From: Promethearchaeia archaeon
GTDB taxonomy: Archaea; Asgardarchaeota; Lokiarchaeia; Sigyniarchaeales; SOKP01
DNA: 64,000 bases
Assembly: GCA_029856145.1 (NCBI GenBank)
Contig: JAHQWK010000001.1
Span: forward strand, 160,001 to 224,000
Direction of reading: 5' to 3'
In this document: piece by piece, positions 1-64,000 of the stretch
Layout: each line of letters starts with the position of its first letter
Position numbering within the stretch: position 1 is the stretch's first letter
Notes under the pieces: generated by a model
What the model was told of the DNA's origin: nothing
Databases searched by the model: none
What the model saw: the letters and a program-made list of their open reading frames with translations, nothing else
Program-made: the position numbers and the translations under genes

Positions 1-247
1 TTTCAAATACGAATTTGCTAATTATTTGATAAATTTAATATTAAAAAAATTACACTAGCATCCATAAATTCTATAGATTAACACAATTTTTGGTAATTTT
101 AATATACTTATTTGAATATAACCATATCTTTTTCTGTCTGCAAAAAATTATATTGAGATAATATATTGTTTAATTAAAATAGGAAAAATTAATTATACAG
201 CAATTCATATTTATTTTAACCAATTTACCATATGGAATACATTAACA

Positions 248-1060
248 ATGGCAAAGAAAAAATCATGGCTCCAAATGCCAGTAATCCACTCAAAATTTCA
301 TGATGAAAAATTAGAGAGTGTTTTAATTAAAAAATCTTTAGAATTTTTAACTGGTGAAAGAGGTGAAGCGCCTTCCTTCCTATTTCTTTCAGGGGCTTTT
401 TTTGATGTGAAATCATTTGCATATTCTGGATTAAGAGCTTGGAAGGGTGCTGTAAAGCCTTCAGAAGCTAATGGAGGAAGAAGACCAGTTTTAGAAGCAA
501 CATTTGCTTCATTATCAGTTTATTTAAGCTCATTATTAGCACTACAATCAGATTTTTATTTTGCATATGATGAAATTAAAGATATCTTAATAGAAAAGAA
601 AAGAGAAGATCTCTGGACTATTGTCTCAGAAAAACTGCCATTTATTTCTATACCTCCAAAGGAAATGTATGGGTCGCAAGTATCTCCTATCTCTCCATAT
701 TTTGTAATTAAACAAGAGGAAGATCTAATTTTAGGAGAAATTTATCCTTCGGCATATTTATCTCAAGTTATTAGGAATATAAAGACAAGATTTTTTGTTT
801 TTTTTCAATATCAAGGATATTCTGCTTTCGGATTCTTTAATGCAATACCAGAACTTGCAAAATTTGGTTTTAATGAGCAGCCAAACGATTTTAATGGAGA
901 ACCTACTGGAGAGAATTTAATTAAATTTTCAAAAAATGTAAAGAACGTAAAGGAAATTTTAGTAGCACTTATTCATGCTCATAATAACGCTTTACTTGAA
1001 CAATTTTTAATACCTGATTATGAATTACTATTAAATAAATTATTAGAAGGTGAAGTTTAG
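248..1060 (+). CDS. Hypothetical protein, probably co-transcribed with the downstream small GTPase
   Basis: 270-aa ORF with ATG start; stop is 3 nt before the GTPase ATG; no recognisable motif. Confidence 0.75.
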   Translation: MAKKKSWLQMPVIHSKFHDEKLESVLIKKSLEFLTGERGEAPSFLFLSGAFFDVKSFAYSGLRAWKGAVKPSEANGGRRPVLEATFASLSVYLSSLLALQSDFYFAYDEIKDILIEKKREDLWTIVSEKLPFISIPPKEMYGSQVSPISPYFVIKQEEDLILGEIYPSAYLSQVIRNIKTRFFVFFQYQGYSAFGFFNAIPELAKFGFNEQPNDFNGEPTGENLIKFSKNVKNVKEILVALIHAHNNALLEQFLIPDYELLLNKLLEGEV

Positions 1061-1063
1061 GGG

Positions 1064-1693
1064 ATGGTAAATATTGGACTCCTGGGGGATGTGAGTGTTG
1101 GAAAAACTAGTATCCTAAGGTTATTCGTGAGATATTTGAAAAAAGGTGATATTGAAAAAGTTAAAGGTGGGATAAAATGTTCAGTTGTTAAAGCGGATTT
1201 CTCTGGAGAAGCCACAGTTCCGGGAGGAGAAAAGGAGGATTCTCTTAACGAAAAAGAAACTAAAACAATCCATCCAAACCGAATTGTGTTTAGAGAAGAC
1301 ACAACAAACAGAGCGCATACAATTTTCGCACCTGGTGGAGATAGAGCTCGTGCCGTTGTGAAGATGGGCATCATAACAATTTCCCGTATTGCAACACAGA
1401 TTATAGCCGTATTTTCCCTCGATAGAGACCTAACAACTCAATTTGAGTTTTTCAATGATGTTAGGTTTTTTCCAGATAAAATTTATGTCTGTATAAATAA
1501 AATCGATTTGGTTGAAGGTGACAAAGAGAAAAAGCTTAATGAGGTGAAAGTGCAAATTAATGATTTCTTTGAAAAAAGAAAGATAGCTATTAATGATACT
1601 TTCATAACCTGTGGTGAAACCATTGAAGGATTTGAAGATGTTGAAATATATAATAACCAAGTCGCAGAAATGATTTTAGAAATTACTACTTAA
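1064..1693 (+). CDS. Small Ras-superfamily-like GTPase with atypical G3 motif
   Basis: G1 GDVSVGKT, G4 NKID, G5-like TCG; the G3 position reads FAPGG instead of DxxG. Confidence 0.85.
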   Translation: MVNIGLLGDVSVGKTSILRLFVRYLKKGDIEKVKGGIKCSVVKADFSGEATVPGGEKEDSLNEKETKTIHPNRIVFREDTTNRAHTIFAPGGDRARAVVKMGIITISRIATQIIAVFSLDRDLTTQFEFFNDVRFFPDKIYVCINKIDLVEGDKEKKLNEVKVQINDFFEKRKIAINDTFITCGETIEGFEDVEIYNNQVAEMILEITT

Positions 1694-1727
1694 CAGTAAA
1701 TATTAATTTTCAGGAATTTATTTTATT

Positions 1728-2243
1728 CTACTTTCTCAACTTTAAAGCAGTTTTTAGAAAAAGCTTTTCTAAATCTATTAGATACCCAATTAAAGGAGTT
1801 AGGCTCACCTTATTCAAATTCTTTTCAATTGTGACAAATCCCATTCTTTTTAATTCTTTAATATCTTCTAAAACTCCTTTTTTTTTTCTTATATCTTTGA
1901 TTTTTTGAATTGTAGTTTCCCCGGAACTATTAAAACAACATATTAAGGTACAAAATAATGTTGCTGCTAATCTAGGGTTTCCATTAAATGGATTTGCTGA
2001 TATAATTTCATTTGTTTCTGGATCGAAAGAAATATACCAATATGAGTTCAGAGGGTTAAATCTAATTTGAAGATTTAAAGGCTCAAGATAATTAGATAAA
2101 TTATTTATTAAATTTTGAAAATAAATCGACTTATTCTTATCTTTAACATTTAAAGCATTAAGAATTTCTCCTTCAGTAGCTCCTATCTTAGATTTGTATG
2201 TTTTTCTACTTAATAAATACATCAAAACTGTCAATTCATTCAT
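1728..2243 (-). CDS. Kite-like (ScpB/Nse1-Nse3-type) tandem winged-helix SMC accessory protein
   Basis: 171 aa; pattern LINNLSNYLEPLNLQIRF..WYI / LAATLFCTLI / IKELKRMGFV..VSLTP fits two winged helices; last gene of the SMC operon. Confidence 0.65.
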   Translation of the reverse strand: MNELTVLMYLLSRKTYKSKIGATEGEILNALNVKDKNKSIYFQNLINNLSNYLEPLNLQIRFNPLNSYWYISFDPETNEIISANPFNGNPRLAATLFCTLICCFNSSGETTIQKIKDIRKKKGVLEDIKELKRMGFVTIEKNLNKVSLTPLIGYLIDLEKLFLKTALKLRK

Positions 2244-2249
2244 AGTGAT

Positions 2250-2906
2250 TCATCTCTCTTCTAAATATAAAAAATTTGATTCTTTTTGAAATTTAATTTT
2301 CCCCAATTGGAGTAGATGTAAAAGATATACGAAATATTCAAAGAGTTTTATTTGATCATGTTCATCTTCAAAAATTTCGTCATAAGAACACGGTAATTTG
2401 CTTTTAATTAAATCAAAAAAAGTCATCATTTTTTCAGTAAATTTCTGTTTGGGTATTTCTAATAAAAAGTTTGCTTTAAAATCTATTTTATCAATAGGTT
2501 CAATTATCAAAGGTTCCTTTTTCTCATTAACCAATTTATCTTTAGACGATTCAAGAAATTTTAAAGAAATTGCATCAACATTAAAAGGAGCTCTCCAGCA
2601 ATCATCTAATAATTGATGAATTTCTAAATCATTTGGATTTGTTTTTAAAAAATCGATAAATTTCTCTTTATTATCTAAAAAGTCTAGAAATATTCTTAAT
2701 TCTTCAAATTTCTGACTGAGAAGATGAAAGGCACTCTTATAAGTCATAGAATATTTGTTTAAGTTAAAGATATTAAGTGAATCTTTTAAATTCTCAAAAA
2801 TTGGCACTAATTCTATATCTAAAAGAGAAATCTCTCCGGAAAGGACTCTTGTTTTAATAGTTTCAATCATTTTATTTATTTCTTCAGAGAAATCTTTGTA
2901 TTGCAT
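2250..2906 (-). CDS. Kleisin-like (ScpA/Nse4-type) subunit
   Basis: N-terminal GEISLLDIELVPIF resembles the ScpA N-terminus; C-terminal FVYLLHLLQLGKIKFQKE fits the kleisin winged-helix motif; 12 nt downstream of smc. Confidence 0.75.
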   Translation of the reverse strand: MQYKDFSEEINKMIETIKTRVLSGEISLLDIELVPIFENLKDSLNIFNLNKYSMTYKSAFHLLSQKFEELRIFLDFLDNKEKFIDFLKTNPNDLEIHQLLDDCWRAPFNVDAISLKFLESSKDKLVNEKKEPLIIEPIDKIDFKANFLLEIPKQKFTEKMMTFFDLIKSKLPCSYDEIFEDEHDQIKLFEYFVYLLHLLQLGKIKFQKESNFLYLEER

Positions 2907-2918
2907 TTTTATTGAATC

Positions 2919-5900
2919 CTATTTAATCTTTATAATTTTTGGTTTAAATATGGAAGAAATTTCTTTTTTTCCTACTCTTGCTATCCCGATTAGTTTTTCT
3001 GCAAGCAAGAATAATGAATTTGAAGATTTTGGTAAGAACATAAATAACTGAATCGGATTTTGCTCTAATGTTGATTTAATTAATTGATATACTACTTCTG
3101 AATTCTTTTCATCTAAAAACATCCCGGGTTCATCAAGCATAGAAAGTGCAGAAGGCTTAATTTCTTGCAAAGATAAGATCAAGCATATTGAAATAAGAGA
3201 AACCTGCCCTCCGCTTAACGCAGTAAAAGATTTTAATTGCTCTTTTGAGGTCGCTGCTTTAATATCAACGCCTAAGTTTTCAAAATCTCCTATTAATCCA
3301 AGATAACAATAAGATTTAATCTGAGAATCTTCAAATTTTTGATTAACCCTCTTTTGGAGATTATCTAGCAAGACACTAAATTTTTGATAATATGTTTTTT
3401 CCATTTTATTTTCTGTTTTCATTGCTGCTTTAACATCTTTCTCCAAGTTATTTTGATTTTTTGAGATTTCCTTAAGAGATGTTAATATCTGGTCTTTCTC
3501 AATCAGAATAGAATCTTCAACATCTAAATATTTGAGTAATTCTTTATCAATTTTAGAAATATCGGTTTTAATTTCCTCTATAGAACGAATTTTAATTATT
3601 TTTTCTGAGATTAAAGGACCTATTTCTGAATTAATTCTAGCTAAATCACTCTTTTTTGATTCAAGATCTTGATTATAAGAGGTTAACTTGATATTTTCTT
3701 GCTCATAGTTTAAGGTTATTTGAATATTCTTCTTCTCTAAATCACTCTTTTTGTTTTTTAATAATATTATTTCTCCTTTTAAATCAGCAATTTCATCTTC
3801 AGTTATTTTAATTTCCTCTTCCACATTTTCTAACTGACGATATATATTAAATGCCGTTTTATCTGCTTTCTGAAAAGCTTCTTTTTTTGTTTCATGCTCT
3901 TTTTGTATTGAATTCTTTTCAAATGTATGTTTATTTAATTTATCTTTTACTTCTTTTAGAATTTCTAAATTTTCACTTAATTTTAAATCCCATTTTTTCT
4001 TATCTTCATTGAGGAAAGTCAATTCATTAGGTATTTCTTTAATCCTGTCATTCCACTTGAAAAATTCTGGATCTGTTTGAGATTTTAACTCTTTAATTTG
4101 ATAATCATGTTCTTTAATTTCACTTTTAAGGTCTAAATTGATATTTTCTAATTCATGCATTTGATTGTATAACTGATTCTTTTTTGATGTAATTCTTTGT
4201 TTTTGGTTAAAATTGTAGAGGAGATCATTGAAAGACTCTTTTTTTTTAAATGTATCTTTTTGTATTGTATCTAATTTGGCTTGTTCAACTCTTAATTCTG
4301 AAATGGTATCATTTAAAGACTTTATTTCAGCTTCTAATACCTTGGATTGCTCTTTTTGAGTACCAGCACTTAATAATCCTTTTAATCTTTTTAAATACGG
4401 TGTTTCAAAGACATATTTATAAGAAATTATTTGTTCTCCCTTTAATGTTACACATTTTCCTTTGAAATTGAGTGTTTGATAGATTTGTCTCCCTGAGTGG
4501 TAATCACTTACAACAAGGCAATTTTTTATTTTTGAATAAATAACTTTTTTAATATCAATATCATCATCAATGATTTTAATTAATTCAGCTAAATAACCAA
4601 CCACATCAGTAGCAGAAATTTTCATAAGGGGTGTAATACTTATATTTTTAGGAAGATAAATATTACAGTATGCACCATATTTATCTTTTAGTCTCTTTAA
4701 CAAGTTTAAGGTATCCCAATCGTTAGCTACAAAACTATAGAGCAATCTTTCACCTAAAACTGATTCTATAGCATAGCTTAACTCATCATTATATTTTAAA
4801 TAATCAATAATAGGCCCCTTTACTTTTAATCCTCTTTTTTTTATCTCATCTTTAAGAATAGTTATACTTGAAGGGAGAATTACTCGTCGTTCTCTAAGCG
4901 AAGCCTGTAATATCTTTAATTTCTTTAATTTTTTAGATTTTGTGAAATCTAACTGCTTTATTTCGGATTCAATTTCAAATAATCTTAATGATGCTCTTTT
5001 CAGTTCTCTATCAAATTGAGTTATTAGATTTTTGGAGGGATTTTCTAAAAACCATTTATTTTTTTCTAATTTGTGCTCGATATCTTTAAAACTTTGAAAA
5101 AGCTGATTAATCTCATCATTAAAAACCTTTATTGATTTCTCATTCTCTTGGATTTTTGATAATCTTTCTTTTTTCTCAAGATTTATTTGATTGAATTTAT
5201 CAAGAAGTTCCCTATTTTGCTTTATTTTTTTTATTAATTGGTCCTGTTCAGTTATTAATTTATCAATATGTAATTCTGCATTTTTAGTTTCCTTTTTTAT
5301 TGCTTTTAATTCGTTTTCCATACTACTTTTCTGTTTCTCGAAATTATCAATTAATCTATTGAATTCCTTAATCTTTGCTGATAGCTCGTCTAACTCTTGT
5401 TTTGCTAATATTTTGTCTTTTTGCCAATTTTGAATTTTTGCAGCTAAATCTTTCTTTTTATAACTTAGCGCCCCAACTTCTTTTGAAAGTTTATTAATGT
5501 TTAATTCCTTATCTGAAATTTTATTTATTAATGCGTTTATTTCCTTATCGGAAATTTCCTTTTTCTTCTTAATTCCATCTAATACAGATTTAACATTTTT
5601 AATTATCTCTTCAATATTTATAATTTCTTTCTCTAAGCGATCTCTATTGGCCCATAAGAGCTCATCAGTAAATTTCGTTTTAATATCTAACAATTTATGC
5701 TTTTTTTCTAGGCGCTCCAATTTAGGATTTAATAGCTCCAAGCTAATATTTAATGTGTTTTTTCTACTTTTTAATGATTGAAGGTTATTGTTTAAATTTA
5801 GTACATTAGTTTTTTGTTGTAAAATTTCATCTCTCAACTCTTTTAATCCAATACCTTCCTCAAGAAAAGTACATAATTCTGTTGGTTTTAAATTTTTAAT

Positions 5901-6380
5901 AGCATCAATTTTCCCCTGGCTAACAATCGCAAACTGATTATCTGGATTGATATTTAAATCAGAAATTAATTTCTGAATATCTTGAGCTGATATTTTTTTG
6001 AAGTCATTATCACTCTTTCTTTGAATATTGAAATATGGAGATTGCCCCCTAATAACATATCTTCTTATTTTTATAATTTCTTCCACATTTTGAATATGAA
6101 CCTCAACCATTGCATGATTTTGTCTATTTCTAATGAAATTAGACCATTTTTTATATCGTTCATCTCTTTCATTACTCCCTAGAGCAAACTTAATTGCTTG
6201 AAATACAGAAGTTTTCCCACTCCAATTTGGGCCTACAATAATCACGAATTTTGATTTACCGAAATCAACTTCATCCTTCTGGAAAGATAAAAAATTTTCT
6301 AAAATTACTTTTCTAATGAAAATTCTTTTATTTTCCATTGAATTGATTTCATTTTTATTTGTTCGTGATCTAGAAGCCAA
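2919..6380 (-). CDS. smc: SMC ATPase, SMC5/6-like
   Basis: Walker A GPNWSGKT, Q-loop IVSQG, long coiled coils, hinge VKGPIIDYL..AIESVLG, signature LSGGQ, Walker B MLDEP; TTG start preceded by a GAGGT SD-like motif. Confidence 0.93.
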   Translation of the reverse strand: MASRSRTNKNEINSMENKRIFIRKVILENFLSFQKDEVDFGKSKFVIIVGPNWSGKTSVFQAIKFALGSNERDERYKKWSNFIRNRQNHAMVEVHIQNVEEIIKIRRYVIRGQSPYFNIQRKSDNDFKKISAQDIQKLISDLNINPDNQFAIVSQGKIDAIKNLKPTELCTFLEEGIGLKELRDEILQQKTNVLNLNNNLQSLKSRKNTLNISLELLNPKLERLEKKHKLLDIKTKFTDELLWANRDRLEKEIINIEEIIKNVKSVLDGIKKKKEISDKEINALINKISDKELNINKLSKEVGALSYKKKDLAAKIQNWQKDKILAKQELDELSAKIKEFNRLIDNFEKQKSSMENELKAIKKETKNAELHIDKLITEQDQLIKKIKQNRELLDKFNQINLEKKERLSKIQENEKSIKVFNDEINQLFQSFKDIEHKLEKNKWFLENPSKNLITQFDRELKRASLRLFEIESEIKQLDFTKSKKLKKLKILQASLRERRVILPSSITILKDEIKKRGLKVKGPIIDYLKYNDELSYAIESVLGERLLYSFVANDWDTLNLLKRLKDKYGAYCNIYLPKNISITPLMKISATDVVGYLAELIKIIDDDIDIKKVIYSKIKNCLVVSDYHSGRQIYQTLNFKGKCVTLKGEQIISYKYVFETPYLKRLKGLLSAGTQKEQSKVLEAEIKSLNDTISELRVEQAKLDTIQKDTFKKKESFNDLLYNFNQKQRITSKKNQLYNQMHELENINLDLKSEIKEHDYQIKELKSQTDPEFFKWNDRIKEIPNELTFLNEDKKKWDLKLSENLEILKEVKDKLNKHTFEKNSIQKEHETKKEAFQKADKTAFNIYRQLENVEEEIKITEDEIADLKGEIILLKNKKSDLEKKNIQITLNYEQENIKLTSYNQDLESKKSDLARINSEIGPLISEKIIKIRSIEEIKTDISKIDKELLKYLDVEDSILIEKDQILTSLKEISKNQNNLEKDVKAAMKTENKMEKTYYQKFSVLLDNLQKRVNQKFEDSQIKSYCYLGLIGDFENLGVDIKAATSKEQLKSFTALSGGQVSLISICLILSLQEIKPSALSMLDEPGMFLDEKNSEVVYQLIKSTLEQNPIQLFMFLPKSSNSLFLLAEKLIGIARVGKKEISSIFKPKIIKIK

Positions 6381-6401
6381 ATTACCTCATCCTTTCATTT
6401 A

Positions 6402-7652
6402 TCATTTACCAAACGCTTGTTTTATTAGATCTACCCTCTTTTTAGCCTTCTCTAAGTTTATTTGTGCTTTGTTTGGAGAATCATTTAAAATAAATGGATA
6501 TCTTGCTAACATTTTCATATCATTATCCTCCAACGGCTCTTTTTTATTTAATTTATCAATAATAATTGTAAGTTCTGTATAATTCTTAGAAGCCGCATCT
6601 TCATATAATTGATTTAGCATGAAGTCTGAAATTCGTGATTCTCGAATTCCATTAACAAAATCCCTAATATCTTTGATATCTTCTACTTTTTTAAATATTT
6701 GGGTCGGAATTTTTTCATTATTTTGATGAATCTCTGCCTCTAACTCAATATTTGAGTTTTTTTCTGAATTTTGAGTCATAGAATTAGGAATATATTCACC
6801 CGAAACAATCATATCAATCAAAACATCGGTGATTTCATTGCTCATTTCATTCAATTCTGAATTTAAGAAATGTTTGAATATTCCTACTTTCAACAATTGC
6901 AAAATGTCTTTAACTTCCCAATTTTCTGTATAATTTACGATATCATTAATATCGAAGACTATTTTCGGGTTTTTTTCTAAAAAATCTTTCAATACAGTTT
7001 CTCGCTCTATTCTATTCAATAATGGGACTTTAATAAAAAGATCAAAGGTAGAATATATTTTATTAGACACACTTTTAATGTCTTGAATCTCATAATTTAT
7101 CCAAACTAAAATTAAATTAGAGTCAATAAATTTATAATCAAAACTCTTGTTTTGCCAAGCATTTAGAAAAACTTCTAATAAACTTTTATTTTCAAATTTT
7201 TGTCTGAATACAGGTTGTTGATTAATCAATAATACTTTTTTTTCCTCAACTTTATCAGGATCTCTCGTATCCGTTTCAGTTTTCTCTTCTTTTTTTCCAT
7301 CTTTTCCAAAAGCTTCTAATATTGAAATAAAACTTTTTAAAAATTTATTAGGATTCTTAAGAAGTTCAATATCGTTAAATTCAATTAAATCTAAGTAGTA
7401 ATTTTTAGTAATTAGTTTGATATAATCTAGTATATCCGTTCCGAGATTAAGATTAATTAAAATGGCTCCTTTTGGCTCTATATAACCATTTAAAGTTGGA
7501 TCGTCATGATTAGTTAACATAGCCTTGAGAAAATTAATAATATCATTATATTTATCCCGATAGAAAATATCTTCTTTATTAATATTAATTTCTGAAGGTG
7601 AAATTACCTTAAAATACTTTGAAAATTCCGGAATGTCATTTAATTCTTTCAT
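6402..7652 (-). CDS. Degenerate (probably catalytically dead) classic-clade AAA+ domain protein
   Basis: EPKGAILINLNLGTDI aligns to PKGxLLxGPPGTGKT; KKVLLINQ occupies the Walker B position; FDLFIKVPLLNRIERETVLK..DINDIVNYTENWEVKDILQL aligns to the AAA lid; catalytic K and DE residues are absent. Confidence 0.7.
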   Translation of the reverse strand: MKELNDIPEFSKYFKVISPSEININKEDIFYRDKYNDIINFLKAMLTNHDDPTLNGYIEPKGAILINLNLGTDILDYIKLITKNYYLDLIEFNDIELLKNPNKFLKSFISILEAFGKDGKKEEKTETDTRDPDKVEEKKVLLINQQPVFRQKFENKSLLEVFLNAWQNKSFDYKFIDSNLILVWINYEIQDIKSVSNKIYSTFDLFIKVPLLNRIERETVLKDFLEKNPKIVFDINDIVNYTENWEVKDILQLLKVGIFKHFLNSELNEMSNEITDVLIDMIVSGEYIPNSMTQNSEKNSNIELEAEIHQNNEKIPTQIFKKVEDIKDIRDFVNGIRESRISDFMLNQLYEDAASKNYTELTIIIDKLNKKEPLEDNDMKMLARYPFILNDSPNKAQINLEKAKKRVDLIKQAFGK

Positions 7653-7886
7653 TTACAATTTTCCTTTAATTCTTCCTTAGTTTTATGAACATAAATTACA
7701 AGACATTTAACAAATATATATTTAGCGGTACTCATAGTTAGCGATAATTAGATCCCCGACAAAAACCGTAAAATTTATAAAATCGTATTTTGGAAGAAGA
7801 ACTTCAAAAATTAATTTGAAGACTAAAAATAACACGCACATTACTTTATTAAAGTAAATAATTAAAAAAAAAAGAGATAGAATTTA

Positions 7887-8135
7887 TTATTTTTGTTCCC
7901 AAGGCATACAGAAAAATCCCTTTTCTAACTCATATTTTGAGAACAATCCACAACCAAAACAACTACACCCTTTATTTTCTATTTGATCTCTGGGTTTAGT
8001 AGATGGTCCTCTTGAACAGAAAAGAGCATGCGGCTCAAATTCATTGAGTTGATTTGGTTTGAATGAGGGGCAAGGTCCGCAAAATTTTCTACATTCGTTC
8101 ATGGATTCCTCAGTATCTGGAACCGGTTTTGGCAT
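7887..8135 (-). CDS. Small Cys-rich DUF2769-like metal-binding protein
   Basis: CRKFCGPCPS, LFCSRG, CSCFGC, FFC; the ATG at 8135 is preferred over the upstream TTG at 8177. Confidence 0.7.
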   Translation of the reverse strand: MPKPVPDTEESMNECRKFCGPCPSFKPNQLNEFEPHALFCSRGPSTKPRDQIENKGCSCFGCGLFSKYELEKGFFCMPWEQK

Positions 8136-8260
8136 ATTTTTCACTTGTTTTTTTAGATTTTTAAATATTTTTTTCAAAATTTTGAATTACGATCAAAGTA
8201 AGAAAGTTTATTTTTAAATTTAATAATTATAAACTATTAATTTTAGAGAAAAGGATAAGA

Positions 8261-8656
8261 TTAAGCTAATTCTTGATTTAATAAATCTAGATAAGATGAA
8301 ATCTTTTCTTTAACTATGTCATAATGCGTAAACTTACCTTTTTTCCATCCTTTAATTAAACCAGCATTTTCAAGAATTTTTAGATGATGGGATATAGATG
8401 GTTGTGACTCATCTAAAGCCGCTTCTAATTCACATACACATCTATCTTTTTCTTTTAAAACATTTATAATAATCAAACGTTTCTTATTCGCTAAGGCATT
8501 TACAAAGTTATTTAAATTATCAAACCTAAAATTTTGAATTAATTGATCTCCAATCTCTCTTAATTTTTTAAAATGCTGATCTGGGTTTTCCACATCTTCA
8601 CATTTAATCAATTTAGCTTTAATTTCTTCCTCATGGTCAATATCCATTTTAAACAC
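8261..8656 (-). CDS. arsR: ArsR/SmtB family repressor (As(III)-sensing type)
   Basis: CVCEL motif and SQPSISHHLKILENAGLI HTH; divergent from acr3; start may be the ATG at 8647. Confidence 0.9.
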   Translation of the reverse strand: MFKMDIDHEEEIKAKLIKCEDVENPDQHFKKLREIGDQLIQNFRFDNLNNFVNALANKKRLIIINVLKEKDRCVCELEAALDESQPSISHHLKILENAGLIKGWKKGKFTHYDIVKEKISSYLDLLNQELA

Positions 8657-8717
8657 TTCTTTTAAGGCAAAATTTTAATTATTCAATATTTAAATAGGAT
8701 AAACAACTTTATAATTA

Positions 8718-8751
8718 TTTATCCAAATCAATAAATTTTTATTTGAATAAA
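8718..8751. promoter_or_regulatory. Candidate ArsR operator (imperfect inverted repeat)
   Basis: TTTATCCAAAT-N12-ATTTGAATAAA (1 mismatch) in the arsR/acr3 divergent intergenic region; the AT-rich background weakens significance. Confidence 0.4.
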
Positions 8752-8813
8752 AATTTTGTTATTTAAGATTAATACTGCCCTTTATCAAAATAATTAAAAA
8801 AAACTGAAATATC

Positions 8814-9842
8814 ATGAGTGAAGAAGAAGGAGAAGGTAGAACAATTAGCTTTTTCGAGAAATTTCTCCCACTTTGGGTAGGTTTATGTATCCTCATAGGC
8901 ATTATTCTTTCTCAGGTTATTCCTGGTATTAGCCAAGCTATTAATTCTTTCAGTATCGGTCAGATTTCCATACCAATAGGCATTTGTCTCTTCCTAATGA
9001 TGTATCCAGCAATGTTGAATTTACAAGTTTCGGAATTGAAAAAATTAGGGAAAAATCCTAAACCAATAATTTTAACACTTGTATCTAATTGGTTAGTGGC
9101 TCCATTTATAGGTTTACTTATGGCCCGTATATTTTTACAAGGTTATGAACAATTAGTATTCGCTATTATTTTACTAAGTGCAAGTCCATGCACAGCAATG
9201 GTTTTAGTGTGGGGTTGGATGGCAAAAGGTAATCAGGAACAGAATGTAGTAAATACAAGTCTAAATACGATAACTATAATATTTGGTTATGCTCCTATGG
9301 TGGCATTATTAACAGGTATTCAAAATATTCCTGTTGATTGGCTATTATTATTGGTTTCGGTTTTTATCTTCATTGGACTTCCATTACTAATAGGAATAAT
9401 TAGCAAAAGACTTTTAATATCGTCTAAAGGCGTAGATTGGTTTAATAATATTTATCGACCAATAGTTGGAAAGATATCGATTATGGCACTATTAACAACC
9501 CTGGTTTTACTTTTCTCTATGAATGGAAATGTTCTAATTACTAATCCAGGCTATCTTTTATTAATTTCAATTCCACTCTTACTTGGATTCGTAATTGTAG
9601 TTGGATATAATATAATTATAACCAAACTATTCAAATTAAAGTATCGCGAGGCAATTATCACAGTAATCATAGGTTCATCAAGTCATTTTGAAATTGCTAT
9701 TGCTACAGCTATTGCTATGTATGGAATTGGTTCAATCGCAGCATTGGGCACTACAATGGGATTATTCTGGGAGGTTCCAGTGATGTTATTAATTGTATAT
9801 TTAGGTCGATTTTTAAGAAAGAGAGGTTTTTGGAAATCCTAA
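8814..9842 (+). CDS. acr3: Acr3 arsenite efflux transporter
   Basis: About 10 TM segments; motifs FFEKFLPLWV, MMYPAM, NWLVAPF, SPCTAMVLVW, SSHFEIAIA, EVPVML. Confidence 0.95.
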   Translation: MSEEEGEGRTISFFEKFLPLWVGLCILIGIILSQVIPGISQAINSFSIGQISIPIGICLFLMMYPAMLNLQVSELKKLGKNPKPIILTLVSNWLVAPFIGLLMARIFLQGYEQLVFAIILLSASPCTAMVLVWGWMAKGNQEQNVVNTSLNTITIIFGYAPMVALLTGIQNIPVDWLLLLVSVFIFIGLPLLIGIISKRLLISSKGVDWFNNIYRPIVGKISIMALLTTLVLLFSMNGNVLITNPGYLLLISIPLLLGFVIVVGYNIIITKLFKLKYREAIITVIIGSSSHFEIAIATAIAMYGIGSIAALGTTMGLFWEVPVMLLIVYLGRFLRKRGFWKS

Positions 9843-9919
9843 TCTTTTTAATTTTGAAATAGATAATTAATTAAAGAATAGAAATCTTGAAAAAATAACA
9901 ACTATTTTACTGAATAGCT

Positions 9920-10099
9920 ATGATTGAAGAAGAAATGGATAAGCAAATTACCAAGATAATAAAAGAAGCTATTGGACAAATTTCTCATTCGAGGTGTAAT
10001 CACTCAGAATCACCCTATAGTAAGGATAGTCCAGATTGGGAGCCCAAGCGTATTCATTGTGGTACTGATAGATGTAAGGGACTTCATCAAAACAATTAA
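9920..10099 (+). CDS. Small Cys/His-rich protein (59 aa), absent from the supplied ORF track
   Basis: MIEEEMDKQITKIIKEAIGQISHSRCNHSESPYSKDSPDWEPKRIHCGTDRCKGLHQNN; co-oriented between acr3 and the next ORF, 8 nt before the next start. Confidence 0.5.
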   Translation: MIEEEMDKQITKIIKEAIGQISHSRCNHSESPYSKDSPDWEPKRIHCGTDRCKGLHQNN

Positions 10100-10107
10100 A
10101 ATATCTC

Positions 10108-10404
10108 TTGGATGTGATAAAGATTAGTGATGAAATAGATTCAGAAAAATTAAAAGTTGACATTTATGTCCCATTAGATGCGTGTGCGTGTGAATGGGAT
10201 AAATTTATGAATCGGGTATTTGTTGAACTAACACCTTTTATAAAACATATTGATTATGATACTAAGAATCTTAATTCAATAGAAGCTAAACAACTCAATC
10301 TACATAATAAATGTATAGTAGTAGATGGAAAGAAAATATTTTCTTCATCTTTTACACTCAAAAAGGAATTACCGAAACTTCTTAAAGCTAAAGGTCTTAT
10401 TTAG
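10108..10404 (+). CDS. Small thioredoxin-fold / ArsD-like protein with a CxC motif
   Basis: KVDIYVPLDACACEW..CIVVDGKKIF resembles Trx-like and ArsD topology; located in the arsenic locus. Confidence 0.55.
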   Translation: MDVIKISDEIDSEKLKVDIYVPLDACACEWDKFMNRVFVELTPFIKHIDYDTKNLNSIEAKQLNLHNKCIVVDGKKIFSSSFTLKKELPKLLKAKGLI

Positions 10405-10436
10405 TCTTTAGAATCTTTTTATAAAATTTAATTAAG

Positions 10437-10793
10437 GTGATTATAAAAATTAAGAAAATTAAGTTAACAATTTTTGCTCCAGATCCTGAAAAGAAGTTAT
10501 CAAATGGGCTTGATTACAATTTAAATATTGTTGAAAAAGGATCTATTATTGATGTCTTAAGCACTTTAGATAAACAAATTTATGATAATCCTGAAAAATC
10601 TATTTTCCCCATATATAAAGGCTTAATTCAAAGTTTTGTTCAGTTAATATGGGATGCTGAAGAGAATGTAATTTATGAGGATTGTGCGTTAAACGCTTAT
10701 GGACCACATAAAGAATTCATGCCTTTACATGATGATATAAATTTTAACTTATATCCTGATAGTGAAATAACGATAGTAGTCCATGCTGATTGA
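10437..10793 (+). CDS. Putative beta-grasp (MoaD/Urm1-like) protein; possible Sec readthrough to 10913
   Basis: KIKLTIF..GSIIDVLSTLD..NLYPDSEITIV pattern; ends in TGA-TGA followed by 38 open codons. Confidence 0.6.
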   Translation: MIIKIKKIKLTIFAPDPEKKLSNGLDYNLNIVEKGSIIDVLSTLDKQIYDNPEKSIFPIYKGLIQSFVQLIWDAEENVIYEDCALNAYGPHKEFMPLHDDINFNLYPDSEITIVVHAD

Positions 10794-11030
10794 TGAGCTG
10801 ATGTTATGAAAGAACGACCAGATTATGGAAAATTCAAAAGAGTTATTATGAAAATCTATGGAAAAAGCGATGAAAGATTTGCCCATTATTTTAAAACTAA
10901 AAGAAATAATTAATAAATTGGATGAGACTTTTCAAAAAATGCTAGTGAAAAGTTAACAATAGGATTGCTTCCTATAAAAATTAAATATATTCGAATTGTA
11001 TAAATAGACTGCCTTATATTTAAACATTAT

Positions 11031-12032
11031 ATGGATATTTTCACACATATGTTTATGGGGTTATTAGCTGGTTTATTTACATTAACCCTTTTAAGTCCAG
11101 AAGCAATTATCCTTTTATGGCTTATGACCTTTTTACCCGATTTTGATGTATTCTTGGAGCCACTCCAAAAAATACGAAAGATGTATTTTTTTTCACATAA
11201 AGCGGGTTCACATTCATATGTAATAGGTTTGTTTTTTACTGGAATTGTGAGTTTTATTATCTCTTTATTTATGGACGTTTCATTCTTAGAAGTTTGGACT
11301 GCTGGTTTCATCGGTTATAGCATCCATGTATCATTAGATTTCTTTGCTGCCTCGAAAATCCCAATTATATATCCGATCTCTAAAAAAGAGTTTCGATTTT
11401 TTGCGGATAGAGCTGTCAATCCACTACTAGCTACTTTTTCTGGTATAAATATTTTAGTTTTAATTGTAAGTTTCTTCATAAAATCCACTTATCAAGTATT
11501 TATGAGTCTTGCTTTTTTTTACTTATATATTTACATAATATATTTTGGAATTAGGGCTTTTTTAAGAATACTTATCCAAGTGAGCTTACCTAACAATCAG
11601 AAATACATTCCAGGCTTTTTTCCATTTTTCTATTTAATATATGAGAAAATAGAATCAAATAATAGCATTATGTTTAAATTAAAAAAATGTAATATATTTT
11701 CCTCAGAAAAACAAGAACTAATAAATCAGAAAATAGAGAAGGGTTCAAATGAAATTATCTTTTATGAATTAGCTAAATCAATTAGCCAAGAATATAGGTT
11801 CTTCCATAAATGGAGCCTAATCATTCCTTTTATTCGTCAGCATGAAGATTCAATTAATGTTGTTTTGATTTTGACTGAGAGTTATGCTCAATCATTACAA
11901 CACAAATCATTTAAAAGGAATATTTCTTCTTATTATCTCTCAATTACCTTTGATAAATATTCAAAACAATTCATTTCGAAAATAGATGGGTTTGGTTCTT
12001 TTAAAAAGTGGGAAAAATTCAAATTAGTATAA
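11031..12032 (+). CDS. Membrane-bound metal-dependent hydrolase (YbcI/DUF457-like)
   Basis: MDIFTH, LPDFD, HKAGSHS and HVSLD motifs with TM segments. Confidence 0.8.
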   Translation: MDIFTHMFMGLLAGLFTLTLLSPEAIILLWLMTFLPDFDVFLEPLQKIRKMYFFSHKAGSHSYVIGLFFTGIVSFIISLFMDVSFLEVWTAGFIGYSIHVSLDFFAASKIPIIYPISKKEFRFFADRAVNPLLATFSGINILVLIVSFFIKSTYQVFMSLAFFYLYIYIIYFGIRAFLRILIQVSLPNNQKYIPGFFPFFYLIYEKIESNNSIMFKLKKCNIFSSEKQELINQKIEKGSNEIIFYELAKSISQEYRFFHKWSLIIPFIRQHEDSINVVLILTESYAQSLQHKSFKRNISSYYLSITFDKYSKQFISKIDGFGSFKKWEKFKLV

Positions 12033-12208
12033 AATAAGACATATTAAATAAGGTTTTCAGATGTTTATTAGGCCTAGATTAAAAGAAAATTAAAAAAATT
12101 AAGAACGTTTAAAGATATCAATTTGGTACCAAATATATCTTAGATAAAAATAAATGTAAGTACTATATATAGAAACATAATGATAAAATAAAATTATATT
12201 AAATAAAT

Positions 12209-13423
<1,215 letters not shown>

Positions 13424-13493
13424 CATAAATATTCTTATTTTAGAATTTGAGGAAAAATCTTATTACTTTTTCAACTTTTAAGAAAATCACCTT

Positions 13494-14090
13494 ATGTTGG
13501 ATAATAAAAATCTCTCTTTAATTAGAGATTTCGCCTTTCTTAATTCAGAAAAAGATGATATTCATGGCTTTTCACATGTTAAAAGGGTGTACGATTTATG
13601 TCTCAAATTAGGTAAAAAATTAAATGCAAACTTATCTGTTTTGCAAATTGCTGCTCTGCTTCATGATATTGGAAGAACTCATGAAAAAAATATTACTAAT
13701 AATATAAAAAATCATGCTGAATTATCTGCTGAAATTGCTTCTGAATTTTTACAATCTCAGGCTTTTTCACTTTCTCAAGAAGAACATGAACGTATAATTC
13801 ACTGTATTAGATCACACTCATTCTCAAATAATTCAAATCCTCAGACTCTTGAAGCAAAAATATTATCTGATGCTGATAAATTAGATGCTCTTGGGGCTAT
13901 AGGGTTATACCGAACCATAGGATTTACTATACAAAATCACGGAGGAATTGACCAAGTAATTAATCATTTGGAAAATAAAATAATGAAATTAAAAGATCTA
14001 TTATATCTAGACATCAGTAAAAGAATTGCAGAAGAACGGCAGCAAATTATACTTAATTTTTACAACCAGATTAAAAAACAAAAAATTTAG
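13494..14090 (+). CDS. HD-domain phosphohydrolase
   Basis: H..H..RV, LLHDIGR, DADKLDALGAIG. Confidence 0.9.
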   Translation: MLDNKNLSLIRDFAFLNSEKDDIHGFSHVKRVYDLCLKLGKKLNANLSVLQIAALLHDIGRTHEKNITNNIKNHAELSAEIASEFLQSQAFSLSQEEHERIIHCIRSHSFSNNSNPQTLEAKILSDADKLDALGAIGLYRTIGFTIQNHGGIDQVINHLENKIMKLKDLLYLDISKRIAEERQQIILNFYNQIKKQKI

Positions 14091-14092
14091 AA

Positions 14093-14539
14093 TTATAAAG
14101 TTGAGATAAGTCTATATTGTTCTTCGGAGACTTTTTCTTTAATAACCTCAAAAAGCTCTAAAAGCACATTGTCAGGAGCTGCTGCCATAATATATTTCAA
14201 AGGACCGAATCTTTTTATTTTTTTAATAAATTGAAATCCCTTACTTTCCAAATGTTCCACGAGAGCCTCTAAATCGTCTGTTTCAATCCCTAAATGATGA
14301 ATCGCTCCTCGCCCATGATCCATAGGTGGTTGATCATAGAAATTAATTTTTGATGATCCAATCTGAATCATCACATTTCGCGATCCTGCCATTTCCAAAT
14401 CGAACAGAATTTTTGCTCCAAACATTTCTTCGTAAAATTTAATGCTTTCATCAACATTCGAAGCAAACAGATGAGCATGATGTAGTGAATTTCTCATAAT
14501 TTCTTCACATTTAATTATAAATTCATTTTTATTACTCAA
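14093..14539 (-). CDS. VOC/glyoxalase family protein
   Basis: LHHAHL..FYEEMFG, IHHLGIETDD, APDNVLLELFE. Confidence 0.88.
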   Translation of the reverse strand: MSNKNEFIIKCEEIMRNSLHHAHLFASNVDESIKFYEEMFGAKILFDLEMAGSRNVMIQIGSSKINFYDQPPMDHGRGAIHHLGIETDDLEALVEHLESKGFQFIKKIKRFGPLKYIMAAAPDNVLLELFEVIKEKVSEEQYRLISTL

Positions 14540-14550
14540 TAATTAATAAT

Positions 14551-17049
14551 TTAAATTAAATATGATCCCGTTTTTGATGCAATGTTATGCTTAATATCCT
14601 CTGGAGTACCTTTGGCGATTATTTCTCCACCTTTAGGACCACCTTCAGGACCTAATTCGATGATGTAATCTGCGTATGACAAGATTTCGGGATCATGTTC
14701 AATAATAATGACACTATTTCCTTCTTGTACTAATTGGGATAATAACTGCATTAATTTAACTACGTCATAAAACGATAATCCTACAGTGGGTTCATCTAGA
14801 ATATAGAGAGCATTACCTTTTCGAGCTTTTCCTAATTCTTTTGCCAGTTTAATTCGTTGTGCTTCTCCACCGCTTAACGTTGGAGCGGGTTGCCCAAGTG
14901 TAATATAGCTCATTCCAATCTCATCAAGAATTTTAAGTATCTTTGAAATGTTGGTTTGAGATCTGAATAATTCCAATGCTTCACTTACCGTCATGTCCAA
15001 CACCTCAGAAATTGTTTTACCTTTATATTTAATTTCTAAAATTTCTGGTTTATACCTTAAACCTTTACATTCTTTACAAAGGATTGTAAAACTACTAAGA
15101 AATGAAATTTGTAAATCTGTTTCACCAGTACCTTTACAAGAAGGACATCTCCCATTATCAGAATTATAAGAAAAATGTCCAGCTTTATAATTTCTCTTCT
15201 TTGCTTCTGGTGTTTTAGCAAATAAATTCCTAATTTTATCCCAGATTCCTATAAAAGAACATGGAGTAGAAGTTCTCACTCTCGAGATTGGTTTTTGATT
15301 TACCACAATTACTTCATCAATATTCTCCCATCCTTCAATAACACCAGAATATTCTAAAAGTTCATCACCATTTATTTCATTTTCACTATTGTTATCTGTT
15401 TTTTTTTGTGGCAAATCAACTCCTCGCTTGAAATATGGTGTTATCAAAGGAACTAAAGTATCTAATATGAGAGAACTTTTCCCTGATCCAGAAAGGCCAG
15501 CAATCCCAACCATCATTCCCAAAGGAATTTTCACAGTAATATTTTTTAGGTTATTTGTTTTTGCACTTCTAATTGTCAAAAATTTAGTATGTTTATCAAA
15601 ATTTTTACGTTCCTCAATAGATTTCTCTTGTAATTTAATATTTCCCCCTAAAAATTGCCCCGTATAAGAATTTTCTACTTTCTTTATTCCATCTAACATA
15701 CCTTGATATACTATTTCCCCTCCGTTAACTCCTGCTCCAGGACCAATATCAATTATCTCATCAGCAATATCTATGAAACGTTTATCATGTTCAACAATGA
15801 TGACAGTATTTCCTAATTCTTTCAATTGTTTTAATATATTAATTAGGGACTCTTTTTCTTGTTCATGTAAACTCATGCTGGGCTCATCTAATATATAAAT
15901 AAGAGAATCAAGACCAGCATCTAAATGAGTCATGAGAGACAACCGTTGAAGCTCACCACCACTCAGTGTAGGTAAGGAACGATTTAGATGCAAATATGAG
16001 AGACCAACATTGACCATGCGTTTTAAGCCTTCTAATAAACTATCTAACATTGATTTACCTTGTGGACTTTGTATATGTTGTTTACTTAGACCTCCCAAAA
16101 ATTTTACCAATTCATCAATAGTCATCATAGCTAACTTACCAATATGTTTATCTAAGATTTTAATCTCTCTAGCTTGTGTATTTATACGATAACCACCACA
16201 TTCTTCGCATTTTTTATTTGACATGAAATTTTTATGAATCTTTTGTCTTCTATAAGCACTTTTTGATTCTGAGAGAGCACGCTTTACATGTGGAATGATT
16301 CCTTCAAATTCTCTTTCTAAAATTCCAGTAAATGTTTTTGAATCCCACTCAAACGGTAATTTTTTACCACTACCATATAAGAAAACGTGCCTTACTTTTT
16401 CTGGCAAATTCTTATATGATGTTTTAATGTCAAAATCATAAAATCTTGGTAATTGCTCAACAAAACGGATTTGATCAGCAAAAACAGCCGAACCCGCTTT
16501 TGTTATTTGAATTAGGGTTCTGTTATTATCCTGAACGATTAAGGCCTCAGTAATATTCACAGTATAACCCCTTCCTTTACAAGCTAAGCACATGCCTGAG
16601 GGTTCATTAAACGAGAAATGTTTGATTTGCTTTCTGTCTACGACCATTCCACATAAATCGCAATCTAGATTATCATTAACAGGTTCCTTGCAGATAGGAC
16701 ATAGTAAAACACCTTCTGTAGCATAAAGCATTCTGAGTAAACCATAAATTCCTGTCTTAGTACCCACTGTTGAGCGTGGATTGAATACACGTGTGGTTCG
16801 TTGTTCCACTGCTACTGTGGGACTTAGACCTTCAATTAAATCAAAAGGTTTCTCATCTTCAAACTTTGGTGGAAAGCCGATAGATTGAAGATAACGATTC
16901 ATCCCCTCATCAAATATAATATCAAATGCAAGACTTGACTTTCCAGAACCAGATACCCCTGTAATTAGAATTATTTTCCCTTTATGAATATTTACATTAA
17001 TATTTTTTAAATTATGGATTCTTGCACCTATTATTTTTATCTGATTCAT
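14551..17049 (-). CDS. uvrA: Class II UvrA-like ABC ATPase (UvrA2/DrrC type)
   Basis: GARIHNLKN, two ABC modules (GVSGSGKSS and GLSGSGKSS, LSGGE twice, LDEP), Zn fingers; the first Zn finger CPIC-N9-CDLC lacks the UvrB-binding insertion. Confidence 0.92.
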   Translation of the reverse strand: MNQIKIIGARIHNLKNINVNIHKGKIILITGVSGSGKSSLAFDIIFDEGMNRYLQSIGFPPKFEDEKPFDLIEGLSPTVAVEQRTTRVFNPRSTVGTKTGIYGLLRMLYATEGVLLCPICKEPVNDNLDCDLCGMVVDRKQIKHFSFNEPSGMCLACKGRGYTVNITEALIVQDNNRTLIQITKAGSAVFADQIRFVEQLPRFYDFDIKTSYKNLPEKVRHVFLYGSGKKLPFEWDSKTFTGILEREFEGIIPHVKRALSESKSAYRRQKIHKNFMSNKKCEECGGYRINTQAREIKILDKHIGKLAMMTIDELVKFLGGLSKQHIQSPQGKSMLDSLLEGLKRMVNVGLSYLHLNRSLPTLSGGELQRLSLMTHLDAGLDSLIYILDEPSMSLHEQEKESLINILKQLKELGNTVIIVEHDKRFIDIADEIIDIGPGAGVNGGEIVYQGMLDGIKKVENSYTGQFLGGNIKLQEKSIEERKNFDKHTKFLTIRSAKTNNLKNITVKIPLGMMVGIAGLSGSGKSSLILDTLVPLITPYFKRGVDLPQKKTDNNSENEINGDELLEYSGVIEGWENIDEVIVVNQKPISRVRTSTPCSFIGIWDKIRNLFAKTPEAKKRNYKAGHFSYNSDNGRCPSCKGTGETDLQISFLSSFTILCKECKGLRYKPEILEIKYKGKTISEVLDMTVSEALELFRSQTNISKILKILDEIGMSYITLGQPAPTLSGGEAQRIKLAKELGKARKGNALYILDEPTVGLSFYDVVKLMQLLSQLVQEGNSVIIIEHDPEILSYADYIIELGPEGGPKGGEIIAKGTPEDIKHNIASKTGSYLI

Positions 17050-17068
17050 TTTTTTACCTCTTATTACT

Positions 17069-17734
17069 TTATTTTCTTTTTTTCAGCAATATGTAATGCG
17101 CACAATCACTATCCTTCAGTTTGGTCTTTACCATCCTAATTTCTGCCTCGATGACGCTAATATTTTCGAAAATGTCGGGATTTTCTTTTTCTTCACGGAT
17201 CTCCTTGATTTTTCTTTCTAATGGCTCATAATATTCAGTCCACCAGCAATCCTCAGGCCAGTTCAATTGTTTTATAAGTTCAAAACCACACTTAGTTATC
17301 AAATCTTGGTTCTTATCCATTGTCTTGATAGCTTGTCCAAGCACTAAATACCCTCCAACCTTGAGGATGCGATGGCACACTTTGAAGCTTTTCTTAAAAC
17401 CAATCAATTGCACCACACCTTCTTCCCAGATTAGGTCGAAATAATTATCTTGAAAATCATTCTTTAAAAGATCCATTCTTTTGGTTGTGATTCTATTTGT
17501 TAGGTTTCTTTCCTCTATCTTTTTGTTTAATTGATCTAAAAGACCTTTGTCAATATCTATCGCAATGATATCTCCATTGGTCAAGTTCGTAAGCTCGATG
17601 GTTAGAAGACCTGAACCACAACCTAGATCAAGTACTCTCGGTTTCTCCATCTTCGGAAGTGATTTAAATGCCTTTCTCGTGTATTTAAGAAAGTTTGACC
17701 TTAATTGTTGCGTGTATGATTCTTTATATGACAT
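17069..17734 (-). CDS. Class I SAM-dependent methyltransferase
   Basis: VLDLGCGSG, IDID, FDLIWEEG; start reassigned to the ATG at 17734 (MSYKES) to avoid overlap with the upstream gene. Confidence 0.88.
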   Translation of the reverse strand: MSYKESYTQQLRSNFLKYTRKAFKSLPKMEKPRVLDLGCGSGLLTIELTNLTNGDIIAIDIDKGLLDQLNKKIEERNLTNRITTKRMDLLKNDFQDNYFDLIWEEGVVQLIGFKKSFKVCHRILKVGGYLVLGQAIKTMDKNQDLITKCGFELIKQLNWPEDCWWTEYYEPLERKIKEIREEKENPDIFENISVIEAEIRMVKTKLKDSDCAHYILLKKRK

Positions 17735-17750
17735 TTTATTTTTTTCCTTA

Positions 17751-18179
17751 TTATTTTTTATTTGGATTAATTTTATTACCACAATCGTAGCATTCCGCAT
17801 CGTGAATGCAAATTTCACCTTCACAAATAGGACATGTATAGAGCTCTTCTTGCTCTTGGAGCCATGCTTCAACTCCAATCTCTTCAATTCTTTTTAGGCT
17901 TTTAATCATATTTACCGAATATTTCTCTTGATAATGAGTATCGATTTTTTGTAGCTTTTGACAAGGAAATTTATCACATTCATAACAAAATTCTAATTCT
18001 TTTTTTCTTAATGCGGGACAATCTCTTCTTATAAAAGTACAATTTTTATTCCTAATTCGACATCCCTTACAGCCTATTTTATACCCTCTCTCCTCTAATA
18101 GATCTTTTTTCCAGAGGAGGTACTGCCTACAAGCACCGCAATATATACCACAGGGCGCTGCTAAATTATTATCAACCAT
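17751..18179 (-). CDS. DUF3795-family Cys-rich protein
   Basis: APCGIYCGAC, CKGC, FCYECDKFPC, CPIC..CYDC. Confidence 0.85.
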   Translation of the reverse strand: MVDNNLAAPCGIYCGACRQYLLWKKDLLEERGYKIGCKGCRIRNKNCTFIRRDCPALRKKELEFCYECDKFPCQKLQKIDTHYQEKYSVNMIKSLKRIEEIGVEAWLQEQEELYTCPICEGEICIHDAECYDCGNKINPNKK

Positions 18180-18209
18180 TTTTTCACCATTTATACTTTG
18201 TAATATCTT

Positions 18210-19226
18210 TCAACTATAAAATCGTCTTAAAACTCTTAAGGCAAATAATGTAATCCATTTACTTTCCTTTCCCTTTTGTTCGATATTTGCTTGCATGCGT
18301 CCGTTGAAAGTTTTTTCCAGAATCCAACGACCATTTTCATTCTGCTTATCGATTACTAAATTAATAGCATCTAACATTCTGTCATCTTTATACCCTAATT
18401 TTGTTAATATATCTAAAACTTCCAAAGCATCAATCTTCCACATTAAAGGAAAACCAAATTGAGTCCACTCTTGCTTAGCCGCAGTACCCAAATTATGGCT
18501 TTGCTTGTATATATGATGATTAAACAAATATTCTGCTGCTTTATTAATTATTTCTTTTACACCATCTGATCTTTTATTCTGTGCAATTTCTGTTAGTGCT
18601 TTTAAATTTTTTACAACTCCCATGTGACATGTATGGGTACCCCAACAAGCTTCACCTTTCTTTGAGCCGATAATATAAGGCCAACCTTCTGGAGCGATTT
18701 TTATACCATCATCAAAGCGTTGATATTTAACAATCCAATATATTCCTTTTTGAACCCTAGGATCCTCTAAATACTCAAATCTAATAAGACTCCATAGCAT
18801 ATTACCTGTAAGACACGATAAAACTTTATTATGATCACCACCTCTACCCCCTTTATAGTATGCAAATGCTCCACTTGAATTATCCTGTGAATTTTCAAGG
18901 ATAAATTCGCATGTATTTTGAATTCTTTCATCCCTCCCATTAGCATAAAGTTCAGCTAATACGATGAATTGCCATACTGTTCCCTTATATTTAGTTCTGA
19001 TATAGTAGTTTTCAGCTGTTTCCCAATATCCCTCAACTCTTTGTTTGTTTAAAATTTTGGGAACGATACCATCAACCATGATTTTTTCTTTTGAATCTTT
19101 AACTTCAATATTGTTTTCATCCTTATCTAAAACATCTATTAGAGTTCGGTATCTAACCGAAGGATTATTCTCTTCTAATAACCAATCAATCGGATCTGAT
19201 TTAAGACATGATCTCCAGTTTTTCAA
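18210..19226 (-). CDS. Prenyltransferase/squalene-cyclase-like alpha-alpha barrel protein
   Basis: DPIDWLLEENNPSVRY and QW-like repeats KQRVEGYW and KQNENGRW. Confidence 0.7.
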   Translation of the reverse strand: MKNWRSCLKSDPIDWLLEENNPSVRYRTLIDVLDKDENNIEVKDSKEKIMVDGIVPKILNKQRVEGYWETAENYYIRTKYKGTVWQFIVLAELYANGRDERIQNTCEFILENSQDNSSGAFAYYKGGRGGDHNKVLSCLTGNMLWSLIRFEYLEDPRVQKGIYWIVKYQRFDDGIKIAPEGWPYIIGSKKGEACWGTHTCHMGVVKNLKALTEIAQNKRSDGVKEIINKAAEYLFNHHIYKQSHNLGTAAKQEWTQFGFPLMWKIDALEVLDILTKLGYKDDRMLDAINLVIDKQNENGRWILEKTFNGRMQANIEQKGKESKWITLFALRVLRRFYS

Positions 19227-19241
19227 ATTAATATTAACCTC

Positions 19242-20384
19242 TTAAATTTTGATTTTAGATAATTTTTTAAATAGTGATTCCTCTTGCTGAAGGATCTTTA
19301 ATGCGATAACCTGTAATTCACTAAGATCTACGTGAGCTAAACATTCGGATTTATATTCCTCAGCTGACTGCTTTAATGAATCAGCAAGAAGAGTCCAGTT
19401 TTTAGCGGAATCTCTAATAATAGGTAAAATCTCCTCTATGATCCTAAATTCTTCATTATGCCACGCTTTTGGTCCTTCTCTTAACTTAGGAGATGAAAGT
19501 AATTCTTCAAGAAAGCCTTTATATAAATTACGAAAGCTTGCCCCACCTGTGCCCCAAGTTTCTATATAACCATGTATCATTTCAAACATAAGTCTTGCAC
19601 GTGAGATTGTTCTTCCTGAAGGATCTTTTGTTTCACCTTTTAATTTCTCTTTCCATTCAGGAATCGATCGTGCAAATAATTTGAGCCCTTGAATTCCATT
19701 ATTATTCATTGAGGGTCTTAACATATTATTTACTACTTTTTGAATCGCAAGCTTAACACCTGCAGCTAAAGGAGGATGTTTCCCATCTAGTCTTCTTTGC
19801 ATAGAAAATTGCGTGTTATTTGGGCGCATAAATTTGGGACCGTGTTCAGAACTTCGGCCTTTCTTTAATTGCTCTATTGGAACCTCTTGAAATCCCTCAA
19901 ATTCAGAGTCTCCTACATAAGAAATGCCTTGTTCTTCATCATAACCTGCTAAAGTTATTGCATGGCCACCAAAATGGATATTTCCCTCTTCCTTAAAATA
20001 GGGCAGAAAACCTAAATCAATCTGAAGAATCAATGGAATATCTTCAACGATCATTTTTTTTGATTCTTCCCATCCTTTATCTGCACTTGTGAAAGATTGC
20101 TTTCTTAAAATTATTCCTAATAAGCGGCATGCCAATGAATTAGGCTCAATGGTTCCCTGTTTGCCTCCCAAAAAGAAGGGGATATCTGATTTGGGAATAA
20201 AAGACACGCTATTAGTAGTATCGAAAAATCCAAATCCCATTGTAGCATCCAAACCAAATGCCATCGGTTCTGACATGGGAAAACCATAAAATTCAAAAAG
20301 ATCTCTCATTGAAGAGGATTCACAATGATGTCCAACCCTATGGGTAAAATTATTTACTTTATGCTTCTGAACCAATCTTACCAC
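19242..20384 (-). CDS. BtrH-like papain-fold (C39-like) acyltransferase/peptidase
   Basis: GHHCESSSMRDL (catalytic Cys) and HFGGHAITLAGYD (catalytic His), followed by a helical C-terminal domain. Confidence 0.8.
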   Translation of the reverse strand: MVRLVQKHKVNNFTHRVGHHCESSSMRDLFEFYGFPMSEPMAFGLDATMGFGFFDTTNSVSFIPKSDIPFFLGGKQGTIEPNSLACRLLGIILRKQSFTSADKGWEESKKMIVEDIPLILQIDLGFLPYFKEEGNIHFGGHAITLAGYDEEQGISYVGDSEFEGFQEVPIEQLKKGRSSEHGPKFMRPNNTQFSMQRRLDGKHPPLAAGVKLAIQKVVNNMLRPSMNNNGIQGLKLFARSIPEWKEKLKGETKDPSGRTISRARLMFEMIHGYIETWGTGGASFRNLYKGFLEELLSSPKLREGPKAWHNEEFRIIEEILPIIRDSAKNWTLLADSLKQSAEEYKSECLAHVDLSELQVIALKILQQEESLFKKLSKIKI

Positions 20385-20931
20385 TTCCCTTTTTGATTTC
20401 TTCCAATACCCATTCTAAGAATTTAATATCAGCTCCTAATATTCTAATAGGGTGTTCAAATAAACCTCGTACATTTAATTTATTATGAGCATTATGTTTC
20501 AGCATTTTCTCCAGTTCCTTTTTATGTATCTTTATCTTATTTAAAGATTTTGTGAACACTTCTATTTGCTCTTCCTGAGACAGAACTGGAAGCATTGCAA
20601 AAGCAGTATAGAAATTATGATCATTTCTACCAACAAAATTGCTCAAAACATTATAGATTTGGGTTTTAAGCACTTCCTTTCCCTCTATTGTTATTTGATA
20701 AATTTTAACAGCACGATTATCTTCTTCTTCTATCCACGATTCAACTAATCCTTTTTTTTTTAAATTCTTCAATACTCCGTAAATCGATGATCTTCCAATT
20801 GCTGTCCAACTTCGCATTCCTCTCTCTTCAATTCTCTTATTTATATCTTTCCCATGACATGGATGTTCAGCTACTAACCCAAGAACAACAAAGGATACAT
20901 GACTCAATCCTATAATTTCTTCTTCTGACAT
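20359..20931 (-). CDS. PadR family transcriptional regulator
   Basis: VLGLVAEHPCHGKDI, SSIYGVLKNLKKKGLV, KIYQITIEG. Confidence 0.9.
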   Translation of the reverse strand: MSEEEIIGLSHVSFVVLGLVAEHPCHGKDINKRIEERGMRSWTAIGRSSIYGVLKNLKKKGLVESWIEEEDNRAVKIYQITIEGKEVLKTQIYNVLSNFVGRNDHNFYTAFAMLPVLSQEEQIEVFTKSLNKIKIHKKELEKMLKHNAHNKLNVRGLFEHPIRILGADIKFLEWVLEEIKKGSGKIGSEA

Positions 20932-20977
20932 TGCACTTAATTACTATTATGATTTTAAATTGATTCTATATTAAGAC

Positions 20978-20995
20978 CATTCTTATATAAGAATG
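20978..20995. promoter_or_regulatory. Perfect 18-bp palindrome, candidate PadR operator
   Basis: CATTCTTATATAAGAATG about 47 nt upstream of the padR start, with a degenerate adjacent copy at about 20962-20978. Confidence 0.65.
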
Positions 20996-21126
20996 ATATG
21001 AAAATAGATTATTTAAATTTAACGATTATTCTTGTTTATCTATTTTCAAATCCCAAAAAAGTGTTTAAAATTTTATTCGAATATTAATATGGAAAAATTA
21101 ACTATAAATTTAAAATAAGTTTAGTC

Positions 21127-22002
21127 TTATTCTTTTTCAATTTTAAATATTGCATTAGCCATTTCCAAGATAAATTTATGATTTTCTGCCCACATAAAAA
21201 AGATTTTATCTTTAATAGGAATCATTACCGTTTCAGTTATTTGTATGTATTCATCATTATGCTCGAACTTAAATTTAGGCAAATGACCTTTAAATTTTTT
21301 ACCTTTAATCTCAATCTCACTCTCTATTAACTTGATATCCACTACCCCTATACCTTTATTTAAAACTTCCTCCTTTCCTTTTCTTGAAAGCATATCAAAC
21401 ATATAATTCAATGTGTTTTCATCATATTCGACATCTCGATTATACCTAAACACCATAAATCCAGCATCTTTTACAAATTTTGCATTTGAGACTAACAGAG
21501 TAGTATCATACGCTTCAAATTCATGTGTGATCTGGCTTTTCTCGACAATATGCTCGATAACCTTCCATCCTTTTTCATAAAGAGGATTTAAATACGGTTT
21601 TAAAAAATCATCAATTTCACTAATAGAGAATTCAATGCTTTCTAAATACATAGTTTCTAATTTATCAATAACATCCAGCTCGATTTTTTCAAGCATTTCA
21701 AGTTCACTTTTCTTTTTATTTATTATTCTACTCATATATAACTCAGGACTTATTGCAGCATACATTTTTGCACCTTTTGGTCCCTCATATTCTAGATTTT
21801 CTCTTACATACCCCCTATCATGAAGTCTATTAAGGATAGAATATATTGTTGTCCTTTTTATAGGTAGATGATCTGTTAAATCTTTAATATATGTTCCCTT
21901 TTTGCCATGTTGTATAAGATTGAAATAAATTAATGCTTCTTCATGTTTTAACCCTGTTTTTTGTAGACCTTGTATATATTCTTCAGTTTTATTATCTGTC
22001 AT
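21127..22002 (-). CDS. TrmB-family HTH regulator
   Basis: LQKTGLKHEEALIYFNLI..IKRTTIYSILNRLHDRGYV..MYAAISPE. Confidence 0.85.
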   Translation of the reverse strand: MTDNKTEEYIQGLQKTGLKHEEALIYFNLIQHGKKGTYIKDLTDHLPIKRTTIYSILNRLHDRGYVRENLEYEGPKGAKMYAAISPELYMSRIINKKKSELEMLEKIELDVIDKLETMYLESIEFSISEIDDFLKPYLNPLYEKGWKVIEHIVEKSQITHEFEAYDTTLLVSNAKFVKDAGFMVFRYNRDVEYDENTLNYMFDMLSRKGKEEVLNKGIGVVDIKLIESEIEIKGKKFKGHLPKFKFEHNDEYIQITETVMIPIKDKIFFMWAENHKFILEMANAIFKIEKE

Positions 22003-22034
22003 TAATTATTATTTGGGGTTTCAACTATAAAAAA

Positions 22035-22093
22035 GTTGTGACTATGAGTTATGACACAGCAACATTTAAATAGTCGCGACACTTAGTCACAAG
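22035..22093. promoter_or_regulatory. Four-box operator array flanking a TATA box
   Basis: GTTGTGAC (22035), GTTATGAC (22048), TTTAAATA (22065), GTCGCGAC (22073), GTCACAAG (22086); 13-bp period within each pair. Confidence 0.65.
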
Positions 22094-22125
22094 TAACAAT
22101 CAATTAAAATTTAAGGTATTTTAAA

Positions 22126-22890
22126 ATGAAAGAAGAAAAACCGAAATATGGCTGGTATGTGAAGAATCTAATTATTGGATTTAATATTATAGGGCTACTT
22201 GGAATAACTGCTTTTATTTATGGATTTCTAATAAATGGCTTATTGAAGATTATTCTATTAATTTCAGGATTAGCAATAATACTAGTATTTTTATGGCCAG
22301 GCATCGGAATGGTCATGATGCATCTATTATTATTAGGTAGAATATATTTAGTATCAAAAATGAAGGGATTAGATGAAATTGAAAATCCCCAAATTTTAGA
22401 CGTAGGTTGTGGAACTGGAAGAACTGCGATAAGAATTGCAAAAGAGTTAAAAAACGGAGGACATTTATATGGGATTGACATTTATTCGAAATTAGCAATT
22501 CAGGGTAATGCTTTAGATACAGTACAAAACAATGCTCACATTGAAAAAGTTGAAAATAAAACTACTTTTCAATATGGATCAGCGACAGATATTCCATTCG
22601 AAGATGAGAAGTTTGACATCGTGAATGCTTCTTCAGTCCTTCATGAAGTTCATGACTCAAACGGACAAGAGAATGCAATGCAAGAAATTTACCGTGTTTT
22701 AAAACCTGGGGGATGTTTTTACTTGAGTGAATGGAACCGCACATCATGGCAATGTGTTGCTATCGGTGGCTTATGTTGTTTTGCGTTTAAGAAAAAAGAT
22801 CACTGGAAAACTTTATTAGAAAAATATAATTTCAAGGAAATTACATACGAGACCACCGCAGGTTTTGGGATTTTTACAGCTAAAAAATAA
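22126..22890 (+). CDS. Membrane-anchored class I SAM methyltransferase
   Basis: Two N-terminal TM helices; ILDVGCGTG, FEDEKFDIV, EIYRVLKPGG. Confidence 0.88.
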   Translation: MKEEKPKYGWYVKNLIIGFNIIGLLGITAFIYGFLINGLLKIILLISGLAIILVFLWPGIGMVMMHLLLLGRIYLVSKMKGLDEIENPQILDVGCGTGRTAIRIAKELKNGGHLYGIDIYSKLAIQGNALDTVQNNAHIEKVENKTTFQYGSATDIPFEDEKFDIVNASSVLHEVHDSNGQENAMQEIYRVLKPGGCFYLSEWNRTSWQCVAIGGLCCFAFKKKDHWKTLLEKYNFKEITYETTAGFGIFTAKK

Positions 22891-23035
22891 AATTTTTTTA
22901 ATTTTTCCTTTTTTATTCAAGGGTAAATATAAATGGGGTTTTTTTGTAAAAGCAAAATGTTATTAACAATTTTGTATTAAATTCTTTAGAGATATTTAGT
23001 ACGTCGTTTTTTACGTCCACTAAAGGAGCTGACTC

Positions 23036-24460
23036 ATGGATTCTGAAGCAGAAGAGACATTAACAATCATTGCTGAGAGAGCACAGTTAGCTGAAGGCAT
23101 TGAAGGCGTTCGATCAATTCTACTAACAATGTATCGCTTTCCTTCCCTTAAAAACAAAAAAGTGGCCCAAAAAACAGGAATTGCAATTCCTACAATTTCA
23201 GCTGTTAGAGGGGAATTAGTTAAATCCGGGATTATTGAGAAGAGAAACTTTCTCGGAGAAATAGGAAGAGAATGGGTTAAGACAAAATTGAATTTAACCT
23301 TTGATTATGATCCTCTTCCTGAAACCTTTAACAACATAATAAAAGAGTTACCCGAAGAATTTACATACTTAAATAATTTGAAAAGTTTACTTAAGAATAG
23401 ACCAACTCCAGAATATGCTCTTGATCAATCTCATGCAGATTTCTCTACAATAATAAAGAAAACATTATATTTACTAAAAAAAGGGGATATTGAAGGAAGA
23501 AGGATTATTTTTTTAGGTGATGATGATGCTATATCGTTAGCTGTAGGGTTAACTAATTTATCAAATGAAATCCTTGTTTTGGATATAGACAATAGAGTTT
23601 TAGATTTTATCTCCCAATCAGCAGAAGAACTTTCATTAAAGAATTTTAATGTTCTATCTCATGATTTAAAAGAACCATGTCCTAACATTATCATTAATAA
23701 TTACGATGTTGTTGTAATGGACCCCCCTTATACTAATGAAGGCTTAAGATTATTTTTAAAAAGAGCTGGACAAGTGTTAAAGTCATATATTAAAATAAAT
23801 GATAAGATTCATCCCGTAATTGGCAAAAAATGCCTTCTTAGTTTTGGAAATAAACCTCCAGAGGAAATGCAGAAATTGCAAACGTCAATTTTAGATCATA
23901 GCTTTATTATTAATGAAATGATCCCTGATTTTAATCACTATGAGGGTGCAAGTATAATTGGTAAATTTAGTCACCTCTACTACCTACAATCTATAATAAA
24001 TTCAAACATTGAACCAACAATTAATTATACTACACGCCCTATATACACTTCCGAAGTAAGATCTATAACTGAGTATCCCTTTAGACCTGTTGGATTTCAC
24101 TTTGTGGGAGAAATGCACTTTTCAAACCAAGAATTACTCTTGGAAAATGATAATATACAGAAAATATTTATAGACTCTCTTACATTCGCAGATTTAACAA
24201 TTCTCGATGTATATCATCATAATTACCATCCATATGGATACAGTGCTATTGCGATTTTGAAAACAAGTCATGCGGCTATCCATACTTGGCCAGAACATGG
24301 ATATATTAGTATTGACATTTTTATATGTGAAGGATACTCTAAAGGATTAAAAGTTATAAAATTCTTAAAGAATAAGTTAAATCCTGAAAAATTTGAATTT
24401 TCATATGTAGAACGTGGTAAACAAACAACCATGAAATATAAACCAGTTGAAGTAGAATAA
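23036..24460 (+). CDS. bpsA: Branched-chain polyamine synthase (BpsA/DUF43) fused to a pyruvoyl-dependent AdoMetDC-like (SpeD/SpeH) domain
   Basis: BpsA motifs LDQ, GDIEGRRIIFLGDDD, LDID, DPPY, FNHY; C-terminal GYSAIAILKTSHAAIHTWPEHGYISIDIFIC. Confidence 0.87.
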   Translation: MDSEAEETLTIIAERAQLAEGIEGVRSILLTMYRFPSLKNKKVAQKTGIAIPTISAVRGELVKSGIIEKRNFLGEIGREWVKTKLNLTFDYDPLPETFNNIIKELPEEFTYLNNLKSLLKNRPTPEYALDQSHADFSTIIKKTLYLLKKGDIEGRRIIFLGDDDAISLAVGLTNLSNEILVLDIDNRVLDFISQSAEELSLKNFNVLSHDLKEPCPNIIINNYDVVVMDPPYTNEGLRLFLKRAGQVLKSYIKINDKIHPVIGKKCLLSFGNKPPEEMQKLQTSILDHSFIINEMIPDFNHYEGASIIGKFSHLYYLQSIINSNIEPTINYTTRPIYTSEVRSITEYPFRPVGFHFVGEMHFSNQELLLENDNIQKIFIDSLTFADLTILDVYHHNYHPYGYSAIAILKTSHAAIHTWPEHGYISIDIFICEGYSKGLKVIKFLKNKLNPEKFEFSYVERGKQTTMKYKPVEVE

Positions 24461-24481
24461 TACTTATTTTTCTTGATATGA

Positions 24482-25540
24482 TCATTTCGGTAATTTTTCG
24501 AATTCTTCACGTGTTCCATAAAATCGTTTGATAAGGTCTTCATCATTTCTTTTAATAGCTTTTAGAGGTTCAGACATTCTTAATAAATAATTTTTTATGA
24601 CTCTTTTGGGTAATATTTTAGTTGCTAATTTTAATGAAGTAAGTACGCATTCTTTAACGGCATCAAAATGCTCTTTTAGACCCTCTCTTTGAAAATGAAG
24701 GAGTTCTTCAAGTATATCTCCATCTACATAATATCCACAATGAAAATTTCTTGTAGCAAATGCGTTTTCGGGAATTAAATTTGGATCTAATCCAAAGATT
24801 TTAAAATTAGCTTTTAAATAATCCCTAGCTATTATTCGGCATTTCTCTCCACCTGAAAGGTTATAAATATTTCCAACTAATTCATCACACTCAATAGCTT
24901 GAACTAATGCATATCCTGTATCTGTATTGCGGCAAATCTCCAATGAAGTATCCAAGGGCAAATGAAACATTATAGGTTGTATTTTCATTCTTGGATTCAT
25001 TATAGCTGTTAATCTGAAAATAGTCCATTCTAAATTTGAACTTTGAATTAATTTCTCAGCTTCAATTTTAGTTACTGAATATTTATCTCCCATACTAGGA
25101 TTGAAGGGATCACCTACTCTAATCTTTGGATTCTTTATTCGATCTCCATAAACAGAGATTGATGATGTGTATATAAGCCGTGGTTTTTTATTTTGTACTT
25201 CAATAGCTTTAATAATGTTTTCGGTTCCTCCTGTATTTATTTTCCATGCTTCTTCAGGGAATTTGTCTGCTGCAGGAGGTATCAATGCACCTATATGTAA
25301 GACTACATCTATTTCGTTTACTGCTGTTAATACTTCATCGTAATTTCTTAAGTCTCCCCAGATAACTTTGATTTGTTTTATATAGCGTTTAGCAATTTTC
25401 TTGCGGTTTATCTTATTCAAGGAATCATACTTTAGGTCAAAAACTCTTATATCATAATTACTTCTTCTTACTAATTCTTTAAGAGTCTCAATTCCAACCT
25501 CTCCAAAAGCACCTGTCAACAGTATTTTTTTTCTTGTCAT
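24482..25540 (-). CDS. Extended SDR / NAD-dependent epimerase-dehydratase
   Basis: LTGAFGEVG, YTSSISVYG, YSVTK. Confidence 0.9.
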   Translation of the reverse strand: MTRKKILLTGAFGEVGIETLKELVRRSNYDIRVFDLKYDSLNKINRKKIAKRYIKQIKVIWGDLRNYDEVLTAVNEIDVVLHIGALIPPAADKFPEEAWKINTGGTENIIKAIEVQNKKPRLIYTSSISVYGDRIKNPKIRVGDPFNPSMGDKYSVTKIEAEKLIQSSNLEWTIFRLTAIMNPRMKIQPIMFHLPLDTSLEICRNTDTGYALVQAIECDELVGNIYNLSGGEKCRIIARDYLKANFKIFGLDPNLIPENAFATRNFHCGYYVDGDILEELLHFQREGLKEHFDAVKECVLTSLKLATKILPKRVIKNYLLRMSEPLKAIKRNDEDLIKRFYGTREEFEKLPK

Positions 25541-25836
25541 TTTTCACGCTAAAAAGATTATGCTAACTTATAAACATTAGAGTTGGCTAATTCATATAAA
25601 TAATTTATTAAAATTTAGTTTATATAATCTAATTAAAATAATACTATAATGGAGATCTCATTTAAATATATCTTGTATTTAAAATCATTCGATTTTATCA
25701 TTTGAATTTGGAACTCAATAGAAATTATCGTCCATATTTTCCATTATAAAAGCATTGAATTAAATTTATATAAGAGGGTTGTATCTTAATCTTTAACCTT
25801 CAATTATTCTTACAAACATGAAAGGTTGAATTTAAA

Positions 25837-26274
25837 ATGAGTGAAAGTAAAAAGAAAGATTCAAATGAATTATTAAACTTTCTAATGATCATTATCGGGC
25901 TTCTCTTTATCTTCAAAGCGGTAATGGAATTCTTAGCGTGGGCGGGTATCTATACTCCCGCATGGTTAGGTGGAAGTGGTGTAGATGAAGCACTTTCTAT
26001 TTTTGGTGGTCAAGGTGTAATTTCAATACTTTTAGGATTTTGGTGTTTAATTTCTGGTATAGGAATGTTTAGAGAAGAAGAGTACGCGATGGGTATGGGT
26101 TCAGTAGTTCTAAGTATAATGGCAGCGGTTGGTATTACTGCTATTGTAGGATGGATAGCAGCTCCTGGTTCTTTTGATGCGGTATATTGGCCAAATTATA
26201 TCATAATTGCGGCAACTGTTATTGGAGTTTTAGGATTTGTCTGGTTACTCTTTACATACAAGAGATATGACTAA
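25837..26274 (+). CDS. Hypothetical 4-TM membrane protein
   Basis: Four hydrophobic segments; a poly-T tract follows. Confidence 0.75.
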   Translation: MSESKKKDSNELLNFLMIIIGLLFIFKAVMEFLAWAGIYTPAWLGGSGVDEALSIFGGQGVISILLGFWCLISGIGMFREEEYAMGMGSVVLSIMAAVGITAIVGWIAAPGSFDAVYWPNYIIIAATVIGVLGFVWLLFTYKRYD

Positions 26275-26426
26275 ATTAAGTATCTTCTTAAAATTTTAAT
26301 AATAAATCTTTTTTTTTAATTATTTCATATCAAATTAATTTTATAAATAAAATTGAAAAAAGATAATTATCTATAATAACCAAATCGAATAAAGAAATTC
26401 ATAATTACAAGATAAGTGTTAAAAAT

Positions 26427-27089
26427 ATGCAATTATCAGAATTTCTCAAGAAAATTGAATGGTTAGAAACTGACCATCCTTATGGAAGTGCTTGTGTAAG
26501 AATTAATAGTGAAATAGTTATTTATTTTGATCCTGTTAGTTTGTCAGAAGAAAATATGAAAAAAAAGGCAGATCTTATCCTGTTAACTCATTCACATGAA
26601 GATCATTTTTCTGTTGAGACATTAGAAAATCTTGTGAAACCCACAACAATTATTGTCTGTCCTTTTGATTGTGAAGAAAAATTATTACAGGATCATTTTG
26701 ATTTCAATATTTATATAATAAAAACTGGTGAGACTGTAAAACTAAACAGAGTTAGAATCAAAGCGATCCCAGCATACTCTTCTTCAGCACATCCAAATTC
26801 TGCAGGTTGGGTTGGATATATTATTGAACTTAATGACTTCCGAATTTATCATTCAGGAGATTCAGGTTTTATTCCAGAGATGAATGATTTAAAAAATATA
26901 GATATTTCGTTTCTAACGGTTAGAGAACCGTATATGATGAGCCCAAAAGAAATACTTCAAGCTGTAAATACATTTAAACCAAAAATTTTAATTCCTATAC
27001 ATTGGATTAAAGAAGAAAAGGAATCTATTGATTATATCATAGAAAATTCGCCAAAGTCAACAAGAGTAATAATTCTTGAAATGAAATAA
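26427..27089 (+). CDS. MBL-fold metallo-hydrolase
   Basis: THSHEDH, YHSGDS, IPIHW. Confidence 0.9.
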   Translation: MQLSEFLKKIEWLETDHPYGSACVRINSEIVIYFDPVSLSEENMKKKADLILLTHSHEDHFSVETLENLVKPTTIIVCPFDCEEKLLQDHFDFNIYIIKTGETVKLNRVRIKAIPAYSSSAHPNSAGWVGYIIELNDFRIYHSGDSGFIPEMNDLKNIDISFLTVREPYMMSPKEILQAVNTFKPKILIPIHWIKEEKESIDYIIENSPKSTRVIILEMK

Positions 27090-27196
27090 AAATTTGAAAG
27101 AAAAAATTTCTTAGTTATTGATACGATTGTTGAATCTTTTTTGGGAAAATAAGCTTTTTTAGAATAAAAAATATTAAATCTTTAAGGAAATTTGAT

Positions 27197-28819
27197 ATGA
27201 GAGATTTATTTCTTGGTTTAGATTGCTCAACTCAGAGCTTAACTGCTCTATTAATTAATTTCAGTTCGGGCAAGGTAATTTCTCAATATAGTATAAATTT
27301 TGATGAAGACTTGCCGAATTATAAAACACAAAAAGGAGTTATTCTTTTAGAGGATATTACAGTCACTCATTCATATCCACTTATGTGGGTTGAAGCTTTA
27401 GAACTATTATTTGAAAAAATGAAAAATAACGAAATTCCGCTTTATGAAATTAAGGCAATATCAGGATCCGGACAACAACATGGGACAGTGTATTTAAATA
27501 ATAAGTTTAGAAAAGTTCTTAAAACATTAGATTTTAAAAAATCTCTCGTATCTCAATTAGAATCTACATTTTCTCGTCATACAAGTCCTATTTGGATGGA
27601 TTCTAGCACAACTAACCAATGTGATGAAATTCGTGAGAAATTAGGTGGATTAAAATCTACTATCAAATTATTAGGTTCAAACACCAATGAACGGTTTTCT
27701 GGACCTCAAATAAGAAAATTTTACCAAGAGAACCTTAATGGATATAATCAGACTTCGATTATTCATTTAGTAAGTTCATTTATGGCTTCAATTCTATTAG
27801 GAAAAAATGCCTCAATCGATCATGGAGATGGAGCTGGTATGAATTTAATGAACATAAAGAGTAAAATATGGGATGATCGCGCTTTAGATGCAACCGCACC
27901 CAATTTAAAAGAAAAATTACCTCTACTTACAAATCCTTACTCTATTATTGGAAAACTATCTTCATACTTTGTAGCAAAATTCGGTTTCAATCCGGATACA
28001 GATCTTATAGTGTGGTCTGGTGATAACCCAAATAGCCTTGTTGGTGTTGGATTGATCGAAAAAGGCAAAGTTGCAATAAGTTTAGGCACTAGTGATACAT
28101 ATTTTGGCTATTTACAAGATTTATATCTTGACTTTAAGGGAGAAGGACATGTTTTTGGGGCACCAACGGGGGATTATATGAGTTTAATTTGTTATAAAAA
28201 TGGTTCTTTAGCAAGAGAAAGAATAAAAGATCAATTTAATCTAAATTGGGTGAAATTTTCTAAAATTTTGAATAAAACTCCTCCAGGAAATAATGGAAAA
28301 TTAATGTTGCCATACTTTTTTCCTGAAATTGTTCCACAAGTATTAGAACCTATGGTTCATCGTTTTGGTTTTGATGAAAATGACATAGAAGGAAATATAA
28401 GGGGTATCATCGAAGCCCAATTTTTATCTATGAGACTTCATTCAAATTGGATTGGAGAAAAACCTAAAGAAATTTACACTACTGGAGGAGCCTCCGTAAA
28501 TGAAGAAATTCTTCAAATATTAGCAAATATTTTTAACACAAAAGTCCGTATGTTTGAAGTTACAGATTCAGCAGCTTTTGGAGCAGCATTCAGAGCAGCA
28601 AAATCATATTATGATTCTGAAGATGAGATAAAAAGTTGGAATGAAATAATAGATAAATTCATAAATATACAAAAAAGCATTGTCATTGAACCAGATAAGA
28701 AACATATTGAATTATATGATGATATGCTTGAACTCTATGGAAAATATGAAGAATTTATTCTTAGAAATGGTGAAAATCCCAAATTAGCTCGCTTAGAGTT
28801 TATTAAGAAGTATTTTTAA
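27197..28819 (+). CDS. xylB: FGGY-family xylulokinase, eukaryote-type subfamily
   Basis: LGLDCSTQSL, SGSGQQHG, PIWMDSST, ERFSGPQIRK, GDNPNSL, ISLGTSDT, CYKNGSLARE, TGGAS. Confidence 0.85.
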   Translation: MRDLFLGLDCSTQSLTALLINFSSGKVISQYSINFDEDLPNYKTQKGVILLEDITVTHSYPLMWVEALELLFEKMKNNEIPLYEIKAISGSGQQHGTVYLNNKFRKVLKTLDFKKSLVSQLESTFSRHTSPIWMDSSTTNQCDEIREKLGGLKSTIKLLGSNTNERFSGPQIRKFYQENLNGYNQTSIIHLVSSFMASILLGKNASIDHGDGAGMNLMNIKSKIWDDRALDATAPNLKEKLPLLTNPYSIIGKLSSYFVAKFGFNPDTDLIVWSGDNPNSLVGVGLIEKGKVAISLGTSDTYFGYLQDLYLDFKGEGHVFGAPTGDYMSLICYKNGSLARERIKDQFNLNWVKFSKILNKTPPGNNGKLMLPYFFPEIVPQVLEPMVHRFGFDENDIEGNIRGIIEAQFLSMRLHSNWIGEKPKEIYTTGGASVNEEILQILANIFNTKVRMFEVTDSAAFGAAFRAAKSYYDSEDEIKSWNEIIDKFINIQKSIVIEPDKKHIELYDDMLELYGKYEEFILRNGENPKLARLEFIKKYF

Positions 28820-28944
28820 AAACACATAGTATACAGATTGTAATATCTTTATATGATTTTGGGTGAAAATTGCTAAATTATAATCGATTTAATAATAAAT
28901 CTTCTTTCACTACTTTAATAATCAATTCATAAACTGAATATATT

Positions 28945-29445
28945 ATGGCAATTAAAGAAGGCGATATTATTAAAGTAGAGTATATGGGCACTTTCGATGA
29001 CGGGACAGTATTCGACAGTACTGAAATAAACGGAAGTATCCCTTTAAAATTTGAGGTCGGAGCGGGACAGATTATTCCAGGCTTTGATAACTCTGTAGTT
29101 GGCAAATCTATTGGAGATGAGTTTAATATCAGATTAGAACCTTCTGAAGCATACGGTGAATATAAGGAAGGCTTTACTCAGTCTATTCCAAAAGACCAAT
29201 TTCCGCCAGAACAAGAGCCAGAAACAGGTTTGATGATTTTATTAATCGGTCCACAAGGTCAACCAGTTCCTGCTACAATAAAAGAAGTTAATGGTGATAT
29301 AGTTACAATAGATTTAAATCATCCTATGGCAGGGAAAGTGTTAAATTTTAAAATTAAGATAGTTGAAACTGGGTGTGAACCTGATCCCCCTCATGAATGT
29401 GGTCCTGGGTGTAACCATGACCATAACCACGACCATGACCACTAA
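28945..29445 (+). CDS. slyD: FKBP-type PPIase, SlyD-like, with Cys/His metal-binding tail
   Basis: DDGTVFDST, GQIIPGF, PSEAYG, DLNHPMAGKVLNF; tail HECGPGCNHDHNHDHDH. Confidence 0.92.
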   Translation: MAIKEGDIIKVEYMGTFDDGTVFDSTEINGSIPLKFEVGAGQIIPGFDNSVVGKSIGDEFNIRLEPSEAYGEYKEGFTQSIPKDQFPPEQEPETGLMILLIGPQGQPVPATIKEVNGDIVTIDLNHPMAGKVLNFKIKIVETGCEPDPPHECGPGCNHDHNHDHDH

Positions 29446-29595
29446 TATCTTGTTCTGATGAAAACTTAAAATTTTCCATTCTTATTTTTTTCAATTATGT
29501 AATAAAAGAACGAAAAATCCGTTTCTCATTAAATTAAAATTTTAAATCTCCTTTTAAAAATCAACATGATAGTATAAAATAGCAGGTTTAAAAAA

Positions 29596-31017
29596 ATGGC
29601 TAAGGGGAAAAATACAAATTCTGAGAAATCCTTCAATAGGGTATTTTGGCCCCTTTATATATTAAATGGATTTCAAAGTGTGGCATATGGGGCAATGATT
29701 GTACTTGTGGTTCCCCTTGCTCTAATTATTTGGCCAAATGATCCAGCAGATATTCATGCATTGGAAATGGGAATATTATATACAACTTTATCTTGGAGTA
29801 GTTCTTTTGCTGGCCTCCTTTTTGGTAGACTTATTGATAAATACTCTAGAAAAAAAATTATCATCGTTATTTCTCTGTTTAGAGGATTTTCAATGTTTCT
29901 ACTAGGATTTGCTGTTTATGGTGGTGAATATGGTACATGGTGGTATTTTTTTACTTTCATTGCGCTTTTTGGCTTTTTTGCTGGAGGTTCATGGCCAGCT
30001 ATTAATTCATTATCTAATGATATTGTCCCCCGAGATCACCGTTCTCGGTTTTTTGGGATATATCAAATAGTACTTAATACGACAAATATAATAGGTTGGT
30101 TAATAGCAACATACCTAGTTCAGATTGGTCTATGGAGGGTTTTTTTTTGGGGTATAGGATTATTTATTCTTCTTGGAGGTTTGATTTTTGCTATTCATAA
30201 TGAAGAACCAAAAAGAGGTGTTCAGCAAGAAGAATTATATCATGTACTTCAAGATGACTCCATAGAGTATGATTTTCAAATAGATAATGGAATGATGCGG
30301 AAAACAATGCTTAGTAGAACTAATGTTGTAGCTCTAATTGAAGGAATATTTACTTGTATCCTTATGAGTAGTCTAAATTTTTTAATTTTAAATTATGTTC
30401 AAAACCCACCATATAATCTTGCACCATTTTCTATAGGTGTATTTATGGTTGTTTTTGGTCTAACAGGGGGGTTAGTAGGACAAATATTTTTATCAAGAGT
30501 AAGTGACAAGATTGCTGTAAAAGATCCGGTAAGAAGATTACCTATTATCGTTATCGCCATAATAGGTGGTTTAGTTACTTTTGCTCTCTTCTTTTTTCTT
30601 CCGTGGGTTCCCTTAACACCAGAACAGGGCAAGGACATCGCTTATATAATGACAATCCCTACAATGTGGATTATGGGCGCATTATTCTTCACCTCACGGA
30701 GTATTTTTTCTCTATACATAGTTAATCAAAGTCCCATAATTCAACAAATAAATTTACCTGAGGCCCAAGGCCAAATAGTTTCTTGGAATCAATTTTTAGA
30801 ACAGTTTGGAAGAGGTATTGGACCATTATTATGTGGGACTTTATTAGTTTTTACGAATACAAATTATCAAATAACTGTCTTAACAGTATGCTTATGTATT
30901 GTTCCCGGTGCGATATTGTGGATTGTTGCAATGAGATGGTTTCCAGCGGATAGAGAAAATATAAAAACTATTTTAGCTGAACGAGCAGAGATTCTAAACT
31001 CTAGAAAAGAGGGTTAA
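29596..31017 (+). CDS. MFS transporter
   Basis: 12-TM pattern; motif A GRLIDKYSRKK. Confidence 0.9.
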   Translation: MAKGKNTNSEKSFNRVFWPLYILNGFQSVAYGAMIVLVVPLALIIWPNDPADIHALEMGILYTTLSWSSSFAGLLFGRLIDKYSRKKIIIVISLFRGFSMFLLGFAVYGGEYGTWWYFFTFIALFGFFAGGSWPAINSLSNDIVPRDHRSRFFGIYQIVLNTTNIIGWLIATYLVQIGLWRVFFWGIGLFILLGGLIFAIHNEEPKRGVQQEELYHVLQDDSIEYDFQIDNGMMRKTMLSRTNVVALIEGIFTCILMSSLNFLILNYVQNPPYNLAPFSIGVFMVVFGLTGGLVGQIFLSRVSDKIAVKDPVRRLPIIVIAIIGGLVTFALFFFLPWVPLTPEQGKDIAYIMTIPTMWIMGALFFTSRSIFSLYIVNQSPIIQQINLPEAQGQIVSWNQFLEQFGRGIGPLLCGTLLVFTNTNYQITVLTVCLCIVPGAILWIVAMRWFPADRENIKTILAERAEILNSRKEG

Positions 31018-31284
31018 CCCTCCAATCATTCGCTTTTACTTAAACAAGGAAGACCAACAGGAATATATAAGGAGGGGGGTGTTGGAAGGGTAAATCTATA
31101 TGAAGAAAATGTAAATCCTGAGTTTGGTTGATTATCATGATGAACACATACAGGTCCAAAATGGGAGCTCAGAACGTAAGATATATATATTACGATAGAG
31201 TGTTTAATGATTAATTACATAAGTCTTAAAAATCTTAAAATCAAATAAAACATAAATAAATTTAGAAATCAATGTGATTTTATT

Positions 31285-32067
31285 ATGATAAGTTGGATTT
31301 TATTTGCTATATTTGGCACATGGGTTTTAATTAACCGTTTTAGTGAAGGCGGAAAAATTGAAGATCAACCTCTTGGTATGCCACGCGGAACAGTAAGAGC
31401 ATTAATCACGATTATGCTTGTTTCATTTCCTTTTTGGTATATAATAATAGGAGGAGAAATCCCTGGTTTAATAGTAAACGTTATTTTTATTGTAGTAGCT
31501 TTTTATTTTGAAGCTAGACGAGGTGAGCACGAAAAATTAAAAGAAATTATTGATGAAATAAAAACTTCGGATTTACATGTCGAAGATATAATAAAGGAGA
31601 AGAAACCACTATATCTCCCTAAATATAGTGTTAGATTTCTTTTAGTTGTGATGTTAGTTATCGTTCAAATTATGATTTTCTTACAACCAAGCTTTTCTTT
31701 TCTAGTAACAAATACTCTTACTGATCTATTATTAATTATCGTTCTTTTTATTATCGGTGCCTTTTTTAGATCTGTTCTAAGATCTCGAGAAAGGAAAAAA
31801 ACTAGAGAAAAAATTGCAAATATGGATGCTTCTCTTTCTGATGTTCAAATTATTGAAAAGTTAATGCTTGAAGAACCTGATTGGTGGAAACGTACTGGTA
31901 AAAATGTGCTTTCAATAACAATGTTAATCATTGTCATTATAGCATTATTATGCTATACTTATAAATGGGATTATACAATCTTTACAATTCCTGGTCTGCA
32001 ATATAGTTTAACTATAGTGGGCGCGTTATTACTTTTTGTCAACGTATATTATGGTTTCAGAGATTAA
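31285..32067 (+). CDS. Hypothetical membrane protein with internal duplication
   Basis: PLGMPRGTVRALITI and PLYLPKYSVRFLLVV repeats; multiple TM helices. Confidence 0.75.
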   Translation: MISWILFAIFGTWVLINRFSEGGKIEDQPLGMPRGTVRALITIMLVSFPFWYIIIGGEIPGLIVNVIFIVVAFYFEARRGEHEKLKEIIDEIKTSDLHVEDIIKEKKPLYLPKYSVRFLLVVMLVIVQIMIFLQPSFSFLVTNTLTDLLLIIVLFIIGAFFRSVLRSRERKKTREKIANMDASLSDVQIIEKLMLEEPDWWKRTGKNVLSITMLIIVIIALLCYTYKWDYTIFTIPGLQYSLTIVGALLLFVNVYYGFRD

Positions 32068-32182
32068 ATAATCAATAATTTTTTTTTATTATCTATTTTC
32101 TTTTATGAGGAGATTCTTCTTTTTTAATGCCCAATTAAAAATAAAACAATTTTATTAATATTTAAATACTTAAATAATTCAA

Positions 32183-32344
32183 ATGATAACTTTTGAAAAA
32201 GATGGTTATGTTTTTGTTTATCGGGTTGCTGGAGTAGCGATTTATGATAATAGAGTTCTTGTACATCGAATTGTCATTGATGATTTCTGGTCATTACCCG
32301 GAGGACGATGTGAATTTTTAGCTAAAAATAAGCTAAATGGGTAA
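32183..32344 (+). pseudogene. Truncated NUDIX hydrolase
   Basis: MITFEKDGYVFVYRVAGVAIYDNRVLVHR..FWSLPGGRCEF then diverges and stops; the REUxEE part of the Nudix box is missing. Confidence 0.7.
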
Positions 32345-32380
32345 AATAGCTATTTACTTATAGAGAAATTCCGATTACTT

Positions 32381-32509
32381 ATGTTGAAAAAATGTCATAA
32401 ATGTGGAATGATTCGATCAACAAAGGATCTTGTGCTATTAGAGGATGGAAAATATATATGTTTCTCATGTTGGAATGATTATCACAGAGAAAAATCCAAG
32501 AAAGAGTGA
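32381..32509 (+). CDS. 42-aa C4 zinc-finger micro-protein, absent from the ORF track
   Basis: MLKKCHKCGMIRSTKDLVLLEDGKYICFSCWNDYHREKSKKE (CxxC..CxxC). Confidence 0.7.
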   Translation: MLKKCHKCGMIRSTKDLVLLEDGKYICFSCWNDYHREKSKKE

Positions 32510-32534
32510 TTGCTAATCTATAGCTGATGTTTAT

Positions 32535-32750
32535 TTAATCATAGGATACTAAAAATGTATAATTTTCAAGATCAAACTTCTTTATCTTCATTTCGTCTTT
32601 ATTTCTTTTTCTTGGAACGAGAGGTATTTTTATCACTATTTTATAATTTTGCAAATAAAAATTATTATAAAAAACGTTCTTAAATTTATCCCAATCAATG
32701 AACTTTTGAATACCAATTTCTTGATCTTCTATTACGGGGATTAAAGACAT
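32535..32750 (-). CDS. Hypothetical protein
   Basis: 71-aa ATG ORF occupying otherwise intergenic space. Confidence 0.5.
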   Translation of the reverse strand: MSLIPVIEDQEIGIQKFIDWDKFKNVFYNNFYLQNYKIVIKIPLVPRKRNKDEMKIKKFDLENYTFLVSYD

Positions 32751-33138
32751 GGATTTATATCTAATTCATATATAGTTTAAATAATTTTAATAATTGCAAA
32801 ATCTTCTTTTGCTAACCCTTTTTTCATTATGGATTAATTCTAAAATAACAAAAAGATGGTTATTTCTGAATAATCGCTTAAATCTGGTACCATTTATATT
32901 ATAAGAAATTGTATATTTAAATGTTTCTTTAATGCTTTTTAAAGCAAAATTTTCTTTTTACCTTAACTTTATAACTTATTATTAAAGAAATGTTTTACTC
33001 CACGTAAACTCTCTATTAAGTAAGGATTTAAATTATATTAATATATAAATATCGATAGGAAAAACAAGATTTTATCAATATTATTTGATTTTTCGATAAA
33101 TTTTAAAGATCTAACTCTATTTATTTTTAAAAGAAATC

Positions 33139-35115
33139 TTGAAGTTGAATATGGGACCTGGATTTTTTGGAAAAATATTATGGATTAACCTTACTGAAGA
33201 GAAATTTAAAGAAGAATCATTATCTGAAGAACATTATCGTCAATATCTTGGAGGATATGGATTAGCAGTTAAATTAATTTACGAAAATATGTCTGCGAAA
33301 GTTGATCCATTAAGTCCTGATTCTCTTTTTGGTTTTTTTCCAGGTTTATTAACCGGAACTCCCGCACCATTTTCAGGGAGGTATATGGTAGCTGGTAAAT
33401 CTCCTTTAACAAGTACATGGGGAGATGCTAATAGTGGAGGAACTTTTGGTCCAGAGATAAAGAAATGTGGATATGATGCAATTCTATTTAAAGGAGCTGC
33501 TGATAAACCTAAATATATTTCGATAATTGAAGATAGAAAGGAGATTCTAGATGCTTCAGATATTTGGGGATTAGATATAATCGAAGCAGAGTTAAAATTG
33601 AAAGAAAAACATGGTAAATTTATTAAAACAGCAGGAATTGGGCGAGCCGGAGAAGAAATTTCAAGAATTTCGGGTATTGCTAATGATAAGGGGCGAATTG
33701 CCGCTAGAGCTGGATTAGGCGCAATAATGGGTGCAAAAAAATTAAAAACACTTGTTTTAAAGGGAAATAAGAAAATTGAAATTCATAATAGAGATAAGTT
33801 TTTAGATTTAGTTAAAATATACAATAAAAGTAGCACACATAGAGAGCCAAGTAAATTTATACGATCAATTTTGAAAAATGTCCCCAATTTGGCAAAAACT
33901 ATTCGTAGATTTAGAATAGGATTTGCAGGACCACCAAAAATGATAAGAGAAATATATAAATCTTTTGGAACTTGCGTTGCTAACACTATTTCAGCAGAAA
34001 CTAATGATTCTCCAATTAAGAATTGGGGAGGAATTGGGACGTATGATTATCCATTTAAAAAATCAAAAAACTTATCTGCAATTAACATCCAAAATTACAA
34101 AATTAGGGATTACGGATGTTTTAGTTGTCCAGTTCAATGTGGTGGAATTCTAAAAATTCCAGAAATAAATTTAGAAGAAACTCACCTTCCAGAATATGAA
34201 ACTTGTTGTTCTTTTGGTGCCCTCTTACTTAATGATGATTTAATTTCAATCTTCGAGATTAATGAATTATGCAATCGAGCAGCTATAGATACAATATCGA
34301 CAGGTGCAACTATTGCATTTGCAATTGAATGCTTTGAGAATGGTATTTTAACATTAGATGATACAAATGGATTAGAATTAACATGGGGTAATTCAAAAGC
34401 TATTGTTGAACTAGTTAAAATGATAATTAATCGTGAAGGAATCGGAGATATTTTAGCTGACGGAAGTAATATCGCCGCAAAGAAAATAGGGAAGGGTTCC
34501 GAAAAGTTTGCTATAACTTCTTTGGGTTCTGAAATTGCAATGCATAATCCAAGGATTTTCCCTTCATTAGCTTTTACTTACAATTATGATCCAACACCAG
34601 GAAGACATACTGCAGCAAGCATTGATTTTATTGATATTGGACCAATAAACAAATTTCAGAAAGGATTTAAATTACCAAGAGGATGGAAAAGAAATGAGAA
34701 AAAGAAGCAAGAAGGTCAAAAATTAGTTACTTCTTTCCATCAAGTTTTAAGCAGTGTTGGTTTGTGTTTATTTTCAACTTTATTTGGTCCTTATCCTTTT
34801 ATCGATCTCATCAATAACTTTACTGGCTGGGATATTAATGTTGATGAACTAATAACTATTGGATTAAGAATTCAAACATTACGTCAAGCGTTCACTTTAC
34901 GTGAAGAGATAGATATTGCTAATAATAAATTGCCTGGGAGAGTTACTGGTCATCCTCCTGACAAAAGAGGACCAACAAAAGGCATATCCGTTGAATATGA
35001 AGACTTTTATAGAGGATTTTGTAGAGAAATGGGTTGGAATCCTAAAAATGGATTTCCTCTAAAAAAAACTCTTAAAGATCTAGATTTGGAATTTGTTATA
35101 AAGGATTTATATTAA
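33139..35115 (+). CDS. aor: Aldehyde:ferredoxin oxidoreductase family (tungstopterin) enzyme
   Basis: KSPLT..DANSGG, GRIAARAGLGAIMGAKKLK, CFSCPVQC, PEYET, DTISTG. Confidence 0.93.
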   Translation: MKLNMGPGFFGKILWINLTEEKFKEESLSEEHYRQYLGGYGLAVKLIYENMSAKVDPLSPDSLFGFFPGLLTGTPAPFSGRYMVAGKSPLTSTWGDANSGGTFGPEIKKCGYDAILFKGAADKPKYISIIEDRKEILDASDIWGLDIIEAELKLKEKHGKFIKTAGIGRAGEEISRISGIANDKGRIAARAGLGAIMGAKKLKTLVLKGNKKIEIHNRDKFLDLVKIYNKSSTHREPSKFIRSILKNVPNLAKTIRRFRIGFAGPPKMIREIYKSFGTCVANTISAETNDSPIKNWGGIGTYDYPFKKSKNLSAINIQNYKIRDYGCFSCPVQCGGILKIPEINLEETHLPEYETCCSFGALLLNDDLISIFEINELCNRAAIDTISTGATIAFAIECFENGILTLDDTNGLELTWGNSKAIVELVKMIINREGIGDILADGSNIAAKKIGKGSEKFAITSLGSEIAMHNPRIFPSLAFTYNYDPTPGRHTAASIDFIDIGPINKFQKGFKLPRGWKRNEKKKQEGQKLVTSFHQVLSSVGLCLFSTLFGPYPFIDLINNFTGWDINVDELITIGLRIQTLRQAFTLREEIDIANNKLPGRVTGHPPDKRGPTKGISVEYEDFYRGFCREMGWNPKNGFPLKKTLKDLDLEFVIKDLY

Positions 35116-35183
35116 AGCTATATTTTTTTTTATAATATATTCAAATAGTTCTTATTGGAATAAATTAATTTAAGACTAATAAT

Positions 35184-35654
35184 ATGCGTGAATTAAACCA
35201 CAATGATTTGAAATCCTTTATTAAGCATGAAATTATTAAAGAGATTAAAAAAATAAGAGGGAAACATTCTCCAATTTCTGAAGTTGTCAACAATGTTTCT
35301 CAATCCTTGCGAGTGGAAAAGATCTATGATTTGAGTAAAAAAGAAAAATATTTTTTCTTACTTATTGCAAGAAATTATAATAAGCAGCCCAAATTAAGGT
35401 ATTTCATAGCTATTTCATTAGCAAATAATAGTTCTGATTTGTTAGTTCAATTTGCACGTGATTTTGTTCTTAAAAGTGATTTAAAATTAATTCAATATTC
35501 CATTTTCCCAAAGACCTTAAGAATTCAATTATTATTGCTAAAAGAACTTAAACTAATTGAAGACTACGCTAATTCTATAGATAAATTTAAAAATTATAGA
35601 AAGGAATTTCGTAGTAACCTAATAAAAGTAAAGAATTTCGTAGAAAATAAATAA
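35184..35654 (+). CDS. Hypothetical protein
   Basis: 156-aa ORF co-oriented between aor and pyk. Confidence 0.65.
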   Translation: MRELNHNDLKSFIKHEIIKEIKKIRGKHSPISEVVNNVSQSLRVEKIYDLSKKEKYFFLLIARNYNKQPKLRYFIAISLANNSSDLLVQFARDFVLKSDLKLIQYSIFPKTLRIQLLLLKELKLIEDYANSIDKFKNYRKEFRSNLIKVKNFVENK

Positions 35655-35745
35655 TTTTTAAGGATAAACATAATAATAATATTAATCATTATGATTTTGA
35701 TTTTAGAATCCGAATTACTTTATAAATAAAAAAAGGTTTATAAAA

Positions 35746-37215
35746 ATGTCATTTAGAGAAAATACAGTGAAGATTGTATCAACTTTAGGTCCTGCGTCAA
35801 GCTCCAAAGAAATGCTTAAAAAACTCATTACTGTAGGAGTAGATATTTTTAGATTAAATTTCTCACATGGGACTCATGATGAAAAAAAAGAGTTAGTAAA
35901 AAGAGTTAGAGAAGTAAGTGAATATACTAAACATACTGGAATTTTAGCTGATATTCAAGGACCAAAAATCCGGGTAGGACAATTTAAAGAAGATCAAGCT
36001 TACAATTTAGGGATCGGTCAAGAAGTAAAAGTTTTTGAAAAAGAAATTGAAGGTGATCAAGATCAATTTTCAATACCCTTGCCAGGTTTTCTTAAATCAA
36101 TGAGAGTAGGGAATTTTTTTTTTGTAAATGATGGAATTATCAAAATCAAGGTCATCAAGAAAGAACAAGATCATATGATAGGAGAAGTTCTTGCAGGTGG
36201 AACGATTAGTAATAGAAAAGGAGTTAATATTCCTGCTGGAGAATTACCTCAAAAAGTCCCTACTGAAAAAGATGTAAAAGATCTTGAATTCATTGCAAAA
36301 ATAGATCCAGAATATGTGGCTATATCATTTGTAGCAGGAGGAGACGATGTTTTACACGTAAAGAGAATACTTGAAAATTATGGAAATTCAAAAATTAAGT
36401 TAATTTCAAAAATTGAGCGCCCAATTGCATTAAAAAACTTCGATCAAATATTAGAAGTTTCAGATGGTATTATGGTTGCTAGAGGTGATTTAGGAGTTGA
36501 AATTGATCCAGATAAAGTACCTCAATGGCAAAAAGAAATGATTTATAAATGTAATCGTGAAGGAAAACCAGTTATCGTGGCGACTCAAATGCTTGAATCA
36601 ATGGTCACCAATCCCATTCCTACCAGAGCTGAGGCTAGTGATGTATATAATGCTGTTATGGATGGAACTGATGCTGTAATGCTTTCAGCAGAAACAGCAG
36701 TGGGAAAATATCCTGTAAATGCTGTTCAATATATGAATCAGATAGCAAAAACTGCTACTGAAAATATGCCTAATAGGGTTCCAGATGAATATGATTCTGA
36801 TAGACTTACTCATACTCAAACTTTAGGACACGCTATATATGCTTTAGCAAAAGAAATGCAAGAATTAAATTTTAGAGGCAAAATTCTAGTAATTACAAGG
36901 AGAGGGTATGGTGCTAGAATGATTGCAAAATATCGACCCCCGTTGCCTATAATTGCCATGACACCATTTAAAAAAACGGCGAGAGAGTTAAGTTTAGTCT
37001 GGGCAGTACAACCTTTTTATATTGAAAACATGGACTTCTTTAATATGGATGCTGAAGAAATAATAGAACAATCCGTCAAACTTGCTGTCGAAAATAAATT
37101 ATTAGATGAGAATGAGCATGTAATAATTTTATTAGTTTCAAGAAAATTTGAACGAAGAGGAAATCTAGTAGGACTTTATTATGTGGGTGAAATTCTCGAA
37201 TCTTCATCTGAGTAA
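35746..37215 (+). CDS. pyk: Pyruvate kinase
   Basis: KIVSTLGPAS, RLNFSHG, DIQGPKIR, SKIE, MVARGDLGVE, ATQMLESM, PTRAE. Confidence 0.97.
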   Translation: MSFRENTVKIVSTLGPASSSKEMLKKLITVGVDIFRLNFSHGTHDEKKELVKRVREVSEYTKHTGILADIQGPKIRVGQFKEDQAYNLGIGQEVKVFEKEIEGDQDQFSIPLPGFLKSMRVGNFFFVNDGIIKIKVIKKEQDHMIGEVLAGGTISNRKGVNIPAGELPQKVPTEKDVKDLEFIAKIDPEYVAISFVAGGDDVLHVKRILENYGNSKIKLISKIERPIALKNFDQILEVSDGIMVARGDLGVEIDPDKVPQWQKEMIYKCNREGKPVIVATQMLESMVTNPIPTRAEASDVYNAVMDGTDAVMLSAETAVGKYPVNAVQYMNQIAKTATENMPNRVPDEYDSDRLTHTQTLGHAIYALAKEMQELNFRGKILVITRRGYGARMIAKYRPPLPIIAMTPFKKTARELSLVWAVQPFYIENMDFFNMDAEEIIEQSVKLAVENKLLDENEHVIILLVSRKFERRGNLVGLYYVGEILESSSE

Positions 37216-37395
37216 AAGTATTCGATTATATAACTGAATAAACTCAAGCTTTGTTTATTATCTAACTAATAAAAGTAAGTCATTCCATATTAATATTATA
37301 TTAATCAGTTTGTATAATAATATGTTAAAGACTTTTAGTTATAAAACCAAATACTAATATTTAATCGAATAAAAAATAAAGATTGAGGGAAAAAT

Positions 37396-37806
37396 ATGAG
37401 TACTGAGTGGAGTCACGCAAATTGGGTATCATTTCTAGGAATGATAGCTTGGATCTTAGGAATAATAAGTGGAGTTATCAACATATTATGGGGTATAATA
37501 ACTTTACCTCTTGTTATAATTGGGTTGGGAAATCCTATTTGGCTGATTATAAGCGGAATTTTAGCAATTCTAGTATCTTTTTTTATTATCTTGCCTAAGT
37601 TCTCGATTAAATGTTCTAAAAAAGATTGGGATTCTCTACTTAATTGGGTGTTACCACTGGGAAATATTAGGTTCCCATGGATGCTTATATGGGGAGCTAT
37701 TATGTGCACGTTTGGCTATGGATGGGGGGGGATAGCAATACTAGTCCCTGCATTTGTTTTGTTATTTGCTGGGCCCAAACCATATGATTGGAAAACCCAA
37801 GAATAA
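37396..37806 (+). CDS. Hypothetical membrane protein
   Basis: Hydrophobic Trp/Gly-rich 136-aa ORF; poly-T tract downstream. Confidence 0.75.
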   Translation: MSTEWSHANWVSFLGMIAWILGIISGVINILWGIITLPLVIIGLGNPIWLIISGILAILVSFFIILPKFSIKCSKKDWDSLLNWVLPLGNIRFPWMLIWGAIMCTFGYGWGGIAILVPAFVLLFAGPKPYDWKTQE

Positions 37807-37926
37807 TCAATAATTTCTTTTTTTTTAATTTTCTTTTATGTGCTAATAAATTTTGAGACTATTATTTTATTTATATAATCTTATTTTTTTGTTTCATGCA
37901 ATAACATAATCTCGCATGAAATTTGT

Positions 37927-38331
37927 ATGTACAATTCTCTCAAGAAATATAACAATAAAATATATACTGGTATGAGAGTAGGACTCTCTCATCAATGGAA
38001 CTATACAAATGGTAAATGGTATGAAACTAAAAAAGAGCCTGAGAAATGGAGTTTTAAATTTGAGAGTTTAAAAACTAGAATTAATCCTGCGCCAATTAAT
38101 TCTGGTGCTAAGATCAATACACAATTTCACTGGTATATAATTGCTGATCAGATTGCAACCAAAATTGATAATAATTCTTACATGACCTCAATGAAAGGAA
38201 TTAAATTTAAAATAGGGCATAAACGACCATATTGGAAAACCTTTAGTTATAACTATCCAAATCAAAAAAACTATAGAGAACGTTTAATAAAAATTTTAGA
38301 GGAAATTTTAGCTGAACTAAAAAAAGAATAA
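37927..38331 (+). CDS. Hypothetical Trp/Tyr-rich beta protein
   Basis: YTGMRVGLSHQWNY, FHWYIIADQ, KIGHKRPYW; looks conserved but function unknown. Confidence 0.7.
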   Translation: MYNSLKKYNNKIYTGMRVGLSHQWNYTNGKWYETKKEPEKWSFKFESLKTRINPAPINSGAKINTQFHWYIIADQIATKIDNNSYMTSMKGIKFKIGHKRPYWKTFSYNYPNQKNYRERLIKILEEILAELKKE

Positions 38332-38333
38332 CT

Positions 38334-38615
38334 TTAACTAATTTTTCCTTTATTTTGAGAATTTAGATATTTAATTATTATTGAATTTTCCTCCTTGATT
38401 GATATTTTCCTATCATTTCGACGAATAATAATTTCTTCAATATCTTTTTGTAAAATTGGAGAATTGTATCTTTCCTTAAATATAATAAACTCATTTGAAT
38501 TTGTGCAAAACCTTGTTAATTGAGATTCATTGATTCTTCCTATTCGACTCGTTAAATTACCTGATTTGTGATCTTTAAAAATAATTTCACATAAAACTTC
38601 TACTGCTTTTTTCAT
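38334..38615 (-). CDS. Hypothetical protein
   Basis: 93-aa ATG ORF downstream of the nitroreductase. Confidence 0.55.
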   Translation of the reverse strand: MKKAVEVLCEIIFKDHKSGNLTSRIGRINESQLTRFCTNSNEFIIFKERYNSPILQKDIEEIIIRRNDRKISIKEENSIIIKYLNSQNKGKIS

Positions 38616-38651
38616 GAAATGAATTCTAGTTGAGAGTATTTAAAGAAAAAG

Positions 38652-39179
38652 TTAAAATTGTTCGTAATGAACAAATTCATTGATAGGTTTTCTCTCTTTA
38701 ACTTCACCTTTAGGTTTAATAGGATATCCTAAAGGTGTTAGACCCATTATTTTATACTTTTTAGGGATGTTCAATAATTTTTTAAGTTTTTGCTCGTTAA
38801 ACCAACCAATCCAACATGTCGCTAAACCTTCAGCAGCCGCAGCTAGAATTAGATGTTCGAAGCAAATTCCAAAGTCTACACCGTAATATTTTTCACCACT
38901 TTTATTTATACCAGATCCCACTGTAGAAATCATGCCAATAATAAACATAGGGGCATCAATAAACTTCGTTTCCTGTCCAATTGCTTCCCAAACTGCTTTT
39001 ACATTTTCAGGCTCTTTAACAACGATATAATGCACTCCTTGCATATTTGCCCATGTTGGGGCTAAACGGGCAGCCTCTAAAATTCTTTCAATTTTTTCTT
39101 TTTCAGGCATTTCAGGTTTATAAACTCTGAAACTCCTTCGTTTTTTTACTACTTCGTAAAAGTCCATATTAAATCTCAT
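38652..39179 (-). CDS. Nitroreductase family protein
   Basis: RRSFRVY, ARLAPTWANMQ, AAAEGLATCWIG, PLGYP. Confidence 0.93.
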   Translation of the reverse strand: MRFNMDFYEVVKKRRSFRVYKPEMPEKEKIERILEAARLAPTWANMQGVHYIVVKEPENVKAVWEAIGQETKFIDAPMFIIGMISTVGSGINKSGEKYYGVDFGICFEHLILAAAAEGLATCWIGWFNEQKLKKLLNIPKKYKIMGLTPLGYPIKPKGEVKERKPINEFVHYEQF

Positions 39180-39277
39180 TTAATTGCTTTATATTTCATT
39201 AACCTAATATTCCTTAAGTTTTGAAATTTTTTCTTTTTTAAAATAAGTTTGAAATATATTTGCTGGTTTAGTCTACG

Positions 39278-40057
39278 TTAATCATCTATCATTCTTTTAT
39301 GGCCCTTTGGACAAATTCCATAAGTACAATCATAAAAACCGTCATCATACTCTTCTCTAGCATCGTAATGTTCCCAACAATAAATTTTATCACATTCAGG
39401 GCAATAAGCATCCAATCCTTCATAACCATGGTGTTTTTCCATAAATTTATGAACGTCCAATAATTTTCTTTTCAATATATATTTAAATAATTCATATGCC
39501 AGTTTAATACTTAAAGATCTTTCATGAGTAATCCCTCGGAAAACTAATGATTCTTTTTCATCAAATCTTCCATATCCAATCTTAAATTCAACAGCAATTT
39601 TACCACACACAGAACAAGGAAGATGATATTCTAAATCAGAAACAATAATAACTTTTTTAATATTCTTCACAATTTCCTTTTCAAATAATGGGTTCTCATA
39701 TATTATCCAAAAGGCATCCCAACACTCCTTAAAATTATTATCAACTCTAATAATCAGGTCTGAGGATTTGTTATTCTTGAATATTTTAAGTTGACTAATG
39801 ATTTTCGATAACAAATTTCTAGCAGTATATAAGAAATTTTTTGAACTCTCAATATCTTTTTTATCTAATTTTAGATTCGTTTCTAAAATTTCCCAACCAG
39901 AATAAATATAATAATAAAAATCCTTTACATCTGAGATCCACAATTCTTTTGTTGAATTGTCTAATTCTTTGAGATTAATTAGATATTTAATAATATCTTC
40001 TTTAATATTTTCTATCTGCTGAACATAATCTCTAACATTAGATATTCTTTCTTTCAT
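39278..40057 (-). CDS. Hypothetical protein with a Cys/His Zn-binding C-terminal half
   Basis: CSVC, CPEC..YCWEH, CPKGH. Confidence 0.7.
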   Translation of the reverse strand: MKERISNVRDYVQQIENIKEDIIKYLINLKELDNSTKELWISDVKDFYYYIYSGWEILETNLKLDKKDIESSKNFLYTARNLLSKIISQLKIFKNNKSSDLIIRVDNNFKECWDAFWIIYENPLFEKEIVKNIKKVIIVSDLEYHLPCSVCGKIAVEFKIGYGRFDEKESLVFRGITHERSLSIKLAYELFKYILKRKLLDVHKFMEKHHGYEGLDAYCPECDKIYCWEHYDAREEYDDGFYDCTYGICPKGHKRMIDD

Positions 40058-40087
40058 AGGGATTATAGGTTTATACTCTTTATTTAG

Positions 40088-40573
40088 CTAAGGAATTTTT
40101 TTAAGAGTTTTATTTTCATTCACACTATTAAACAATTGTGTTCCACAATGAATACAATTTTCTTCGTACCATGAGAATGGATAGCCACAATTGGAGCATA
40201 ACCATTGTTCTTTCTGCTGTTTTAACCACTCTTGAAAACCTCTTTCTTTTATTATCTCTAAACTTTGAATAGCGACATTATGATGAGCTACGTTCCTGTT
40301 TTGAAAACTTTTGATTTTTTCACATGGAAAATCTGAACATGTGTTACAGAATTCAATACCTTTGGATTTAGCACAACTTCTAATTTGGCATCCACGAAAA
40401 TTCTCAAATACTAATTCACTTTTACATCCTTGGCACTTAATTTCCTTATCTTCAAGTGGACTAATCCAATCCTCTGATAGACAATCACTACGGCTTTGTT
40501 TATAAGCATTCATGATGAAACAAGCACCACAATAAAGTCCACAATAGGAATCAAATCGAAAAATCATTATCAA
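40088..40573 (-). CDS. DUF3795-family Cys-rich protein (second copy in the window)
   Basis: YCGLYCGAC, CQGC, FCNTCSDFPC, CSNC..CIHC. Confidence 0.8.
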   Translation of the reverse strand: MIMIFRFDSYCGLYCGACFIMNAYKQSRSDCLSEDWISPLEDKEIKCQGCKSELVFENFRGCQIRSCAKSKGIEFCNTCSDFPCEKIKSFQNRNVAHHNVAIQSLEIIKERGFQEWLKQQKEQWLCSNCGYPFSWYEENCIHCGTQLFNSVNENKTLKKIP

Positions 40574-40823
40574 TCAATTATTAGAATTTTAGATTAAATA
40601 ATAAATAATTAGATCCTCTTTTAATAGATCCATTAGCATAAATTTCATTCTTAATATACTGAATTTTGGAATTATTAATTTATAATTAGATTTTCTTATT
40701 AAATAATTTCTATTTATATTATCTTTAAATAATTTTTAGAAACAATCAATAAATACAATGGAAATGATTGATTAAATAAATCTTATTAAAATTTGAATTA
40801 AAAAAAAAAATTTTGATTGAAAG

Positions 40824-41600
40824 ATGACAAAGAAAGAATATTTTCAGATTTTTAATCTTATTGGGTTTATTGCAACAGTGATTGTTAATTTTTTAGCGGT
40901 TTTATTACCAATTGGTGATATGACTACTCAAGAATTATCGGATGCTATCCCTAACTTATTTGTTCCAGCGGGGATTACATTTTCAATTTGGAGCATCATA
41001 TATATCTTTTTAGGGCTGTTTTCTATCTATCAAATTAGGGATATATTTAAAGAAGATAAAATTGAAATGAAATTTTTAAATGATATCGGATATTTTTTCA
41101 TTCTTGGAAGTTTAGCCAATATCATATGGATATTTGTGTGGCACTATCAACTAGTTCCATTATCTCTAATTTTTATGATAGTTCTATTAGTTTCATTATT
41201 ACTTATTTACATGAAATTAAATATCGGGAAATCAGAAGTTTCTAAAATCGAAAAAATTGCTGTTCATATCCCCTTCAGCATCTATCTGGGATGGATAAGT
41301 GTTGCAACTATAGCTAATATTACCGCGGTGTTAGTTGTTCTTGGAGTAAGTGGTTTTGGTCTATTAGCAGAAATTTTAACTATTATAGTTATTGCTGTGG
41401 TCGTCCTTATCACATTTGCCATGCTTTTGCTACGAAAAGATTGTGCCTATAGTCTAGTTATATTTTGGGCGTTATTAGGGATTTTCATTAAACAAAGTGT
41501 TACTAATTTAACAATCGCTATAGTTGCGTTGATTTCGGGAATTTTAATTATAGTAGGAATCGTCTATATTATTATTCGAGAGAAAATATTGCGTAAATAA
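40824..41600 (+). CDS. TspO/tryptophan-rich-sensory-like membrane protein
   Basis: LFVPAGITFSIWSIIY, NIIWIFVW, PFSIYLGWISVATIAN. Confidence 0.75.
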   Translation: MTKKEYFQIFNLIGFIATVIVNFLAVLLPIGDMTTQELSDAIPNLFVPAGITFSIWSIIYIFLGLFSIYQIRDIFKEDKIEMKFLNDIGYFFILGSLANIIWIFVWHYQLVPLSLIFMIVLLVSLLLIYMKLNIGKSEVSKIEKIAVHIPFSIYLGWISVATIANITAVLVVLGVSGFGLLAEILTIIVIAVVVLITFAMLLLRKDCAYSLVIFWALLGIFIKQSVTNLTIAIVALISGILIIVGIVYIIIREKILRK

Positions 41601-41617
41601 TTTTTTTCCTTTTTTTT

Positions 41618-42640
41618 TTAAACATAATCAGAAATTAGGACTGTAACTATATCATTAATACCATAGTTTTCATCAAAGATTTTTTCTATATTCACTTTCA
41701 TTATCTTTTGGGATTTTTTAAGCAAAAGGCTTGGTAACTGTAATCCATATCTATCTTTTAGGTGAGATATAATTAATTTTAAAGGGATTTCAAGTTTATC
41801 AGAATAATTTTTTCCTTCTAATAAGCCTTGTTTGCAGATTTGAGTAATAGTGGATATGATTTCTTCAGTACATAAAACACTTACATGTTTATCTGTGAAT
41901 CGTGCTAATTTATAGCCTTTTACTTCTATACATAAAATTTTATAACTGGGTATTCTACTAAGAACAGCACTTCTTTTATCTTTATAATACTTATTATATC
42001 CTAAATAATTATAATCAGACTTCTTATGTTCAAAGAATGATGAAAAATGAAGTGCATATGGAGAATCAACTATATTCCTTCCTGACACATTCATATAATA
42101 AATTCGCCCCCCATATAAAGAATGGACTCGTTTTTCCATCCCTAATACACCTATACCCTCTTCATTTTGAGGATTTTTTTTATATGAAACACAAGTTCCA
42201 TGACCATTAAAGATCCATAATGTATAGATGTCTTTATGAGTGTAATTTTTTGTTCGTTCAATTAATTTTCTTTTGCTAATTTGAGAGTTTTGACATTCAA
42301 TAACAACCTTCTTTCCATTTTTTAATTCGAAATATACATCTGCGATTTGATCTCCGATCCTATGCTCAATTTTTTTTGAAAAAATTTGATTAAATCTTGG
42401 AAACATCACATACCAATACGCTTTCATAGTTTTATGTTCTAATGTTTCTGGCTCAAAAAAAAAATCTTTCTCTCCTTTATGTAAAAAGCAATCCAATTCT
42501 TCATTATAAAATAGAGGTTTTTTACAAATTGTACATAGCCAAGTGTATTTTTTAGAATTAGAAGGTAAACCATCTAGTATATTGAAAACCTTTCCTAACT
42601 CAAAATTAAAAGCGCGAACTACCCTTTTGTCCTTTTCCAT
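41618..42640 (-). CDS. CoiA-like PD-(D/E)xK nuclease family protein
   Basis: CTIC..H Zn site, ETLEH, IADVY..VIECQNS, RTKNY..TLWIF. Confidence 0.75.
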   Translation of the reverse strand: MEKDKRVVRAFNFELGKVFNILDGLPSNSKKYTWLCTICKKPLFYNEELDCFLHKGEKDFFFEPETLEHKTMKAYWYVMFPRFNQIFSKKIEHRIGDQIADVYFELKNGKKVVIECQNSQISKRKLIERTKNYTHKDIYTLWIFNGHGTCVSYKKNPQNEEGIGVLGMEKRVHSLYGGRIYYMNVSGRNIVDSPYALHFSSFFEHKKSDYNYLGYNKYYKDKRSAVLSRIPSYKILCIEVKGYKLARFTDKHVSVLCTEEIISTITQICKQGLLEGKNYSDKLEIPLKLIISHLKDRYGLQLPSLLLKKSQKIMKVNIEKIFDENYGINDIVTVLISDYV

Positions 42641-42918
42641 TTCTCACTAAAATAAATCGAATTTTAAAGGATTTTTATCTTTATATTACATTTTTTCTAT
42701 TTAAACCAAAGACTTATTAGATAATCGCATCGAATCCAAAAATATTTAGAGATATCGATATAAGGCTAGAAATTTTTTTCACTGTTGATATTTAAAAATT
42801 AAAAAATTTCTGGGGATAATAGTATTATTTTTAATATATCTTGAACATAGTATTCAATTATATAATAAGAAAATTTTTGTTAAACTGCTTTAAGATTATT
42901 TGTTTAAAGATTTTACTC

Positions 42919-43065
42919 ATGTATAATGCCATCATCTCAGGTGCGGGACATTCAGGTTCACAATGTGCTGAACACCTAGTTAAAACGGGATATAAAGTTG
43001 CTCTAATCCCTTCAGAGGATTTTCTATTCCCTTCAGAAGATTTTATAGCAAAAATAGATGACTAG
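42919..43065 (+). pseudogene. Internally deleted remnant of a geranylgeranyl-reductase paralogue
   Basis: MYNAIISGAGHSGSQCAEHLVKTGYKVALI matches the N-terminus of ORF 46688-47857, and PSEDFIAKIDD matches its C-terminus (PSKDFIQKIND). Confidence 0.8.
43007..43047 (+). repeat. Tandem direct repeat (20 bp, 21-bp period) at the deletion junction
   Basis: TCCCTTCAGAGGATTTTCTA / TCCCTTCAGAAGATTTTATA. Confidence 0.8.
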
Positions 43066-43101
43066 CTAAAATTCAAAAATAAAATCTCACAAATTACAAT
43101 A

Positions 43102-43554
43102 ATGAAATCCGACAAATTAATAATAAGAATAATTAAGAGTAAAAAGGAAGTTTATTACTCATTATTTTCAATTTCAGTAAGTTATTTATTATATTTGATC
43201 TTCATTTTATTCATTAATTTAGCAGATAGTCAAGTTGTTTTACCTTTTTTATTTTTGAGTGTTACTATTTTAATTTTTTTATATTCTCTTGACATATACT
43301 ATGATTCTAAGAGATATAACGAATCTACTTCAAAAAAATTAATATTTTTTTTAATTTTTTTCTCAATCGCTATTAGTTTCATTGCAGTATTGAGACTAAT
43401 AATTCTAATATTATTTGATATTTATTATTTAATTCCTATCTCTATCCACTTTCTAGCCTCAATTATAATTTATTATATCCTTAGGAAAGAAGTAAAGAAG
43501 TATTATTCTACAAAAAATAAACAGAATATTGAACAAAGTAAAAATCACCTTTAG
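43102..43554 (+). CDS. Hypothetical 4-TM membrane protein
   Basis: Very hydrophobic, AT-rich ORF. Confidence 0.6.
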   Translation: MKSDKLIIRIIKSKKEVYYSLFSISVSYLLYLIFILFINLADSQVVLPFLFLSVTILIFLYSLDIYYDSKRYNESTSKKLIFFLIFFSIAISFIAVLRLIILILFDIYYLIPISIHFLASIIIYYILRKEVKKYYSTKNKQNIEQSKNHL

Positions 43555-43565
43555 TATTATTAATT

Positions 43566-44516
43566 ATGAAATCAAATAAATCGGTTTTTACTAAAGAAAA
43601 GAGAGAGTCTTACGTCTTGTTCTATATTCTTATCATCATTTTGATATCAGCATTTTTAGTTGCTCTTAGAATTATCTTTTACTTCTTCCAAGAAGAATCT
43701 TCTGGATTATTTTTTATTGATTTATTAATGAGAAATAGAGATCTAAACTTTAAAACCAACTACGATTTAATGCATAACGGAATTATTCATTATTATGAAA
43801 ATAATCCTCTATTAGATGAAAAAGCGATTTATTTCTACTTCTGGTATTTTATCTTTTATCCCTTCTACATGATACCCCTAGAAATTTCACTATATATCTG
43901 GGATCTATTGAGATTGTTTACCATGATATATATTGCAGTCAATATCCACAAGATAATTGAAAATAGAAGAGATCTACTCTTTTTCTTTCTGTTTTCTGGC
44001 ATTGGATATTTTGCCGACATGTATTTAAATAATACGAATTGGATTATTCAATTCTTATTATATGAATCATACATTCACCTAGAGAAGGATAAGAAACTCT
44101 ACTCTGGTATTTTTTTTACTCTGGCTACTTTTAAAATAACATTGATTATTATTCCGTTTGTATTTATCATTATTAAAAAGATTAAAGTGAAGGATTTGGT
44201 ATACTATTTTTTACCATTAATCGTAATTTGTATGCCCTATCTTATTTTTCCAGGATATTTTTTATCTATGATATCTAATTGGTTTTATATTGCAAATACA
44301 ACATCAGGCCCTCCTATTCTGACCATCTTTTTAATAATTTGGCGTTTAATTCAACCTGCTCACTTGATGTTTATTAGTATAATAATAGTAATTGTTCTCA
44401 TAAATATTAAGAATGAAGGAGCAAGAAATCGAATTGGTTCTTTAATTTATTTTGTTATTTTTGTATTTTGGGTTTTTTTATGGGTACTAATATTAGGATT
44501 GGCTCTATTTTTTTGA
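43566..44516 (+). CDS. GT-C fold (GT87/DUF2029-like) multi-pass glycosyltransferase
   Basis: YFYFWYFIFYPF..LYIW, DMYLNNTN, LATFKI patterns with many TM helices. Confidence 0.6.
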   Translation: MKSNKSVFTKEKRESYVLFYILIIILISAFLVALRIIFYFFQEESSGLFFIDLLMRNRDLNFKTNYDLMHNGIIHYYENNPLLDEKAIYFYFWYFIFYPFYMIPLEISLYIWDLLRLFTMIYIAVNIHKIIENRRDLLFFFLFSGIGYFADMYLNNTNWIIQFLLYESYIHLEKDKKLYSGIFFTLATFKITLIIIPFVFIIIKKIKVKDLVYYFLPLIVICMPYLIFPGYFLSMISNWFYIANTTSGPPILTIFLIIWRLIQPAHLMFISIIIVIVLINIKNEGARNRIGSLIYFVIFVFWVFLWVLILGLALFF

Positions 44517-44903
44517 TTATATTCGATTATTATCATACTCTTGAATATTAATTAATACAAATGAGATAATAATAGAAGGCATAGATGAAAAACTGTATAC
44601 TGGAGCAAAACAAGCAAAACCAAATAACCTAATTAAAAAAATAATATTAAAACCAATTCCAATAAGTAAGAAACTTAGTATAGCAGCTTTAAATTTTCTA
44701 TTAATTTGTTTAATTCTTACAGTAATTATTCCCGAAGTGACCATTAGTATGATTCTTATAAATTCAAACCACGGTAAAAATATGAATAATCCTGTATAAA
44801 CTATTTTACTTAATGTGATTGAGTTATTTATCCATAGAATCAGTATTAGATTAAGTAAAAATGATATTAGTGATATTATAAGCTTTAAATTAACCAATCC
44901 CAC
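44517..44903 (-). CDS. Hypothetical membrane protein
   Basis: Hydrophobic 128-aa ORF with GTG start. Confidence 0.45.
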   Translation of the reverse strand: MGLVNLKLIISLISFLLNLILILWINNSITLSKIVYTGLFIFLPWFEFIRIILMVTSGIITVRIKQINRKFKAAILSFLLIGIGFNIIFLIRLFGFACFAPVYSFSSMPSIIISFVLINIQEYDNNRI

Positions 44904-45128
44904 TAAAAGGTTGTATCTCTGCCTATTATTTATTAATAAAATACACCATAGACTAATTTTATTAGAAATACTAATTCTTTAAGATTTATTTCTATTGTTA
45001 TCATAAAAAATTGCCAAAATTAATTGGATTTGGTTATAAATGTTTTTATATTTATATTCTTTAATAAGATTGTTTTATCCTTTAATTAGAAATTCCAATC
45101 ATAAAAAAAAATTTTAACATGATAAATT

Positions 45129-45758
45129 ATGTCTGAAAATGAAGTAATGTGTAGTAACTGCGGTACTCTCAATAAAAAAGATAGTATATATTGCGTTGAT
45201 TGTGGTGTGCTATTAAAAACAGCTATGAGTGATATGCTTACTACCACACCACCAACAAAGAAAGAATCTAAATCTTCATATAAAGAATTTAAGTTTCCTT
45301 ATAAAGTATTAATATACTTTGGCATTGTTGTAGTTGTAAATTTCATATTATCTCTCTTAATACTGATGGGATTTGCTTTAGGAGCAAATTCCTATTTTGC
45401 AGTTTTTTTTGGAGTATTCTTACTCTCAATGATAATCGTTGGTGTATTTTGGGGCGCAGCTAAAGCTGGTAGTAGTGATGCTGTAGAAGCTATAGGTGTG
45501 TGTGGAGGTATAGTCATTGCTAGTATAGTAATAGCACTTGCAATTCCTATTTACATTTTCACTACTTTGGCACCTATAGTTGGAGCAATAGCTGCCCAAA
45601 TAGGAGAAGCAATATCCAATGCAATTAATAACTTTTTTTCATCTCTGTTCGAAGATATTGAAATTCCTGGTTTTGAACCATTTTTATTTATTGGTTTATT
45701 CATAGTACTTTCGATATTTATTGTTTATAGGTACCATTTAGTAGCAAAAAGGAAATAG
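45129..45758 (+). CDS. Zinc-ribbon membrane protein with an IPGF-type C-terminal sorting signal
   Basis: CSNC..CVDC, about 3 internal TM helices, then EIPGF + TM helix + basic tail AKRK. Confidence 0.75.
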   Translation: MSENEVMCSNCGTLNKKDSIYCVDCGVLLKTAMSDMLTTTPPTKKESKSSYKEFKFPYKVLIYFGIVVVVNFILSLLILMGFALGANSYFAVFFGVFLLSMIIVGVFWGAAKAGSSDAVEAIGVCGGIVIASIVIALAIPIYIFTTLAPIVGAIAAQIGEAISNAINNFFSSLFEDIEIPGFEPFLFIGLFIVLSIFIVYRYHLVAKRK

Positions 45759-45846
45759 TTTTAATAATTAACATTATTTTTATTTCCTTTTTTTTTTTCC
45801 ATTATAATGATCTAACCTGAATTGAAAAACCATATATGACTAAAAA

Positions 45847-46521
45847 ATGAAAGAAAACCAAAATGACCAGTTTTATTATCCTAAACCAACACTCCACTTG
45901 GATGGGAAAGCATATAGGTTTACGACTCTTCAAATATTTTATTTAATTTTTGGCAGTCCATTATTATCTATATTGATTTATTTATTTCTAAAACTTAAAA
46001 TTAATTACTGGATATATGAACTCACAGCTATACAAATAGTTAGTATCTTAAACCTAATTTTTAATATAAATTCAATAGTGATTATCTATTCAGATCCAAA
46101 TATCTTTCCCACAATATCTATACCTAACCATCCATTTAATGGGAATTATGCAATTACTACAAATTGTATCGCAGCTCATATTTTTGGCATTATGATTGCA
46201 ATCATTTTATTTATACCAGCATCAAAAGATTCTTCAAACAAAAAGGATTTTATTTGGAGAAAAATAAAGACATTAACAATTTCAATTGTAGGAATTTACA
46301 TTTTAAATATATTTCGAATTGCTTTTTTATTATTTTTTAATTATAACGGAATTCCATTTGAGTTCATTCATGAATCGCTATTCTTCTTATCTGCAGTTAT
46401 CGGAGCTTTATTTCTTGTTTTACTCCTTAAAAATTGGCAACCAGAATTATTTATCTCAATCTATTACTTGTATTGTTTAATTTCTCAAAGGAAAAAAATC
46501 AACAGTTTAAGCAATAAATAA
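45847..46521 (+). CDS. Exosortase/archaeosortase family protein
   Basis: Multi-TM with triad-like residues NCIA (Cys), LNIFRI (Arg), FIHE (His). Confidence 0.75.
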   Translation: MKENQNDQFYYPKPTLHLDGKAYRFTTLQIFYLIFGSPLLSILIYLFLKLKINYWIYELTAIQIVSILNLIFNINSIVIIYSDPNIFPTISIPNHPFNGNYAITTNCIAAHIFGIMIAIILFIPASKDSSNKKDFIWRKIKTLTISIVGIYILNIFRIAFLLFFNYNGIPFEFIHESLFFLSAVIGALFLVLLLKNWQPELFISIYYLYCLISQRKKINSLSNK

Positions 46522-46687
46522 TTAATATGTTTATTTTTAATCAAAAAATATTACAATTTGAATGAATTTATTATATTCAATTTAAAACAAAAAAATGTTT
46601 GTAACTAGTCTAATCATAATCTCTATCCTGGGTTGTGCAGGGATTATCGTACTTATAAAATTCAGAAACGAATAATTATTTTTAATT

Positions 46688-47857
46688 ATGTATGATGTTG
46701 TAATTAGTGGTGCTGGGCCCTCAGGCTCTCAATGTGCCGAGGTTCTTACCAAAGCAGGTTTTAAGGTTGCGTTAATCGAAAAGGATACTAACTGGAGGAA
46801 ACCATGTGGAGGCGCCGTTCATTCTAGTGTTGTAGATCTCTATCCACAGATTAAAAAATTAAATATTCCAAAAATTTTAGGAGTTGTTATGTATTCAGCA
46901 GATTATCATAAGTTAGAATTTAAGGGCGAGGGTGATGAATATTCAATAATAATGGATAGATTAGAGCTCGATAATATAATGAGAGACGCTGCAGTTAATG
47001 CTGGAGCAGAACTTTTCGATAAAAACATATCATTTGATTTTTTGTTTAAAAATCAGAAAAAAATTGGTATAAAAACAAAATCTCCAACTGGTATCAAGGA
47101 GTACTATGGGAATTTAATAATAGTTGCTGACGGAATGAGTTCCAAATTAGCAATAAGATCCGGAGTAAGGCCGAAATGGAAAATCACCCAACTCGCAATT
47201 GGTAAATGTGCAATAATAGAAGGAAGTAATCAGTTAGATGAGGAATTTGTATATGTATATTTTAAACCATATCTAGGATATGGATGGATATTTCCATTAG
47301 GTAAAAAACGATTTAATATAGGAGTGTTTACTTTTGGAAAAGATAATTTAAATTATAATATACATGAAATTTATCAAGAGTTTCTTGGTAACCCAAACGT
47401 TAATAAATATATCCCAAATTCCACTTATAAGACTATATGGTCAAGTTCTTATTCTTTTCCAGCAGAAGGTGTATTAGAAAAGAGTTTATTTGCTGATAAT
47501 TTAATGCTTATAGGAGATGCTGGAGGATTCGTTTCTCCTATAAGTGGTGAAGGGATTCAAACAGCTGTAATCTCCGGTAAAATTGCGGCAGAAACAGCTA
47601 TAAAAGCTTTGCAAGAGGAAGATTATTCAAAAACTAATTTAAAAACCTATAAGACTAACCCTGAAATCAAAAAAATCATTAGGAATTTTAAACTGAAGTA
47701 TTCAATGATTAATTTCTTTTACGAGAATAATGGTAAAAATCTAAACAAAATGCTTCAACTATCTGAAAAAGATCCAGTGTTTAGAGAACAAGTAGTTAAC
47801 TTATTCACATATGGAGAAATGCCTTCAAAGGATTTTATACAAAAAATAAATGATTAG
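46688..47857 (+). CDS. Geranylgeranyl reductase family FAD oxidoreductase
   Basis: GAGPSG, KPCGG, ADG, YGWIFP, IGDAGG..PISGEGI. Confidence 0.9.
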   Translation: MYDVVISGAGPSGSQCAEVLTKAGFKVALIEKDTNWRKPCGGAVHSSVVDLYPQIKKLNIPKILGVVMYSADYHKLEFKGEGDEYSIIMDRLELDNIMRDAAVNAGAELFDKNISFDFLFKNQKKIGIKTKSPTGIKEYYGNLIIVADGMSSKLAIRSGVRPKWKITQLAIGKCAIIEGSNQLDEEFVYVYFKPYLGYGWIFPLGKKRFNIGVFTFGKDNLNYNIHEIYQEFLGNPNVNKYIPNSTYKTIWSSSYSFPAEGVLEKSLFADNLMLIGDAGGFVSPISGEGIQTAVISGKIAAETAIKALQEEDYSKTNLKTYKTNPEIKKIIRNFKLKYSMINFFYENNGKNLNKMLQLSEKDPVFREQVVNLFTYGEMPSKDFIQKIND

Positions 47858-47926
47858 AAAAAAAAAATTAAACCCATCTCAATATATTCTCCCCTTATTT
47901 TCCCCTTATATCTAAAAATCGATACA

Positions 47927-47995
47927 TTTATATATGTCAGTTAATACTTATATAATAGTCATTGTCAAGTAAGTGATGACAACAATCGCTTACTT
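47927..47995 (+). promoter_or_regulatory. TATA box and downstream inverted repeat upstream of grpE
   Basis: TTTATATA at 47927; AAGTAAGTGAT-GACAACA-ATCGCTTACTT at 47967-47995. Confidence 0.55.
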
Positions 47996-48045
47996 ATAAA
48001 AAAACTTTTAATAAATGGGGTTTAAAACTCAAAAAAATTAAAAAA

Positions 48046-48756
48046 ATGAATTATAATTTTAGAAAAGAAATAGGAGATATAAGACCTATGGTATTTGAAG
48101 ATTATTTTGACAGGTTTATGAGCGAACGCGGTTCTCCGCGTAGTATATCAAATCAAATTTCAATTTCGAGAAGTGATTTTGAACAGCTTAAAGCGAAGGC
48201 GGAAAAATATGAGGCGTTAGTGAAAGAACACAAGAAAATAAAGACTCAAAACGATCGGATGCTCAAGGAACTCGATGATATGAAGGACGATGGGCGCAAG
48301 TTTAAAGAATTAATGGAAGAAAAGGAGAAATTTATGAATTCCCTTTTACGTGTACGCGCTGATTTTGAGAACTATAAGAAGCGTTCAGAGCGAGAAAACG
48401 GTAGGTATCGAGAACATGTTATGGAAGTTATTTTAAAAAAATTGATCGATCATTATGATGATTTAATAAGAGCATTAAACTTGCTAAAAGTGCTTGAGAA
48501 TATGGATGGTATTAAAAATGGCTTTGAAATAATAATGAAGAATTTTGAAAAATTGCTTGTTGAAGAAGGTGTAGAATCGATGAATTCGGAAGGTGAGAAA
48601 TTTGATCCCTATAAGCATGAAGCAGTAATAGTTGAAGAGGGTCGGAATGATCTCCCTGAAAATACGATATTAGAAGAAATAACTAAAGGTTATTACTTTA
48701 AAGATAAAGTATTAAGACCAGCAATGGTCAAAATCTCAAAAAAATCAAAATTATAA
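48046..48756 (+). CDS. grpE: Nucleotide exchange factor GrpE
   Basis: LRVRADFENYKKR, FDPYKHEAV, KGY..VLRPAMVKI. Confidence 0.95.
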   Translation: MNYNFRKEIGDIRPMVFEDYFDRFMSERGSPRSISNQISISRSDFEQLKAKAEKYEALVKEHKKIKTQNDRMLKELDDMKDDGRKFKELMEEKEKFMNSLLRVRADFENYKKRSERENGRYREHVMEVILKKLIDHYDDLIRALNLLKVLENMDGIKNGFEIIMKNFEKLLVEEGVESMNSEGEKFDPYKHEAVIVEEGRNDLPENTILEEITKGYYFKDKVLRPAMVKISKKSKL

Positions 48757-48814
48757 AATTTAAAATAAAAAATCAAAAAAAAAAACAAATTAAAATAAAA
48801 AAGAGTGATGAAAT

Positions 48815-50722
48815 ATGGCAAAAATAATAGGAATTGACCTAGGAACGTCAAATTCAGCAGCAGCTGTATTAATTGGAGGCAAACCAACAATTATTCCGAG
48901 TGCTGAGGGTTTAACCTTAGGTGGAAAAGCATTCCCTTCTGTGGTTGCTTTTACGAAAGATGCTCAGAGATTAGTTGGAGAGCCAGCAAGGAGACAAGCG
49001 ATCTCAAATCCTGATCGAACAATAACTGCAATAAAGAGAAAGATGGGTACATCCTATAAAGTTAATATTGATGGGAAAGAATATTCTCCACAAGAGATTT
49101 CAGCTATGATTCTTAGAAAGATCAAGGAAGATGCTAGTGCTTATTTAGGGGAAGAAGTTACTGATGTTATTATTACAGTACCAGCTTATTTTAACGATAA
49201 TCAAAGACAAGCTACAAAGGATGCGGGAAGGATTGCAGGATTAAATGTTAAGCGTTTAATTAACGAACCCACTGCCGCAGCGGTAGCTTATGGATTAGAC
49301 AAAAAAAATGCAAGATTAAAAATTGCAGTATTGGATCTTGGCGGTGGTACTTTTGATGTCACAATAATGGAGATGGATAATCAAGTATTTGAAGTGATTT
49401 CTACAGCAGGTGATACTCAATTAGGAGGTACAGATATGGATAAGATACTTGTCGACTATCTTGTATCAGAATTTCAGAAAAATGAGGGAGTCGATTTAAA
49501 AGGAGATTCAATGGCAATGCAAAGGGTTCGAGAAGCCGCTGAAAAAGCTAAAATTGAATTATCTACATCAATAACAACTGATATTAATTTACCTTATATT
49601 ACCGCTACAAGTGAAGGTCCTAAACACCTTAATATGACACTTACGAGAGCAAAATTAGAGCAACTAATTGAGCCAGTATTAAAGAGACTAGACACCTCTA
49701 TTTTGAAGGCTTTAAGAGATGCGGGGATGGCTAGAGGAGAAATAGATAAAACTATTTTAGTCGGCGGACCTACAAGAATGCCTGTCATTCAAAAGAAATT
49801 TGAGGACTTATTAGGCAAAACACCAGAGCGTAGTATTGATCCAATGGAGTGCGTTGCGATGGGTGCTTCTGTACAAGGCGGAGTTTTAACTGGAGAAGTA
49901 GAAGATTTACTATTACTTGATGTTACACCATTATCATTAGGAGTTGAAACATTAGGTGGAGTCTTTACAAAATTAATTGAAAGAAACACTACAATTCCTA
50001 CCAAAAAAGCTGAGACTTTCTCAACAGCAGCAGATAATCAACCAGCAGTAGAGATTCATGTATTGCAAGGTGAAAGACTAAGAGCAGCAGATAACATAAC
50101 ATTAGGTAGATTTCATTTAAATGGAATTCCCCCTGCTCCAAGGGGTATGCCACAGATCGAAGTAACTTTTGATATCGATCAAAATGGAATTATCAATGTT
50201 TCAGCAAAAGATAAAGGTACTGGAAAAAGTCAATCGATAACAATTACAGCATCCACTAAGATGTCTGATGATGAAATTGATCAAAAAATCCGTGAAGCTG
50301 AAAGAAATGCTGAAGAAGATAAAAAATTCAAAGAATTAACTGAGGTAAAAAATCATGGAGAGTCATTAATTTACCAAACTGAGAAACTATTAAACGAAAA
50401 TGAAGCTGTTATAGGCGATTTAAAATCAAATATACTTAATAAAATCTCTGATTTAAGAAGTGCGATGGAATCTGATGAAGTTAACAAAATTAAAACTGCT
50501 TCAGAAGCTTTACAAAATTCATTACATGAAGTCTCATCTCGAATGTATGGACAACAGCAGGGGCAAGGAGCTTATCAAGGTGCACCACCCGGAGGAATGG
50601 GTGAAGTACCCCCAGGAAGCACATATGGTGATCAAGGAAAAACCCAAGATGAAATTGAAGAGGAACAATTCAGAAGAGCTACAGGCCAAGATGATAATGT
50701 AGTTGATGCTGAGTATGATTAA
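48815..50722 (+). CDS. dnaK: Chaperone DnaK (Hsp70), short Gram-positive/archaeal type
   Basis: [38 protein letters not shown]; lacks the subdomain IB insert. Confidence 0.98.
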
Positions 50723-50728
50723 ATACGA

Positions 50729-50752
50729 TTTTTTTTTTATTAATTTTTTTTA
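50729..50752 (+). terminator. Oligo-T tract, probable archaeal terminator after dnaK
   Basis: Long T runs immediately after the stop codon. Confidence 0.45.
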
Positions 50753-50795
50753 TTCTTTACTTAAAAATTATTATTATATAAAGGGGTTGTAAAAT

Positions 50796-51806
50796 ATGGT
50801 AAAAGATTACTATAAAACACTAGGAATTAATAAAGGAGCTTCAAAAGAGGAAATAAAAAGAGCATTTCGTAAAATGGCTCGTAAATACCATCCTGATGTT
50901 AATCCTGATGAGTCAAAATCAGGAGAAAAATTTAAGGAGATAAATGAAGCATACAGTATTTTGAGTGATGACAAAAAAAGAGAAATGTATGATAAATTTG
51001 GTGTTGTAGAAGGAGATTCTTCAACATATCAGAATTCGGGAGGAGCTCCAAGAGGCGCTAGAGTTCAGAGAAGCCCAGATGGTACAACCTATTACTATTC
51101 CACATCAGGTTCTCCTGGAGGATTCGATTTCAGTGAAATATTTGGGAATAAAGGTAATTCAAGGAATGGAACTGGTGGATTTGATTTTTTTAATGATTTA
51201 GGAGATATTTTTGACGTGTTTAATAGGAGAGGAGGAGGGAGCACACGAGCAAGATCTTCAAATTATAACAATCTTCCAAGAGAGGGGGATGATTTAAGAT
51301 ATGATATGGAAATAGATTTCATGGACGCATTTTATGGAGGGAAGAAAAAGGTTCAATATAAAGATCCCACAACCGGTCAAATGAAGTCTTTAAATGTAAA
51401 CATTCCAAGAGGGATCAAAGATGATCAAAAATTACGTCTAAAAGGGAAAGGTATGTTAGGAGAAAATGGAGGTTCTCCTGGTGATCTCTATATTGCTATA
51501 CACATAAGAAAGCATCCTAGATTTGAAAGGAGAGATGATGATATTTATGTGGAACAAGAAGTTTCTTTTACTACAGCAACACTTGGAGGAAAAATACAAG
51601 TGTCTGGAGTTGAAAAAACTTTGAATGTTACTCTTCCCCCGGGAACAAATGATTCATCATTATTAAGATTAAAAAATCAAGGATTTTATAAAATTAATTC
51701 AAATCAAAGAGGAAATTTATTGATTAAAATCAAAATTAAAGTTCCTGATAAATTGGATAGAAACCAGAAAATTTTATTAGAAAAATTACAATCTGTGGGT
51801 TTATAA
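50796..51806 (+). CDS. dnaJ: Class B J-domain protein (DnaJ/CbpA-like, no zinc finger)
   Basis: J domain with HPD, G/F-rich linker and C-terminal domains; no CxxCxGxG repeats. Confidence 0.92.
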
Positions 51807-51919
51807 ATAAATATGGATAAAAGTTATAAAATAAAAAATGAAAAAATAGAGGAGAATTAATAATTGGTCTACAATTGTTTTATTATTTTTAAAAAAAATA
51901 AGATAATGAGGATGTTATA

Positions 51920-52813
51920 ATGGCTATTAAAACGAAAAATAATGAATTATTAAATTTATGCCCGGAATGTGGGGGTTCAATAATTCCATTGATTAGTACT
52001 GGAGATGTTGTATGTAATCAATGTGGTTTAGTTATAGATGAAAAGAATGTTGATTTCTCACATAATGGTAGGAGAGCATATACAAATCAAGAAAAAATTA
52101 GTAGAGAGCAAACTGGGGCTCCAATTTCTATTTTACTACCAGATATGGGATTAAGTACAGTTATAGATAAAAGTAAAATAATTAACCCTGATTTAAAAAG
52201 AGCTGCTAAATGGAATACTCGTATAACATGGCAAAAGAGAAATTTATTAATTGCATCTACGGAATTAAAAAGAATTAGCACCATTTTGAACTTACCTAAT
52301 TACGTAAAAGAAGATGCGATGCGTCTTTATATCGAAGCTTTTAAAAAGAAATTGCTGCGAGGAAGATCTATTAATGCTATGGTTGCTGCTTGTTTATATC
52401 TAGCATGTAGGAGGAAAAAACTTCCCAGAACACTTCAAGAAATTTTGAATGAAGCAGCAGTAAATTCTAAAGATGTAAGAAGAAGTTATGCAATATTAAT
52501 TAGAGAACTGAAATTAAATCCACCATCAACTAATCCAGTATCTCTTATTCCGAAGTACATGACAGATTTAGGATTGAACTCAGAAATTGAGCAATTAACA
52601 ACTAAAATTCTTAATGCATATAGATCAAAATTTTCTATTAGTGGTAAAGATCCAAAGGGTTTATGTGCTGGAGCAATATATTTAGCATGTAAACTTAAAA
52701 ATAAAGAAGTTACTCAACAACAAATTGTACAAGCAATTGGGGTTACAGAAGTCACTCTTCGCTCAAGATATAAAGAATTAAAAAATAAATTAAAGATATC
52801 TATTCCAGTATAA
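51920..52813 (+). CDS. tfb: Transcription initiation factor TFB
   Basis: Zn ribbon CPECG..CNQCG, two cyclin repeats, LRGRS, GKDPKG, GVTEVTLRSRYKEL. Confidence 0.95.
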   Translation: MAIKTKNNELLNLCPECGGSIIPLISTGDVVCNQCGLVIDEKNVDFSHNGRRAYTNQEKISREQTGAPISILLPDMGLSTVIDKSKIINPDLKRAAKWNTRITWQKRNLLIASTELKRISTILNLPNYVKEDAMRLYIEAFKKKLLRGRSINAMVAACLYLACRRKKLPRTLQEILNEAAVNSKDVRRSYAILIRELKLNPPSTNPVSLIPKYMTDLGLNSEIEQLTTKILNAYRSKFSISGKDPKGLCAGAIYLACKLKNKEVTQQQIVQAIGVTEVTLRSRYKELKNKLKISIPV

Positions 52814-52927
52814 AAAAAACATATTTTTTTTCAATCTCTTTTCCCTTTTTAGACTACTTTTTGAGGAAATATAAAAATATAGATATTTCATTATTATTAT
52901 TTAGTTAAAATTATAATTAAACTCATT

Positions 52928-53920
52928 TTGATTGAGAATATGATTTCATTTAAAGAATTAGGGTTTTCAAATACCAAAAGGATGTTTGAAGTTGCCTTAG
53001 AAAGAAAATTTGCAGTTCCCGGATATAATTTTAGCAATTTAGAGCAATTGCAAGCTATTATTATCGGCTGTGGAGAAAGCAATTCACCTGTTATCCTACA
53101 AAATAGCCCTAGTGCCGGAAAATATGCAAATCCAATAATGGTTCGATATCTAGGACAAGGAGCTGTAGAAATGGCAAAAGACTTAGGGTATGATATACCA
53201 ATAGCTTTGCATTTAGACCACGGAAGTTCATTTGAGTTAGCTAAAAATTGCATAAATAATGGGTTTTCAAGTGTTATGTTTGATGGAAGCCATTTAAAAT
53301 ATGATGAAAATGTTAACACTACAAAAAAAATTGTTCATTATGCTCATGAAAAAGATGTATGCGTAGAAGCTGAATTGGGTGTTATTGCGGGTATTGAGGA
53401 TCATGTAAAAGCAACTAAACATTATTATACTGATCCGGAACAAGTTGAAGATTTTGTAAATAAGACAAATTGTGATTCTTTAGCTATTGCTATAGGCACA
53501 TCCCATGGGGCTTATAAATTTAAAGTTGAAAAAGAGGAAGACATTCCTGAATTACGTTTTGATATACTTCAAGAAGTTAGAGAACGGTTAGACAAATTCC
53601 CCATTGTTCTACATGGCTCATCCTCTATCCCTAAGAAATATATAAAGATTATTAATGAATATGGTGGAAAAGTAGCTAAAGCTTTTGGAATTCCTGAGCT
53701 TCAACTTAAGAAAGCGACTCAATATGGAGTTTGTAAGATTAATATCGCCACTGATTTCAGAATTGTTTTTACCGCTATGATACGAAAATATCTATCAGAA
53801 CATCCAAATCATTTTGGACCAAGACAATATTTAGGTTTAGCCCGCCAAGAATCAATAGAAATGATTAAGCAGAGAAATAAAGAAGTACTCGGTTCTGCTA
53901 ATCAAGCTCAATATATTTAA
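52928..53920 (+). CDS. fba: Class II fructose-1,6-bisphosphate aldolase
   Basis: ALHLDHG, SSVMFDGS, VEAELG, AIGTSHGAYK, VLHGSS, KINIATD. Confidence 0.95.
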   Translation: MIENMISFKELGFSNTKRMFEVALERKFAVPGYNFSNLEQLQAIIIGCGESNSPVILQNSPSAGKYANPIMVRYLGQGAVEMAKDLGYDIPIALHLDHGSSFELAKNCINNGFSSVMFDGSHLKYDENVNTTKKIVHYAHEKDVCVEAELGVIAGIEDHVKATKHYYTDPEQVEDFVNKTNCDSLAIAIGTSHGAYKFKVEKEEDIPELRFDILQEVRERLDKFPIVLHGSSSIPKKYIKIINEYGGKVAKAFGIPELQLKKATQYGVCKINIATDFRIVFTAMIRKYLSEHPNHFGPRQYLGLARQESIEMIKQRNKEVLGSANQAQYI

Positions 53921-54023
53921 TATGTTTTATGTTTATATTGAACCAACTTCTTGTGGCGTAAGATTATCAAACTTCATATTACCCTAAATAGCCACTTTTG
54001 AAAAAGTATAAATAACCATAATT

Positions 54024-54293
54024 TTATCCTTTTTCAAAAATTATACCAGTACCACCAGTAGGATATCTAAATTTTATTGCTTCTGCCTCACAGACTTGAT
54101 AGCAAGCAGCACATTCTAAACATTTTGATTTGTAATCGTTAATAATATGAATCTTACCATCTTTTTTTCGCCATAGATTCATTACGCATATTATTAAACA
54201 TCTTTCACAATTATTACATTTATTATAATCTATTGATATGAAATCTCCAGTGCCTGGGATTCTTTTGGTTAAACTCTCGATTTCAATCTTCAT
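54024..54293 (-). CDS. FixX-like 4Fe-4S ferredoxin
   Basis: CNNCERCLIIC, CLECAACYQVC, YPTGGTGI; ATGA overlap with the upstream gene. Confidence 0.88.
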   Translation of the reverse strand: MKIEIESLTKRIPGTGDFISIDYNKCNNCERCLIICVMNLWRKKDGKIHIINDYKSKCLECAACYQVCEAEAIKFRYPTGGTGIIFEKG

Positions 54294-55699
54294 TTTACTT
54301 TATCACTTCTTCTCTTCTTTTTTTCTGGCAACAAATCTAGGAGTTTAGGTAATATTTTCATAATTTTTTTTGGATCCATAATTTTATCTAGGTCTTCTTC
54401 AAAGATTTTGGCTACTAAAGGAAAGACGTATCCCATTATAAAAGGAGTAGCTTTTGGCATATATGATTTAACATGGCTCACAATTTGACGTATTCTCTTA
54501 GCATGGGGCTGAGACCAATCGAATATTCCTCCTAAAATTTCCATTATCATAGGAACAAACCAAGACATCGTTTCTTTAGGACTAAATGGTAAGGCTTTCC
54601 AAATATTCCATAGCTCTCTCCCAGATTCAAATTCCTCTCCCACACTAGTTTTTTGCCATTCATTATCATATTTTTTGAGAGCTACCCGGGATACATCTCC
54701 AGATAGTATAGCCTCTGCTGCCACTTCAGCGGCAATTTTACCTGTTACCATCGCAGGATATATACCTTCCGCTTCAAGAGGGCATGGAAAACCGCCAGCA
54801 TCACCAATTAATATTACCCCATTAGTATGAGTATTATAAGGATAATCTAACCAAGGAAGTAGGTGAGCTTGTAGCTCACGTGGTTTCGCTTCAAGGATCT
54901 TTAGCAATCTTTGGTAATATTTTAGATTAATAACTCGATTTAAATAATACAATGGATTTTTATCCCACCAATTCATCCAATTACCTAATCCTTGATGAAA
55001 ACCATCATTAAAGAAAACTTGATATGAAGCAGGGAAATTTGAACCCCACCAAACAGCTAGAGCTTCATCACCCATAATATTATTGATTTTTTCAGGAACT
55101 GCTTGAAAGTCATATTGTGATGTTATTGTAACCTGATGTTGAGCCCATCTATTTCTCAATCCAGATTTTTGTGCTACAGTTGATATAACCCCATCTGCCC
55201 CTATAACAATTGGTGCATTATATTTTTCACCTTTTTCATCAATAACACCACAGACATTGCCATCCTCTTTCAATAAATCAACAATTAAAGTCGAATTTTT
55301 CAATTCAGCTCCAGCATTAGTAGCAAACTCAGCAATCCATGGATCAAACTCACTACGATATACATTCATAGTGATCCAAGATTTAGCTGGTTCATATGTA
55401 ACTGATTCTGTTGGCCGTGCCATTATATAGCCTGCTACTATATCATTATCATTTACAAAATAATTACGCGCAGCTACTCCTGCTCTCATAGAAGGACATT
55501 TTTCAGGAGTTAAATTTTTCATCAATTCAGGGAAATCTCTGAACATTCGAGGTCCTAATCCACAACCTGAAGAATTTTTTTCACCTGGTTTACGACCACG
55601 CTCAAAAAAAATAGTTTTTAACCCGTTTTCAGCAGCAGTTTTTGCTGCAATAGAACCTCCTGGTCCAGCACCGACTATTATTAGATCATAATTTTTCAT
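54290..55699 (-). CDS. FixC/GGR-family FAD-dependent oxidoreductase
   Basis: IVGAGPGG, FERGRKPGEKN, RSEFDPW, GADG, IGDAGG..EAEGI; coupled to the FixX-like ferredoxin. Confidence 0.87.
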   Translation of the reverse strand: MKNYDLIIVGAGPGGSIAAKTAAENGLKTIFFERGRKPGEKNSSGCGLGPRMFRDFPELMKNLTPEKCPSMRAGVAARNYFVNDNDIVAGYIMARPTESVTYEPAKSWITMNVYRSEFDPWIAEFATNAGAELKNSTLIVDLLKEDGNVCGVIDEKGEKYNAPIVIGADGVISTVAQKSGLRNRWAQHQVTITSQYDFQAVPEKINNIMGDEALAVWWGSNFPASYQVFFNDGFHQGLGNWMNWWDKNPLYYLNRVINLKYYQRLLKILEAKPRELQAHLLPWLDYPYNTHTNGVILIGDAGGFPCPLEAEGIYPAMVTGKIAAEVAAEAILSGDVSRVALKKYDNEWQKTSVGEEFESGRELWNIWKALPFSPKETMSWFVPMIMEILGGIFDWSQPHAKRIRQIVSHVKSYMPKATPFIMGYVFPLVAKIFEEDLDKIMDPKKIMKILPKLLDLLPEKKKRRSDKVK

Positions 55700-55847
55700 C
55701 TGAATTTCCTTTTCAAGTTTCTTTTAGAAAATATAATTGTTTAATATTACTTATCTATTAATTAAAGTTTTATTTTTTTTAATGAAAATATCTTAATAGA
55801 TGGAAATATTTTATGAAGAAAGAAATATCTTTTTTTTCATAATAAGT

Positions 55848-57308
55848 ATGAGTGAAGACCAGATATACAATGAATTAGGAAAAATTTGTGGCTTAAAAAA
55901 TATTTCAAATGATTCTACTTTACTTAAAACATTTTCAGAAGATTTAAGTTTCTTTCCTAAGAACGATCCAAAATATGTGATTTGGCCTGAAAATAGAAAG
56001 CAAATTCAAAAAATTTTAAAATTAGCTAATTCTTTAAAATTTTCTATTATTCCTGTTAGTTCTCCCTCAGGACCTAGACACCATGGAGATACAATTCCAC
56101 GTCATAACAAGGGTGTTATATTAAACCTCTCTAAATTGAATAAAATAATAAATATTGATAGGAAAAACAGAGTAGTTATGATTGAACCAGGTGTTACTTT
56201 TACTGACCTAATTCCGCGTTTACATAAAAAAGGTTTAAAGCTATTAATGCCTTTATCCCCCAGAGCCTCAAAATCTGTTCTCACTGCTGCACTCGAGCGT
56301 GAGCCCATTACAATTCCCCGTTATATGTGGGATAGCTCTGATCCATTATTATGTACTGAGGTCTTTTTCGGAAATGGTGAATTATTTAAGACAGGAACAG
56401 CAGCAGGACCAGGGAGTATTAAACAACAAAAAAAATCAGGACAAGCCCAAGTAAATCCAATGGGTCCTACTCAATTTAGTCCATTTAGGGTTATACAAGG
56501 AGCACAAGGAAGTATCGGAATTGTTACATGGGCCACACTTAAATTAGAATTAGGGTCTTCAATCCAAAAAGTATATCATCTTCAATCAGATGATATAAAA
56601 AAATTACTAGATTTTCAATATGAACTTTTAAAATATCGCTTATGTGATGAATTGTTAATTTTGAATAATCTTAATCTAGCTTGTTTAGTGAAAGAAAAGT
56701 CAGATGATATCTTAAGATTATCCAATAAATTAGAGAAGTGGAATTTAATATTTGTTATTTCAGGAAGGGGAAAGCTAGCAAATGATAAAATTTCATATAT
56801 AGAAGGCGATATTCACGATGTTATGAAAGAGAAAAAGCTAGAGTTAACGGAGAATGGAATAATCAATGAAAATGATATTTTAAAATTCTTAAGTCAAGCC
56901 GATACAAATCCTTGGAGATTGCGATTGAGTGGAGGATATCAAGATATATTTTTCATATCAAATTATGAAAGAATAACAGAATTTATTTTAATGGTTAAGA
57001 AACAAATTCCAAAGAATTTAGGAGTTTACATTCAAGCGATTAACCAAGGCACATCATATCACTGCGAATTTGATGTATATTATAATCCTAATGAAAAAGA
57101 AGAAACTTTAGATGTTAAAGAAAGGTTCTTGAAAACTAGTGTTAGTTTAATGGATTCTGGCGCCTTTTTTAATCGTCCTTATGGCCTTTGGGCTAAAGAA
57201 GTATATAAAAGACATGAAGACTCAACCCAAGTAGCCTTAAAAAAAGTCAAGAAAATTTTTGATCCTCATAATATTTTAAATCCTGGAGTTTTATGTTTTG
57301 ATGATTAA
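55848..57308 (+). CDS. FAD-linked oxidase (GlcD/D-lactate dehydrogenase/alkyl-DHAP-synthase superfamily)
   Basis: IEPGVTF, GSIGIVT, KKIFDPHNILNPG; start at MSEDQ preferred over 55800. Confidence 0.85.
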   Translation: MSEDQIYNELGKICGLKNISNDSTLLKTFSEDLSFFPKNDPKYVIWPENRKQIQKILKLANSLKFSIIPVSSPSGPRHHGDTIPRHNKGVILNLSKLNKIINIDRKNRVVMIEPGVTFTDLIPRLHKKGLKLLMPLSPRASKSVLTAALEREPITIPRYMWDSSDPLLCTEVFFGNGELFKTGTAAGPGSIKQQKKSGQAQVNPMGPTQFSPFRVIQGAQGSIGIVTWATLKLELGSSIQKVYHLQSDDIKKLLDFQYELLKYRLCDELLILNNLNLACLVKEKSDDILRLSNKLEKWNLIFVISGRGKLANDKISYIEGDIHDVMKEKKLELTENGIINENDILKFLSQADTNPWRLRLSGGYQDIFFISNYERITEFILMVKKQIPKNLGVYIQAINQGTSYHCEFDVYYNPNEKEETLDVKERFLKTSVSLMDSGAFFNRPYGLWAKEVYKRHEDSTQVALKKVKKIFDPHNILNPGVLCFDD

Positions 57309-57458
57309 TAGTACACTAATATTAAAATTTAAAAAAACATAATTTTTTAATCTCTAGAAACGAATTTAGACCTATTTTCGTTTTCATAAATGTTAAATAT
57401 TTCTATTTTTATTATAGGTGAGAATCAATATTTTCAATATCAAGTAAATGAGTTTGTG

Positions 57459-58346
57459 ATGATGAAACCGCTTGTATTTTTAGTTGAAGATGATGAAGTT
57501 CTTGTAAAAAATTTTAAGATATTCTTAGAAATGAATGCTTATGATCTAGTTTCTGCTTCAAATGGAAAAGAAGGACTTGAAGTTCTCTCAAATCTTAAAA
57601 ACCCCCCAGATATTATAATTTCAGATATCCTAATGCCAATATTAGACGGATATGATTTTTATATGAGAGTTTCAGAAAAAACAGAGTGGTCAAGAATTCC
57701 TTTTTTCTTTCTATCTGGTAAAACACAACCTGATGATGTAAGATTTGGTAAAATGCTTGGTGCAGATGATTACATTACAAAACCATTTAGCCCAATGGCA
57801 TTATTAGAAAAAATTTCGAAAAAAATTAAAGAGAGTAGAGAAATTAAAAAAAGCTCTAAAATACTTGAGGAAAAGCTTAAAGACATTTTAAAATTCGAAG
57901 AACCATCTTTAGAAACACTTAGTAAAGCAGATTTTTACTATATTTTTTATATGAGTTGGGAGGAGGGAAAAGGACCTGTAATATTAGACTATTTTCCTAA
58001 AAACCTAATCCCATCGCTTAATCTTGAAGAACTTACAATTCAACTGTATTCTACTCTAATAAAAATATATGAGTTTGAGCAAGTTCTCGAGAAAAACCAA
58101 TTTATTATGAGGATTGTCAAAGATCTAATTGATGCATATGGTTTGATAGATAAAATGGAAGAAAATTCAGTAATAGCTCCCAAAAGTGGAAAGGGAACAT
58201 TTATGATATGTGCAATAACTCCCAATTTTCACTACCTAAACTCTAAAAGAATTAGAGAAATTTTAACAAAATTAGCTTTTAATATAAAAGCAAATAGAGA
58301 ATGGAGTATAAAAGAATATTGGGAAGAGTTATCTCAAATTAAATGA
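57459..58346 (+). CDS. Response regulator receiver domain fused to a putative longin/uDENN-like domain
   Basis: Intact REC residues (VEDD, ISDILMP, FLSG, TKPF); C-terminal YIFYMSWEEGKGPVILDYFP; likely start at MMKP. Confidence 0.85.
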   Translation: MMKPLVFLVEDDEVLVKNFKIFLEMNAYDLVSASNGKEGLEVLSNLKNPPDIIISDILMPILDGYDFYMRVSEKTEWSRIPFFFLSGKTQPDDVRFGKMLGADDYITKPFSPMALLEKISKKIKESREIKKSSKILEEKLKDILKFEEPSLETLSKADFYYIFYMSWEEGKGPVILDYFPKNLIPSLNLEELTIQLYSTLIKIYEFEQVLEKNQFIMRIVKDLIDAYGLIDKMEENSVIAPKSGKGTFMICAITPNFHYLNSKRIREILTKLAFNIKANREWSIKEYWEELSQIK

Positions 58347-58515
58347 ATTATTACTTTTCCTTTTACTAATTCATCTTGGAAATTTGTTTAGAATATAATG
58401 TATAACATTAGATTTCTTAATAGTTATTAATTTATTTGATTAAAAATTACATAATTTCACTGTAAAAATCAATTTAAATTAGTTATATCTTATAAAAAGG
58501 GGAGTTTCTACATTA

Positions 58516-59820
58516 TTGAATGAGCAAGAATATAATCAAATGATAAAACGCTGTCTCCGATGCTCAATCTGTAAATGGATACCACAACTACAAATAAAAA
58601 GTCAAAAATATGCTACAATTTGTCCTTCAATAGACATGTTTAATTTTCATGCATATAGTGCAGGTGGTCGCATAATTATAGCTTTAGCACTAGAGATGGG
58701 GAGATTAAAACCATCACAAGAAATAATGGATATTGTTTACAAATGTACTGAATGTGGTGGATGTGCGGTATCATGTAAATTTTTAAATACTTTAGAACCA
58801 CTTGAAATAATAGTTAAACTCCGAGAAAGATTGGTATCTTTAGGATATGGACCAATGCCAAAACAGCAACAATATATTAAATCTATAAAAAAAAAGAATA
58901 ATCCTTATGAAGAACCTCATGGAAAAAGGCTGGAGTGGTTATCAAATGATATTAAGATTGATCCCAACGCAAAGGCCTTATATTTTGTAGGATGCACTTC
59001 ATCTTATCGGAGAAAAGAAATAGCTATTGCCACTGCTCGTATAATGAATGCTGCGAATTATTCATTTAAAATTCTTAACGATAATGAATTTTGCTGTGGA
59101 AGCCCAATCTTAAGAACTGGGGATAAAGATTCATTCATTGAACAAGTCAACAAAAATATTGATATTATTGAAAAAGAAGGAATAGAAACTATTGTCTTTA
59201 GTTGTGCTGGATGTTATAATACCTTTAAAGTTGAATATCCTTTAGAAAGGGAACATAATTTCAAAATTCTTCATACAACAGAGTTATTTAATGAATTAAT
59301 CGACAGTTCTAAATTGAAATTGAATAATCAAGTCCTTCAAACAGTAACATACCATGATCCTTGTCATTTAGGGCGTAATTCTGAACCATATGAAGAATGG
59401 GATGGTGAGGCATTACAGATGATGCCTCTTGTATCTCTTAATATGCCTGAAAAACCTAAGAGATGTGGAACGTATGGTATTTATGAATCTCCAAGAGATA
59501 TCTTAAAAAAAATACCAGGGATTAATTTTATTGAAATGGAAAGAATAAAAGAATATTCCTACTGTTGTGGTGCTGGAGGAGGTGTAAAATCAGCATTTCC
59601 AAAGTTTGCTCTTCAAACTGCTAAAACTCGGATAGAAGAAGCTGAAGATACTGGAGCAGAAATAATCACATCAGCATGTCCTTTTTGTTCCACTAATTTA
59701 AATGATGGAATCATTGAAAAGGGTTCTAATTTAAGGTTCTATGATATAAGTGAGTTACTTTTAATGGCACTAGACTCACCAAAAAAATCTATCAAAGAAT
59801 CATCGAAGGAGGTAACCTAA
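58516..59820 (+). CDS. Fe-S/CCG-domain oxidoreductase (HdrD/GlpC/GlcF-like)
   Basis: CLRCSIC, CTECGGCAVSC, FVGC, CCGSP, SCAGC, HDPCHLGR, CCGAGGG, ACPFC. Confidence 0.92.
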   Translation: MNEQEYNQMIKRCLRCSICKWIPQLQIKSQKYATICPSIDMFNFHAYSAGGRIIIALALEMGRLKPSQEIMDIVYKCTECGGCAVSCKFLNTLEPLEIIVKLRERLVSLGYGPMPKQQQYIKSIKKKNNPYEEPHGKRLEWLSNDIKIDPNAKALYFVGCTSSYRRKEIAIATARIMNAANYSFKILNDNEFCCGSPILRTGDKDSFIEQVNKNIDIIEKEGIETIVFSCAGCYNTFKVEYPLEREHNFKILHTTELFNELIDSSKLKLNNQVLQTVTYHDPCHLGRNSEPYEEWDGEALQMMPLVSLNMPEKPKRCGTYGIYESPRDILKKIPGINFIEMERIKEYSYCCGAGGGVKSAFPKFALQTAKTRIEEAEDTGAEIITSACPFCSTNLNDGIIEKGSNLRFYDISELLLMALDSPKKSIKESSKEVT

Positions 59821-61380
59821 GTGGTTCTTGAAAAAGATATTTTCAAAGAATTTGAGGATATTGTTGGCAAAGGAAATATAGATGATAGTGAGGTTATTAC
59901 CAATGTTTATGCATACAATTGGTGTATGGAAATTTTTAATTATATGGAAGGAAAAGAACCAATTCCATTTTCTCCTATTCCTAAAGCAGTTGTTTTACCA
60001 TCAACAACGGAAGAAGTTCAAAAACTTGTAATGTTATGTAATAAGTATGGCATATCATGTAAAATACAATCTACTGGACTTGGACCATGGAACCAACCCT
60101 CTAATGAAAACTGTATTATTTTTGACATGCGTAGGATGAATAAAATTATAAAGATTGATGAAAAAAACTTTTTTGCAGTAATTGAACCCTATGTTTCTGG
60201 AGCACAATTAGAGGTTGAAGTTATGAAATATGGATTATTACCTCACAATCCAGGAGCTGGACCTCAAGTATCACCTTTAGCCAGTGCTACTAGCATGAAT
60301 GGTCCCGGATTTACATCTCCATATACAGGTCATAGCGCTCGGAATGTTTTAGGCGTAGAATGGGTATTACCAGATGGAGAGATTATGAAATTAGGATCTT
60401 ATGGTCTAAAGAACAATCCAGACTGGTTTCACGGTGATGGTCCAGGACCAAGTTTAAGGGGAATCATGCGTGGTTGGGCAGGAACTAAATCAGGACTTGG
60501 AGTTTTTACAAAAGTTGCAGTAAAACTTTTCCCCTATCCATGTAGCACAGATTTTAATGTTAAAGGAAGTTCTCCCAACTACGATTTTGACATACCTGAT
60601 TTTATGAAATTATATGTTATGGATTGTGGAAATTTCAAGAAACTCGAAAATGTTATGTTGGGAGTAGAAGAGGAGGAAATATCATTTATGTGCAGTTATT
60701 TATCCGGTTTTGCAGTCATGGCTATTTTTTCCAATTCAATTGAAAGCTTAATGAATAAAATAGCAATAGGACAGATGAAAGCTCCGATAGTTATAATAAT
60801 AACTGCTCGTACAAAGCGAGAATTTGCATATAAGCAAAAAGTAATGGATTTGATACTTAAGAATTTTAAAATAAAAAACATTATCGGAAAAATATATACT
60901 CCTAATCCTATATTTTATGCTGAAGCTCTCCGCTCGAATTTAGGGCTACATGGTTTTATAGCTACTGGAGGCTTTCAGTCTTCCAAAGGAGTCGCAGATA
61001 CTGCAGCAGTTTGTTTTCGGAGTACTAAATCAAACATTCCTTTAAAGAAGGAATTTATTAAAAAGAAAGCAATTGTTAATGATTTTGGAGAAGGTACATG
61101 GATGACATCTTATGAATCAGGGCATTATTTTCATATGGAATCCCCTACTATGTTTGATCAAACTGAAGAAAGTAGTGTGAAAGGAATGGCTGAGTACATG
61201 GAAAAAAGTAATCAATTAGATCTACTTAAACATCTTGGTGCTCCATTCTTCGTAGAAGGTACGCGTATGCATGAGTTGTTTGGACCTTATATGTCCAACT
61301 ATCATTTATGGCTAAGAAAAATTAAAGAAACTTTTGACCCAAATAATATATCTGATTCTGGATTTTACATTTCACCATAA
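59821..61380 (+). CDS. FAD-linked oxidase (GlcD/alkyl-DHAP-synthase superfamily)
   Basis: AVVLPSTTEEVQ, IEPYV, RNVLGVEWVLPDG, GLGVFTK, KETFDPNN. Confidence 0.88.
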   Translation: MVLEKDIFKEFEDIVGKGNIDDSEVITNVYAYNWCMEIFNYMEGKEPIPFSPIPKAVVLPSTTEEVQKLVMLCNKYGISCKIQSTGLGPWNQPSNENCIIFDMRRMNKIIKIDEKNFFAVIEPYVSGAQLEVEVMKYGLLPHNPGAGPQVSPLASATSMNGPGFTSPYTGHSARNVLGVEWVLPDGEIMKLGSYGLKNNPDWFHGDGPGPSLRGIMRGWAGTKSGLGVFTKVAVKLFPYPCSTDFNVKGSSPNYDFDIPDFMKLYVMDCGNFKKLENVMLGVEEEEISFMCSYLSGFAVMAIFSNSIESLMNKIAIGQMKAPIVIIITARTKREFAYKQKVMDLILKNFKIKNIIGKIYTPNPIFYAEALRSNLGLHGFIATGGFQSSKGVADTAAVCFRSTKSNIPLKKEFIKKKAIVNDFGEGTWMTSYESGHYFHMESPTMFDQTEESSVKGMAEYMEKSNQLDLLKHLGAPFFVEGTRMHELFGPYMSNYHLWLRKIKETFDPNNISDSGFYISP

Positions 61381-61413
61381 AACAAATAAAAAAATGAGTT
61401 CGGGAGTAATATC

Positions 61414-61830
61414 ATGGCAGAATCAAACCAAGAAAATAAAAAGATAAGAGGTTTTGCAGTTCTAATCAATAGTATCCTAACACCTCTAAATGAAAATAAG
61501 AGGTTTAAAGAAAAATTTAGAAATATTAATACTAAAATTCTCTTAAATGCTTCGAACTTAAATCATGCGGCTATAATTGTAGTCGATAATGGATTAGTGA
61601 GAGTTGAGAGTATACCAAATAAACCAAAAGAAAATTTGAAAAAACAAAAGATAGGATGGGATGCTTTTTTAGAGATGGATACACAAACTTTCCTTGCTAT
61701 TGCTATGAATCGGCTTTCACTACTTGGAGTTGCGAAAATGTGGTTAACGCGGAGGGTAAAAATGCGCGGAATCAGAAAACTGCTCATTTTATTGAAAATG
61801 TTTAAATTTTTAACAAGTTATAACAGCTAA
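61414..61830 (+). CDS. SCP2 sterol/lipid-binding domain protein
   Basis: DAFLEMDTQTFLAIAMNRLS..MWLTRRVKMRG is typical of an SCP2 C-terminus. Confidence 0.7.
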   Translation: MAESNQENKKIRGFAVLINSILTPLNENKRFKEKFRNINTKILLNASNLNHAAIIVVDNGLVRVESIPNKPKENLKKQKIGWDAFLEMDTQTFLAIAMNRLSLLGVAKMWLTRRVKMRGIRKLLILLKMFKFLTSYNS

Positions 61831-61873
61831 ATTTTATTTCTAAAACCCTAATGAATTGAAAAAATGATTTATT

Positions 61874-62920
61874 ATGAGTACAAAAATTAAAGAAGCCTGG
61901 TTAGGGCCGGGTAGAAAGGATGGTAAAATTAAACCAACCCAACCAAAAGATGATGCATTACATATTGATATGAAAAAGAAAGGAACCAGAGAATGGTGGT
62001 ATTTTGATGCTCGTCTTGATAATGGATATACAGTAGTAGGGTTTTTTCGAGCAAAACACGAACGAACGGGGAAAACTGGTGTAGAAATTACGATTTATAA
62101 GCCCAATGGAGAAAAAACACAGAATGTAATAGATTACCTTCATTCTGACCTAATAGCTTCTCAAGATTTACCAGAACTACAAATTGGTAAAAATTATATA
62201 AAAGTTGATTATTCTAACAAAGAATTTCCGATCTACGAAATTTTCTTAGATGAAGGCGAATATGGGCTTCATTTAAAATATACTGCTCAAGTCCATGGTT
62301 GGAAGCCTGGAAAAGGATATATTGAGTTTGGAAAGTCAAATCAATTTGGCTGGGTTATAGCTCTACCTCGAGCAGATGTTGAAGGAACTATTAAGGTTAA
62401 CAACGAGACAATTCAGGTAAAAGGTATTGGATATCATGATCATAATTGGTTAAATTTTAATTTTGCAATGATAATAGACTATTGGTATTGGGGAAGAATA
62501 TACTCTGAGAATTATACTGTTATTTTTGCCTATATTAAATGTAATAAGAGGATGGAAGATTATCCAATCAAAGTTCTAATGCTTGCGAAAAATGAAAATG
62601 TAATTCTCAGTACAGGCGAATACGAATTAATGCAAGAAAGTTTTGAATATAATGATAAAGCTGGAAATAAGTATCCGAAATTTTTAAAATTTAATTTTGG
62701 TAATCGCCATGAAATTATCCTCGAAGTTCAAGAGATTATTGACGCTGAAAATTTACTTTATGAATTAGGACCCATTACACGTTTCTTAGCGAAAAATCTC
62801 TTAAAATTAAAACCAGGCTATTTTCGATTAAATTCTAAATTTCAACTTAATATATCCTTTGAAGGGAAACCTTACATAGAAAAAGGAAGCACACTTCACG
62901 AGATGGTTATTACTAAATAA
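61874..62920 (+). CDS. AttH/CrtC-like (lipocalin-like; hydratase or cyclase) protein
   Basis: EWWYFDA, GIGYHDHNW, WYWGR. Confidence 0.8.
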   Translation: MSTKIKEAWLGPGRKDGKIKPTQPKDDALHIDMKKKGTREWWYFDARLDNGYTVVGFFRAKHERTGKTGVEITIYKPNGEKTQNVIDYLHSDLIASQDLPELQIGKNYIKVDYSNKEFPIYEIFLDEGEYGLHLKYTAQVHGWKPGKGYIEFGKSNQFGWVIALPRADVEGTIKVNNETIQVKGIGYHDHNWLNFNFAMIIDYWYWGRIYSENYTVIFAYIKCNKRMEDYPIKVLMLAKNENVILSTGEYELMQESFEYNDKAGNKYPKFLKFNFGNRHEIILEVQEIIDAENLLYELGPITRFLAKNLLKLKPGYFRLNSKFQLNISFEGKPYIEKGSTLHEMVITK

Positions 62921-62944
62921 AAATATTGTAAAGCATAAGAAACT

Positions 62945-63640
62945 CTACTTTTTTTCCTCTAATGCTTTTTTTGGAAATAATCGCTCTCTCAATTTAACCG
63001 TGCTAGTATCCATATCATAGTCTACTAATCCTACTTTAGCTAATTCTTGTACTGAATGCAATACAAAAGCACCACCTATCCCTAGCGTTGTTTTTAATTC
63101 ATCTCTAGTCATTACTTCTTTATCTCCATGGAGAGTAATAAGTATCCTGTAATGGGCTTGTCCAGCCCATATCTCCGAAACTAATACAGTATATATTGAA
63201 AGTAAAGCACGAACTCTCTCAAAATTATATTCTGCTTCTTCTGCTTCCTCAGCAACCTTCATAAATTTAGATAATTCAACCTTAACTTTTTGGTATTCAT
63301 CTAACAATTTCATTTGTTCTTCTGTTAAAGAACCTATTTTTTGATCTCTCTCTTGCTTCTCTAATTCAAGCTTTTTTGTTGCGTCTTCTAATTTTTTTTT
63401 ATCTCTCTCTAAATTTTGTTTCTCGCTTTCTAATTTAGTTTTTTCTTCTTCTAATAGATTTTTTTCCTTTTCAAGCGTCTCTTTAACTTTACTTAATGCT
63501 TCTTTATCACTTTCAAGTTTTAATAATGCGGTTCTTGAAGTCTCTAGTACGTCAATAAATTCCTTAAAACTTGATTCGGCAGCTTGAATAGTCTCATCGA
63601 GAACATTTAAGGTTTTTTCATCATCTGACATTGGAATCAC
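62945..63640 (-). CDS. Coiled-coil protein with C-terminal winged helix
   Basis: Heptad repeats LEKEKNL/LEEEKTK/LESEKQN/LERDKKK; C-terminal MTRDELKTTLG..VQELAKVGLVDYD. Confidence 0.75.
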   Translation of the reverse strand: MIPMSDDEKTLNVLDETIQAAESSFKEFIDVLETSRTALLKLESDKEALSKVKETLEKEKNLLEEEKTKLESEKQNLERDKKKLEDATKKLELEKQERDQKIGSLTEEQMKLLDEYQKVKVELSKFMKVAEEAEEAEYNFERVRALLSIYTVLVSEIWAGQAHYRILITLHGDKEVMTRDELKTTLGIGGAFVLHSVQELAKVGLVDYDMDTSTVKLRERLFPKKALEEKK

Positions 63641-63698
63641 AATTTATTTTATTCAATTATTTTTATTATATTTATTCTATAAAAAGATTTATCAAATT

Positions 63699-64000
63699 AT
63701 GGTAGAAAAAGATAGTTCCAATCGTAGTATGAAACTTATTTTGGGGGTTTCGGTTCCCGTCTTTATAATGGGACTTGTATCTTTTTTTACTGATGTCTCA
63801 AGTGAAATGATTCAGAGCATACTCCCGTTTTTTATTTTAGAAATAGGTGGAACTGGATTAATTTTGGGGTTAATTACGGGATTAACAGTAGCAATATCAA
63901 ATATATTAAAAGGAGTATCTGGTTGGATGAGTGATAAGATAAATAAAAGAAAACCTTTTGTTGTAGCGGGCTATACCATCTCAAATCTTTCTAAACCATT
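63699..64000 (+). CDS. MFS transporter (partial, runs off the window)
   Basis: MVEKD..GLVSFFTDVSSEMI..GWMSDKINKRKPFVVAGY. Confidence 0.85.
   Translation, partial: MVEKDSSNRSMKLILGVSVPVFIMGLVSFFTDVSSEMIQSILPFFILEIGGTGLILGLITGLTVAISNILKGVSGWMSDKINKRKPFVVAGYTISNLSKP

Follow-up and report, generated by a model that had tools for sequence, protein, structure and literature searches.

A four-gene operon of a Loki-type Asgard archaeon quite probably encodes a second SMC complex of the class called SMC5/6-related, led by a dead Cdc48-like, AAA-derived protein that would serve as a non-catalytic subunit or regulator. Analysis of the window, a stretch of 64,000 nucleotides, established what the four proteins are, how deeply they have diverged from the genome's canonical operon, and that the gene order is conserved. 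The SMC-kleisin-kite core of such operons is already known and the AAA-like gene is the new part. The suggestion that this gene encodes an undescribed loader or regulator is the new element of the original prediction that appears to survive. Among the SMC complexes of eukaryotes SMC5/6 is understood least, and a second SMC operon of archaea is regarded as its source.

Operon organization

Since a canonical Smc-ScpA-ScpB operon is located elsewhere in the same genome (C20), the operon in the window is the second SMC complex of this host. In the 5' to 3' direction the order is AAA-like gene, SMC, kleisin and kite. The genes below are from the list of open reading frames and the intergenic region is from reading the sequence.

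7653..7886, minus strand, 234-nt intergenic region 5' of the AAA-like gene
6402..7652, minus strand, AAA-like gene, 416 aa
2919..6380, minus strand, SMC gene, 1153 aa, TTG start
2250..2906, minus strand, kleisin gene, 218 aa
1728..2243, minus strand, kite gene, 171 aa

The open reading frames bear out the earlier description of four same-strand genes separated by gaps of 21, 12 and 6 nt.

SMC protein

The SMC assignment is supported by a Pfam SMC_N match of 56.5 bits (cut-off 40 bits) and by an SMC_hinge match of 27.5 bits at residues 520-633 (cut-off 22.5 bits), which corresponds to a central hinge flanked by long coiled-coil arms. The ATPase motifs, carried by the N- and C-terminal halves of the ABC head, are intact and include Walker A (GPNWSGKT), a Q-loop (SQGKI) of which Q155 is invariant across the family, the signature LSGGQ, and Walker B (MLDE) in the Walker B/D-loop stretch MLDEPGMFLD. 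On the canonical Smc equivalog models TIGR02168 and TIGR02169 the protein reached 193 bits, far below the cut-offs of 567 and 729. With the canonical Smc of the same genome it shared 26-29% identity, in the heads only, and more than 120 Lokiarchaeial orthologues of the window's SMC were found with 58-85% identity. Judged by its sequence, the protein is a divergent second paralogue with full ATPase motifs and a hinge.

Kleisin and kite

The 218-residue protein gave no Pfam match, and neither PF02616 nor PF08743 (Nse4_C) was found in any of the 15 family members. Profile comparison by hhalign aligned the family (A2) with canonical Asgard ScpA at a probability of 94% (E 1.5e-7, 178 columns), in agreement with the earlier view of this protein as a kleisin, and cross-controls for the kleisin and kite families stayed below 0.5%. 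The best matching PDB profiles were the C-terminal winged-helix domain of Pyrococcus furiosus ScpA (4i99_C, E 0.039) and 5xns_C. An Atlas lead pointed to a cluster from Bathyarchaeota, 18% of whose members carry Nse4_C. The profile matches indicate a remote kleisin of the ScpA superfamily, homologous to ScpA in the helical N-terminal domain and in a predicted C-terminal winged-helix domain.

The 171-residue protein was also without a Pfam match and was not recognized by the ScpB model. Its family (A3) aligned by hhalign with canonical Asgard ScpB (probability 86%, E 4.6e-6, 160 columns), and the AF2 model (pLDDT 86.4) has two winged-helix domains. The top Foldseek matches were the ScpB structures 3w6j, 1t6s, 2z99 and 4i98 (E 1e-4, TM up to 0.61), followed by JetB, Nse1, MukE, Nse3 and MAGE. 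According to the model the protein is a kite with a tandem winged-helix fold, and its description as the single kite of the operon was confirmed by these ScpB matches. With respect to an Nse1/Nse3 type of kite, Nse1 (7dg2_A, E 2e-3) ranked 12th and Nse3 (7dg2_C) 22nd, with ScpB entries above both. Pfam MAGE was touched weakly by one of 17 family members (E 0.067), and a RING domain is absent from the kite.

The occurrence of JetB among these matches recalls Wadjet, which likewise joins SMC, kleisin and kite, and in PADLOC the SMC weakly and generically matched LmuB, JetC and mad3 with at most 55 bits. A role as an SMC-based defence against plasmids or phages, in the manner of Wadjet or Lamassu, is nevertheless highly improbable for the operon. 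The kleisin, the kite and the AAA-like protein were without a PADLOC match, and neither a JetD/Toprim nuclease gene nor a gene for any other effector is found in the cluster. Furthermore the operon is near-universal and single-copy in its family (38 of 40 genomes) with a stable gene order, the behaviour of a core gene and not of an island.

Compared to Smc-ScpA-ScpB, the second operon has the same architecture and gene order, a kleisin and a kite remotely homologous to ScpA and ScpB, a kite fold nearest to ScpB, and an SMC with complete ATPase motifs and a hinge. It differs in the failed equivalog cut-offs of the SMC, the lack of ScpA and ScpB Pfam matches, the low head identity and the extra AAA-derived gene.

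Possible relationship to eukaryotic SMC5/6

The original prediction read the SMC as SMC5/6-like rather than canonical, citing the strings LNINPDNQFAIVSQGKI, GPI..YL..AIESVLG..SFV and GMFLDEKN..QLFMFLPK. All of these are found in the translation, but they do not discriminate as SMC5/6 markers because the canonical Smc of the same genome has NIDPDGSNQFVLQGKI at the same place. By similarity, the protein and its family instead favour Smc and SMC1-4. The profile of this SMC family (type 2) scored 252 bits with SMC3, 247 with SMC2 and 231 with SMC4, versus 174 with SMC6 and 170 with SMC5, and the C-terminal head of the SMC matched P. furiosus Smc best (117 bits, versus 73 for SMC5 and 63 for SMC6). 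On the other hand, the SMC5/6 score doubled from 88 bits with the canonical Asgard profile to 174 bits with the type-2 profile. Rad50 also scored higher with the type-2 profile (98 bits, versus less than 85 bits with the canonical profile), so the SMC5/6 gain may reflect a more generic profile. Taken as sequence comparisons, the scores on SMC5/6 kinship are equivocal.

The kinship would instead follow from published work. Second SMC-kleisin-kite operons in TACK and Asgard archaea were described as SMC5/6-related (Yoshinaga & Inagaki 2021, PMC8665677), and the same operon class, including that of the Loki relative P. syntrophicum (genes _495 to _497 in the supplement), was treated by van Hooff, Raas, Tromer & Eme (bioRxiv 10.1101/2024.01.07.573240). 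Two independent published phylogenies place the second SMC paralogues of Asgard and TACK archaea with SMC5/6, and in the literature the archaeal clade is sister to SMC5/6, Nse4 and Nse1/3. In the work of van Hooff et al. a clade of Nse4 with TACK/Asgard kleisins is strongly supported and monophyly of all eukaryotic kleisins is rejected (p-AU 0.002), whereas a common origin of the two SMC clusters of eukaryotes is reported as not rejectable (monophyly, p-AU 0.317). The present locus was assigned to the published class by elimination and from leads.

A different explanation is that Smc-ScpAB was duplicated within the lineage and the copy evolved fast, without any particular kinship to eukaryotic SMC5/6, and that the SMC5/6-related label is a long-branch artefact. 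The preference of the type-2 family for Smc and SMC1-4, the kite being nearest to ScpB, the raised Rad50 score and the p-AU of 0.317 all point in this direction, and we give such a duplication real weight while considering it unlikely. It is at odds with the agreement between the two phylogenies, with the kleisin tree and its p-AU of 0.002, and with the doubled SMC5/6 score. It also sits poorly with the age of the paralogue, which must be old since it occurs in several Asgard classes and, according to Atlas leads, in Bathyarchaeota too.

The preferred assignment to the SMC5/6-related class agrees with several features of the published operons, namely a second paralogue beside canonical Smc-ScpAB, the order SMC-kleisin-kite, a kite that is missed by the ScpB Pfam model, and a Lokiarchaeial host, as in P. 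syntrophicum. Whereas the published operons are given three subunits, here a degenerate AAA gene leads and is conserved with the operon. An AAA or fourth gene is not mentioned in the main text or supplement of bioRxiv 10.1101/2024.01.07.573240, and we found no published description of an AAA-like gene leading this SMC operon.

In its organization the operon can also be compared with the eukaryotic complex. The eukaryotic SMC5/6 holocomplex comprises Smc5-Smc6, the kleisin Nse4, the kites Nse1/Nse3, Nse2 and the Nse5/6 loader. Both are complexes of the kite type, not the hawk type, and in both the core is accompanied by an accessory factor that is neither kite nor kleisin, a putative one in the operon. 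In contrast to the eukaryotic complex, the operon encodes only one SMC and one kite, the kite is without a RING, Nse2 and the alpha-solenoid Nse5/6 are absent, and the putative accessory protein has an AAA+ fold. Similarity in sequence and fold to SMC5/6, Nse1 and Nse3 is weaker than to Smc and ScpB.

AAA-like protein

The AAA-like protein of the window had no Pfam or NCBIfam match and stayed below the PF00004 cut-off. An AF2 model of moderate confidence (pLDDT 67.6) suggested the following organization.

Residues ca. 60-210, alpha/beta core
Residues 214-283, lid
Residues 291-341, disordered linker
Residues 343-414, conserved C-terminal helical domain

Foldseek matched the model to Msp1, Vps4, p97-D2, FtsH and spastin with a probability of 1.0 (E 6e-8 to 3e-6), and VIA-align gave a Z of 11.4 over 163-168 residues with Rix7, PCH-2 and p97. 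As modeled, the protein has a classic-clade AAA+ fold including the lid. For the C-terminal domain no known relative or fold partner was found. The Walker A region of the Loki-type protein reads G62..N67-L-N-L-G71-T-D73 and is without the lysine, the Walker B region reads LLINQQ with NQ replacing DE, and the aromatic pore loop is missing. The fold together with the lost catalytic motifs corroborates the idea that the first gene encodes a pseudo-AAA+ protein.

Orthologues in other lineages are less degenerate. Those of the Thor type have GPPGTDF in the Walker A region, and Jordarchaeial orthologues retain a P-loop (GRSGTGKT); both pass Pfam AAA (PF00004), with 40 and 76 bits, respectively. The Jordarchaeial proteins are closest to Cdc48/p97/AFG2/Rix7 (E 1e-38) and are connected to the AAA-like family by hhalign with a probability of 99.7% (E 3e-25). 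They have DN for the Walker B DE and a serine at sensor-1, and the arginine-finger stretch RPGR is deleted. Since the glutamate of Walker B, the asparagine of sensor-1 and RPGR are missing even here, it may be that no member of the family ever hydrolyses ATP. The graded motif decay from Jordarchaeial to Thor-type to Loki-type proteins offers a clean natural series of an ATPase becoming a structural subunit.

The first gene probably descends from a Cdc48-like classic AAA ATPase, of which the Loki type no longer has the lysine of the P-loop, the acidic residues of Walker B or the pore loop. Of the earlier proposal that it might link the complex to the proteasome or Cdc48, what stood is that Cdc48/p97 is the nearest subfamily, which is also the sole basis for such a link. 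The protein agrees with Cdc48/p97/VAT in fold, and the Jordarchaeial orthologues do so in sequence. It differs in having a single AAA module, no N-domain and an added orphan C-terminal helical domain besides the lost motifs, which argues that it would not act as an unfoldase.

Conservation of the operon

The four genes occurred in the same order on one strand in 58 of 60 Lokiarchaeial loci, taken from species representatives with enough flank, and in 16 of 16 further loci that represent six Asgard families. The four-gene order proposed to be conserved in relatives was thus found in both samples, and its conservation is far beyond chance. In a survey of 201 genomes from the phylum, the AAA-like gene occurred in the same families as the kite except in f19 (Jordarchaeia), where the AAA-like gene was missed by a profile built from Loki sequences only and was recovered by hhalign.

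The AAA-like gene could be a mere conserved neighbour, co-located or co-transcribed with the operon and unrelated in function to the SMC ring. Such an explanation would fit a C-terminal domain without a known fold partner and operon descriptions that give three subunits only. We regard it as improbable in view of the distribution of the gene. It lies directly 5' of the SMC gene, often overlapping or within ca. 20 nt, in at least six Asgard families, even though orthologues of the Thor type and of f2, f8 and f26 are down to 16-23% identity and the Jordarchaeial orthologues are undetectable by blastp. In the sampled genomes it is present as a single copy and follows the families of the kite, and neither this gene nor anything similar precedes the canonical Smc operon.

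Proposed complex

The AAA-like protein is probably a fourth subunit or regulator of the complex and would be physically associated with the SMC ring. In the complex that we propose, one type of SMC protein would form a hinge-joined homodimer with active ABC-type ATPase heads; a homodimer is the natural reading as the operon has only one SMC gene. The short kleisin would bridge the two SMC heads and the tandem-winged-helix kite would bind the kleisin. The AAA-like protein would be a non-catalytic fourth component, not an unfoldase, and may serve the SMC-kleisin ring as an adaptor or loader, or hold it back as a brake. Its C-terminal helical domain, carried on a flexible linker, is retained in all lineages.

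A more detailed scenario is tentative, with somewhat less than an even chance of being correct as a whole. It holds that the AAA protein truly belongs to the SMC5/6-related ring as its fourth subunit and is derived from a Cdc48-type module that was recruited in an Asgard ancestor. This module would still bind nucleotide in Jordarchaeia and would have become a nucleotide-free adaptor in the Loki and Thor types, with the C-terminal domain gating loading, head engagement or release. If this scenario holds, the protein would be a prokaryotic counterpart of the Nse5/6-like loader or regulator layer in eukaryotic SMC5/6, and no other SMC complex would have had an AAA-family partner before it. If the operon has carried the AAA-derived partner throughout the sampled Asgard lineages, the ancestor of the complex had more than the three parts that current scenarios assume as a minimum. 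The archaeal complex, small and homodimeric and with just one additional factor, would also lend itself to studies of accessory control of SMC loading or ATPase cycling.

SMC start and upstream region

The start of the SMC gene is ambiguous. A GAGGT box precedes the TTG at 6380, and an ATG at 6338, 14 codons downstream, fits the N-terminus of the SMC family alignment better. Translation may begin at this ATG instead, which would widen the first intergenic gap to 63 nt.

Going downstream toward the AAA-like gene, the upstream neighbour is a DUF2769 gene, followed by an oligo-T run in the 234-nt intergenic region. An A/T-rich TATA-like box (AAATATATATTT) lies ca. 55-70 nt upstream of the ATG of the AAA-like gene, and an AAGGAA box is near this ATG. 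At the level of consensus elements, the region is a likely candidate for the promoter of the operon. The flanks of the operon hold an arsenic locus and a GTPase pair.

Operon organization and genomic surroundings

The operon consists of four adjacent genes on the minus strand of the window:

7652..6402 (-): P0001, AAA-like protein, 416 aa
6380..2919 (-): P0002, SMC, 1153 aa
2906..2250 (-): P0003, kleisin, 218 aa
2243..1728 (-): P0004, kite, 171 aa

The intergenic gaps in the ORF list (21, 12 and 6 nt from P0001 to P0004) are the same as those of the original prediction, and every SMC string quoted there was found in the translation of P0002. For P0002 two starts can be considered: a TTG preceded by a GAGGT box, and an ATG 14 codons downstream that according to the alignment better fits the family N-terminus; the choice leaves the overall picture unaltered. 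Upstream of the operon lies a 234-nt A/T-rich spacer, in which an oligo-T run and a TATA-like box can be read. The operon is flanked by an ArsR/DUF2769/Acr3 arsenic locus and by a pair of GTPase genes. It is unlikely that the operon itself is a defense system. In the arsenic-type locus, directly upstream of the operon (window 7887-9842), the DUF2769 and ArsR-family HTH genes are divergent from the SBF/Acr3-type transporter gene. An 832-aa ORF matching SMC_N (window 14551-17049, minus strand) was rejected as a relative of the operon. It encodes an unrelated UvrA-like ABC protein, in which two ABC_tran domains are combined with a UvrA DNA-binding domain, and adjoins glyoxalase and methyltransferase genes.

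SMC, kleisin and kite subunits

The ATPase motifs of P0002 are complete (Walker A GPNWSGKT, Q-loop SQGKI, signature LSGGQ, Walker B/D-loop MLDEPGMFLD), and Pfam recognizes its hinge. The motifs are invariant in A5, the alignment of this SMC type covering five Asgard families. On the basis of these features P0002 is expected to be an active ATPase that dimerizes via its hinge, and since the operon has one SMC gene the dimer would be a homodimer.

Searches of P0001, P0003 and P0004 against Pfam and NCBIfam gave nothing usable, and P0003 together with 14 orthologues had no Pfam match. The kleisin alignment A2 matched canonical Asgard ScpA in hhalign with a probability of 94% (E 1.5e-7) over 178 columns, which start in the N-terminal helices and reach the C-terminal winged helix, whereas the cross-control against ScpB gave 0.4%. 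Its best PDB sequence matches were the C-terminal domains of P. furiosus ScpA (4i99_C and 5xns_C), which were weak at E 0.04-0.16. The kite alignment A3 matched canonical ScpB with a probability of 86% (E 4.6e-6; control 0.3%), and against the PDB by sequence its profile retrieved generic wHTH regulators only. The AF2 model of P0004 (pLDDT 86.4) has two winged-helix domains. Foldseek against the PDB ranked ScpB entries first (E 1e-4, TM up to 0.61), followed by Wadjet JetB, Nse1, MukE, Nse3 and MAGE, a list that in essence is the kite superfamily; the modeled structure is nearest to ScpB, not to Nse1 or Nse3. The originally predicted identities of SMC, kleisin and kite are thus confirmed by SMC motifs and hinge, an ScpA-like and an ScpB-like profile, and a tandem winged-helix model with kites as structural matches. 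The architecture expected for these three proteins is that of Smc-ScpAB, in which the SMC homodimer, the kleisin and a kite dimer would form a DNA-entrapping or loop-extruding ring.

Canonical paralogue in the same genome

All close homologues bear the names Promethearchaeota or Lokiarchaeia. A related-locus search with the AAA-like alignment A1 returned Lokiarchaeial MAGs only, P. syntrophicum not being among the matches. The 3.55 Mb genome of the window's own organism contains a further SMC locus with the same gene order on contig C20, comprising a 1483-aa Smc, a weak ScpA match and an ScpB scoring 117 bits on PF04079:

L175:1392-5843 (-): canonical Smc of the same genome, 1483 aa, on contig C20 (paralogue locus)

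P0002 and this Smc share 26-29% identity in the heads only, and on the SMC equivalogs, whose cut-offs are 567 and 729, P0002 did not exceed 193 bits. Therefore P0002 is a deep paralogue and not a recent copy. In length the canonical protein exceeds the other canonical Smc proteins of Asgard archaea by about 300 aa. At E<=1e-3 it is not matched by Pfam SMC_hinge, and positions ~451-696 of TIGR02169 are without match, whereas a different Asgard canonical Smc (L176) reaches 112 bits with the hinge model. It may therefore be that in this genus the canonical Smc lacks a hinge or has had it replaced, whereas the second SMC retains its hinge.

Relationship to SMC5/6

Archaeal SMCs have been divided into canonical and SMC5/6-related types (Yoshinaga & Inagaki 2021, PMC8665677). 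Two complete SMC operons were described in TACK and Asgard archaea, one condensin/cohesin-related with an ScpB-like kite and the other SMC5/6-related, its kleisin being related to Nse4 and its kite resembling Nse1/3, exemplified by P. syntrophicum _495 to _497 (van Hooff et al., bioRxiv 10.1101/2024.01.07.573240). The SMC5/6-like framing of such operons is already published. Because the window's genome contains a single operon of the ScpB type and just one further SMC operon, the window operon falls by elimination into the published SMC5/6-related class. Atlas leads point in the same direction (Bathyarchaeota neighbors, some with Nse4_C, and MAGE).

Similarity was examined with profiles of the full-length protein and of the C-terminal head, with a 100-aa fragment from the C-terminus, and by comparing motifs.

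Bit scores of the window-type (A5) and canonical Asgard (A6) SMC profiles against PDB proteins
SMC3: A5 252, A6 513
SMC2: A5 247, A6 469
SMC4: A5 231, A6 488
SMC6: A5 174, A6 88
SMC5: A5 170, A6 not listed (below about 85)
Rad50: A5 98, A6 not listed (below about 85)

The originally predicted SMC5/6 affinity was not confirmed by these tests: the window-type profile scores about double the canonical profile on SMC5/6, yet lower than on SMC1-4, and the C-terminal head alone is nearest to P. furiosus Smc. Since the score also rises on Rad50, the gain may be unspecific. The Q-loop motif put forward as a marker does occur in SMC5, but the genome's canonical Smc, with NIDPDGSNQFVLQGKI at this position, is equally close, so the motif does not discriminate and was rejected. 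Overall these similarity tests gave an equivocal to negative outcome for kinship with SMC5/6.

The first gene encodes a degenerate AAA+ protein

The family of P0001 is small, with 105 representatives among 1.84 billion proteins. In the AF2 model of P0001 (pLDDT 67.6) an AAA+ alpha/beta core and a lid are followed by a disordered linker, which leads to a helical domain at the C-terminus. Foldseek matched Msp1, Vps4, p97-D2, FtsH, spastin and katanin with probability 1.0, and VIA-align gave a Z of 11.4 to Rix7, PCH-2 and p97. Eighteen Loki-type sequences have N-x-N-x-G-T-D, with no lysine, in place of Walker A, and INQQ at Walker B; fold and degenerate motifs together uphold the predicted pseudo-AAA+ character. 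In the alignment the pore-loop region is short and has no aromatic residue.

The AAA ancestry is explicit because orthologues in other lineages match Pfam AAA. Thor-type orthologues carry a GRVLLIGPPGTDF motif and score 40 bits, above the Pfam cut-off. The Jordarchaeial gene (in genomes named Freyarchaeum/Jordarchaeum) upstream of an 835-aa SMC reaches 76 bits with the Pfam AAA model and also matches AAA_lid_3. It retains GRSGTGKT, is nearest to Cdc48, p97, AFG2 and Rix7 at E 1e-38, and can be aligned with the family of P0001 along 337 columns, the C-terminal domain among them (hhalign probability 99.7%). Its defects are DN for DE, a Ser at sensor-1 and absence of the RPGR arginine-finger stretch. 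The best-conserved part across lineages is the C-terminal domain, for which no PDB match was found by sequence.

Conservation of the four-gene operon

Among 201 genomes of the window's own phylum the kite is present in seven families. A Loki-only profile detected the AAA-like gene in six of these, and hhalign in the seventh, Jordarchaeia. The four-gene order anticipated in the original prediction was kept at 58 of the 60 Lokiarchaeial species-representative loci with enough flank, the other two missing only a detectable kite, and at all 16 fetched loci from six families, where the genes usually overlap or nearly abut. The sole break in contiguity among these 16 is an insert of ~2 kb with a 157-aa ORF between kleisin and kite in a Thor-type genome (G103; L044:6975-9024). 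Nothing similar to the AAA-like gene was found upstream of the canonical Smc operons examined. It is possible that the AAA-like gene is a mere neighbor of the SMC operon, but the depth of synteny disfavors this.

For the AAA-derived protein of Loki and Thor genomes an unfoldase function can be excluded. Most likely it would act as an adaptor, whose AAA shell and tethered C-terminal domain could dock on the heads, kleisin or arms and thereby regulate loading or the ATPase cycle. The papers on SMC5/6-related archaeal operons are silent on an AAA gene or any fourth gene, and a full-text literature search combining Asgard, SMC5 and AAA found nothing. The conserved degenerate AAA protein, a putative partner of this SMC complex, appears to be undescribed.

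The Jordarchaeial SMCs of this operon type (L046:5870-8377 and L047:10115-12613) are only 832-835 aa long and retain head and hinge (Pfam SMC_N 148 bits, hinge 44 bits), so their coiled-coil arms are much shorter than those of the Loki- and Thor-type proteins. In the same Jordarchaeia/Freyarchaeum loci a ubiquitin-type gene set lies directly upstream of the operon (L046:146-4150 and L047:14350-18123), with a UQ_con E2, a ThiF E1, a RING plus SprT/M48-like protein and a ubiquitin-like ORF. Because eukaryotic SMC5/6 has E3 activities attached this neighborhood is suggestive, although in one genus only it may be a coincidence.

Follow-up and report, generated by a model that had tools for sequence, protein, structure and literature searches.

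A BpsA-family transferase fused to a class 1b AdoMetDC domain in an Asgard archaeon: a predicted self-contained aminopropyl-transfer module

Results

A single reading frame joins a BpsA-family core to an AdoMetDC domain

The window analysed here is a 64,000-nucleotide stretch of contig JAHQWK010000001.1 from Promethearchaeia archaeon (assembly GCA_029856145.1). One open reading frame in it, which translates without internal stops, contains two Pfam domains in a single chain (Table 1), as the sequence-only reading had proposed. These are DUF43, or BpsA_C (E 3e-43), and AdoMet_dc (E 3e-27), the latter with its entire profile (1-107) covered. The Pfam model PF02675 scored 95.5 bits (cut-off 25), and the NCBIfam model TIGR03330 (SAM_DCase_Bsu) scored 91.6 bits, above its equivalog cut-off of 75.65. 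The mean pLDDT of the AF2 model of the whole protein is 90.7.

The HTH-like segment noticed earlier at the N-terminus is present and is a winged helix of the BpsA type. Pfam reports a weak HTH_24 match at aa 26-68, and an alignment of the family profile starts at chain residue 20 in 5xnc and 24 in 2qm3; this profile also matches the wHTH of ScaR/SloR. In the AF2 model, the domain is helical with a pLDDT of 90-97. As judged from the profile alignments, this winged helix is a homolog of the BpsA N-domain and not an added regulator domain.

Table 1 Features of the fusion gene (positions in the window)
Feature	Residues	Position	Strand	Basis or remark
Whole ORF	474 aa + stop	23036..24460	+	predicted proenzyme 54.3 kDa
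N-terminal winged-helix domain	1-104	23036..23347	+	BpsA N-domain homology (profile), AF2
DUF43/BpsA_C class I Rossmann transferase core	112-317	23369..23986	+	Pfam, structure match
GDDD	161-164	23516..23527	+	codon-by-codon check; invariant 122/122
DPPYT	229-233	23720..23734	+	D229 = Tk-BpsA D225; Tyr for Glu of Tk DPPET
Linker	318-350	23987..24085	+	low pLDDT, 41% identity
P-I-Y-T-S-E motif inside linker	335-340	24038..24055	+	alignment, superposition, conservation
Class 1b AdoMetDC (SpeD/SpeH) domain	355-461	24098..24418	+	Pfam, TIGR03330, structure match
Predicted self-cleavage site Thr410/Ser411	410-411	24263..24268	+	alignment, codons, conservation
His416 = T. maritima H68	416	24281..24283	+	Ser+5 spacing; conserved 121/122
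Cys431 = T. maritima C83	431	24326..24328	+	Ser+20 spacing; conserved 122/122

The fusion is real, conserved and widespread

More than 120 full-length homologs with 66-96% identity were found in assemblies independent of one another, on contigs of 3.3 and 2.3 Mb among others, and some of these homologs are from closed Asgard genomes. Genomes consisting of a single contig also contain fusions that are full-length but more divergent. An assembly chimera is ruled out by these independent contigs and closed genomes. Across the 122 clade members (62-96% identity), S411, H412, C431, GDDD, D185, D210, DPPYT, Y302 and Thr410 are invariant, and His416 is kept in 121. The two domains are conserved alike (73-76%), with the linker at 41%.

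Several separate clades have DUF43 and SpeD in one protein, with either domain first, and in other Asgard families the two genes adjoin each other. This Rosetta-stone pattern argues for functional coupling of DUF43 and SpeD. In a quick tree with a poorly resolved backbone, the Asgard fused forms cluster together (SH-aLRT 84); the bacterial clades and an 'S-N' clade fall apart from them, and a single origin of every fusion is unsupported. When the window was compared with two closed Asgard genomes, the neighbours differed and no conserved operon partner was found. Next to the bacterial fusions, the only noteworthy neighbours are a GNAT in Vagococcus and a TetR in Erysipelothrix. In the literature searched, neither a DUF43/BpsA-SpeD fusion nor any Asgard BpsA homolog is described.

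The transferase half departs from BpsA at the acceptor site and the acidic tail

The closest known system for this half is BpsA (EC 2.5.1.128), represented by the N4-bis(aminopropyl)spermidine synthases of T. kodakarensis (5xnc) and T. thermophilus (6j27). Like the fusion, BpsA has a winged-helix N-domain and a DUF43 Rossmann core. The core here superposes on 5xnc_B with a VIA Z of 27.9 and an rmsd of 2.6 Å over 230 residues at ~27% core identity, and the family profile spans 5xnc chain positions 20-311. Both BpsA motifs of the sequence-only reading, GDDD and DPP, could be located codon by codon, and the cofactor contacts of DID and D210 are kept as well. In BpsA, the aminopropyl group of dcSAM is held in position by GDDD (PMC12979288).

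However, calling the gene a branched-chain polyamine synthase went too far. The match to Tk-BpsA scores 92 bits and covers only 139 residues (aa 111-249), whereas a true Asgard BpsA (L015:3993-5084) reaches 379 bits end to end; such true orthologs exist elsewhere in Asgard archaea and are distinct from the fusion protein. The acceptor-site residues of Tk-BpsA are D225, E259, Y290 and Y316 (PMC12979288). By sequence alignment only, D225 and Y290 (the Tyr of FNxY) correspond to D229 and Y302, while E259 sits in an insertion missing from the fusion subfamily and the ~18-residue loop bearing Y316 is deleted, which leaves about half of the BpsA acceptor residues missing. In BpsA, an acidic C-terminal cluster (E339, D342-E345) is the proposed aminopropyl carrier of a ping-pong mechanism (PMC12979288). 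Here the acidic tail ELYDDEE is replaced by PIYTSE, with one acidic residue (E340) instead of five; this segment superposes on the C-terminal lid of BpsA and is followed by the SpeD domain. I336, Y337 and T338 are invariant and E340 is kept in 121 of the 122 clade members. With its acidic tail so reduced, the chemistry may differ from that of BpsA. By these comparisons, the transferase half does not belong among the orthologs of thermophile BpsA, from which the protein also differs in its fused AdoMetDC and its mesophilic host without SpeE.

The AdoMetDC domain retains the processing residues but has Thr at the -1 position

The SpeD domain is a full-length counterpart of class 1b AdoMetDC (T. 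maritima 1tlu/1vr7 and A. aeolicus 2iii), with 28-30% identity and an rmsd of 2.1-2.3 Å to the T. maritima structures; the match to 1vr7 has a VIA Z of 17.1 and an rmsd of 2.1 Å over 116 residues. Class 1b enzymes work as dimers. SH, the His at +5, the Cys at +20 and the WPE of HTWPE are all AdoMetDC-like. In spacing, S411, H416 and C431 match S63, H68 and C83 of the T. maritima enzyme, which are required for processing and catalysis (PMC10407285). Going by this correspondence, the Ser/His/Cys set for self-processing and catalysis is kept in the decarboxylase domain.

The cleavage site LKT/SHAAIHTWPEHG aligns with LAE/SHISIHTWPEHG of the Aquifex AdoMetDC 2iii. The Ser411 codon (AGT, 24266-24268) starts exactly where the sequence-only reading had placed it, directly after the Thr410 codon (ACA, 24263-24265). 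The replacement of Glu by Thr at -1, which sets the fusion apart from class 1b AdoMetDC, was also read correctly and is found in all 122 clade members; in the sister fused clades this residue is Glu or Ser. Glu at -1 is usual and is not known to be essential. The chain C-terminal of Ser411 has 64 residues (7.5 kDa), the length given earlier for a pyruvoyl chain, but its proposed release did not hold up. In the model, aa 350-465 superpose on 1vr7 as a single intact domain, and because the α and β chains of class 1b AdoMetDC remain joined within one fold, the short chain would stay in place. Since the N-terminus of the SpeD domain is joined to a transferase of 350 residues, the β chain would be 410 residues long.

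The host genome encodes no SpeE and no second AdoMetDC

The fusion gene is the only AdoMet_dc match and the only BpsA_C match in the host genome, which is 97% complete. Neither SpeE nor a second AdoMetDC was found in it; the sole Spermine_synth match is a generic methyltransferase (26 bits; PRK00811 19 bits against a cut-off of 260). The genome encodes PdaD and agmatinase, and a PLP-dependent ODC was not found there. GC contents of the partial 16S (48%) and of the tRNAs (57%; the 11 found, intron-containing ones being missed) point to a mesophilic host. A growth temperature of 56 °C from the IVYWREL formula was discarded as an artefact of the 30% GC. The sequence-only reading held that the fusion would be unexpected in a non-thermophile. 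It is not, with the family and the fusion common in mesophiles: among cultured bacteria, Vagococcus (V. fluvialis) and Erysipelothrix have a DUF43-SpeD fusion, as does a Lachnospiraceae MAG.

Among 301 Asgard genomes, strong SpeE matches are almost never seen in lineages with the fusion or its unfused relative, whereas lineages with true BpsA do have them. There are genomes of the same genus, 96-99% complete, from which the fusion, SpeD and SpeE are all missing; the product is therefore dispensable rather than a housekeeping spermidine. Unfused relatives end in a Zn ribbon at the C-terminus. In one family (f7), the unfused relative adjoins a gene of the PLP Orn/Lys/DAP-decarboxylase fold in at least 26 genomes, a pairing that ties the subfamily to amine metabolism, and in another (f29) the subfamily member is linked to speD. 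No recognisable AdoMetDC was found in f7, so dcSAM use may not extend to every member of the subfamily; a search of f7 for a class 2 AdoMetDC that might supply dcSAM unnoticed also gave no match, a weak result in that control genomes gave none either.

Discussion

From its sequence and genomic context, the gene probably encodes a bifunctional, self-contained module which both produces dcSAM and passes on the aminopropyl group of this compound. The SpeD domain would cleave itself between Thr410 and Ser411, converting Ser411 to a pyruvoyl group and giving a 46.8-kDa β chain (wHTH, DUF43 and the first half of SpeD) and a 7.5-kDa α chain, which would remain bound in one fold. The processed domain would decarboxylate SAM to dcSAM, and the DUF43 domain would bind this product via GDDD, D185 and D210, pass the aminopropyl group to an amine bound at D229/Y302 and release MTA. 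Because the genome has PdaD and agmatinase but no SpeE and no other AdoMetDC, the most probable acceptor is agmatine, putrescine or a compound derived from either. The fusion would then be the cell's only aminopropyltransferase, and not a BpsA that branches SpeE-made spermidine. Bacterial SpeD-SpeE-type fusions, the ancestors of animal spermine synthase, have both activities shown experimentally (PMC12803844). They share the logic of a dcSAM producer and consumer in one polypeptide, although in those proteins SpeD precedes SpeE, a member of the Spermine_synth family, while the present protein has a DUF43 transferase first and SpeD second.

It is unlikely that the DUF43 half is a true BpsA which aminopropylates N4 of spermidine to branched-chain polyamines with dcSAM from the fused SpeD. 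The BpsA structures are its best matches in both structure and sequence, GDDD and the equivalents of D225 and Y290 are conserved, and the PIYTSE helix lies on the BpsA lid. Yet a host without SpeE would have spermidine only if it were imported or made by the same enzyme, and the partial bit score, the missing E259 insertion and Y316 loop, the loss of acidic residues from the tail, the change from DPPET to DPPYT and the mesophilic host all speak against it. We consider it less probable still that the target of DUF43 is not a free polyamine but a macromolecule or some other, non-polyamine amine, for instance a base of a nucleic acid or the side chain of a protein. N6-adenine and N5-glutamine methyltransferases typically have a DPPY motif, Pfam and NCBIfam give weak matches to N6-adenineMlase and HemK, the nearest structures after BpsA are METTL5 and PH1948 (Z 19-20), and the wHTH of the protein and the Zn ribbon of unfused relatives would suit such a target. 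The wHTH is, however, common to real BpsA, whose Z exceeds that of the RNA methyltransferases by 7 units; genes for nucleic-acid modification are absent from the surroundings in the window and in the two closed Asgard genomes, and the subfamily is tied to a gene for a PLP amino-acid decarboxylase in f7 and to speD in f29.

The Thr at -1 raises the question of a changed substrate, which the sequence-only reading had put forward. SpeD neofunctionalisation to pyruvoyl arginine or ornithine decarboxylases is widespread (PMC10407285), and such an enzyme would supply the acceptor amine instead of the donor. In the AdoMetDC-derived ornithine decarboxylase of D. phosphitoxidans (SpeD1SpeD2, a SpeDC), self-processing was demonstrated with an S229A mutant and the site reads ET/S, with Thr directly before the pyruvoyl-forming Ser as in the fusion (PMC10407285). 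The markers described for ornithine decarboxylases are Gln, Thr, Phe and Tyr, and a Pro of true AdoMetDC is absent from SpeD-derived ADCs (PMC10407285). With marker positions inferred from Fig. S5 of that paper, the fusion has one of the four (Thr) and lacks Gln, Phe and Tyr, while both candidates for the AdoMetDC-specific Pro are present (P399, in P-x-G, and P419, in HTWPE). SpeDC enzymes read Q..ETSLxSGHF without SH and WPE, in contrast to the SH and WPE kept here. TIGR03330 lies above its equivalog cut-off, sister fused clades retain the canonical E/SH (some with Ser at -1), PdaD and agmatinase are already in the genome, and the change would leave a GDDD transferase without a dcSAM source; we regard a shift to Arg or Orn as very unlikely. 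That the SpeD domain is a non-catalytic scaffold or dimerisation domain deserves the least credence. There is a precedent in animal spermine synthase, whose N-terminal AdoMetDC-like domain lost AdoMetDC function and is essential for dimer formation (PMC12803844), but S411, H412 and C431 are invariant here, H416 nearly so, and the genome has no other AdoMetDC as a source of dcSAM.

Returning to the bifunctional module, we tentatively extend it to one joint proposal, which is possible but not the likelier outcome. The wHTH-DUF43 proteins with DPPYT and PIYT(S/G)E could form a second, SpeE-independent family of primary aminopropyltransferases, occurring fused to SpeD, encoded beside speD, or in a Zn-ribbon version together with a PLP decarboxylase. 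In Asgard lineages without SpeE, they might carry out the first aminopropylation, giving spermidine or N1-aminopropylagmatine, with the invariant Thr/Ser site as an adaptation of the fused decarboxylase.

Asgard archaea are the closest prokaryotic relatives of eukaryotes, and to our knowledge their polyamine synthesis is essentially uncharacterised. Many Loki-type genomes lack a spermidine synthase, and the fusion is predicted to be their only aminopropyl route; the current annotation of its homologs as 'adenosylmethionine decarboxylase' conceals the transferase half. The presence of the same architecture in cultured Vagococcus fluvialis and Erysipelothrix makes its function directly testable. 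If the DUF43 half takes agmatine or putrescine, it would represent a new family of primary aminopropyltransferases, and 'BpsA-like' need not mean thermophily or branched polyamines.

A conserved fusion of two domains

The fusion gene is a single ORF encoding 474 aa. Pfam assigned aa 112-317 to BpsA_C (E 3e-43) and aa 355-461 to AdoMet_dc, complete over profile positions 1-107 (E 3e-27), and gave a weak winged-helix match at aa 26-68. The protein also scored 91.6 bits against the AdoMetDC equivalog TIGR03330 (NCBIfam; cut-off 75.65). In comparisons with solved structures, aa 111-249 resembled T. kodakarensis BpsA (5xnc; 92 bits) and aa 351-463 the Aquifex and Thermotoga AdoMetDCs, with the cleavage site aligned as LKT-SHAAIHTWPEHG in the fusion versus LAE-SHISIHTWPEHG in the Aquifex AdoMetDC. 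Together with codon-level checks, the Pfam and NCBIfam matches bear out everything that the sequence-only reading had observed: the ORF, the BpsA motifs, the AdoMetDC-like domain, the KT-SH site and its Ser codon.

An AlphaFold2 model based on 85 sequences (mean pLDDT 90.7, pTM 0.72) has pLDDT <50 only at aa 324-330 and 345-349. With VIA-align, its aa 97-343 superpose on 5xnc_B residues 93-349 (Z 27.9, rmsd 2.6 Å, 230 residues, 27% identity), well above the next structural group of METTL5 and PH1948 (Z 19-20), and aa 350-465 superpose on T. maritima AdoMetDC 1vr7 (Z 17.1, rmsd 2.1 Å, 116 residues). The HTH-like segment reported earlier at the N-terminus is present, but it is the ordinary BpsA N-terminal domain, because the family profile aligns with 5xnc and 2qm3 starting at their N-termini.

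The fusion could have been an assembly chimera, as the sequence-only reading allowed, but we rejected this artefact because a word-indexed search found >120 full-length homologs (66-96% identity), every one with both Pfam domains, in Loki/Promethearchaeota, Thor, Hermod and Hod MAGs on contigs of up to 3.3 Mb, and because in two closed genomes the fusion gene stands alone among unrelated genes. Neither flanking gene in the window is kept beside the fusion in these closed genomes. In the alignment of 122 clade members, D130, Q131, GDDD, D185, D210, D224, DPPYT, F299, N300, Y302 and I336-Y337-T338 are invariant, as are T410, S411, H412 and C431, while H416 is kept in 121. Mean identity is alike in the N-terminal, transferase and decarboxylase parts (73-76%) and falls to 41% in the linker. 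This pattern indicates that purifying selection acts on both halves and on the Thr preceding the pyruvoyl-forming Ser (position -1).

Locations of the fusion gene, its motifs and related features
Feature	Location	Strand	Description
Fusion ORF	window 23036-24460	+	single ORF, 474 aa
GDDD	window 23516-23527	+	codon-level check
DPPYT	window 23720-23734	+	codon-level check
Thr410	window 24263	+	codon-level check
Ser411	window 24266	+	codon-level check
His416	window 24281	+	codon-level check
Cys431	window 24326	+	codon-level check
Upstream neighbour	window 22126-22890	+	membrane-anchored class I methyltransferase
Downstream neighbour	window 24482-25540	-	NAD-dependent epimerase/dehydratase-like, convergent
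Deoxyhypusine-synthase homologs, own genome	G000:C4:20351-22137; G000:C9:564124-565959		outside window
True BpsA ortholog, Asgard	L015:3993-5084		adjoins speD
f29 stand-alone SpeD	L009:3017-3397	+	also in L020-L027
f29 zinc-ribbon relative	L009:3412-4590		unfused wHTH-DUF43
f7 zinc-ribbon relative	L011:4888-6036	-	unfused wHTH-DUF43
f7 PLP-fold gene	L011:6138-7412	+	divergent partner
V. fluvialis GNAT gene	L032:8362-8796		CP122523.1, 144 aa

The transferase differs from true BpsA

In Tk-BpsA the working parts are GDDD and the acceptor residues D225, E259, Y290 and Y316, and its ping-pong mechanism relies on acidic residues of a flexible C-terminal cluster (E339, D342-E345) as carriers of the aminopropyl group (2026 review, PMC12979288). 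The fusion retains GDDD, D225 (as D229) and Y290 (as Y302), whereas E259 sits in an insertion absent from its subfamily, the Y316-bearing loop is deleted, DPPET is replaced by DPPYT, and the ELYDDEE tail becomes PIYTSE, which has only one conserved Glu and precedes the decarboxylase domain. A true BpsA ortholog does occur in Asgard archaea; it matches 5xnc over its whole length (379 bits, against 92 for the fusion) and ends in ELYEDEE, and a speD-speE-bpsA cluster was seen in another Asgard family. We therefore assign the transferase, as judged from its sequence, to a DUF43 subfamily distinct from true BpsA, and the earlier naming as a branched-chain polyamine synthase overreaches. The unfused proteins closest to this transferase, of about 390 aa, carry a C-terminal CxxC...CPxC zinc ribbon where SpeD is fused in the window protein; in alignment A1 the ribbon comes after a conserved IYTGE motif.

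The decarboxylase is best assigned as an AdoMetDC

The Glu-to-Thr change at -1 had been suggested to shift the substrate to Arg or Orn. In T. maritima AdoMetDC, S63, H68 and C83 are essential; one Pro tells AdoMetDC from the arginine decarboxylases that arose from it, and the derived ornithine decarboxylases (ODCs), whose domain reads Q-L-I-E-T-S-L-x-S-G-H-F, are marked by Gln, Thr, Phe and Tyr (Li et al. 2023, PMC10407285, Fig. S5). Self-processing at a Thr-Ser site is already known from such an ODC, because the D. phosphitoxidans pyruvoyl Ser, S229, confirmed by an S229A mutant, directly follows Thr (PMC10407285). The fusion shares this Thr with the SpeD-derived ODCs, but, with marker positions taken from Fig. 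S5, all their other markers are absent, and it keeps the SH, His+5, Cys+20 and HTWPE of AdoMetDC. Because of these residues, the lack of another dcSAM source and the presence of the pyruvoyl arginine decarboxylase PdaD in the genome, AdoMetDC is the best assignment of its predicted activity.

A quick tree of the DUF43 core unites the fused forms of all Asgard lineages (SH-aLRT 84) and places the single genome G239 with the window clade (support 99). The Odin, Hod and f24 branches have Glu at -1 and G239 has Ser; the Thr of the window clade is a derived state.

Polyamine genes in the host and other Asgard genomes

In the host assembly (3.55 Mb, 97% complete), the only AdoMet_dc and BpsA_C matches are both the fusion gene; any dcSAM must therefore, on gene content, originate from the fusion protein. 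No true SpeE was found in this assembly, since the only Spermine_synth match (26 bits) is a generic methyltransferase, and spermidine, the BpsA substrate, thus appears to have no SpeE-dependent source. A search of the assembly for a PLP ornithine decarboxylase found none. PdaD and agmatinase are encoded, so the genome can be predicted to make agmatine and putrescine. Of its two deoxyhypusine-synthase homologs, one lies directly downstream of agmatinase and the second is encoded divergently from PdaD. Agmatine-linked hypusination may be the role of one homolog, and a different aminobutyl transfer that of its counterpart.

We surveyed the DUF43 form, SpeD and SpeE in 301 Asgard genomes. In the host's own family (f1), 29 of 68 genomes have the fusion, SpeD occurs only inside it and SpeE matches are mostly weak; four are moderate (93-124 bits), three of them in genomes with the fusion. 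Family f24 has a divergent fusion in 20/21 genomes (34-37% identity, canonical Glu before SH, SpeD within the fusion) and a strong SpeE match in 1/21. True BpsA, SpeD and strong SpeE matches occur in f10, f17, f19, f21, f22 and others. Families f29 and f7 have the zinc-ribbon relative and no strong SpeE match, with SpeD directly upstream in f29 and none found in f7 (0/28). Several same-genus genomes (96-99% complete) were without the fusion, SpeD and SpeE; the product of the fusion is therefore accessory, not essential.

The f29 stand-alone SpeD reads ILKE-T-HISxHTWPE: in 9/9 genomes, from two genera, Thr replaces the Ser that would form the pyruvoyl group, whereas His+5 and Cys+20 are kept (TIGR03330, 117 bits). 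It may have a natural Thr-derived (2-oxobutyryl) cofactor or be inactive. In f7, the DUF43 gene divergently adjoins a PLP Orn/Lys/DAP-decarboxylase-fold gene in at least 26 of 31 genomes (~430 aa; lysA model 230 bits, under the 298 cut-off). These genomes gave no SpeE and no AdoMetDC of either class, the class 2 search giving no match in control genomes either, and their DUF43 enzyme is predicted to be without a recognised dcSAM source.

Wider distribution and proposed mechanism

Searched exhaustively, the representatives at 50% identity yielded 1,133 proteins (E <= 1e-10) and several further DUF43-SpeD fusion clades: a bacterial one of 436-445 aa (Vagococcus fluvialis, Erysipelothrix), one of 500-564 aa that includes Lachnospiraceae, one of about 440 aa in which Thr, Asn, Gln or Ala precedes Ser-Asn, and two reversed proteins with SpeD N-terminal. 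In the quick tree, whose backbone has poor resolution, these clades are scattered, not one group, which is consistent with repeated DUF43-SpeD fusion. In V. fluvialis, a GNAT acetyltransferase gene, possibly for a polyamine N-acetyltransferase, starts 24 nt after the fusion gene. The host's GC contents (genome 29.9%, partial 16S 48%, tRNAs 57%) look typical of a mesophile. A BpsA-type protein had seemed unexpected in a non-thermophile; given the bacterial hosts, the DUF43 family and the fusion are not traits of thermophiles.

The nearest precedent is the AdoMetDC-SpeE fusions (PMC12803844); we found no description of a DUF43/BpsA-SpeD fusion in the literature searched. Beyond domain identity and residue conservation, we infer every step of the following mechanism. 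Self-cleavage at Thr410-Ser411 would yield two chains: one of 46.8 kDa, comprising wHTH-DUF43 and the beta part of SpeD, and a pyruvoyl chain of 7.5 kDa. Class 1b AdoMetDCs keep both chains within a single fold and act as dimers, and the same would apply here. The attached DUF43 domain would then use dcSAM from the SpeD domain to aminopropylate an amine, which in the host would most plausibly be derived from agmatine or putrescine.
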